Shown: positions 1 to 32,000, counted from the stretch's first letter. The stretch: 32,000 nucleotides of DNA from Thermodesulfobacteriota bacterium (GCA_026625185.1 CP113000.1:2085622-2117621), one strand, 5' to 3'. The notes: generated from the sequence alone by a model not told the origin. Program-made: numbers and translations.

Positions 1-705
1 GATCTGCGTGAAAAGAGAACATATCAGGTAACCGGGGATTTCTTTTTTTCAACGATGGCGGTGAAAGATTTGGTAGCCGCAATTAAAGGTTATGTTCCCG
101 ATCATGTTCGTAATGTGGCAGCCGGTTTAGTCTATCGCGATTTTATTACCGTGGGACTTCTTCTGAAAAAATTACTTGTGAAGAATGAATCCAAGATGAC
201 TACGCTCGGCACTTTAATCCCTGATAACTGGATCTATATTCAAGAAAAGGACGTTAAAGTTGGAAGGCTTCAGATTTTCAATAATTGGAGTCCCTACCTG
301 GTAGCGAATAAAGATACTGTCTGGATCGGGATGGAATATTTTTGCAATGAAGGTGATGAGCTGTGGAATAAATCGGATGAGGAGTTTAGTGTATTCGCGG
401 TTGATGAATTAGCGAGGATTGACATTATCGACAAAGAAGACGTCATGGATAGCGTGGTCATCAGAATGGGGAAAACCTATCCCGCCTATTTCGGAACGTA
501 TGATCGGTTTAACGAAATTAGAGAATTCATCGATACCTACGAAAATCTTTTTTTAATCGGAAGAAACGGAATGCACCGATACAACAATATGGATCATTCC
601 ATGCTGACGGCCATGGTTGCGGTGGATAATATTCTGAACAAAATATTCACAAAAGATAATATCTGGTCGGTCAATACCGAGCAGGACTATCACGAAGAAC
701 GATAA
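1..705 (+). CDS. FAD-dependent oxidoreductase (amine-oxidase / UDP-galactopyranose-mutase-like), C-terminal part; gene starts left of the window
   Basis: Frame 1 is open from base 1 with no stop before the listed Met at 55. The C-terminal segment LIGRNGMHRYNNMDHSMLTAMVAVDNI looks like the C-terminal FAD-binding region of this flavoprotein class, which is common in polysaccharide loci. Confidence 0.65.
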   Translation, partial: DLREKRTYQVTGDFFFSTMAVKDLVAAIKGYVPDHVRNVAAGLVYRDFITVGLLLKKLLVKNESKMTTLGTLIPDNWIYIQEKDVKVGRLQIFNNWSPYLVANKDTVWIGMEYFCNEGDELWNKSDEEFSVFAVDELARIDIIDKEDVMDSVVIRMGKTYPAYFGTYDRFNEIREFIDTYENLFLIGRNGMHRYNNMDHSMLTAMVAVDNILNKIFTKDNIWSVNTEQDYHEER

Positions 706-761
706 ATCTTCTCATATGTTTCATAGAGCCCGGTGGCAGGAATAGGCGAAGGGCATGTCGT

Positions 762-2723
762 TCATCTACTATCGAGAGATCTGATACGTTTACAACTGTA
801 GAGGTACCAATCAAAATCCTGATATTTTAAAATAGCTATATAATTATAGACACGGATGTTTTTTCGCGAAAGAATTTTTTTCGGTTGATATTCCGGCACC
901 TCATACTGAGCAATGATAAAATCCAAATTCTGAGCCTTGCTACAGCATTTTTTAATCTCGTTTGCGTAGAAAACCTTCATCTTTATCAGTTGGTCTTTAG
1001 TGGAAACTATGATGGGATTCTCAACTGATTCCAATAATCCGATATTATTCATTCTCTTATCTAATTCCAGAGCTTTTTCACGAGAAAAGACAATACCGGA
1101 TTCTTGCAAACGAGATACATAATTTGTGCGGTTTAATAGAAACCATGATAACTCAGGATGCCCAAGCCACAGTATTTCTGAGTTTTTCGGTATATTCTCA
1201 GCCCCGAATGATTGCTCAACTCCGATTGTTTTCGCAAACAATTTTTCACACTCGAGCCTCTGGTCCCATAACCCCAGCGAAATAAAAAAGAAAGTCCCTG
1301 AAAGCGCGATCAAAAGTTTATTTTTTTGCCGCAGGTGATAGTATAAAAGCGGAATACCGGCAAAGATCAAAAGTAAGTTGGAAATTATCGCGTTATAATC
1401 CGGCACTAAATGGATCAATGAAAGAGAGTGGTTAAGCTTAAATATGGCAAAATAAAATAATAGGATATCAGTTAACAGTAGGACAACAGAAAGGATTACC
1501 AGAATGGTATCCAGCTTTATCCTGAAATCCTCGGTAAAAGGATTTTTTTTAAAGACCGTCCATTGCGATAAATATTTATTTTTCTTACTGTAGCTTATTA
1601 ATACCAGGAAGAATTCAATGATGATAAGGACTATATAATGTAGTGAAAACACCGTGGTGTATAAACAAAGCCAGGCCGCGCAATATACGGCTGCAAAGGA
1701 TTTCGCGAAATTTGAATAGTTCCTGATTTTGATATATATCGAGGGCAGGGATAGATAGGAAAAGAATAACAGCAGCCAGCAAGTTCGCCAGGTTTGAACC
1801 TGCAAAACCATTACGTTTTTAAGGAAATCACCCAAACACAAAGACAGGAGGAAGGATATCCCAATGGAAGCGAGGAGGGATATGGCTACCTTGCGTCTCT
1901 TCCCTCTATTGATAACCGCGTAAAGCAGTACTACTAAGAAAGATGCTAAGATCGGCAGAATATCCCTTAAGGTCCAGTTGCTCAGAAAAAGAACAGACGG
2001 AGATTTTTGAATGATACCTGCCCAGTCCGCGTCCATAGATTGAAATATTCTGACAAAGGGAGAGATACTAAATAGAGCTAATAATACGACAATTACTGAC
2101 AGTATGAGACCGATAATAATGGTAGGTCTACGGCGTTCGAAAAAAAAATAGACGTATAAAAAGATTGCTCCGGTGCCCGCCATAATGGGGTGCAGAAGAA
2201 AACTCATGGCCAAGGTAACCGGGCATAAAACAAACCTTCTTTTCAGGGCAAAAAATAGGGAAAACAGGACAAAAGCTTCGGCATATATTCTCGGGGTAAG
2301 AAAAGGCTCTCCAAAAGAAAATACGTGGTTGGCTCCATAAAAGGCCGGCATAGCGATAGCAAAGGCGAAAGAAAGGAATTTCAGCGCCCCTTTATAAAAT
2401 ATACCCGCCAGCAGATAGGCGGACACGAACCAGAGAACGTGACCGAGAATAAAAAGAATAATGTTTGCGGTAATGGGATTGGTCAGCTTGATGATGAACG
2501 CGTATGGATAAGAAAAAACCGTATAATTTTCCTGAGAGTCAAAGCGGAGAAAAAGATCATTTTTGAAAATCTCCGGTTTTATATGACTCATGGCCTGTAA
2601 GGTGTAAAGTTTTGCATCATAAACGATGCCTTTATAAGGATGACTAAGGATCCAGATTGATACCAAAGCCAGGAAGATTGAAATGATAAAGAGTAAATTT
2701 TTATGTGTTACCTTATTCATCAA
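762..2723 (-). CDS. large polytopic membrane protein, putative GT-C-type glycosyltransferase or polymerase with a soluble C-terminal domain
   Basis: 653-aa ORF with many hydrophobic segments over roughly the first two thirds, then a hydrophilic tail. It is the last gene of the minus-strand glycosylation operon. Function is assigned from architecture and context only. Confidence 0.6.
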   Translation of the reverse strand: MMNKVTHKNLLFIISIFLALVSIWILSHPYKGIVYDAKLYTLQAMSHIKPEIFKNDLFLRFDSQENYTVFSYPYAFIIKLTNPITANIILFILGHVLWFVSAYLLAGIFYKGALKFLSFAFAIAMPAFYGANHVFSFGEPFLTPRIYAEAFVLFSLFFALKRRFVLCPVTLAMSFLLHPIMAGTGAIFLYVYFFFERRRPTIIIGLILSVIVVLLALFSISPFVRIFQSMDADWAGIIQKSPSVLFLSNWTLRDILPILASFLVVLLYAVINRGKRRKVAISLLASIGISFLLSLCLGDFLKNVMVLQVQTWRTCWLLLFFSYLSLPSIYIKIRNYSNFAKSFAAVYCAAWLCLYTTVFSLHYIVLIIIEFFLVLISYSKKNKYLSQWTVFKKNPFTEDFRIKLDTILVILSVVLLLTDILLFYFAIFKLNHSLSLIHLVPDYNAIISNLLLIFAGIPLLYYHLRQKNKLLIALSGTFFFISLGLWDQRLECEKLFAKTIGVEQSFGAENIPKNSEILWLGHPELSWFLLNRTNYVSRLQESGIVFSREKALELDKRMNNIGLLESVENPIIVSTKDQLIKMKVFYANEIKKCCSKAQNLDFIIAQYEVPEYQPKKILSRKNIRVYNYIAILKYQDFDWYLYSCKRIRSLDSR

Positions 2724-2730
2724 TTAGTTA

Positions 2731-3092
2731 GCCGTTATCTGTTGACCGTTTCCCGTTGGCTGTTATCCGTTCACCGTTGTTCGTTTAATTGAGTTTTTAA
2801 GAGCGCTTATTTTGGCTGAGATTTTATGCAAGTGTTCGATTAACTCACTAAACGATTTATGATTAATATAATCTTGCTTCATCGAAATCTCGAGAAGCGG
2901 AACACATTCATGTGAGGAATCCAAAGCAATGCTAAGGAAATTTTGTTGTTTTATAAATTTGGTCAGCAAATTCGATAGCGTCTTTATATACTTCTAATCT
3001 TTCAAAATTGAATTGCATCTATTAATTCCCTCTCTCGTATAACCGATAACGGCGAACGTTGAACGGTAAACGGAAAACGGTCAACGGACAAC
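2731..3092 (-). mobile_element. IVS-like cassette copy 1: four-helix-bundle pseudogene flanked by CCGTT/AACGG-rich inverted arms
   Basis: The left arm (2731-2783, repeated nnCCGTT) and right arm (3043-3092, repeated AACGGnn) are imperfect inverted repeats sharing, for example, GTTGACCGTTT(C/T)CCGTT. The element exactly fills the gap between the stop at 3101 and the start at 2723. A second copy lies at 4643-5038. Confidence 0.7.
2763..3018 (-). pseudogene. four-helix-bundle protein (23S rRNA intervening-sequence protein family) remnant with internal deletion and frameshift
   Basis: On the minus strand, ATG at 3018 gives MQFNFERLEVYKDAIEFADQIYKTTKFP then a stop. A different frame continues NFLSIALDSSHECVPLLEISMKQDYINHKSFSELIEHLHKISAKISALKNSIK. 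Both halves resemble the N- and C-terminal parts of this family. The central segment (the AEG/SQLRRA-type region) is missing. Confidence 0.6.
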
Positions 3093-3100
3093 AATTAATA

Positions 3101-4624
3101 TTATTTTCTCACAAAAATAGTTCCCGCCTCATCCTCATAAACCTTCTTCCATCCCGGGCTGTCACCGATAAATTCAATAATTCTCTTGTTGTCTTTTTTA
3201 CTGAGTACCACGAAAGAGATTTTGTATTTATCCAGGATTTTTTCCCAATCTCCCATGCCGAAGTGCACGTCGCTGCAGTCTTTCCAGATCTCTTCCGGGA
3301 CCAGGTGCAGCCGGGTATCGGCGAATACCTTGTATTCCGGCCACAGTTTCCAGATCAGATAGCTTCCCCAGTTGATATCATTAAACATATTTCCCTTCAG
3401 GCCTTGTTTTTTTATATATTGCGCTATTGCCACCGGCTCGGATTTGGGATTAATAAAATTTCGCACGCTTTTGATGGGAAGATAAGGCCTGAACCAAGGG
3501 AGAAACGATATCGCGGTTATTAACAGAATAATGAAAAAGATGATGTTCAACGTCAGGCATTCGCTTTCGGTTTCTTCTTTTTTCCCCCCTGATATTTTTT
3601 GCCGCACCAGTTCTATCGAGCAAAAATGTGCGGCCAGGATCGGGGCGGAGACAATCCCCCACCACATGACCATTCGCTCCGCCTTAAAACCGACAAACAG
3701 AAAAACAAGAAGCAGCAAGGCTTCGGTAAAAGTAATTTTTCGTGTGCTGAATTTAAGGATGATGCCGGCAAGCACAACGGAGACAATAAAGCAATAGCCT
3801 AAACCATCCTTCATGGCGGTCGGCTGCCATTCGGCGGAGCGTGCTGCCGAACTTGATGCGTTCACCCATACGTCTTCCCAGATGTTTATACCGTAAGGAT
3901 TTATTAAGGTGACCAGCGTCAGCATTATCAGCAAAAAAAGAAGCCGTCTCAATCTTGAATCTTTGGTCAGTCTCCTGAATCTTTCCTTTGCAGTAACAGA
4001 ATATCCGGCTCTATTATAATATTCATCGGCTGCTCTTCCCACTAAAAAGATGCCGGCCAATATAATGGCAAGCGGGAAGCTGTTGTGAAGATTGACCCAC
4101 AGTATCATTAACAGTGACAACAAAAGGATTAAAGAATTGCCTATTTTTTCTTTTTGAAAAAGCTGACGGTAGAAAAAGACAAACAGGGGGATGGTAAACA
4201 ACTGGGGACGCATATACCAGTTGGTAAATCCGAGGACCGCGGCAAACACTATAAAAAGGAGAGTGACCTTATAATGCTTCGTTAGAATTTGGATAAGGTG
4301 ATAAAAGATGGACATGGCCAGAAGCAAAAGGCCGACTCTCAGAATGATAAGCGATTCGAGGCTCCCCATTTTCTCGCAAACTGCAAGCGCTACCTGCGAA
4401 AGCCAGCCGGAATTGATATACTGGAGGCCAAAAAAGGTATGGGTAAAGAGGTCATGGCTGATAATAGCCCTTTTTTCGATCATTGCTTGGCCGAGTTTAA
4501 GGTAATAGCCAAGGTCATTGGAAATTACATCACCCCCCAGGCCCAAGATGGCGGTCAGCCAGAAAGGAAGGATATAATAAATAGTTTTAAGCCTGAAAAG
4601 GGGAGGTATCTGGTCGGTTTTCAT
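3101..4624 (-). CDS. polytopic membrane glycosyltransferase, GT-C fold (ArnT/PMT-like), putative
   Basis: 507-aa ORF with multiple hydrophobic helices and a C-terminal soluble domain (WGSYLIWKLWPEYKVFADTRL...ISFVVLSKKD...WKKVYEDEAGTIFVRK), as seen in ArnT/PMT-like enzymes. It lies downstream of the GT2 and flippase genes. Confidence 0.6.
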   Translation of the reverse strand: MKTDQIPPLFRLKTIYYILPFWLTAILGLGGDVISNDLGYYLKLGQAMIEKRAIISHDLFTHTFFGLQYINSGWLSQVALAVCEKMGSLESLIILRVGLLLLAMSIFYHLIQILTKHYKVTLLFIVFAAVLGFTNWYMRPQLFTIPLFVFFYRQLFQKEKIGNSLILLLSLLMILWVNLHNSFPLAIILAGIFLVGRAADEYYNRAGYSVTAKERFRRLTKDSRLRRLLFLLIMLTLVTLINPYGINIWEDVWVNASSSAARSAEWQPTAMKDGLGYCFIVSVVLAGIILKFSTRKITFTEALLLLVFLFVGFKAERMVMWWGIVSAPILAAHFCSIELVRQKISGGKKEETESECLTLNIIFFIILLITAISFLPWFRPYLPIKSVRNFINPKSEPVAIAQYIKKQGLKGNMFNDINWGSYLIWKLWPEYKVFADTRLHLVPEEIWKDCSDVHFGMGDWEKILDKYKISFVVLSKKDNKRIIEFIGDSPGWKKVYEDEAGTIFVRK

Positions 4625-4681
4625 AGTAGTCGTTTACTGTGATCCGTTAACCGTTATTTGTTGACCGTTTTCCGTTGGCAG

Positions 4682-4950
4682 TTATCGGTTCATCGTTGTT
4701 CGTTTAAGTGAGTTTTTAAGGGCGCTTATTTTTGCTGATATTTTATACAATTGTTCGATTAACTCACTGAAGGATTTATGATCAATATATTTTTGTTTCA
4801 TCGAAATCTCTAAAATTTTCCTTCATTGTTTTTCCTCTCGTCCCCATTTTTTTACCCCTCACCTAAATCCTCTCCCCGGCGGGGAGAGGAAGGAAAGGAC
4901 GGAACACATTCATATGAGGAGCCAAGAGCAAGAAGAAAATTTAATTGCAT
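4682..4950 (-). pseudogene. four-helix-bundle protein remnant, disrupted by insertion and deletion
   Basis: On the minus strand, ATG at 4950 gives MQLNFLLALGSSYECVP and then runs into the inserted GGGGAGAGG element. The downstream remnant encodes ...EISMKQKYIDHKSFSELIEQLYKISAKISALKNSLKRTTMNR, closely parallel to copy 1. Confidence 0.55.
4811..4898. mobile_element. MITE/REP-like element (CCCCTCACC-N-TCCTCTCCCCGGCGGGGAGAGGA core) inserted into cassette copy 2
   Basis: Copy 1 has only GAGAAG between ATCGAAATCTC and CGGAACACATTCAT. Copy 2 has about 88 bp there, bounded by imperfect inverted ends (TTCCTTC..CCTCTCGTCCCC / GGGGAGAGGAAGGAAAGGA) and containing the family core. Confidence 0.6.
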
Positions 4951-5041
4951 CTATTAATTCCTTCCCTCCTATAACCGTTAACGGTGAATGGTTAACAGAA
5001 AACGGTAAACAGATAACGGTTAACGGAGAACAAAGAACGTT

Positions 5042-5785
5042 TTATATTCTGTATTTTCCGGTTAAATAACGTGTCCGTATTCTCACCAAATCAATCAACA
5101 TACTAAAAGAATCCTTCACCATATGAACCCGGGAGTCGGGAGAATTAATCCATTTTATGGGAACCTCCTTTATCCGGTATCCGTTTTTGTCTGCTATAAA
5201 AAGCAGTTCCACATCAAAACCAAATCCCCAAACAGTCTGTTTTGCAAACAGTACGTTGGCTGCCTCTTTTTTGAAGAGTTTGAAACCGCACTGGGTATCC
5301 TTGATCCCGGATAACGTGAGAAGCTGTACCAGCTTGTTGAAGGTCTTTCCCATAAACTCCCTTGGCCATGGCTGCCTCTCCAAAATATCCGACCCGGGCA
5401 ATGCCCGGGATCCGATAGCAATATCATAGCCTTGGTCGAGCCAGTCTGCCAGTTTATCAACTTCCTGGATAGGAGTGGATAGATCAGCATCGGAAAAAAG
5501 AATAATCCTTCCTTGGGAATGCAATACCCCGGCTCTTACCGAATATCCTTTCCCACGATTGACCTTATTTCCCAATAACCGGACAGAGGAAAACTCCCCG
5601 GCAAATTTTCTGATCACCTTGCGAGTGTTGTCACTGCTTCCATCATCCACCACAATGATCTCAGAGCGATAATCCCTGGTCAGTAAAAATTCGTGGATTT
5701 TTTGTAAGGTGGCGCCGATTCTTTCGGCTTCATTAAATGCAGGGATAACCACCGAAAGATGGATATTATTCAAGGATTCAACCAC
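5042..5785 (-). CDS. GT2 family polyprenyl-phosphate glycosyltransferase (ArnC/GtrB/DPM1-like)
   Basis: N-terminus LSVVIPAFNEAERIGATL, then IIVVDDGSSDNT, FSDADLSTP and DTQCGFKLF. This is the classic GT-A family 2 layout of the polyprenyl-phosphate sugar synthase type. GTG start. Confidence 0.85.
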   Translation of the reverse strand: MVESLNNIHLSVVIPAFNEAERIGATLQKIHEFLLTRDYRSEIIVVDDGSSDNTRKVIRKFAGEFSSVRLLGNKVNRGKGYSVRAGVLHSQGRIILFSDADLSTPIQEVDKLADWLDQGYDIAIGSRALPGSDILERQPWPREFMGKTFNKLVQLLTLSGIKDTQCGFKLFKKEAANVLFAKQTVWGFGFDVELLFIADKNGYRIKEVPIKWINSPDSRVHMVKDSFSMLIDLVRIRTRYLTGKYRI

Positions 5786-5845
5786 TAACGGCCCCTGTTC
5801 GTTATTGCTTTTAATTATTTTGACTCCTGTCTCCTCATTCCGAAT

Positions 5846-6196
5846 TTAGCTCCTGCCTACCATAATCACTCCCAGACAGATGCAAAGCACCCCCATGAGC
5901 CTTAAAAAAGAAAGATTTTCATTAAAGATCAGCCAGGAAGCAAGAACTATAAACACATAACTGAGACTGAGCATTGGATAGGCATAGCTCAAATCCACCC
6001 TTGAAAGGATAGACAGCCAAAGAAACATGGCTATGCCGTAAAGAACCAGACCCAGAAAGATATAAGGGGTGAAAATGACTTTTATCAAGCTGAGGTTTAA
6101 ACCGGCAGAGCCGGAAAGCAACATCCCCTTCTTTAACGAAACCTGTCCCACGACTCCCAGTGCCACGGCAGCGAAGATCATGAAAATATCTCTCAT
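5846..6196 (-). CDS. small 4-TM EamA/SMR-like protein, putative lipid-linked sugar flippase subunit (ArnE/ArnF/GtrA-like role)
   Basis: 116 aa with four hydrophobic helices and the motif SRVDLSYAYPMLSLSYVFIVLASWLIFNE, typical of ArnE/ArnF-type half-EamA proteins. It lies immediately upstream of the GT2 gene. Confidence 0.75.
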   Translation of the reverse strand: MRDIFMIFAAVALGVVGQVSLKKGMLLSGSAGLNLSLIKVIFTPYIFLGLVLYGIAMFLWLSILSRVDLSYAYPMLSLSYVFIVLASWLIFNENLSFLRLMGVLCICLGVIMVGRS

Positions 6197-6504
6197 CTAA
6201 CGTGTCTCCTTATAATTTTTTGCCCCATCACTCCTTTTAACCTGCGATATAATGTGTCATTGATAATATCACGGCTATGGCCATAAATACATCCCTGTTT
6301 GGAGGTGGAGCGACCGGGTGAAAAAATGCTATAGTAAAAAGTTGTTGATATTCTTAAAAAAATTACAATTAAAATTATATAAAATAACATAGTGGAAATT
6401 ATGAATAAAAAATAAAAGCTAATGTTAATTAGCCATTCAATTCTTTTATCGCATGCCGATAATTGTCCATAGTGTGCCAAAAATTTTCTTATTTTTTTAA
6501 ACAA
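6193..6504 (-). CDS. small membrane protein, unknown function; putative first gene of the operon
   Basis: 103-aa ORF with a central hydrophobic stretch. Its stop overlaps the next gene's start as ATGA (6193-6196), suggesting translational coupling. No family recognised. Confidence 0.4.
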   Translation of the reverse strand: MFKKIRKFLAHYGQLSACDKRIEWLINISFYFLFIISTMLFYIILIVIFLRISTTFYYSIFSPGRSTSKQGCIYGHSRDIINDTLYRRLKGVMGQKIIRRHVR

Positions 6505-6651
6505 TTTTCTGCAAATTTTTTATTTGGGCAATTTTAAAAATAAATTTTGCAAAATAGTAAAGAAAAAAATCTAATATTTTACTTGAAATTAAACTTATTA
6601 CGTATTATTATTTCAAAAAATTTCTTTTTTCAAAAAAATGGCTTTATCTTT

Positions 6652-6667
6652 TGGCATTATAGTTGCT
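6652..6667 (+). promoter_or_regulatory. candidate sigma-54 (-24/-12) promoter TGGCAT-N5-TTGCT
   Basis: TGGCATTATAGTTGCT matches the TGGCAC-N5-TTGCW consensus, including the exact GG-to-GC spacing. It points toward flp. Confidence 0.4.
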
Positions 6668-6769
6668 TGGAAGTTGAATAAGTTCAGACAATATTGATCC
6701 TTAGGAAAAAGCCACACCAGTGGTGAGGCTGGGCCGGAAAGCCACGGGTCTTAATTAATCGAAAGATAT

Positions 6770-6803
6770 CCGGGTTGCCAAAAAAGGTAACCGGCTATTT
6801 TTT
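6770..6803 (+). terminator. intrinsic terminator-like hairpin plus T-tract
   Basis: CCGGGTTGCC-AAAAAA-GGTAACCGG (one bulge, one G-U pair) followed by CTATTTTTT. It lies about 100 nt downstream of the sigma-54-like promoter. Confidence 0.45.
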
Positions 6804-6812
6804 GGTATTAAT

Positions 6813-6854
6813 CCCCCTCACCTCAATCCTCTCCCCGGCGGGGAGAGGATTGAA
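6813..6854 (+). repeat. REP/MITE-like palindromic element (CCCCCTCACCTCAATCCTCTCCCCGGCGGGGAGAGGATTGA)
   Basis: A 14-bp perfect stem, TCAATCCTCTCCCC / GGGGAGAGGATTGA. The same core occurs at 4855-4893, 9441-9480 (inverted) and 11001-11040. Degenerate hairpins of the same type follow at 6855-6960. Confidence 0.75.
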
Positions 6855-7165
6855 AGATTTGAAGTCTATCCTGATGGGGAGAGGAAGGTAAAGTAAAAAA
6901 TCCTCCAAAAGGGAGGGAAAGGCAACGTAGTAAAAGCTCTCCTCAAAGGAAGAGAAAGGGACTAAATAAGCAAGTAAATACTTTTTTGTAGTTATATAGA
7001 TTAAATACCCTATTTACTAACTTGCTTCATTATGAAATAATTTTTTCAAATAACTTTTTTGAAAGGAGGAAAAGCCAAGAAAGAACATCAATAAATCATT
7101 AGAAACAAATGGGTTAAAATTTTTTTAAAACCTAATTGTTATTTTTTTATTAAAGGAGGTAACAG

Positions 7166-7339
7166 ATGGAAAAGTTAAAAAAATTTTTTAAAGAGGAGGA
7201 GGGCGTGACCGCACTTGAATACACAGTGCTCGCCGCACTTATAATTATCGTGATAATTATATTTTTTACCCCGATACGAAATGCCGTTAGTAAGATATGG
7301 TCAGAAATTAATAGTGCAATGACGGCTGCAACATCATAA
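7166..7339 (+). CDS. flp: Flp family type IVb pilin
   Basis: Not in the ORF track (57 aa). AGGAGG lies 7 nt upstream of the ATG. Translation is MEKLKKFFKEEEGVTALEYTVLAALIIIVIIIFFTPIRNAVSKIWSEINSAMTAATS. It contains the Flp processing motif G/VTALEY followed by a hydrophobic helix, and lies directly upstream of the prepilin peptidase. Confidence 0.9.
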   Translation: MEKLKKFFKEEEGVTALEYTVLAALIIIVIIIFFTPIRNAVSKIWSEINSAMTAATS

Positions 7340-7515
7340 TCACCGGGCAATCACCCAATCATAAATAAGAAGAAATTTCTTTTCAAAACTTATGAGGGAA
7401 ACATAATATAATTCGCCTTATAGGAAAGAGAAGAAAAATTAGTTATTGACGCGAAGCGAGGGCTTTTTATTTCGCTCCGTCCTCAATAACGAGAGAAAAA
7501 AGGAAAGCCGGTAGC

Positions 7516-8049
7516 GTGATCAGTGATGTTTATCTGTCCACATTTTTAGCCATAATTCTTTTGATTGCGGCAATATACGACATTTGGGTTGCTAAAATTC
7601 CCAATGTGATCACGTTCTCCGGTATGATAACCGGCATTATATATCATGGGGCAGCTCAGGGTTTGAGCGGGGCCGGGCTGAGTATTGCCGGCCTGCTGGC
7701 AGGGAGCGCGGTATTTTTCCCTTTTTACCTGCTGAAAGGAATGGGAGCCGGGGATATAAAGCTGATGGGAGCGGTGGGCTCCTTAGTGGCCTGGAAAGGA
7801 ATAATCCCGGCTATTGTTTTTACCGCGCTGGCCGGAGGCATTTATGCGTTTGCGCTTATTTTTTGCAATCCCAGTACCTGCAAGAGATTGATCTTTGGAT
7901 CAATATCAATGTTTAAGACTCTTGCGCTGACCGGGCAGATTGTTCTTCCCTCCTTATTTGAAAAGGAGAAAAAGCCGCAGGTGCGTTATGGGGTGGCGAT
8001 CGCCGCGGGAACTTTATTTTCGCAGTGGTGGTGGCCGCTGCTTAAGTAG
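7516..8049 (+). CDS. cpaA: A24 family prepilin peptidase (CpaA/TadV)
   Basis: 177-aa polytopic protein with the LKGMGAGDIKLMGAVG aspartyl-protease motif and an N-terminal IYDIWVAKIPN segment. GTG start. Tad locus context. Confidence 0.85.
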   Translation: MISDVYLSTFLAIILLIAAIYDIWVAKIPNVITFSGMITGIIYHGAAQGLSGAGLSIAGLLAGSAVFFPFYLLKGMGAGDIKLMGAVGSLVAWKGIIPAIVFTALAGGIYAFALIFCNPSTCKRLIFGSISMFKTLALTGQIVLPSLFEKEKKPQVRYGVAIAAGTLFSQWWWPLLK

Positions 8050-8329
8050 TTTTGGGGAACGCTCATTAATTTCTCTCCAACCAAATTTTTCCTTTTACCA
8101 CCCCTTTGAAAATGGGTAGAATTGGTTTATTTCTCTTTTTTAAAGTGGAAAATCAAGTTTTCCTCTTTAATTAATGGAAAAAAAACAAATTTTTCTTGAA
8201 ATTTTTCTTGAAATAAATAAAAAACATTGTAAAATATATTTCAAATTGCTTATTTTTATCCCATGAGAAAATTTTCTAACGGCTAAAGTAAAGAAAAATT
8301 CTCATCAGATAAAGAAAGGGGTGAATCTT

Positions 8330-9175
8330 ATGGAGAGATGGAAAGCATTTTTACCGATTCTGATAGCGGTGATTATTGCCTTGATCGGGGCTTTTGCGGC
8401 CAACAAATGGCTAAAAAAGCAGGCGATTGTAAAGGGGAAACCAACCATTGGGGAAACCGCCCAGATTGCCGTGGCCAAGGTGGATTTGCCCTGGGGAACG
8501 AAGCTGACCTCTGAAGCCTTGACCTCCGCAAGGTTTATTAAAAATAGTTTGCCCACAGGCTATTTTACTGATCTTGCTGCTCTCAACAACCGGGTGCTTC
8601 TCAGTCCGGTTAGTAGGAATGAACCTATTTTAGAATCGCGATTAGCTCCGGTCAGCATTGCTACGGGCGGCGTTTCCGCGGTTATTCCGAGCGGCAAACG
8701 GGCGATAGCGGTCAAAGGCGACAAAGTCATCGGATTATCCGGACTGATCCAGCCTGGCAACCGGGTTGATGTTCTGTTCAGCATAACCAACCCGGAGACA
8801 CAAACCGAGATCACCAAAATCGTGCTTCAGGATATTCTGGTGCTGGCCGCCAACACCCAAATAGAGAAAGGCAAGAAAGAAGGCGAAGCAGCTCCGGTGG
8901 ATGTTTATACCCTCGAGGTAACACCGGAAGATGGTGAGAAGCTTGCGCTCGCCGCTACCCAGGGAAGACTTCAGTTCGCTTTAAGAAACCCCATGGATTT
9001 GGAAATGGTGGTTACCAGAGGAGCGACCATACCGGATACGCTCGGTATGTTGTATATACCCGGCAACAAAAAAAGCCCGGAACCCATGGCAACAAGAGGC
9101 CCTTCCGCTGTCCATGAGTCCGAGGTTACCATTATTAACGGCTCTAAGGCAACGGTCGTTAAACATGCGCTGTAA
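8330..9175 (+). CDS. cpaB: Flp pilus assembly protein CpaB/RcpC
   Basis: N-terminal TM anchor followed by SAF-like and RcpC-like regions (VAKVDLPWGTKLT, AIAVKGDKVIGLSGLIQPGNRVDVL, LEVTPEDGEKLALAATQGRLQFALRN). ATG at 8330 follows a purine-rich GGGG stretch; the in-frame GTG at 8321 is an alternative start. Confidence 0.85.
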   Translation: MERWKAFLPILIAVIIALIGAFAANKWLKKQAIVKGKPTIGETAQIAVAKVDLPWGTKLTSEALTSARFIKNSLPTGYFTDLAALNNRVLLSPVSRNEPILESRLAPVSIATGGVSAVIPSGKRAIAVKGDKVIGLSGLIQPGNRVDVLFSITNPETQTEITKIVLQDILVLAANTQIEKGKKEGEAAPVDVYTLEVTPEDGEKLALAATQGRLQFALRNPMDLEMVVTRGATIPDTLGMLYIPGNKKSPEPMATRGPSAVHESEVTIINGSKATVVKHAL

Positions 9176-9198
9176 TTATTTAATGAGAGGGCGGAATT

Positions 9199-9480
9199 CA
9201 CCCTCACCCCGGCCCTCTCCCTCAAGGGAGAGGGAGTTTTGAATTGATTCTCTCCCTCAAGGGAGAGGGAGTTTTGAATTGATTCTCTCCCTCAAGGGAG
9301 AGTGGGGTGGTTGCTTCTCTCTCCATTAAGGGAAAAAATGTTTTTTGGTTTCTTCTCTCCGTTAAAGGGGAGATAGAAATTTTGGTTTGATTCTCTCCCT
9401 TAAGGGAGAAGGAAAATTTGGAGTGGATTTTGAAACGTTACCTCCTCTCCCCTGCGGGGAGAGGATTGAGGTGAGGGGGC
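9199..9480. repeat. tandem array of about 7 palindromic hairpin units (TCTCCCTCAAGGGAGA type, period about 36-37 bp), bounded by inverted CACCCTCACC / GGTGAGGGGG
   Basis: Hairpins start near 9213, 9250, 9286, 9318, 9354, 9391 and 9443. The first three are near-identical, including their spacers (AGTTTTGAATTGATT). The last unit is the canonical family core in inverted orientation. Confidence 0.8.
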
Positions 9481-9560
9481 TTATCGCATCTTATTTTTGC
9501 TCTGATTAATATGTTTCCCCCCCGTAAGAAGGCACGGGGTAAAAGAAAGTGAGGAGAAGA

Positions 9561-10979
9561 ATGAGGCTTACAACCACGGCAATAATGAAAGGATATGGAC
9601 TCGCTTTTGTTATTCTCGCTTTGTTGCTGACCCTCTCGGGCAGAGCATTTTCTCAAACCATTATCGTGCTGGGAGATAAAAAAACGACTAAGCTTGACCT
9701 GGTCGTCGGGAAATCAGTGATATTTAAAAGCTCTCAGGAAATAAAATCCGCCAGTATCGCTGACCCGGAGATCGCGGAATGCGTTTCTCTATCTCCCAGT
9801 GAAATTTACGTTGTTGCCAAAGCTCCCGGCGCGACCCGCCTTATTATTTCCCAGGCCGGAAAGGCGATGTTTACCTATGATTTAACTGTTGCCTACGATA
9901 TCGCGGGGTTGAAGCAGAAGCTCAACGAGATGTTGCCGGACGAGAATAATATTCAGGTAACGGCCACGAATAAATCCCTTACCTTGAGCGGCCGGGTTTC
10001 GAGCACGGTCAAGCTTTCTCAAGCGCTCGCGATTGCTGAGGGCTTCGCTCCCAAGGGGGGAATCAATAATCTCCTTGAGGTCGCCGGAGTACATCAGGTG
10101 ATGCTGGAAGTGCGGGTGGCGGAGATGTCAAAGAGTTTAGGTCAAAAGCTGGGTTTTAATTTTGCTTACACCAACGGGCAAGACTTCGCCCTTACCCATT
10201 TGGCACAACTTACTTCCTTCGATTCCGCGACCGCAGGCGGGCCATTGGGCATTGCGGTCTCTTCCGCGGTTAACGCCCTTTTTCGTTTTAAGAAGGGCAA
10301 CTCCACCTGGACCAATTTTATTGACGCCTTAAAAGAAGACGGCTTGGTCCACGTTCTGGCGGAGCCGACCCTGATCGCTTTAAGCGGCCAGTCAGCAAAC
10401 TTTCTCGCCGGAGGGGAGTTTCCGATCCCGGTTCCCCAGGGACTCGGAACGGTCGGCATTGAATATAAATCATTCGGCGTCGGCCTTACCTTCACGCCGA
10501 TTGTTCTCGATGATAAAAAGATTAATATAAAGGTGTCCCCTGAGGTTTCACAGTTGGATTATTCCATCGGTATCAATATAATAGAAGGACTTCCAGTTCC
10601 CGGAATAACCACCCGGAGGGCCTCGACCACCGTAGAGCTGGGGGACGGCCAGAGCTTTGGTATTGCCGGCCTTCTGCAAGATAGCACGCGCAACGCTATT
10701 TCCAAGTATCCGTTCCTCGGAGAGATGCCGGTGCTGGGAGCTTTGTTCCGCAGCAGCGACTATCAAAGAAGTGAGACGGAGCTGATCATTATTGTTACAC
10801 CGCATATTGTAAAGCCCCTTGATATGGCCAAACAGTCTTTGCCGACCGATTATTATGTGGAGCCGAACGCGTGGGAGTTTTACGGCCTGGGTCTCCTGGA
10901 AGGAAGGAGCAAGCCTTTGTCTCCGGTCGCAACCGGTGAGCTCGATGGAGAGTTCGGGCACGCGGTGCCTATGCCGTAG
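9561..10979 (+). CDS. cpaC: Flp pilus secretin CpaC/RcpA
   Basis: Signal peptide (MKGYGLAFVILALLLTLSGRAFSQ), a pilus-formation N-terminal domain, a BON-like region and a C-terminal secretin domain (LLEVAGVHQVMLEVRVAEM..., PVLGALFRS...ELIIIVTPHIV). The in-frame GTG at 9549 is an alternative start. Confidence 0.9.
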   Translation: MRLTTTAIMKGYGLAFVILALLLTLSGRAFSQTIIVLGDKKTTKLDLVVGKSVIFKSSQEIKSASIADPEIAECVSLSPSEIYVVAKAPGATRLIISQAGKAMFTYDLTVAYDIAGLKQKLNEMLPDENNIQVTATNKSLTLSGRVSSTVKLSQALAIAEGFAPKGGINNLLEVAGVHQVMLEVRVAEMSKSLGQKLGFNFAYTNGQDFALTHLAQLTSFDSATAGGPLGIAVSSAVNALFRFKKGNSTWTNFIDALKEDGLVHVLAEPTLIALSGQSANFLAGGEFPIPVPQGLGTVGIEYKSFGVGLTFTPIVLDDKKINIKVSPEVSQLDYSIGINIIEGLPVPGITTRRASTTVELGDGQSFGIAGLLQDSTRNAISKYPFLGEMPVLGALFRSSDYQRSETELIIIVTPHIVKPLDMAKQSLPTDYYVEPNAWEFYGLGLLEGRSKPLSPVATGELDGEFGHAVPMP

Positions 10980-11000
10980 GGGAAAAAGGAAGGGGATTTT

Positions 11001-11083
11001 CTCCTCACCCTGTCCCTCTCCCCCGAGGGGGAGAGGGGAGCTACTTTAAAAATAATCCTCCCCTTTGGTAAAGGGGAGTTAGA
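11001..11083. repeat. REP/MITE-like element, two hairpins, immediately after cpaC
   Basis: CTCCTCACCCTGTCCCTCTCCCCCGAGGGGGAGAGGGGAG, then CTCCCCTTTGGTAAAGGGGAG. Same family as 6813-6854. This is the last host-type sequence before the prophage. Confidence 0.7.
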
Positions 11084-11140
11084 GGAAATTTTAACGTAAG
11101 AATGAAACGTGACCTCAATCACGTTGTCGGATTTAATAGA

Positions 11141-11200
11141 ATCGGCGACAAATTGTAACAAAAACGGCGACAAATTAATGAAATCGGGCACAATTTCCCA
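11141..11200 (+). promoter_or_regulatory. cluster of direct repeats at the prophage terminus (candidate transposase or integrase arm-type binding sites)
   Basis: ATCGGCGACAAATTGTAA (11141), AACGGCGACAAATTAATG (11163) and ATCGGGCACAATTTCCCA (11183, repeated at 11283) lie in the same orientation at about 20-23-bp spacing. Confidence 0.4.
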
Positions 11201-11225
11201 GGGGTATTTTTCAGGCAACACAAAA

Positions 11226-11257
11226 CCTGTCTGATTTTTGACTTCAAAATCAGCAGG
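11226..11257 (-). terminator. hairpin with U-rich tail on the minus strand (distal duplicate copy)
   Basis: CCTGCTGATTTT-GAAGTCA-AAAATCAGACAGG followed by TTTTGTGTT when read on the minus strand. Confidence 0.4.
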
Positions 11258-11325
11258 TATTTTATCCCCACAAATTAATGAAATCGGGCACAATTTCCCA
11301 GGGGTATTTTTCAGGCAACACAAAA

Positions 11326-11357
11326 CCTGTCTGATTTTTGACTTCAAAATCAGCAGG
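11326..11357 (-). terminator. hairpin with U-rich tail on the minus strand, first terminator candidate downstream of dam
   Basis: Same sequence as 11226-11257. It lies about 85 nt downstream of the dam stop codon. Confidence 0.5.
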
Positions 11358-11440
11358 TATTTTATCCCCAAAATTCTTATGGCCGAAGCCGATTTTTCCC
11401 CTAAAAAAACAAATTCATTAAGGCATAAAAACCTTCTTTT

Positions 11441-12199
11441 TTAAAAATTACTAATTAACAATTCTTTCCCTTCGCTGTGATTACCCCTATTTAGAGTATA
11501 AATTGTCGATACCGGCTTAATTTTAAATCCTTTAAATATTTCCCTGATCTCCTGCGCATCATTGATACTCAGAACGAATTGCGCTTTGATTTTGGCCAGC
11601 TTATCCGCCATCTCTTTATAATCAGGCAGTTCCATATTAAACTTATACCAGGGAGCCTTCCAATAGGGCGGATCGAGATAAAAAAAGGCCTCAGCACGAT
11701 CATAACAAACCAAAAATTTCTGGTACGGGAGATTTTCAATCGTAACCTGAGACAACCTCAAATGGACTTCTGATAACTCCTCTTCCAGCCGAAGCAGATT
11801 AATCCCGGGTCTATGCAAGGGTCTCATCCCAAAGTTTCTACCCACCACCTTTGCGCTGAACGCGTGCCGCTGGAGATAATAATAATGGGCTGCTCGTTGG
11901 ATATCAGTCAAACCCCCGGCAACTTGCTGCCGCTTAAAATCCTCGAACCATTCTCTCGATGATAAAATCCATTTAAATTGTTTTAAAAACTCCTCTAAAT
12001 GATGCTGTAATACACGGTAAAAGCAAATCAGATCGCTATCCAGATCATTGATAACTTCAAATTTAGAGGGTTCTTTGCGAAAAAATACCCACGCTGCCCC
12101 GGCAAAGACCTCACAGTACATTTTGTGCTCCGGGATCATCTCAATTATTGTTTTTGCCAGCTTACTTTTGCCGCCGATGTACGCTAATGGACTGTCCAC
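11441..12199 (-). CDS. dam: D12-class N6-adenine DNA methyltransferase (Dam family), orphan
   Basis: N-terminal YIGGKSKLA, then EVFAGAAWVF (AdoMet-binding region) and the catalytic FYLDPPYW motif. GTG start 6 nt after AAGGAGG. No adjacent restriction endonuclease ORF. Confidence 0.9.
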   Translation of the reverse strand: MDSPLAYIGGKSKLAKTIIEMIPEHKMYCEVFAGAAWVFFRKEPSKFEVINDLDSDLICFYRVLQHHLEEFLKQFKWILSSREWFEDFKRQQVAGGLTDIQRAAHYYYLQRHAFSAKVVGRNFGMRPLHRPGINLLRLEEELSEVHLRLSQVTIENLPYQKFLVCYDRAEAFFYLDPPYWKAPWYKFNMELPDYKEMADKLAKIKAQFVLSINDAQEIREIFKGFKIKPVSTIYTLNRGNHSEGKELLISNF

Positions 12200-12359
12200 T
12201 GGACACCTCCTTGTGCAGAAAAATAACTTGTGTTATTATTCCCACACCATCTTTTCTCATCCCGATGGTGGAGAGTTTCCGCATTATGCGGACTGCGCTG
12301 GGTGGTGCCAGTGCGGCGGTGGCAGAGATCCATCACAATCTCTGCCCCGAACTTTCCTT

Positions 12360-12791
12360 TTATTTTAATGATTGATCTGATTGAGTTATAGTGGCCTGCG
12401 GCGTCGAAACCAATGGTGCAGGAGTCGCAACCGTCTGAGAATCCGGTATCACTGGAGCGGTTGCGGGAACGCCTTGAGTCTTAGCTGCCACTGCGCCATA
12501 AGCTGCCGCCGCATTCAAGATATTGGTCATAAAACCGCTCAACTGTGTGCTTGTGTCGGCATTATACGTGCCGAGTAAATCACTCCAGGTTATTACCTGG
12601 TTTACAAAAGGCGGTTTTTTGGCCGTTATATCCATTTTTGCAATCACTATTTTCCCCGTACTATCGTACTGTTCTTTGTGGATGGTCATGGTGGTACACC
12701 CACTTGAAAAAATCAACCCCCAAACAACCAAAACAGTAATAAAATAAACACAAAACAGTTCGAACTCAAAATAATAGAATATTTTTTTCAT
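12360..12791 (-). CDS. phage-encoded lipoprotein, unknown function (candidate superinfection-exclusion or spanin-like)
   Basis: The signal peptide ends in the lipobox-like FSSGC. The C-terminal half is Ala/Pro/Thr-rich with no C-terminal TM. It sits between the peptidase and dam. Confidence 0.6.
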   Translation of the reverse strand: MKKIFYYFEFELFCVYFITVLVVWGLIFSSGCTTMTIHKEQYDSTGKIVIAKMDITAKKPPFVNQVITWSDLLGTYNADTSTQLSGFMTNILNAAAAYGAVAAKTQGVPATAPVIPDSQTVATPAPLVSTPQATITQSDQSLK

Positions 12792-12803
12792 GCGAACTCC
12801 TTT

Positions 12804-13310
12804 CTATTTGAGCCGTACCGGCTCGTTTAAAACATCCCATTTGGCGATATCGCCCGGCCGGGGAGCGGTTTTACCTTCCACCAGCCCGGCGGCTCGATAC
12901 GCCAGAAAAACAAACTCGCTGCAAAAATACCTCGTGCAATCCGCCGAGACCCGGCCAAAAATATTTTTAATTACCGAGCCAAAATCATACGGCGTGCCGA
13001 CCTGATCAAGCGCCCAGGTGACGATTTGTTCACGCGCGCCACAATATTCTTTTTTGAGCGGCAGCCACCAGGCTTCACCGTCATATTTTTTAACCCTCCA
13101 CGATAAAATACGCAGCTCAATGCCTGACGCGTTGGCTTCAAGAATAAACCGGCGATCGGTCAAGCCTTTAAACTCTTCCAGCCGGATCACCAGCGAAGCG
13201 TGGCTGTAACCGCCGTAAAGCCGGATCAGGCGCGAGATCGCTCCCGTGCCCTTCCAGAGGATCACGTCTCCGGACTTGATAGCCTCACGATGTTGAGAAT
13301 AATTATTCAT
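12804..13310 (-). CDS. permuted papain-fold peptidase, NlpC/P60 superfamily (YaeF/YiiX C92-like); candidate endolysin or tail-associated cell-wall peptidase
   Basis: GDVILWKGTGAISRLIRLYGGYSHASLV (His) precedes YFCSEFVFLAYRAAG (Cys). This is the circularly permuted order typical of the C92 family. The start overlaps the upstream stop as ATGA. Confidence 0.7.
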   Translation of the reverse strand: MNNYSQHREAIKSGDVILWKGTGAISRLIRLYGGYSHASLVIRLEEFKGLTDRRFILEANASGIELRILSWRVKKYDGEAWWLPLKKEYCGAREQIVTWALDQVGTPYDFGSVIKNIFGRVSADCTRYFCSEFVFLAYRAAGLVEGKTAPRPGDIAKWDVLNEPVRLK

Positions 13311-13690
13311 CAGCTCGGGTCCCTGATCTCCAATATATCAAATGGATTAAGAGGACATTCTACTTCATCTATCACCGGGATATTACAGGTGCTGATTGCC
13401 TTAATCTCCGAATTTACCGAATCAGAAATTACCACATGTGTTGCCGTGTTTGTCCCGGTCCCCGTAATCGTCTGTGCCGCAACTGTCAGCTTTCTTCCAC
13501 TTGTATCCCCATCGCCGATAGTATAGTCACCGTTACCGTCTCCGGTGGTCAGCGTTACTTGGCCGAGAGAAACCGCGGCTATTCCGGCATAGTTAGCAGG
13601 CTGGGCAGAACAGAGGTCGAGCTTATTACCATTGTCGGCAATGTCCGCCAATAGTAAGTCTTTTTCATCATCGGGTATTAATTTCCCCAT
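13310..13690 (-). CDS. phage protein, unknown function
   Basis: 126-aa ORF in the operon, GGAG-type RBS, coupled to the downstream gene. Gly/Thr/Asp-rich. No family confidently recognised. Confidence 0.55.
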   Translation of the reverse strand: MGKLIPDDEKDLLLADIADNGNKLDLCSAQPANYAGIAAVSLGQVTLTTGDGNGDYTIGDGDTSGRKLTVAAQTITGTGTNTATHVVISDSVNSEIKAISTCNIPVIDEVECPLNPFDILEIRDPS

Positions 13691-13699
13691 TTTTTCTCC

Positions 13700-14218
13700 T
13701 TATCTAAATAATATAATTCTTAGTTTAAATGGCTTAGGTTCATAAATTCCTTGAGTATTTTTCTGTCTCATCCCAGTAGCGTAAGGGACCGGTAGGTTCA
13801 TTACCTGAATGCCTAATTGAAGTTGAATTATTCTACCGCCTATTTGCGTGGTAGATTTACCGACCAATTTGTCCAGTATGTCATTTCCTAAATCATTTTT
13901 TAATTGCACTTTCCAGCCATAGCAACCATCAACTGCCACTTCTACTTGAGAAATGTATTCACAGAATGTCCACATGGCAGTATCAACCCACTCCAAAAGA
14001 ACAGGACTATCTATCTTCTTAACCACATCGGCAGCAGAAATATTAAGAGTCCCATTTGCGTCAGGTACACAATCCCACTGTAAGCATGTCTGAGTTGGTT
14101 CTGTACCTATCATGTCAGCAGTCCTTGACCAGTAGACGGAAAGCTCCGCTGTTCCTGCTGCAAAAGTTCGTAACGCAAAAAGAAAAACGAAAACTAAAGA
14201 GAAAAATATTTTTTTCAT
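13700..14218 (-). CDS. secreted protein (signal peptide), unknown function, fibre-associated position
   Basis: MKKIFFSLVFVFLFALRTFAAG looks like a Sec signal peptide. The gene is AT-rich and starts 9 nt after the fibre gene stop. Confidence 0.55.
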   Translation of the reverse strand: MKKIFFSLVFVFLFALRTFAAGTAELSVYWSRTADMIGTEPTQTCLQWDCVPDANGTLNISAADVVKKIDSPVLLEWVDTAMWTFCEYISQVEVAVDGCYGWKVQLKNDLGNDILDKLVGKSTTQIGGRIIQLQLGIQVMNLPVPYATGMRQKNTQGIYEPKPFKLRIILFR

Positions 14219-14227
14219 AAAACCCTC

Positions 14228-16612
14228 CTAAAAAACTAAAAACATTAAATAATCACCGCCACTTACTTTAGTGACAACATCACAAATCAACTCACAGATA
14301 ATTTCATCGACATTATAAATTGAGCTGGTTACCTCATCACAAACCGGCTGAATAACCATTTCATCGACGTCATTGCCGACCGAGTAGATACTATCCTTCT
14401 CAATTTTGGGCTGACCCCATGTCCAAGTATTATTGGATGATGCTCTGGTTTTATTAAATGTGAGCATGTAAAAGTGCCCACCGAATAAAAACACCATCGG
14501 CCAAGGGCTGGTATCCGGGTCGCCGTCAAAGGTGGCGACTAAAGTAGAGATCAAAAGATTCATTCCAACATCATAGACCAATGAACTATTAGCCTTATAG
14601 GTTTGAGCGATAATCCAAAAAGTACCGTCAAAATTTTGTAGACATGTTCCCTCTGCCCTGTTATTGGTATCAATGCTAATTGAGGTAAACGAACTTAAAT
14701 CTGTTGAATAAGCCAAGGCAGGCCGTTGGCTCCCTCCAGAATCCCAAGTGGTGTATGCAATTAACCATCGGGAATTTGCGCTATCGTAGGCGGACATGAG
14801 ATCGAAGGCGCCGGCCCCTCCGCTGGTTGTCGGAAGGCTTAGGGCAGACAATCCACTAACCACATTCGTGCCGGAAAGGATATCTCCGGTAGTAAATAGT
14901 TTATGGTCAGCGGTGATTGTGGTTAAAAGTCCGTCACCCCATCGTGAAATAAACAGCCTCCTGTCACCATTGTTATGCCTTATAATATGGGCTGCATGGT
15001 CGTTCATGATTTTGCTACTTCGAGAAACCATAATTACAGCCAATTGGGTAATGGTATAGTCACCGAGATCAAGAGAGAAAACTCCGCAATATCCAGAAGG
15101 TGTGGTTTGAGATGTAAAAGAATCATAATATGACCCTGCTGGGTCAGAAGCAGTGGCAGTAAAAAGAATGGTGGTTCCATCTATATAAGGCGTACCGTCT
15201 TCATTTGTGACAACCCGCGTATCTCTAAGCCCGACTCCCCCAAACCTGCCACATTTGAAATTTGAAAAAGCAATAGTGGATGTCCCACTGGTTTTTAAGG
15301 CAAAAAATCCCGCCATGTAGCCCGACAACGCAGTTGATCCTCTTAAATCTGTTGTCGAAGAAGCCTGTTTGCAAGCATACGTCCATCCCGATCCGGAATC
15401 GTACCATGCACACAATGAATTCCCCACAATACTCAATCCGATTTTAAACGGAGGAGTTAATGTTATGCTGAAAGAGGCTGTCCCTGAAGAACCACTTCCC
15501 CCAAATTTCCATGTTATATGGACGTAAGTGTTATCGCTTTCATAAACAACTTTCACAAAGTTATCTGCATCCTTAATCAAAACAACCCCGGCTCGCCAGT
15601 TGGCGGAATCTCCTGAAAATGAGTCGATTTGAGCTTCTATAAATGCCTGCGGCATCGAAAAAGAACTGGTATTTTCTGCTACATAATCGCTTTGTGGTGA
15701 TCCCGAAGTGGTCTGTGCAATGGTAAATTTATTGTTTGCAATAGACGTGGAACCAGCATTGTTTTCGGTAAATTTAGTGAATTGTCCGTTATCGGCGGAA
15801 AAGTTTTCAGAAAAATCATTCAAACCTGAGGGATCTGGGTCAAAATAAGTAGGAGACCCAACTACAGAAAGATTCATTGCGGTAGGAATATACCCAATCC
15901 CGGAAAATGTTCCTCCCCGAATTGCATCTATCTCAGCTATTACTAAATTTCGGTTAAACAAAACCAACTCATCAACCAGTACGGGAACGGAATTTGGGCT
16001 ATCCGTGGGATCGCAACCGATATAAAAAGAATTGCTTGACCGGACGGTAAGGGTATTGGAAAAAGTATGAGTGTAAGTTGTAGCGGTTTGAGCGGTATCA
16101 TCCCAAATACGCACGACCATCTTTTTGGTTACCCCATCGAGTACCAATCCAACATGATACCACCGTCCTGTGCTTAAGGTAGCCACCACCCATTCTTCCT
16201 GTTGTTGAACGGTTCCATATCCCCAAGCGACCCTAAACTGAGTGGTCGAATTTTTAAACCCCACAAAGAGGCAACTCCCAACTCCATTCCATTCAGCATT
16301 CCCGAAAAGAAGTGGATAACCGGAGGGCGTTCCGCTGAGATAAAACCAGCAACACCCCGAAAATCTCTTTACCGTATCGCCACTTTTAAGCGGGAACCCG
16401 GCGCATTGATTTGCGCTGGAAATTGAAAGTCTATTTTTTGCAGCCGTATCATTAAGTTTGGCAGAATCTGAACCTTCCTTATAGCTGGTTGTAGAATTAA
16501 CCACCCCGGTATTTGATAGCGTGTTCGTGCTTATGGAATCTACGGTAAGGGCCCCGTTTTCCATGCGCCAAAGAGCCTTACAAAAAATATCCTGAGAAAA
16601 ATCGTTACCCAC
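14228..16612 (-). CDS. tail fibre / receptor-binding protein with N-terminal LamG (concanavalin-A-like) domain
   Basis: 794 aa. The N-terminal approximately 230 aa (ALWRMENGALTVDSISTNTLSN...WYHVGLVLDG...LVDELVLFNRNL) fit the LamG jelly-roll pattern common in phage fibres. It lies after the tail-tip genes. Confidence 0.65.
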   Translation of the reverse strand: MGNDFSQDIFCKALWRMENGALTVDSISTNTLSNTGVVNSTTSYKEGSDSAKLNDTAAKNRLSISSANQCAGFPLKSGDTVKRFSGCCWFYLSGTPSGYPLLFGNAEWNGVGSCLFVGFKNSTTQFRVAWGYGTVQQQEEWVVATLSTGRWYHVGLVLDGVTKKMVVRIWDDTAQTATTYTHTFSNTLTVRSSNSFYIGCDPTDSPNSVPVLVDELVLFNRNLVIAEIDAIRGGTFSGIGYIPTAMNLSVVGSPTYFDPDPSGLNDFSENFSADNGQFTKFTENNAGSTSIANNKFTIAQTTSGSPQSDYVAENTSSFSMPQAFIEAQIDSFSGDSANWRAGVVLIKDADNFVKVVYESDNTYVHITWKFGGSGSSGTASFSITLTPPFKIGLSIVGNSLCAWYDSGSGWTYACKQASSTTDLRGSTALSGYMAGFFALKTSGTSTIAFSNFKCGRFGGVGLRDTRVVTNEDGTPYIDGTTILFTATASDPAGSYYDSFTSQTTPSGYCGVFSLDLGDYTITQLAVIMVSRSSKIMNDHAAHIIRHNNGDRRLFISRWGDGLLTTITADHKLFTTGDILSGTNVVSGLSALSLPTTSGGAGAFDLMSAYDSANSRWLIAYTTWDSGGSQRPALAYSTDLSSFTSISIDTNNRAEGTCLQNFDGTFWIIAQTYKANSSLVYDVGMNLLISTLVATFDGDPDTSPWPMVFLFGGHFYMLTFNKTRASSNNTWTWGQPKIEKDSIYSVGNDVDEMVIQPVCDEVTSSIYNVDEIICELICDVVTKVSGGDYLMFLVF

Positions 16613-16614
16613 GG

Positions 16615-17268
16615 TTAATACCCTTTATTGATCGCCACAAAATCATATTTTGAGTCCGTTCCGTTATAGACGTAACCGAGACGGTCAAGTTTATTCGCCC
16701 CGGATGATAATGTCGGCGGTGACGGCAGGTCGTCACTGCCGCGCACCTCAGCGCCGAATGTGACCGTCCGTCCTCCAGTGGCATCCTGTTTTAAAAGAAG
16801 TTGGCATTTTTGCCCATCAGCCGCGCCGGAAAAAGTAAAGGCTACCGTCGCCCGGTCGAAGGTCATTTTGCCGATCCCGCCGAGAGACCAGTCAATGGTG
16901 ACATTGTCGGCGCAGGTAATTGTCTGCACGACTTTTTCCGGATGTTTTAGTTTCCACGCGCTGCCATTGTAATTAATTTCAACATCCTCATCCTGCACGA
17001 ATGCCCGCCAACCCTCTGCCGGTAAAAGAAAAATCCAGCCGTTATCGTAAATCGCCACGTAATTTTCTTTCCCGGCCCATGCTCCGGTGGCAGTGGCCTT
17101 GGGGATATATACCTGGCCATTGCTGGGGCTGCCCGGAGGAGCCGTTAAATCGCGGTCAATCACACATATCTGTGCCATGACTGCCAGCCGGTGATTTGCC
17201 TGGTTGTGGGTTAAATATTTCGAGGCCTGGCTTTCGACCATGTCGGTTATTTGCAAAAAATCGGTCAT
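16615..17268 (-). CDS. DUF2793-like tail-tip-associated protein
   Basis: QASKYLTHNQANHRLAVMAQ...DRDLTAPPGSPSNGQVYI...GAWAGKENYVAIYDNGWIF resembles DUF2793 proteins, which follow g15-like genes in GTA-like and alphaproteobacterial siphophage clusters. Confidence 0.6.
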   Translation of the reverse strand: MTDFLQITDMVESQASKYLTHNQANHRLAVMAQICVIDRDLTAPPGSPSNGQVYIPKATATGAWAGKENYVAIYDNGWIFLLPAEGWRAFVQDEDVEINYNGSAWKLKHPEKVVQTITCADNVTIDWSLGGIGKMTFDRATVAFTFSGAADGQKCQLLLKQDATGGRTVTFGAEVRGSDDLPSPPTLSSGANKLDRLGYVYNGTDSKYDFVAINKGY

Positions 17269-17324
17269 AATAAACTCATAAATAAAATGTTAGCGGTTTA
17301 ACCGGTTTAAACAGTTCAAGCGGT

Positions 17325-20300
17325 TCAAATTGTTGCTGACGCCCCATAACCCCGGTCAACGGTCGCTGAAATTTGATAGGCTATCAAATTTACCGGGCTG
17401 CCTGGGGTTATCCCGTCTGCGGTCTGCTGGGCAGCTGTATAGCTCGCCGATTCGGTAGTTGCGGTAATTGTCCGCACAACTGATCCGCTTTTGTAAATAT
17501 CTATTTTAAAAGACTTGGTTGTCTCTCCCAACGGCACATCTGAGTTGTCCCGCCATTCTCCTCCGATTCGGGTACGGCGAATCCAGGTAATAGTCAGGTT
17601 ATTGCTCCCATCCCGTGTGCCCGTAACATGACAGGGTGCATAAGGTTTTTTGCCTACCGCATCGCAGACAAACGGTATGATTTGATGATCACCCAGATCA
17701 GCATCCGGTGGCATCACCACATAAAATCTCGTTTGTTCTATATCCTCCGATTGCAGCTTGATCCGATCGTATTTTTTCGAGTCATTCAGTATAACAAACC
17801 GCTCGCCCGTAGTATGTCCCCCGACTGCCCATTCCGTTCCCCGAAGCCCTCTCATCAGGGCTGAGATCGTCCAGCTTCCGCTCCCGTTGTCGGTCGCATT
17901 CATAAACCGTATAATTTCATCACCCACTAAGCATAGGTTTACTCCGTTTAGTACGTCCGCTTCCGTCGCGTCCTCTAAAATAGAATCTGCATCGTAAAGT
18001 TGGATGGTAAGGGAATTTATCAGGTCAAATGATCCCACGCTCCCAACCGACCCGAGGACGGACAGACAGCGGCCAATCACAGACTCATCTTCGATGTTGC
18101 CTACACGGTCAAAATTTCTGATGCCGTCGTTGGATTCTAATATCTTAGCCCCATACCAATAATATGAAGAGCGTGCCGCCAGGTAAAAGCCACAATCATC
18201 ATCCCGGTCATCGACCAGCGGAATATCCAAAAAATACGGATCAAGCTGACCCTTGGAATTTTTTAGACTTTCGTCTTCTTGCCCGGAAACGGATGTTTGT
18301 TCTGTTCCTGTTGCGTTGGATACGTAACAATAATCAGCATCCGGCAGGGCTTTACATTCCATCAGCAGGTTAGCTCCAATCTGGATCTCATTCAGCAGCA
18401 ACAAAAAACTATTATCTTTGTACGGAATGGTTAGCACGTCCGTGGGATCATATTTCAGGTATTTCCAGGGGATCGCGAATTCGTATTCACCCTCTTTTTG
18501 TTTCCAGGCGAGGTAAAGCATTTTTTCGGATATCTGCTTTGCCAAATCTTTGTCCATCACTACCGCAATATCTATCGTCTCTTTGTTGCGGCTGTTCATG
18601 GTGGTTGGGACGCGGGTGGAAAATTGGGTTCTGGACTCGTGGCTCTGGTCGACGTCGATGTATTTCACCTCTATGGTCTGAGGAATATCCATGTCGATCT
18701 CACGATTGGTGAGCAGAGGTACTGGCCGGGAGTCGCCGAACACATGTGCCCCCAGTTCATCTTCATCAATCGTTCCATCGGATATTCCAGTTCGCAACGG
18801 AAATTTTAGTTTCCAGTCGCTTTCCACCGCATCGAAAAAAAATGCGGATTGAAGGGTCTCGATGGCGCTTCTCCCGGTAGAATCACCGGTGACCGAAATC
18901 CCGTCAATATTGATGCCTGACAAATCGGAGACATCTATATCCGACGAGGTTAAAGACATCTGCTCGGCAATGTCCGTTATAATGCTTGATAAGGTAACTT
19001 TATCGGCGCTAACTCGGTCAATGTACATCACCCAACCACTATTTGTTCCGCGCCCCCACAATGCTAACCCTTCATCATCGATAAGTAATTGAGAAGGAGT
19101 GCCCGTAAATTCCAAACTACTGCAGGTTACTTGCCGTAATATCGTGAGGGTTTTACAATCAACTTCGCACGCGTACCCGCTTTCTAAAACCAACCAAAAA
19201 ATTCCCCCCGAGCTGGGACCATTTTTAAAAGCGGCAGAGTTACCACCCCTTAAAGTAGATGAAAAATCAAGCGTGGAAATTACTGTTTTAGAATTGAGTG
19301 AGTATTTAATCAGCCGCCCGACACCACTATGTTGACCGCCGACGATGAGGAAATCATCCCCTGTTTTATTTTGGAAATAAGTTATGTAAAGAGGATATTC
19401 CAGATCGGAGGGAGAAATATCAAATTTTTCATTGCCAAAATATGGGATAAAGAGGGCATCCAATAATTCCACAACCGGCGGGATCATACAGTGTATTAAA
19501 AACCCTCCTGTATGCCCCATTGATGGCACCCCGCAAACAGCCCAGCAATCACCATTTTTGTCCACCGCGCCCTGTAAAACCTCGCAGCCGTAACCAGTTG
19601 TCGCCGGGTTAGGAATAGGATTTAATAGATAGGTCAACCACATATCACCGTCTAAAATAAGCGTTTTGCCCCCCATAAGACTTTGCCCAAAAATAAACGG
19701 CTGCACCCCTTCAATTACGGTTCCCGATATTCCCCCTAAAATCCAAATGTAGGGCAATGATACTCCCATGTAATCGACAAATGATACGCAGTAACCACCA
19801 CTGGGTTGATCTGTCCCGGCTTTATTGCCCTGATAATCAACTGTCCACCCCAGGTATTTAAAGTCTTTGCTGTACTTTACAAGGGGGACGGTCACAAAAC
19901 CATAGGCTCCAAACCCCCAGGCGTAAGCGTACCCAAAAAAATCGAAACACCAATCACCCCCTCCAATGTCACTTTCAGAAGCCGGAAAATATTTTTGAAC
20001 GGACTGATCGTAAATATCCACCACAATTACTGTTGAACCACCTATAGCATATATAATTTCCGGCATGCCCCACGGTTTAAAATATATCGCATCTGTATTC
20101 GGATTCTCAGGCAACTCAAAAATATCCAAATCATTAACTATGTCGCCCGATGCCACCACTTCGGCCTCGACTTTAGACGGTAATTGGCTGCCAAAATCGT
20201 CTAAACGGACATTTTTAAACAACGTGTAAGCCTGGCCTCGATAAGACGGGACTTTGCCGATGCCTTCAACGCTTTCCATGTAGGGGTCAGTCTCTTGGGT

Positions 20301-20699
20301 TTGGTCTCCAAGGTAATGGGTCATGCTGTCAACTATTTTTTTTGCCACTTTTTTATTGTCGGGCATAACATTATAGACCAGCTTATCATTGAGCCAAATC
20401 CGCCGTATGGCGGTAATCGGCCCGGACCCCCATGACACCGCGAAGGTCGCATAGTAATGGTAGGTAACTGTCGTTACCCCGCCGCTGGTCTTCGATTTCT
20501 TTTTTTCCCTTAATTGATTTCCTTCCACCCATATATATTTACCCTCCCAGCGATTTGCCCCCCATCCGCGCCTAATCGGTTCCCCATACGTTTTCGCGGT
20601 TACTCGCCGGTCTTCCAGGCGCGGGCCGTATTGTTTAACCGGCTTGTTAAAAAGCTTTCCTAAAAATGAAAGCCCTATCGCAAAAAGGAAACCCCACAT
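17325..20699 (-). CDS. host-specificity / central tail-tip protein (lambda J / RcGTA g15-like)
   Basis: 1124 aa. The N-terminus (GPRLEDRRVTAKTYGEPIRRGWGANRWEGKYIWV) and C-terminus (LMRGLRGTEWAVGGHTTGERFV...ITWIRRTRIGGEWRD...PLGETTKSFKIDIY...YQISATVDRGYG) follow the conserved g15/J-type pattern. Confidence 0.8.
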   Translation of the reverse strand: MWGFLFAIGLSFLGKLFNKPVKQYGPRLEDRRVTAKTYGEPIRRGWGANRWEGKYIWVEGNQLREKKKSKTSGGVTTVTYHYYATFAVSWGSGPITAIRRIWLNDKLVYNVMPDNKKVAKKIVDSMTHYLGDQTQETDPYMESVEGIGKVPSYRGQAYTLFKNVRLDDFGSQLPSKVEAEVVASGDIVNDLDIFELPENPNTDAIYFKPWGMPEIIYAIGGSTVIVVDIYDQSVQKYFPASESDIGGGDWCFDFFGYAYAWGFGAYGFVTVPLVKYSKDFKYLGWTVDYQGNKAGTDQPSGGYCVSFVDYMGVSLPYIWILGGISGTVIEGVQPFIFGQSLMGGKTLILDGDMWLTYLLNPIPNPATTGYGCEVLQGAVDKNGDCWAVCGVPSMGHTGGFLIHCMIPPVVELLDALFIPYFGNEKFDISPSDLEYPLYITYFQNKTGDDFLIVGGQHSGVGRLIKYSLNSKTVISTLDFSSTLRGGNSAAFKNGPSSGGIFWLVLESGYACEVDCKTLTILRQVTCSSLEFTGTPSQLLIDDEGLALWGRGTNSGWVMYIDRVSADKVTLSSIITDIAEQMSLTSSDIDVSDLSGINIDGISVTGDSTGRSAIETLQSAFFFDAVESDWKLKFPLRTGISDGTIDEDELGAHVFGDSRPVPLLTNREIDMDIPQTIEVKYIDVDQSHESRTQFSTRVPTTMNSRNKETIDIAVVMDKDLAKQISEKMLYLAWKQKEGEYEFAIPWKYLKYDPTDVLTIPYKDNSFLLLLNEIQIGANLLMECKALPDADYCYVSNATGTEQTSVSGQEDESLKNSKGQLDPYFLDIPLVDDRDDDCGFYLAARSSYYWYGAKILESNDGIRNFDRVGNIEDESVIGRCLSVLGSVGSVGSFDLINSLTIQLYDADSILEDATEADVLNGVNLCLVGDEIIRFMNATDNGSGSWTISALMRGLRGTEWAVGGHTTGERFVILNDSKKYDRIKLQSEDIEQTRFYVVMPPDADLGDHQIIPFVCDAVGKKPYAPCHVTGTRDGSNNLTITWIRRTRIGGEWRDNSDVPLGETTKSFKIDIYKSGSVVRTITATTESASYTAAQQTADGITPGSPVNLIAYQISATVDRGYGASATI

Positions 20700-20705
20700 G
20701 TAAAA

Positions 20706-21563
20706 TTAGTCCTCTGCATCCGGAGATTGATTTATAACGCTTTCGGGAGGCACAAACGGCTCACCCCTAAAATTTATTACATTGTCGTATTTATCTTCAC
20801 AGGTGCTCACTTTTTTATCACATCCGGGATAGGCCTCGTAGGTATCGCCGATTTGAATCGTTTTCGGCATCGCGAGGAATAGAGTAAACGTTGTCGTACT
20901 TAAACCCCAATCTTTAACCTCCATTGACAGCCCGGCGTTATCACCCGTGAGCCAATGAATATAACCGTAATTAAAATAATCGTTAGCCTCGGTGCGAGAA
21001 CTGTCGGCAAATACCCGGTTGTCCGTCACGCCGGTCACCGCGCCGGTGACTTTGAGGGCAGTCAGATTAACGCCGCACCGGGAATCACCCAGATCCGCCC
21101 GGCATTCCGCGCTGTATGCCTCGCACATTTTTTTGGAAAAATAATCCGTCATGCTGGTGATGGAGGCGGTATATTTACCTTGTTCTATTTTAACCTTTCC
21201 GAACCGCCCGCGCCGCAGCTTGATGATCCCCATGCCGGTGTTCATGAAGTTGATCAGGAATAACCAGATCTCGGCGTAGTCGTATTTGCCCTCGCGCAAA
21301 TCGTTCTCCAAAACCCCATCTCCCTCATCAAATAATAATCCTTCCAAATCAACTTGGTCAGGATTCATTTGGGAGGTTGTTGAAATGGCCGTACGGTCTC
21401 CGCCGGTAGCCGCTTCATAGGTCACGCCGTCATAAACAATGTCTTTATCGTTCGAGGTAAAACCGAGAGTTACCCCGTCCTGCCGGGTGATTTTCCAACA
21501 GAAGGCGAGGGTGAGGTTGTCGCCCTCAAGATGTGTTTGCAATGCCGGAGAAATGGTTTTCAT
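20706..21563 (-). CDS. tail hub protein, DUF2163 / BR0599 family (RcGTA g13-like)
   Basis: The N-terminus SPALQTHLEGDNLTLAFCWKITRQDGVTLGFTSNDKDIVYDGVTYEAATG is characteristic of this family. Positioned between the DUF2460 and J-like genes. Confidence 0.75.
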   Translation of the reverse strand: MKTISPALQTHLEGDNLTLAFCWKITRQDGVTLGFTSNDKDIVYDGVTYEAATGGDRTAISTTSQMNPDQVDLEGLLFDEGDGVLENDLREGKYDYAEIWLFLINFMNTGMGIIKLRRGRFGKVKIEQGKYTASITSMTDYFSKKMCEAYSAECRADLGDSRCGVNLTALKVTGAVTGVTDNRVFADSSRTEANDYFNYGYIHWLTGDNAGLSMEVKDWGLSTTTFTLFLAMPKTIQIGDTYEAYPGCDKKVSTCEDKYDNVINFRGEPFVPPESVINQSPDAED

Positions 21564-21627
21564 ATTATTTGTTCACCGTTCGCCGTTTTCCGTTGTCCGG
21601 GGTCAGGGGAAAATGTCGCCGATTTCA

Positions 21628-22221
21628 TTACAATCGCACCTCAACCATGTTGATTTCCTTCACCGAATTAATTCCGTAGCTATCGAGTGTTTGCGGCAGC
21701 TCACTATCCACAAATCGCATCGGTATATCGTATTCAAAGTCACAGGTGACCGGGGTCACCGGATCATAGGTAAATGTAATAATCCCGGTAGTAATATCAA
21801 CGGTATAGTCGGCAGGGGTCGATTTAAGCGTGCCATTGTCGTAAACTTTGAGGGTTCCGGAGACCAGCTTTTTGATCTCTTTAGTATAACTTCCTCCGGC
21901 ATCGGAATAGAGTTTGCAAATCTGATAGGTGCGTGTGGTAATCATGGTCGCCGTCTGGCTGGTTCCGGTATAATCTCTCCAGTTTTTAACCCGGAAACCG
22001 TTTGCCGGTCCTCGCCGGGCATGAAAAAAGGCGAGCAGGGCCGCCAGCTCCGCATTGGTTTTTACCGCCCAGGCAATATTTGCTTTCATGCGGGGGTTAG
22101 TCCACTGCTGCCAGGTGGAAATATTGCCTGCGCCGTTTTCAATCACCACTACCTGATCTTCAACCGTAAAAACCGACCCATACGAAATATCGGTTGGAAA
22201 CTGCACCTCATGAAAGCCCAT
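21628..22221 (-). CDS. distal tail protein, DUF2460 family (RcGTA g12-like)
   Basis: The N-terminus MGFHEVQFPTDISYGS, then FFHARRGPANGFRVKNWRDY, match the family pattern. The start overlaps the tape-measure stop (TAATG). Confidence 0.75.
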   Translation of the reverse strand: MGFHEVQFPTDISYGSVFTVEDQVVVIENGAGNISTWQQWTNPRMKANIAWAVKTNAELAALLAFFHARRGPANGFRVKNWRDYTGTSQTATMITTRTYQICKLYSDAGGSYTKEIKKLVSGTLKVYDNGTLKSTPADYTVDITTGIITFTYDPVTPVTCDFEYDIPMRFVDSELPQTLDSYGINSVKEINMVEVRL

Positions 22222-24992
22222 TATTCGTATCTCCGGGAGCGTGACATCGCCCGATTAAAATCGGTCATTATCTGTCCTTCTGATTTTCTAAAGCTGTTAG
22301 GATTTGGACTTACAATATTGAAACGATTAAAGACTGTGATTCCTTGTGAAGCACCTCGATCGGCTCCGGTATTAATTGTGCGGAGATCCCGTTGCGTCAT
22401 TACTCGCTCCGGCTCGCGCTCGGCGAACGAATAATAGCGTCCGGTTGAAAGCCCGCGGCCAAGAACCGGCTCCGGGATCCAGCCGCCCTCGGCAAATCCG
22501 AGAGCGGCCATAAAGGGCAGCCCCCCAAACATGCTTCCCGCTCCGCCCGCCATTGCAGCACTACCGCCGCCTCCAAATAATCCTCCTAATCCCCCCATAA
22601 GTCCGCCCAAAATCCCCCTTCCGCCGCCGCCACCACCTCCGAACATTGACCCCATAGAACCTAACAAACTCGATAATCCGCTCGATAGGGAACTGAATAA
22701 CTGAGAAAGCCAACCTGATAAGGAGCTGAACAACCCCTGTATTTTGTTAAAAAGAGAGGAAAAGAAATCGGTAAATTTACTCCACAGTGAGCTAAGCCAG
22801 CTTTCGGTTTTTCCGCCCGTACCTTCGGTTGTGGGGCCTGGGCCGGTGGGCGCTCCAGCTCCCGGAATCCCGGCTCCACCCGCGACTACACCATTAATAT
22901 AAATATTTCCGGTCGTGGTAATGGTGTATGCGCTGGCGTTGGCTATTGACGCAGGGCTTTTACTCCCTCCGCCTAAAAGTGATCCCAGCCACCCCATAAA
23001 ACCGCCAGAGCTTTTATTTTGTCCCGCAGGGTTGGTCTTGTTGCTTAACCATCCCTGAAGTTTAATCATCATATCATCAACAAATTTTTGAGATGACACG
23101 TCAAACCACTTCTTTGCCAACGAATCGATAAAAGAAGTCCAATACTCTTTAAACGATTTTGTCTGTCCTTTCCACCGGTCAAACAACATGGTTGAAAGCG
23201 TATTGCTCGACTGATTGGCAAATTCCGCTACCATCTCGCTCATGGCTTTTCCGGTTGTCATTGCCTCCTTTTTAATTCTCAAAAGACCTGCTTCAACTCC
23301 GGCAACCCAATCATCACTTTTTTCGCCCATCTCAATATAGGCATTGATGGTCTCTTCCTTTACCCAGGCTGCCACAGCCGCTTCATCAATGCCGAGCGCC
23401 CGATATTTTCTGGCCTGTTCGTCAATTAGCTTTACCGTGGCTTCAAAATATTCACCAGAATACCCCCTCAAGTCCTTATATAAATCTCGTTCCGCATCGA
23501 GCCTCTCTTTCGATACTGACAGTCCAATTTCTCTTTTTCTGGCGGCGACATAGTTAGCTATATCAATTTCTGTCGCGCCTTCTTTACGGTATTCCTCAAC
23601 TTTTCTGTCGAGAGCGGCCATCTCTTGCGCCTGAGCGCCTTCCTGCAGCCCCGTAATGTTTTCCAGTGATGATTGCGTGTCATCCTGTATTTTTTTTGCC
23701 GCTGCCGCTCTGATTTCAGCAATTCGGGCGGCCACGAATTCTTCGATTTTTGTTTTAGAAACCCCGGCTTTCCGGTACTCCGCCACCTCATTTTGAATTG
23801 TGAGCATTTCTTTGGCATAGGAGCCTTGTTGAATGCCCACGATATTTTCTCGTGACTGCCGGGTCGCTTCTGTGATCTTTTTTATGGCGTTTTCTAATTC
23901 CTGTGATTTTTTAGCAGCCTCCGCCGCCGCTTTGGCCTGAGCCATCCAGGCGTCAATCCGTTTTTGGGCGTCCGCCTGCTGTTTTTTCCAATCGCCCTTG
24001 GTTTTGCCGCTGGCATCCTCAACCTGGCCGGTAAGGTTGCCCATAGCCTTTGCCATTAATTCATCTGCCGATCCGCTCCAGGCATCAGCTATTTTTTTCA
24101 TCTCTTCTGCTTCTGCTCTAAACCTTTTGGCAGCATCAGTCCTTCCCAATTTTTCGTTTATTGCTGCCAGGGCAAAATTTACTCCCGCCCCCAGGGCAAC
24201 AAAACCTGCTGCCGCCATAGAAGCTCCCGCGGCCACCCATTGTAATAATCCTAAAAGTTTTTGTAGGCCGGTTAAAAGCCATCCCCCAATAGTTTCCTTA
24301 ATTTCATCACATTGTGCCTTGAATTGCTGCATGGCTATCGCAGAACTGCTGGTTTGGAGAGCCAGTTTTGCCTCCTGTAATTCCGCGTTGGCAATAACCA
24401 GATCCAACAGATTAAGATTTTCCGCACCTCCGGCAACCGCTTTGTTAAATAGGCTCATCTGCTCTTTAGTGATGAGTCCAAACTTTCTGAGACCCCGCGG
24501 CATTTCATTAGCAATCGCGTCAATAATCTGGTCGGCGACATCACCGATGTCTTCGCCCGCTTTGACCGCACCAACCCGGGCTGCGTCAAATAACTGCGGT
24601 ATTTTATTTGGATCAACATCCTGAGCTATTGCCTTGAGAGCTTTCTGCATAAGATGAGAATCATCAATGGTATTCCGTGAGGCCTCCCTCATTTTTTCGA
24701 TCATTGTATCTGCGTTAACGCCCACCGATTGGGTTATGTTTCTAAACGCAACCTCCGCCTGCTCAGCTTTGGCGGCCATATCCATATAATCCCAGGCTTT
24801 TTGCATCGCATAAATGGTGCCAATGATTTCCAGCCACGCTGATTTAACCTTTTGCCAGGCAGACGCGGAGGTGTGCGCGGCCGTCTGATTCTTTTTCCCA
24901 AACTGCTCTATTTTGCCCGCGGCCTGGTCAATGACCACAGACCCGTCGTCTTTTACTTTGAGCGTTAGTTGGATGGTGTTGGAATTGGCCAT
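22221..24992 (-). CDS. tail tape measure protein
   Basis: 923 aa, largely Ala/Glu/Lys-rich and helical-looking, with internal roughly 45-aa repeats (EYRKAG...FVAARIAEI / EYRKEG...YVAARKREI / KYRALG...AAWVKEE) and a Gly-rich C-terminal region. It follows the G/GT chaperone pair. Confidence 0.9.
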   Translation of the reverse strand: MANSNTIQLTLKVKDDGSVVIDQAAGKIEQFGKKNQTAAHTSASAWQKVKSAWLEIIGTIYAMQKAWDYMDMAAKAEQAEVAFRNITQSVGVNADTMIEKMREASRNTIDDSHLMQKALKAIAQDVDPNKIPQLFDAARVGAVKAGEDIGDVADQIIDAIANEMPRGLRKFGLITKEQMSLFNKAVAGGAENLNLLDLVIANAELQEAKLALQTSSSAIAMQQFKAQCDEIKETIGGWLLTGLQKLLGLLQWVAAGASMAAAGFVALGAGVNFALAAINEKLGRTDAAKRFRAEAEEMKKIADAWSGSADELMAKAMGNLTGQVEDASGKTKGDWKKQQADAQKRIDAWMAQAKAAAEAAKKSQELENAIKKITEATRQSRENIVGIQQGSYAKEMLTIQNEVAEYRKAGVSKTKIEEFVAARIAEIRAAAAKKIQDDTQSSLENITGLQEGAQAQEMAALDRKVEEYRKEGATEIDIANYVAARKREIGLSVSKERLDAERDLYKDLRGYSGEYFEATVKLIDEQARKYRALGIDEAAVAAWVKEETINAYIEMGEKSDDWVAGVEAGLLRIKKEAMTTGKAMSEMVAEFANQSSNTLSTMLFDRWKGQTKSFKEYWTSFIDSLAKKWFDVSSQKFVDDMMIKLQGWLSNKTNPAGQNKSSGGFMGWLGSLLGGGSKSPASIANASAYTITTTGNIYINGVVAGGAGIPGAGAPTGPGPTTEGTGGKTESWLSSLWSKFTDFFSSLFNKIQGLFSSLSGWLSQLFSSLSSGLSSLLGSMGSMFGGGGGGGRGILGGLMGGLGGLFGGGGSAAMAGGAGSMFGGLPFMAALGFAEGGWIPEPVLGRGLSTGRYYSFAEREPERVMTQRDLRTINTGADRGASQGITVFNRFNIVSPNPNSFRKSEGQIMTDFNRAMSRSRRYE

Positions 24993-24994
24993 GA

Positions 24995-25716
24995 TTAAAA
25001 CATTCTCATTTTCATCATTCGTTCTTTTTTGAGCTGCTCAATCAATTCGTTTACTTCTCCCAAGTCCTGCCATTCTTCAAGGGTTAAATCGTTCGCTTTA
25101 AAAGGGTACCCGGCTTTTTGCAATCTTCGTATGTCCAGTATATGGATCGTCCATTCGTTCGGTTCCTTGATCAGCCCGCACCTATTACATATTTCCTCTA
25201 TATTTCCTTCGCCGAACGCGCCTGAACAATTTTTTTTCTCTTTTTCGGTGCAGAGGTTTCCGGTGTAGATCGCCCGGACCTCCGCTATGAGTTTTTTTCG
25301 GCGTCCTCCCCAGCTTCTTCTCCGCCGCTGAAGATATCAATATCCCGGCTATTGCCCTCAAAAATCTGGAGCGCCATGAATTCGACCAGATCGCTCGCGT
25401 ACCGGCAAACCAACTCTTTCCAGTTGGAGTCATAATCCGGTGACTGCGGATTCGAGGAATAAGACACTTCTTTGCCGTTTTCGATTTTTACAAAATCTCC
25501 GTCTTTTATGCCGGTCAAAATCAATTTTCCGTATTTCTGACGGGCTTCCACGATCTCGTTTTTGATTTTATTGCCTTCGCGGCGGATGCTTGCCTTGCCA
25601 TATCGCACGCGCTCTTCAGTGGTGGGCAGGCGATAAAACAGGGAGATGGTTTCCCCTGAAATAGCATCGTTTATTTTTAACTCGTTGATTACATCTGGCG
25701 CGGTAATGCGTGGCAT
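24995..25716 (-). CDS. tail assembly chaperone GT-like fusion made by programmed -1 frameshift
   Basis: The heptamer A_AAA_AAC (plus coordinates 25291-25297) is in the correct zero-frame phase. The -1 frame then stays open for about 97 codons (KKLIAEVRAIYTGNLCTEKEKKNCSGAFGEGNIEEICNRCGLIKEPNEW...ELIEQLKKERMMKMRMF*). It stops at 24995-24997, 2 nt before the tape-measure ATG. Confidence 0.7.
25285..25716 (-). CDS. tail assembly chaperone (lambda gpG-like)
   Basis: 143-aa acidic protein between the tail tube and tape measure genes. It ends ...AEKNS* with a slippery A_AAA_AAC two codons before the stop. Confidence 0.75.
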   Translation of the reverse strand: MPRITAPDVINELKINDAISGETISLFYRLPTTEERVRYGKASIRREGNKIKNEIVEARQKYGKLILTGIKDGDFVKIENGKEVSYSSNPQSPDYDSNWKELVCRYASDLVEFMALQIFEGNSRDIDIFSGGEEAGEDAEKNS

Positions 25717-25777
25717 AATTTCCTCCGTAAAATTTAATGATCAATTGTAAAGACGAACGGCCGTTCGCTCCTACAGG

Positions 25778-26710
25778 TTATGTGATGGTTATTTTTAGTT
25801 CGTCGTCTCCGCTGTTCATGGAAAGCCGGAACGGCACCTGATAGGTCAGCAACCCTTCCCGGTCTCCGTAGCTGGGTCCCTCCGACTGTAACTTCGGAGC
25901 AGTAATAGTGATGATGTTGCCCTGGGCGCTGCCGATAGGGCCGATATTAAGGGCAATGGCGGTAGCGTTTTCCCATTTATTCCAAAACGCGTAGGTGGCT
26001 TCGGTAACCGTTTCGGGATCGAGACTTCCGCCGGGCTTTCTGCCGGTGATCATTATTTCTCTGAGGCCGGTGGCCGTGTTCAGATCGGTGCGTTTGCCGA
26101 GGTTGTTATTCATCGAGATCTCGATGGCCGTGGCTACCGGCGAATAGGCATCGAGCGTCAGGCCAGCGCTGAAAAGCAGTGGCGGAATAACGCTGGAAAA
26201 GGTCTGCGCGGCGGGCGTGGCATCAACCGGAGCGACATACAAACCCTTAAAGGTCCACTTGACCTCCAGGTATTTGCCGACGCTGCCGTTAATGGTAAAG
26301 GTGCCTCGGCAGCCGGTGATCTTGTGAAATATGCCGTCTTTGTACACATAAAGGGTGACTGATTCAAAACTATCGCTGACCGGCAGGTATTCGATTTTTG
26401 TGTCCGCGGTGATGGTTTCATCCAGACCGCACGCCCGCAAAAGCGTACCCTCCCATCCCCATGCCGGCAAAGCGCCCCGGGTGCCGGTGCCCTTGAATTC
26501 AGTGGTAAACGTCACATCCACCTCTTTCATTCCCATCACAAACTGCAGGGGGGAAAGGCTGGAGCGCAGAAAATCCCGCTCAACCAGCTCGCCGCTGGGC
26601 TTGATATCTACATCCTTCACCAATATGGCATTTGCCGCGGGCGTGGGCGTGGGATCAGTGCCGTATTCGGTTTCTATTTTGGCCAGAATAACTGTTTTTC
26701 TGGTTAACAT
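25778..26710 (-). CDS. major tail (tube) protein
   Basis: 310 aa, positioned directly upstream of the G/GT chaperones with a strong RBS (AAAGGAGGTG). The N-terminal pattern KIETEYGTDPTPTP...VDIKP...ERDFLRSSL resembles siphovirus tube proteins. The call rests mainly on synteny. Confidence 0.65.
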   Translation of the reverse strand: MLTRKTVILAKIETEYGTDPTPTPAANAILVKDVDIKPSGELVERDFLRSSLSPLQFVMGMKEVDVTFTTEFKGTGTRGALPAWGWEGTLLRACGLDETITADTKIEYLPVSDSFESVTLYVYKDGIFHKITGCRGTFTINGSVGKYLEVKWTFKGLYVAPVDATPAAQTFSSVIPPLLFSAGLTLDAYSPVATAIEISMNNNLGKRTDLNTATGLREIMITGRKPGGSLDPETVTEATYAFWNKWENATAIALNIGPIGSAQGNIITITAPKLQSEGPSYGDREGLLTYQVPFRLSMNSGDDELKITIT

Positions 26711-26712
26711 GG

Positions 26713-26868
26713 TTATTCACCTCCTTTATTAGGTTCGAGGTTCGAGGTTTTTTTATCCTCATTTTTTGATCCTCGTGCCGCGCTCCTCGTGCCTTGTTCT
26801 TCCGGGGGCGCCGGGATCAGAGTTTGCCCCCCTTGCCGAACGTTAATAGTCATGCCTTTTTGTCCCAT
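26713..26868 (-). CDS. possible small phage protein (51 aa), uncertain
   Basis: Not in the track. AGGAG lies 9 nt upstream of the ATG at 26868. Translation MGQKGMTINVRQGGQTLIPAPPEEQGTRSAARGSKNEDKKTSNLEPNKGGE* stops 2 nt before the tube gene ATG. It is low-complexity and overlaps repeat/hairpin DNA. Confidence 0.3.
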   Translation of the reverse strand: MGQKGMTINVRQGGQTLIPAPPEEQGTRSAARGSKNEDKKTSNLEPNKGGE

Positions 26869-26885
26869 TTTTAAAATCTCCTGTG

Positions 26886-27326
26886 TTAAAGGGTATATCG
26901 GGTCCGGGTTGCAAACCGGATCGCATAGGCTGCAGACTTCTCGGTGTTTTCGATCGCGGTTTCGTCCACCGGCAAAAGCGGATCAATGGTCAATCCGACC
27001 GCGTTATTGCTCAATGTCGCGCGCGCATCATCCAGCAGGTCATACGCTCCTTTTGTTGTGCCCTGTCCCCGCCGGGCTTCTTCCTCGCCCCGTAAATTCT
27101 TTGCCACCACAATGACCGCGAAATTCATCCAGCGATCCTGTGTGCCGGACATAACGTGATCATACCGTCCGCCCTCATAAACCACATAGGCGGCCGGCAC
27201 CTGTACCGCGAGATCCGCCGCGTCATGAGTCAGCGCCTCTCCCAGCGATTTGCAGGTTTGGAGATAGGTAAGCTGAGTATTCAGCTCGTTAATAATCGCG
27301 TTTTCTATTTCTGTGATTGTTGGCAT
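26886..27326 (-). CDS. DUF1834-like (Mu gp37-like) head-tail/neck protein
   Basis: MPTITEIENAIINELNTQL...VPAAYVVYEGG resembles the Mu-like prophage gp37 family. It follows the gp36-like gene, as in Mu. Confidence 0.6.
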   Translation of the reverse strand: MPTITEIENAIINELNTQLTYLQTCKSLGEALTHDAADLAVQVPAAYVVYEGGRYDHVMSGTQDRWMNFAVIVVAKNLRGEEEARRGQGTTKGAYDLLDDARATLSNNAVGLTIDPLLPVDETAIENTEKSAAYAIRFATRTRYTL

Positions 27327-27364
27327 TTTTATCCGCCTTGCGCTCTGTGCTATGCGCTTTACTG

Positions 27365-27814
27365 TTAATAATTATCCAAACTTCCGGTTTCGTTGGTCGA
27401 GCGTTGCCCGATGGTAAAGGTGCGGTCTGTTTTCACCCGGCTGGTTTTAATCTGCTGTTCTCCGCCCGCTGGTTCGGGAACAATACCGAGCGACACATCA
27501 CCCTTGGCTATCAGTTTTAATAAATCAACCGCCGCCCGGTACCGTTCTTTTGCCACCTCATCGGCAACCTGCCGCCGGGAAAAAAGGTTCCAGATAGATA
27601 TATCAACCGAAACCTTATTGATAATCGGCGGCACCGGAGAAAGCGGAACGGTATAGCGGCCGGATAAATAGGTGTCGATTTCCGCATCCGCGTCAGCGAT
27701 CGCCTTATCTACCACGCCGGTGTCGGCAACTCCATCCCCGTTATCATCGGTCAGCTCAATGAGCTTATTTTCGGGGAGTTGTTTTTTGATGTCATCTTCG
27801 ATACAGTAAGCCAT
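27365..27814 (-). CDS. DUF1320-like (Mu gp36-like) head-tail connector protein
   Basis: MAYCIEDDIKKQLPENKLIELTDD...AIADADAEIDTYLSGRYTVPL...ISIWNLFSRR matches the gp36/DUF1320 pattern. Confidence 0.7.
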   Translation of the reverse strand: MAYCIEDDIKKQLPENKLIELTDDNGDGVADTGVVDKAIADADAEIDTYLSGRYTVPLSPVPPIINKVSVDISIWNLFSRRQVADEVAKERYRAAVDLLKLIAKGDVSLGIVPEPAGGEQQIKTSRVKTDRTFTIGQRSTNETGSLDNY

Positions 27815-27829
27815 GTGTGGTTCCTTGCT

Positions 27830-28039
27830 TTATTGCTGTTTTTTCTTTTCTTTCTCTTTGCCGGCGTCGTCCCCGCTGTTTTCATTTTTTTCAACTTTTG
27901 CCGCCGCCACATTATCGCCCAGCTTCTGTGCCTCTTTTTCGGTCAATTCGATCATATCGCCGACCTCATACCGGGTTGTCTGTTTGTCTTTTTCGGCCCC
28001 GTGTAACACCGGGGTATGCTGTATAATATATTTTGGCAT
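27830..28039 (-). CDS. small phage protein, unknown function
   Basis: 69-aa ORF between the capsid and connector genes with a GGGAGG RBS and a Lys/Glu-rich tail. Confidence 0.5.
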   Translation of the reverse strand: MPKYIIQHTPVLHGAEKDKQTTRYEVGDMIELTEKEAQKLGDNVAAAKVEKNENSGDDAGKEKEKKKQQ

Positions 28040-28075
28040 TTTGCTTGTCCTCCCTTTCTTAGTTGTGGAGTGGGC

Positions 28076-28098
28076 AGGAGCGCATTTCCTCAGCGCCC
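28076..28098 (-). other. stem-loop immediately downstream of the major capsid gene
   Basis: Minus-strand RNA GGGGCGC-UGAGGAAAU-GCGCUCC gives 7 pairs including one G-U. The same position is an A-C mismatch on the plus strand. No U-tract follows, so this is more likely a stabiliser or attenuator than a full terminator. Confidence 0.3.
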
Positions 28099-28109
28099 CA
28101 GCACCTTAT

Positions 28110-29048
28110 TTACGCAACCGCGTCCTGAATGAAATAGCCCAAGTCGCTGGCGATTATCTTTTCGTCCGAGTTGCAGGCCACTTTAAAATAGTGAGCGCCT
28201 TTTATGCCGCGCTTGGGGTCAAAATCTCTCTGGGTCTGCCGGAGCATTTCCATAAAGGTCAGGCCAAATGTTATGGTCTTTATGCCGGGATTCTTTTCCA
28301 CATAGAGCACCGCGCAGTGCTTGCCCCAGAGCCGGGCATAGGTCGGGGTCTGGCCCTCTTTGGTGGCGATGTATCGTCCCCGGCCGACCAGCCAGTTTTC
28401 CACCTCAAAAAGCCCCCGGCATTCTTCCACAGTGGCCAGCCCACCGGGTGACCCCTGATAGCGGGTTGATCCTTTGACCGCGTCGAGCACTTCCGGGAGC
28501 GCCCGGAATTTGGTCCATACATCGGCGCCCATGACAACTGTGTTGGCGCGGATAAAACAGGTCTCAATCGCGGTGAGAAGGTCCTGCACCGGCGCGTCAG
28601 CCGTTCCGCCCCACTGAGCGGTTCCGGAGAGCTGCACTTTATTCCCGCTGGGATACGTCCCGGCGGCAAAAATAACATTCGCCACCCGTGATTCCTGGGC
28701 GATATCGAGAAGCAGGTTGATAAAATCATTGGTGTCCACTTCCGGCTGGAGCGGGGTGTCGGCGTTGTCAATGCTTTCCTGCGGTAACCAGTCGCCGAGA
28801 GCGTGATCTTTAACGGAATAATTATCCGGAGTCTCACCCCAGTCCACTTCGTTGGGGAGGCTTTTAGGACCGATTTTGTCATCGACAAGTTTAAAACTGT
28901 CGGCCTTGTTGTACTTGGTGAATTTGTCTGACCGTTTGTTTACCTTGGCGACCGGCATAACAGCCGGCCAGATCATAGCCTCGTTGCGGTACTTTATTGA
29001 AAGATTTGTAAGCACCGCGTCTACATGTAAATTTCTTGGTTCTGGCAT
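28110..29048 (-). CDS. major capsid protein (HK97 fold, lambda E / Mu T-like size class)
   Basis: 312 aa with a strong RBS, located after the protease/scaffold and decoration genes and before the connectors. The assignment is largely positional. The alternative-frame ORFs in the track are shadows. Confidence 0.75.
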   Translation of the reverse strand: MPEPRNLHVDAVLTNLSIKYRNEAMIWPAVMPVAKVNKRSDKFTKYNKADSFKLVDDKIGPKSLPNEVDWGETPDNYSVKDHALGDWLPQESIDNADTPLQPEVDTNDFINLLLDIAQESRVANVIFAAGTYPSGNKVQLSGTAQWGGTADAPVQDLLTAIETCFIRANTVVMGADVWTKFRALPEVLDAVKGSTRYQGSPGGLATVEECRGLFEVENWLVGRGRYIATKEGQTPTYARLWGKHCAVLYVEKNPGIKTITFGLTFMEMLRQTQRDFDPKRGIKGAHYFKVACNSDEKIIASDLGYFIQDAVA

Positions 29049-29093
29049 GATATGTTCCTCCTGTTAAAATAGGGTTGTTTTTTAGTTTTAAAG

Positions 29094-29471
29094 TTAACCT
29101 TGAATCCTGCCCGGGACCAGGTGCACAAAGCCGATGTCGCCTGACACCCCGGAGACCATCGCTTTTCCCCCCACATTGTTATTGACGCCCGCAGCCGGAG
29201 CCGCGGCCACTCCCTGGCCTGAAGCATCCGAGGTAAGAAAATTTCCCCGTGTGACGTTGCCTCCGTATTTGATGCGTGAGACTCCCACAAGCATCACCCG
29301 CACCTCAGCTCCGGACTCGGCATCGTGCTGGAATACCCCGTCAATTTCATCCGAAACTGCCGCGGCCGGCACCATCGTGTCATCGTCCGAGCCGAACTTG
29401 GCAAAAGTGAACCCAGTAACGGCTGATCCGGCTTTTACGCTTTTTTCTAAAATGGTGGTTTGTCCTATCAT
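29094..29471 (-). CDS. DUF2190-like head decoration protein
   Basis: 125 aa, Gly/Ala/Val-rich and probably beta-rich (KAGSAVTGFTFAKFG...VRVMLVGVSRIKYGGNVTRGNFLTSDASG). It lies directly upstream of the capsid gene, as is typical for this family. Confidence 0.55.
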   Translation of the reverse strand: MIGQTTILEKSVKAGSAVTGFTFAKFGSDDDTMVPAAAVSDEIDGVFQHDAESGAEVRVMLVGVSRIKYGGNVTRGNFLTSDASGQGVAAAPAAGVNNNVGGKAMVSGVSGDIGFVHLVPGRIQG

Positions 29472-29530
29472 GATATGTGCCTCCTGTTTTGCTTGTTTGT
29501 TTTTGTCTTGTTTAAAATCCCCAAATTGTT

Positions 29531-30103
29531 TTACCGGTCTTTAAAAAGATCCGGGTTCTCTTTCGCCACGGCAAGGACCGCCTCTTTGTAGCTTGTCCCT
29601 TTGTTTTTCTCCATGTAATCTGAGACGGCTTTTTCTCTTTTTTCCTTATCATCTCCGTCGCCCGTGTCCTGGTCTCTCGTGGCAACCTCTTTGAAATTGA
29701 TCACCTTGGGCAGTTCGCCCAGAAACTTTTTGAACCACTCGATCCGGGACTCTTTGTGGTTCTCCGCAAATTCGATTACCTCTTCCCCGTCGAGGGATTC
29801 CATAAATTCCCGCAGGCCCATTTTTATCCAGGCCGGGATTACCTTGCCGTCCTTTATGAACGCCTCGCAGTATTCTTTGATCTCTTTTCCACGGGCCTCC
29901 TTGCGGGCGGTCTTTTCCTTCTCGGCAAATTCAAGCGCGGCTTTTTTCTTCCCGGCTTCCTCAGCCTCTTTTTTGATTTTCTCAATGTCCGCCTCGCTGT
30001 AATTCTGCGCCCCCGCTCCGACTCCGGGCTTATCACCGAGGTCATCCGGCAGATCATCAATTGCCTTCGCGAATATACTTTTGATTTTTTCTTTGATGCT
30101 CAT
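29531..30103 (-). CDS. nested in-frame scaffold protein (Mu gpZ / lambda Nu3-like arrangement)
   Basis: Internal Met-195 (ATG at 30103) is preceded by a perfect AAGGAGG (plus coordinates 30112-30118) 8 nt upstream, inside the protease ORF. The product MSIKEKIKSIF... is 190 aa and highly charged. Confidence 0.55.
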   Translation of the reverse strand: MSIKEKIKSIFAKAIDDLPDDLGDKPGVGAGAQNYSEADIEKIKKEAEEAGKKKAALEFAEKEKTARKEARGKEIKEYCEAFIKDGKVIPAWIKMGLREFMESLDGEEVIEFAENHKESRIEWFKKFLGELPKVINFKEVATRDQDTGDGDDKEKREKAVSDYMEKNKGTSYKEAVLAVAKENPDLFKDR

Positions 30104-30685
30104 AGTAGTTGCCTCCTTATACATTGATGGTTGTTCCACCTCCTGGGGAGGCGGTGTTTTAATGTCTTCAATAGACCAGTCCGGCACAATCCGGTCGGCG
30201 GTGTCCTGGTCGAACTTTTCAATCAGCCACTCCCGCAGACGCCGGAAAATGTCCCCGATGGTCCGGTCTTTCCATTCGTCAAATTCATAGGCGATTGATT
30301 CTTCGCCCTCTTTAAAAGCGATATCCGACAGCCCCTTGACTGCCGGCGGCATTGCTCCCAGAAACCCCACATGCCGGAGGGTTAAATCCGGGTAAAGCGA
30401 GATCGAACGTTTTTTGAAAAGTCCCTGTCTCACCATGTCGGCAAATTCCGGGACTACCTGTTTCAGCTTTGCCAGCAAAACTTTTCCCTCGCGCTTCAAT
30501 TCCTCTACCCATGCCCAAGCCGGAGCATTTTCCTTCGGATGCCCGATCACAATCGGAGCTTCGTGTTCCGCGGGGTTATATTTTTGTACGATCCCGTCCA
30601 GGTCGTCTTCCGTCCAGGTTTTGGTATTGCCCCCGGAATCGGTGTGCCTTCCCGTTTTAAAAATTTCAACAAATTTCCCATCCAT
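29531..30685 (-). CDS. capsid maturation protease fused to scaffold (Mu gpI-like)
   Basis: The N-terminal half (APIVIGHPKENAPAWAWVEELKREGKVLLAKL...FKKRSISLYPD) resembles Mu-like prophage protein I. The C-terminal half is a highly charged, scaffold-like region. Confidence 0.7.
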   Translation of the reverse strand: MDGKFVEIFKTGRHTDSGGNTKTWTEDDLDGIVQKYNPAEHEAPIVIGHPKENAPAWAWVEELKREGKVLLAKLKQVVPEFADMVRQGLFKKRSISLYPDLTLRHVGFLGAMPPAVKGLSDIAFKEGEESIAYEFDEWKDRTIGDIFRRLREWLIEKFDQDTADRIVPDWSIEDIKTPPPQEVEQPSMYKEATTMSIKEKIKSIFAKAIDDLPDDLGDKPGVGAGAQNYSEADIEKIKKEAEEAGKKKAALEFAEKEKTARKEARGKEIKEYCEAFIKDGKVIPAWIKMGLREFMESLDGEEVIEFAENHKESRIEWFKKFLGELPKVINFKEVATRDQDTGDGDDKEKREKAVSDYMEKNKGTSYKEAVLAVAKENPDLFKDR

Positions 30686-30815
30686 GAAATCACCTCCTTA
30701 ATGTGGATACCTTTTTATTTTGCCTGCCTCGCTTAAACCTTGCGGGCAGGTTCCGGTTACAAATGCCCGGATGGTAATATCATACTCCAACGCTTCTACG
30801 GGCAAATTTTGCGCC

Positions 30816-31265
30816 TCAGTCGAACTTTACCCCCCCGAGAAAAATCTCCTGAAACCGGGGTTGAACTTTTCGAACTGCCTGCTCAAAAAACTTCTGCGGC
30901 TTTTGCCCCTTTATAGTCACTTTTTTCACCACGATCTTTTTCCCCATCCAGGTAAAAGCCAAAGCCTGCTTGTCTTTAGGCCGAATATCAAACGGCCGCT
31001 TTTCCGGGCCGTACATGCCGGTGCCTTCGTGGACAAAAACCGCGTACGGTGTGGTAGCAGTCACCACCGCTGAGTTTCTGCCGGTGAGATACTTGCGGAT
31101 CGAGTTAGCAAGGTTGCTTGTCCGCCGGGGCACAACCGCAACCGCCTCTGCTTCGATCGCGCCGGCTACCCGCAAGAGACCGGACTGGATGACGTCCGCA
31201 ATATCCTTTTTCAGTTTCTGGGCTATCTGCCGGGGGTCCGGGTCTAAATGAAATTTTATGTCCAT
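30816..31265 (-). CDS. HK97 gp10-family / Mu G-like virion morphogenesis protein
   Basis: EAEAVAVVPRRTSNLANSI...TPYAVFVHEGTG fits the gp10-like pattern. It lies between the F-like and I-like genes, as Mu G does. Confidence 0.65.
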   Translation of the reverse strand: MDIKFHLDPDPRQIAQKLKKDIADVIQSGLLRVAGAIEAEAVAVVPRRTSNLANSIRKYLTGRNSAVVTATTPYAVFVHEGTGMYGPEKRPFDIRPKDKQALAFTWMGKKIVVKKVTIKGQKPQKFFEQAVRKVQPRFQEIFLGGVKFD

Positions 31266-32000
31266 TTACACCACCATTACCGTTCGACAATGACAGTTAG
31301 GGTGAAAGGGAGGCAGGGGCATCTGCAAATACGCGCCCGAGGCCGGGTTCTGTTTAATCTGGTTGAGCATATTGCTATGTACACCCGCCACATCTATTTC
31401 GGTACCGTTTAAAGCCGCGCACCGCTCACAAGTCCGTTCGGTCATGGCGGCTACAATCCGCAGTTTTCCCACACCGGCCTGGTCTGCCTGCATTATGTCG
31501 GCGACAGAGCGCATCCGGGTCACCGAGGTGTCAATAATCCGCCTGATCTGCCAGTCTTCCAGCCCGGTAAGCTGATCCGCAAACTGGCTCCGGAAGCCGT
31601 CAATCGCTTCCCGGCTTCCCCGGCCGAATAACCCTTCGCCTTTTTCGAGATACTGGTTTTTCAGCCAATTCATCGCCGGCCCCTGCATGTCCTGATTCTC
31701 GATGAATTTGGAAAGATGCCACTTGTCGAGATTTTGCAGAGAATCGAGCACACCCTGATCAATCGGGGTAAAAGCAAACGTTATCGGCGGTTCATTGCCC
31801 AGCCAGGTGGATTTGTCCGAGAGCCGGTAAAAATCATAAATCCCTTTAACCGCATCCGAGATGTCCGCCTGATTTAATTTCTGGTAATATTTGCTCAAGG
31901 TTTTGTAAACTGCGGCGGTAAAGGCCGCCTCGGTCATCACCGGGGAGGCGAGCATCATTTTCTGCATCTCGTTGAGCGCCGCATCCCGGTGCTCTCCGGT
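31266..32000 (-). CDS. head morphogenesis protein (Mu F / SPP1 gp7 family), C-terminal part; gene continues beyond the right edge
   Basis: C-terminal motif TCERCAALNGT...PPFHPNCHCRTV. The reading frame upstream of the listed Met (31967) stays open to base 32000. Confidence 0.85.
   Translation of the reverse strand, partial: TGEHRDAALNEMQKMMLASPVMTEAAFTAAVYKTLSKYYQKLNQADISDAVKGIYDFYRLSDKSTWLGNEPPITFAFTPIDQGVLDSLQNLDKWHLSKFIENQDMQGPAMNWLKNQYLEKGEGLFGRGSREAIDGFRSQFADQLTGLEDWQIRRIIDTSVTRMRSVADIMQADQAGVGKLRIVAAMTERTCERCAALNGTEIDVAGVHSNMLNQIKQNPASGAYLQMPLPPFHPNCHCRTVMVV

Follow-up and report, generated by a model that had tools for sequence, protein, structure and literature searches.

What are the two elements that separate the genes of this operon? 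They are probably pseudogene copies of a cassette that is widespread and compositionally autonomous, in which a gene for a four-helix-bundle protein lies between inverted arrays of heptads, and the operon spacer, where both of them sit, is the usual habitat of this PF05635 cassette family. The window (a stretch of 32,000 nt from a Thermodesulfobacteriota bacterium, GCA_026625185.1 CP113000.1:2085622-2117621) carries the host operon on its minus strand, in the order GT2 gene, element 2, 507-aa gene, element 1, 652/653-aa gene. The first of these genes (5042–5785, 247 aa, stop codon 5044–5042) encodes a polyprenyl-phosphate glycosyltransferase-like protein; the 507-aa gene (3101–4624, ATG at 4624, stop codon 3103–3101) and the 652/653-aa gene (762–2720/2723, ATG at 2720) gave no family match. 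The GT-C identity that the initial annotation had assigned to the 507-aa protein is not confirmed, with zero Pfam, NCBIfam or PDB sequence matches. As that annotation described, homologous elements fill both intergenic gaps edge to edge (2727–3098 and 4631–5039, minus strand) and share the orientation of the operon. The predicted stems start 2 nt past the upstream stop codon and finish 6–7 nt short of the downstream ATG. The same sequence is present in an NCBI MAG, a JGI metagenome and a Logan assembly, and is therefore not an assembly artefact. There is no rRNA in the window, and both elements lie between protein-coding genes, not in helix 25 or 45 of 23S rRNA. No Rfam family covered the elements at gathering thresholds, the sole match in the window being a c-di-GMP-I riboswitch. 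A promoter/terminator scan found nothing above chance in either element, and neither of them holds an intrinsic terminator (a GC-rich hairpin followed by a U-run), with counts at chance level.

The two copies are homologous over 2727–2896 and 4646–4815 (88% over 170 nt), 3004–3092 and 4936–5024 (81%), and 2898–2929 and 4900–4931 (84%). An intact ORF of ~115–125 aa is absent from both, which makes them pseudogenes, and, as had been proposed, each was inactivated differently: copy 1 by a deletion and a frameshift, copy 2 by a larger deletion and an insertion. In copy 1, which separates the 507-aa from the 652/653-aa gene (2727–3098), the 5′ arm of ~8 CCGTTnn heptads (3041–3098) opens 2 nt downstream of the 507-aa stop codon. 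It precedes an N-terminal ORF fragment with a Shine-Dalgarno sequence upstream (2932–3018; MQFNFERLEVYKDAIEFADQIYKTTKFP, then a stop codon) and, in another frame, a C-terminal fragment (2763–2933; SIALDSSHECVPLLEISMKQ...KRTTVNG, then a stop codon) whose end overlaps the 3′ arm of nnAACGG heptads (2727–2785), itself ending 7 nt before the ATG at 2720. Some 113 nt were deleted internally between two ATTTCC repeats, shifting the frame. Copy 2, between the GT2 and 507-aa genes (4631–5039), begins with a 5′ arm of ~9 CCGTTnn heptads (4973–5039), 2 nt after the GT2 stop codon. Its N-terminal ORF remnant (4852–4950) consists of MQLNF fused to LLALGSSYECVP, with codons ~6–66 missing, and then runs into an 84-nt insertion (4816–4899). 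This insertion had no plasmid match and was identified as a local palindromic repeat: at 4869–4888 lies the palindrome CTCTCCCCGCCGGGGAGAGG, a member of a second family of small repeats that recurs at 6828–6847 and 9444–9463. A C-terminal ORF remnant (4682–4813; LEISMKQKYIDHKSF...KRTTMNR, then a stop codon) and a 3′ arm of nnAACGG heptads (4631–4697), which stops 6 nt short of the 507-aa gene's ATG, complete the element.

To which family did these ORFs belong? For the profile search, the remnant translations were conceptually repaired. Copy 1 then scored above both HMM cut-offs (PF05635, 39.5 bits, cut-off 33.8; TIGR02436, 32.9, cut-off 24), and copy 2 above that of TIGR02436 only (27.3, against 25.0 for PF05635), which bears out the assignment to the four-helix-bundle family of 23S rRNA intervening sequences (IVSs). 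P0001, the closest intact homologue, matches a pentameric four-helix bundle of known structure (2GSC, E 2.7e-20) and, weakly, bAvd; Avd binds nucleic acid. A HEPN-like R-x6-H motif in the four-helix-bundle protein was considered and rejected, the histidine not being conserved in the alignment. P0001 matches 18,774 clusters at 50% identity, and current annotation of PF05635 offers only ‘four helix bundle protein’ or ‘23S rRNA IVS protein’.

Inverted arms of CCGTTnn and nnAACGG heptads, 7–9 per arm, bracket both remnants, as initially described. The resulting inverted repeats span 52 nt in copy 1 (2734–2785 and 3041–3092, 75% complementary) and 67 nt in copy 2 (4631–4697 and 4973–5039, 73% complementary). 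The pattern CCGTTnnCCGTTnnCCGTT, allowing up to 3 mismatches, matched 36 times where 1.09 matches were expected, and 30 of these fell within the four arms. Elsewhere in the window, a solo array of 3–4 heptads of the 3′-arm type, (nnAACGG)n, lies at 21569–21601 (minus strand). It stops 5 nt short of a prophage hub gene's start codon and has neither a partner arm nor an ORF remnant. The suggested arm–arm stems are recovered in the predicted folds, in which the whole elements reach -104 and -124 kcal/mol (z -4.9 and -6.3). Taken alone, the arms of each element form a duplex of -59 kcal/mol, compared with -22 for mononucleotide and -46 for heptad-block shuffles, and only 1–2% of the heptad-block shuffles pair as well as the real arms. 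Arm–arm pairing is predicted for both remnants and also for three intact orthologues, in the centroid as well as the minimum-free-energy structure; the helices predicted for the remnants measure 26–32 bp.

Is this arrangement special to the present operon? A survey of 64 PF05635 loci from many phyla speaks against it, since the same layout recurs across the family loci and in unrelated operons. At these loci, arrays of a lineage-specific motif, repeated with a period of 7 (8 in Flavobacteriales), border the PF05635 gene. Period-7 self-similarity had a median of 19/28 in the flanks versus 12/28 in control segments (Mann-Whitney p = 9e-36), and no other period apart from 8 was enriched in the flanks. 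The upstream motif agreed with the reverse complement of the downstream one at 5.95/7 positions within a locus and 3.76/7 between loci (p = 9e-13). Both neighbours were co-directional at 43 of 48 loci. The median array start lay at -2 nt relative to the stop codon upstream, and the median distance from the array end to the start codon downstream was 4 nt. Cassettes were found even between atpA and atpG, nusG and rplK, and iscS and iscU. Arrays comprise anywhere between 3 and more than 20 units, which rules out a simple rule that would assign one heptad to each subunit of a single pentamer. The motif tracks the cassette lineage and not the genome—one MAG holds two motifs (L033 versus L050)—and is common only to proteins that are at least 60% identical. 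A literature search, with most subscription journals outside its coverage, returned no paper joining PF05635 genes, heptad arms and operon embedding.

Closer relatives place the two copies in context. In the slot of copy 2, between the GT2 gene and a ~508-aa gene, intact orthologues with the same arms were found in three related metagenome/MAG assemblies (L001, L003/L004 and L081); those of L001, L003 and L081 encode 117–122 aa and are followed by orthologues of the 507-aa gene. The slot of copy 1 is empty in the closest relative, L001 (7911–8028), so that copy 1 is a gain or a loss relative to L001, the direction resting on one comparison. Unequal arms are frequent, with ~10 versus 5 heptads in L001 and ~3.5 versus 8 in L003. 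Cassettes of the same subfamily also occupy unrelated operons (between epimerase and DegT genes, and between NTP-transferase and APH genes), and in L020, ORF-less paired arrays are inserted in frame within a DegT gene. A DNA-pattern scan of metagenomes added one further locus only, L081; viral contigs held no subfamily relatives, and none of the 20 related loci scanned was located in 23S rRNA.

Do such cassettes move? Intact relatives show dN/dS values of 0.04–0.19, indicative of purifying selection, the GC3 of the four-helix-bundle gene stays at 31–35% whatever the host GC3 (41–60%), and synonymous divergence between L003 and L001/L081 is 0.23–0.40 for this gene and 0.86–1.35 for the flanking genes. 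Judged from these sequence comparisons, purifying selection, constant low GC3 and young synonymous sites would fit a mobile transcript-embedded cassette, although the low synonymous divergence could in part reflect constraint on an AT-rich coding sequence. The hallmarks of MITE-, REP- or RPE-type elements were likewise found, namely multiple copies (two plus the solo array), presence/absence polymorphism (the empty L001 slot) and ORF-less derivatives (the L020 copies). Neither a transposase nor an integrase was identified, and no transposase adjoins any cassette examined. TAATTG stands at both ends of copy 1, while copy 2 and the orthologues show no consistent duplication. Throughout the genera Winogradskyella and Hymenobacter, cassettes keep one and the same slot, which indicates that movement is rare.

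How could such a passenger be tolerated? We propose a cassette that lacks a promoter and consists of an Avd-like PF05635 gene, preceded by a Shine-Dalgarno sequence of its own and set between inverted lineage-specific heptad arrays. We infer that the elements are co-transcribed with the operon and that their stems form in vivo: according to the folding models, the arms would pair in the polycistronic RNA into an imperfect helix of 26–32 bp, looping out the cassette and bringing the host stop and start codons to within ~8 nt of each other. This would explain why insertion is tolerated even in tightly coupled operons. By analogy to the rRNA IVSs of Coxiella, Leptospira and Salmonella, the helix would be a likely substrate of RNase III, for which its predicted length suffices. 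In this genome, both copies appear to have lost the protein function and kept the hairpin, which is most likely a near-neutral relic and not a regulator evolved for this operon. RNase III cleavage, transcript stability and a translation barrier would be putative roles at this locus. Neither the RNase III nor the loop-out model explains the 7-nt (or 8-nt) periodicity.

The same geometry could, alternatively, serve translational coupling without cleavage. The helix would hide the downstream initiation region until a terminating ribosome melted its base and exposed the start codon, so that stop-start coupling would be preserved across 380–410 nt, from a stop 2 nt before the 5′ arm to a start 6–7 nt past the 3′ arm. 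This geometry holds in the window as well as across the family, the genes downstream of the elements have no obvious Shine-Dalgarno sequence, and cassettes are tolerated in the tightly coupled atp, nusG–rplK and isc pairs named above. However, the argument is drawn from modelled structure and is compatible with RNase III cutting, not exclusive of it. Moreover, arm lengths are often very unequal (L001, L003), and in intact cassettes the 3′ arm would in any case be opened by ribosomes translating the four-helix-bundle ORF. We thus regard coupling as a conceivable but rather unlikely account.

Have the stems, then, been domesticated? Intercistronic RNase III sites occur in T7 early mRNA and in rpsO-pnp, and REP hairpins stabilise upstream cistrons. 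By the same token, selection might maintain the present stems as RNase III processing sites, which would make the GT2, 507-aa and 653-aa cistrons independent of one another in stability, or as obstacles to translation or to 3′–5′ exonucleases. The initial annotation leaned toward this interpretation when it took the retained arms as a sign that the RNA structure and not the protein persists. Indeed, internal deletions removed the ORFs of both remnants and spared both arms, the stems are strong, heptad order matters slightly (as judged from the few heptad-block shuffles that equal the real arms), and the stem bases lie exactly at stop and start codons. Against this, the remnants are two cases only, and since the arms make up ~30% of each element, an internal deletion could plausibly leave them untouched. 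Compensatory changes are absent from the arms: among 11 cassettes of the CCGTT subfamily, arm complementarity was 19.9 within and 17.2 between cassettes, with the own pair seldom the best. Because the within-cassette value barely exceeds the between-cassette one, the arms give no sign of covariation that would point to selection on the structure, and the stem could be a by-product of two inverted arrays. The second slot of L001 lacks any element, so that operon evidently works without one; the solo array demonstrates that arms do get lost; and every assembly found carries identical elements, which leaves no population signal. Given also the purifying selection on the protein of intact relatives, neither the persistence of RNA over protein nor the retention of the arms as a selected structure is sustained, and domestication strikes us as unlikely.

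Finally, the heptad arrays may be iteron-like binding sites for host nucleoid proteins, as Aklujkar et al. suggested for Geobacter, or for the cassette's own pentamer, with RNA pairing incidental, and while the strict 7-nt (or 8-nt) period that lacks an RNA-stem explanation, a motif that follows the cassette lineage instead of the genome and the homology of the PF05635 family to Avd (PMC10053308) speak for it, we find this doubtful, because arrays of 3 to more than 20 units imply no fixed stoichiometry, they persist here even though both protein copies are dead, and a DNA-binding site would not need so strong a bias for sense orientation.

If the two elements are indeed pseudogenised cassettes, as we favour, the practical meaning for this locus is modest, these being two dead copies. 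Its wider meaning lies in a very large family, PF05635, whose surveyed members share inverted heptad arrays, sense orientation and stop-to-start placement, and would be compositionally autonomous passengers of operons, essential ones included. The architecture would tie together rRNA IVSs, the paired heptanucleotide sites of Geobacter and possibly the heptads found before start codons. It would also turn the old question of what the IVS ORF is for into testable ones: RNase III processing, looping-out and coupling, or recognition of the heptads by an Avd-like pentamer. In annotation, spacers of this kind and short in-frame peptide insertions of the ‘NGERTTDNG’ type would be recognised as element-derived. 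Going further, the four-helix-bundle gene and its inverted arrays might constitute an unrecognised class of transcript-embedded mobile element, a proposal to which we give little credence at present. Here, the Avd-like pentamer of a cassette would recognise the heptads of its own lineage, on either RNA or single-stranded DNA, which would explain both the 7/8-nt period and the tracking of motif and protein. The cassette would be copied into stop-start junctions and rRNA loops, possibly via an RNA intermediate and a reverse transcriptase acting in trans, and such an intermediate would explain the near-absolute sense orientation. ORF-less hairpins would then be non-autonomous derivatives, with the Geobacter ‘regulator sites’, the L020 insertions and the two relics described here as candidates.

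How do the cassettes compare with known systems? Small palindromic multi-copy elements in intercistronic spacers, with a possible effect on mRNA stability, include Rickettsia palindromic elements (RPE), REP/BIME and MITE-type repeats, and the in-frame insertions within coding sequence in L020 extend the likeness. Cassette arms, however, are tandem heptad arrays and not a unique palindrome, many cassettes carry a conserved protein gene, and we know of no cognate (RAYT-like) transposase. The RNase III hairpins of T7 early mRNA and rpsO-pnp resemble the present stems as long imperfect dsRNA between cistrons of one transcript, yet those are short, dedicated and shown to be cut, whereas the helix here would close a 250–300-nt loop with a (pseudo)gene in it. 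Cyanobacterial STRR are heptanucleotide repeats arranged in tandem in intergenic spacers, and TAACTGA repeats stand upstream of start codons in Beggiatoaceae (PMC4679880). Both resemble the solo array at 21569–21601 in that tandem intergenic heptads end a few nt before start codons, but they are described as direct repeats, not inverted pairs, and have no link to a four-helix-bundle gene. Avd, the accessory protein of diversity-generating retroelements (DGRs; PF22296; PMC10053308), is a homologous pentameric four-helix-bundle protein. In other respects, DGR systems differ: no reverse transcriptase was present among the cassette neighbours called or the window ORFs scanned, no template or variable repeats lay next to the cassettes examined, and heptad arms are not a DGR feature.

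In Geobacter metallireducens, paired inverted heptanucleotide sites between operon genes were described as ‘global regulator binding sites’ (Aklujkar et al. 2009, PMC2700814). As here, these are multi-copy inverted tandem heptads (e.g. MTYCTGA x5) between co-oriented genes (proB and proA, moaA and mosC), and some are located within genes. The members of a pair are ~100 bp apart, with no ORF described between them, whereas the elements here enclose a (pseudo)gene; they were read as IHF/HU sites, and no link to PF05635 was made (PMC2700814). With the 23S rRNA IVSs of Leptospira and Coxiella burnetii (PMC4990558), finally, the elements have in common the protein family, an ORF in the sense of the host transcript, complementary termini that close a long predicted stem around it, and tandem heptamers adjoining an ORF that readily decays within an RNA element that outlasts it. 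The proposed link to rRNA IVSs is borne out by the Coxiella case, in which tandem GACAGAT heptamers lie beside the S23p ORF, the first of them being the site of RNase III cleavage (PMC4990558). Excision by RNase III, with cleavage shown for Coxiella only, would apply to the present elements by analogy. There, the host is helix 25 or 45 of 23S rRNA; here, it is the spacer of a polycistronic mRNA, and the arms are longer, with 7–9 heptads on both sides.

What fills the two gaps in this glycosylation operon? On the minus strand, the operon runs from two small ArnE/F-like genes (window 6504..5846) through a GT2 polyprenyl-phosphate glycosyltransferase-like gene (5785..5042) and a 507-aa gene (4624..3101) to a 652/653-aa gene (2720/2723..762), the last listed. 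Both gaps around the 507-aa gene are occupied by mutually homologous DNA, which aligns in blocks of 170, 89 and 32 nt at 88%, 81% and 84% identity respectively, with copy 2 (4631-5039) directly after the GT2 gene and copy 1 (2727-3098) ahead of the 652/653-aa gene. Three independent assemblies carry the identical sequence, so the elements are no assembly artefact. Each is bracketed by inverted arms of 52–67 nt (73–75% complementary). The 5′ arms consist of CCGTTnn heptads and the 3′ arms of nnAACGG heptads; of the 36 matches to a three-heptad pattern in the window (1.09 expected), 30 fall inside the four arms.

Minus-strand translation of the elements yields fragments of a single protein, the four-helix-bundle protein of 23S rRNA intervening sequences (IVSs), whose family PF05635 is known to be Avd-like (PMC10053308). 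Once conceptually repaired, copy 1 scores above the curated cut-offs of both PF05635 and TIGR02436, and copy 2 above that of TIGR02436 only, not PF05635. Alignment with intact relatives shows that copy 1 lost ~113 nt between two ATTTCC repeats, resulting in a frameshift, and that copy 2 lacks codons ~6–66 and gained 84 nt at 4816-4899. What remains at both sites is a dead copy of a transcript-embedded cassette, read in the operon's own direction. The initial annotation had claimed homologous spacers, IVS-gene remnants, heptad arms and reading frames inactivated in different ways, and its description is confirmed on these counts. The 84-nt insertion has as its core one copy of a second small repeat family around the palindrome CTCTCCCCGCCGGGGAGAGG (4869-4888, 6828-6847 and 9444-9463; six strand-hits, 0.01 expected), with ~45 nt common to two copies. 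Divergent from the operon lies a c-di-GMP-I riboswitch (6701-6782, plus strand; 56.6 bits, gathering score 35); an Flp pilin ORF (7166-7339), prepilin peptidase, RcpC and secretin follow downstream, which makes this a Tad/Flp pilus cluster led by a riboswitch.

The closest intact proteins, P0001 (122 aa) and P0002 (117 aa), are encoded in related contigs exactly between the GT2 gene and the ~500–508-aa gene, flanked on either side by CCGTTnn/nnAACGG arms, and a fourth orthologous locus (L081) has an identical layout. Flanking proteins of the window are 74–85% identical to those of L001 and 65–69% to those of L003, both loci with an intact cassette in this slot. At the DNA level both window copies and the L001 cassette group together (87–92% identity). 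Between its 508-aa and 657-aa genes L001 has just 117 nt of spacer and no element, and copy 1 was thus either gained in the window lineage or lost in L001. The GT2 gene before the intact L001 cassette (5160-5732) is called as only 190 aa, where the window, L003 and L081 have 245–247 aa; since its coding sequence appears to run on to a stop codon at 5902-5904, the short call may reflect a frameshift or a gene-calling problem.

Intact four-helix-bundle genes show dN/dS values of 0.04–0.19, and the protein therefore matters where the gene is intact. Their GC3 is 31–35% regardless of host genes at 41–60%. Because synonymous divergence of L003 from L001/L081 is three to five times lower in the cassette gene (0.23–0.40) than in the genes either side (0.86–1.35), the cassette looks younger than the divergence of its hosts; constraint on synonymous sites may be an alternative cause of its low values. 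Neither a transposase nor a reverse transcriptase was found among the called cassette neighbours, nor a reproducible target duplication at element ends. A TAATTG hexamer immediately outside both copy 1 arms (3092-3100 and 2724-2729) is a candidate target-site duplication, with no equivalent at copy 2 or in orthologues.

How general is this architecture? In a survey of one genome per species (64 loci, many phyla), flanks of the four-helix-bundle gene displayed period-7 self-similarity (median 19/28 versus 12/28 in control segments, p = 9e-36). The only other enriched period was 8, in Flavobacteriales; such 8-nt arrays (e.g. GGTGATAT) occur in Winogradskyella (L032, L036-L039, L047, L051) and further Flavobacteriales (L029, L034), and several Winogradskyella species have the cassette in one common slot. 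The heptad varies by lineage (TGAGAGK in a planctomycete, CAGTTGC in an acidobacterium, AAAGATT in Opitutales, GTGACAC in Saprospirales), is common to loci only at protein identities of 60% or more, and can differ within one MAG: the motif follows the protein. The two arrays of a cassette are inverted copies: once the downstream consensus is reverse-complemented, it agrees with the upstream one at 5.95/7 positions within loci and 3.76/7 between them (p = 9e-13). Both neighbours lie on the cassette's strand at 43 of 48 loci. Host pairs, as read from flanking translations, include atpA|atpG, nusG|rplK, iscS|iscU, RND adaptor|pump and livK|livH-like. Relative to the upstream stop codon, the median array start is at -2 nt; the median gap from the array end to the downstream start codon is 4 nt. 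None of 20 loci scanned was located in 23S rRNA, and the family comprises 18,774 clusters at 50% identity. Among the few loci whose cassette is not co-directional with protein-coding neighbours is L043, from an uncultured archaeon: here the gene (3001-3351) and a 16S rRNA gene (3486-4937), whose 3′ end is ~135 nt away, lie on opposite strands.

The tight subfamily of the window's cassettes (mean column identity 72%) also recurs in unrelated operons of other Desulfobacteraceae-type contigs, co-oriented with its hosts and with the same heptads as in the window, between epimerase/dehydratase and DegT aminotransferase genes and between NTP-transferase and APH-type kinase genes. At L020, ORF-less paired CCGTT/AACGG arrays (2694-2778, 3086-3215) lie in frame within a DegT-family aminotransferase gene and contribute peptide segments of 29 and ~40 aa (e.g. 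SPFTVHRLPFKVGRWTIDDGQQTTDNE), resembling Rickettsia palindromic elements within coding sequences. The window itself holds a solo array of three to four heptads (21569-21601), which reads (nnAACGG)n on the minus strand and lacks both a partner arm and any remnant of the ORF. It lies within a 64-nt gap that separates the DUF2460 and baseplate-hub genes of a prophage tail operon, ends 5 nt ahead of the hub ATG, and may represent either the scar of a cassette or a direct-repeat leader of independent origin. The surrounding Mu-like structural module (~11400-32000, minus strand; Mu F, Gp36, Gp37, tail tube, DUF2460, hub, Phage-tail_3/Rcc01698-like, DUF2793) adjoins a D12-class adenine methyltransferase gene (11441-12199).

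Might the arms act in the operon RNA? Predicted folding energies of the whole elements are -103.6 and -123.8 kcal/mol (z -4.9 and -6.3); in both, minimum-free-energy and centroid structures alike show paired arms, as the initial annotation had anticipated. Arms alone reach -59 kcal/mol each, versus -22 for mononucleotide and -46 for heptad-order shuffles, only 1–2% of the latter equalling the real arms. Predicted helices start 2 nt past the upstream stop codon and end 6–7 nt ahead of the downstream ATG; a scan found no terminator or promoter signals above chance inside the elements. Arms of intact orthologous cassettes pair in every predicted fold, at highly variable lengths (3.5 to 10 heptads). 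We infer that arm pairing within the operon RNA would loop the cassette out, bringing stop and start codons together, and the helix would, by homology with rRNA IVSs, likely be an RNase III substrate. A selected role of this structure in the operon is not supported, because the arms show no covariation, the second L001 slot is empty and the solo array shows arm loss; the earlier interpretation holds in part. The significance lies mainly in the family-wide architecture, less in the window locus, with heptad periodicity the best lead towards something new.

In the searched literature, which left out most subscription journals, we found nothing linking PF05635-type genes, heptad arms and operon embedding. 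For Geobacter metallireducens, Aklujkar et al. listed dozens of sites at which tandem repeats, in some cases five heptanucleotides, form inverted pairs; these sites lie between genes of one operon, proB|proA for instance, and were interpreted as IHF/HU sites (PMC2700814). The TAACTGA direct repeats of Beggiatoaceae, which end right before start codons (MacGregor; PMC4679880), offer a model for the solo array as an independent leader. In the Coxiella 23S IVS, a 28-bp terminal stem accompanies three or four tandem GACAGAT heptamers, their number varying by strain, upstream of the S23p ORF; RNase III cleaves at the first repeat, and the authors concluded that the RNA is more important than the decaying ORF (PMC4990558).
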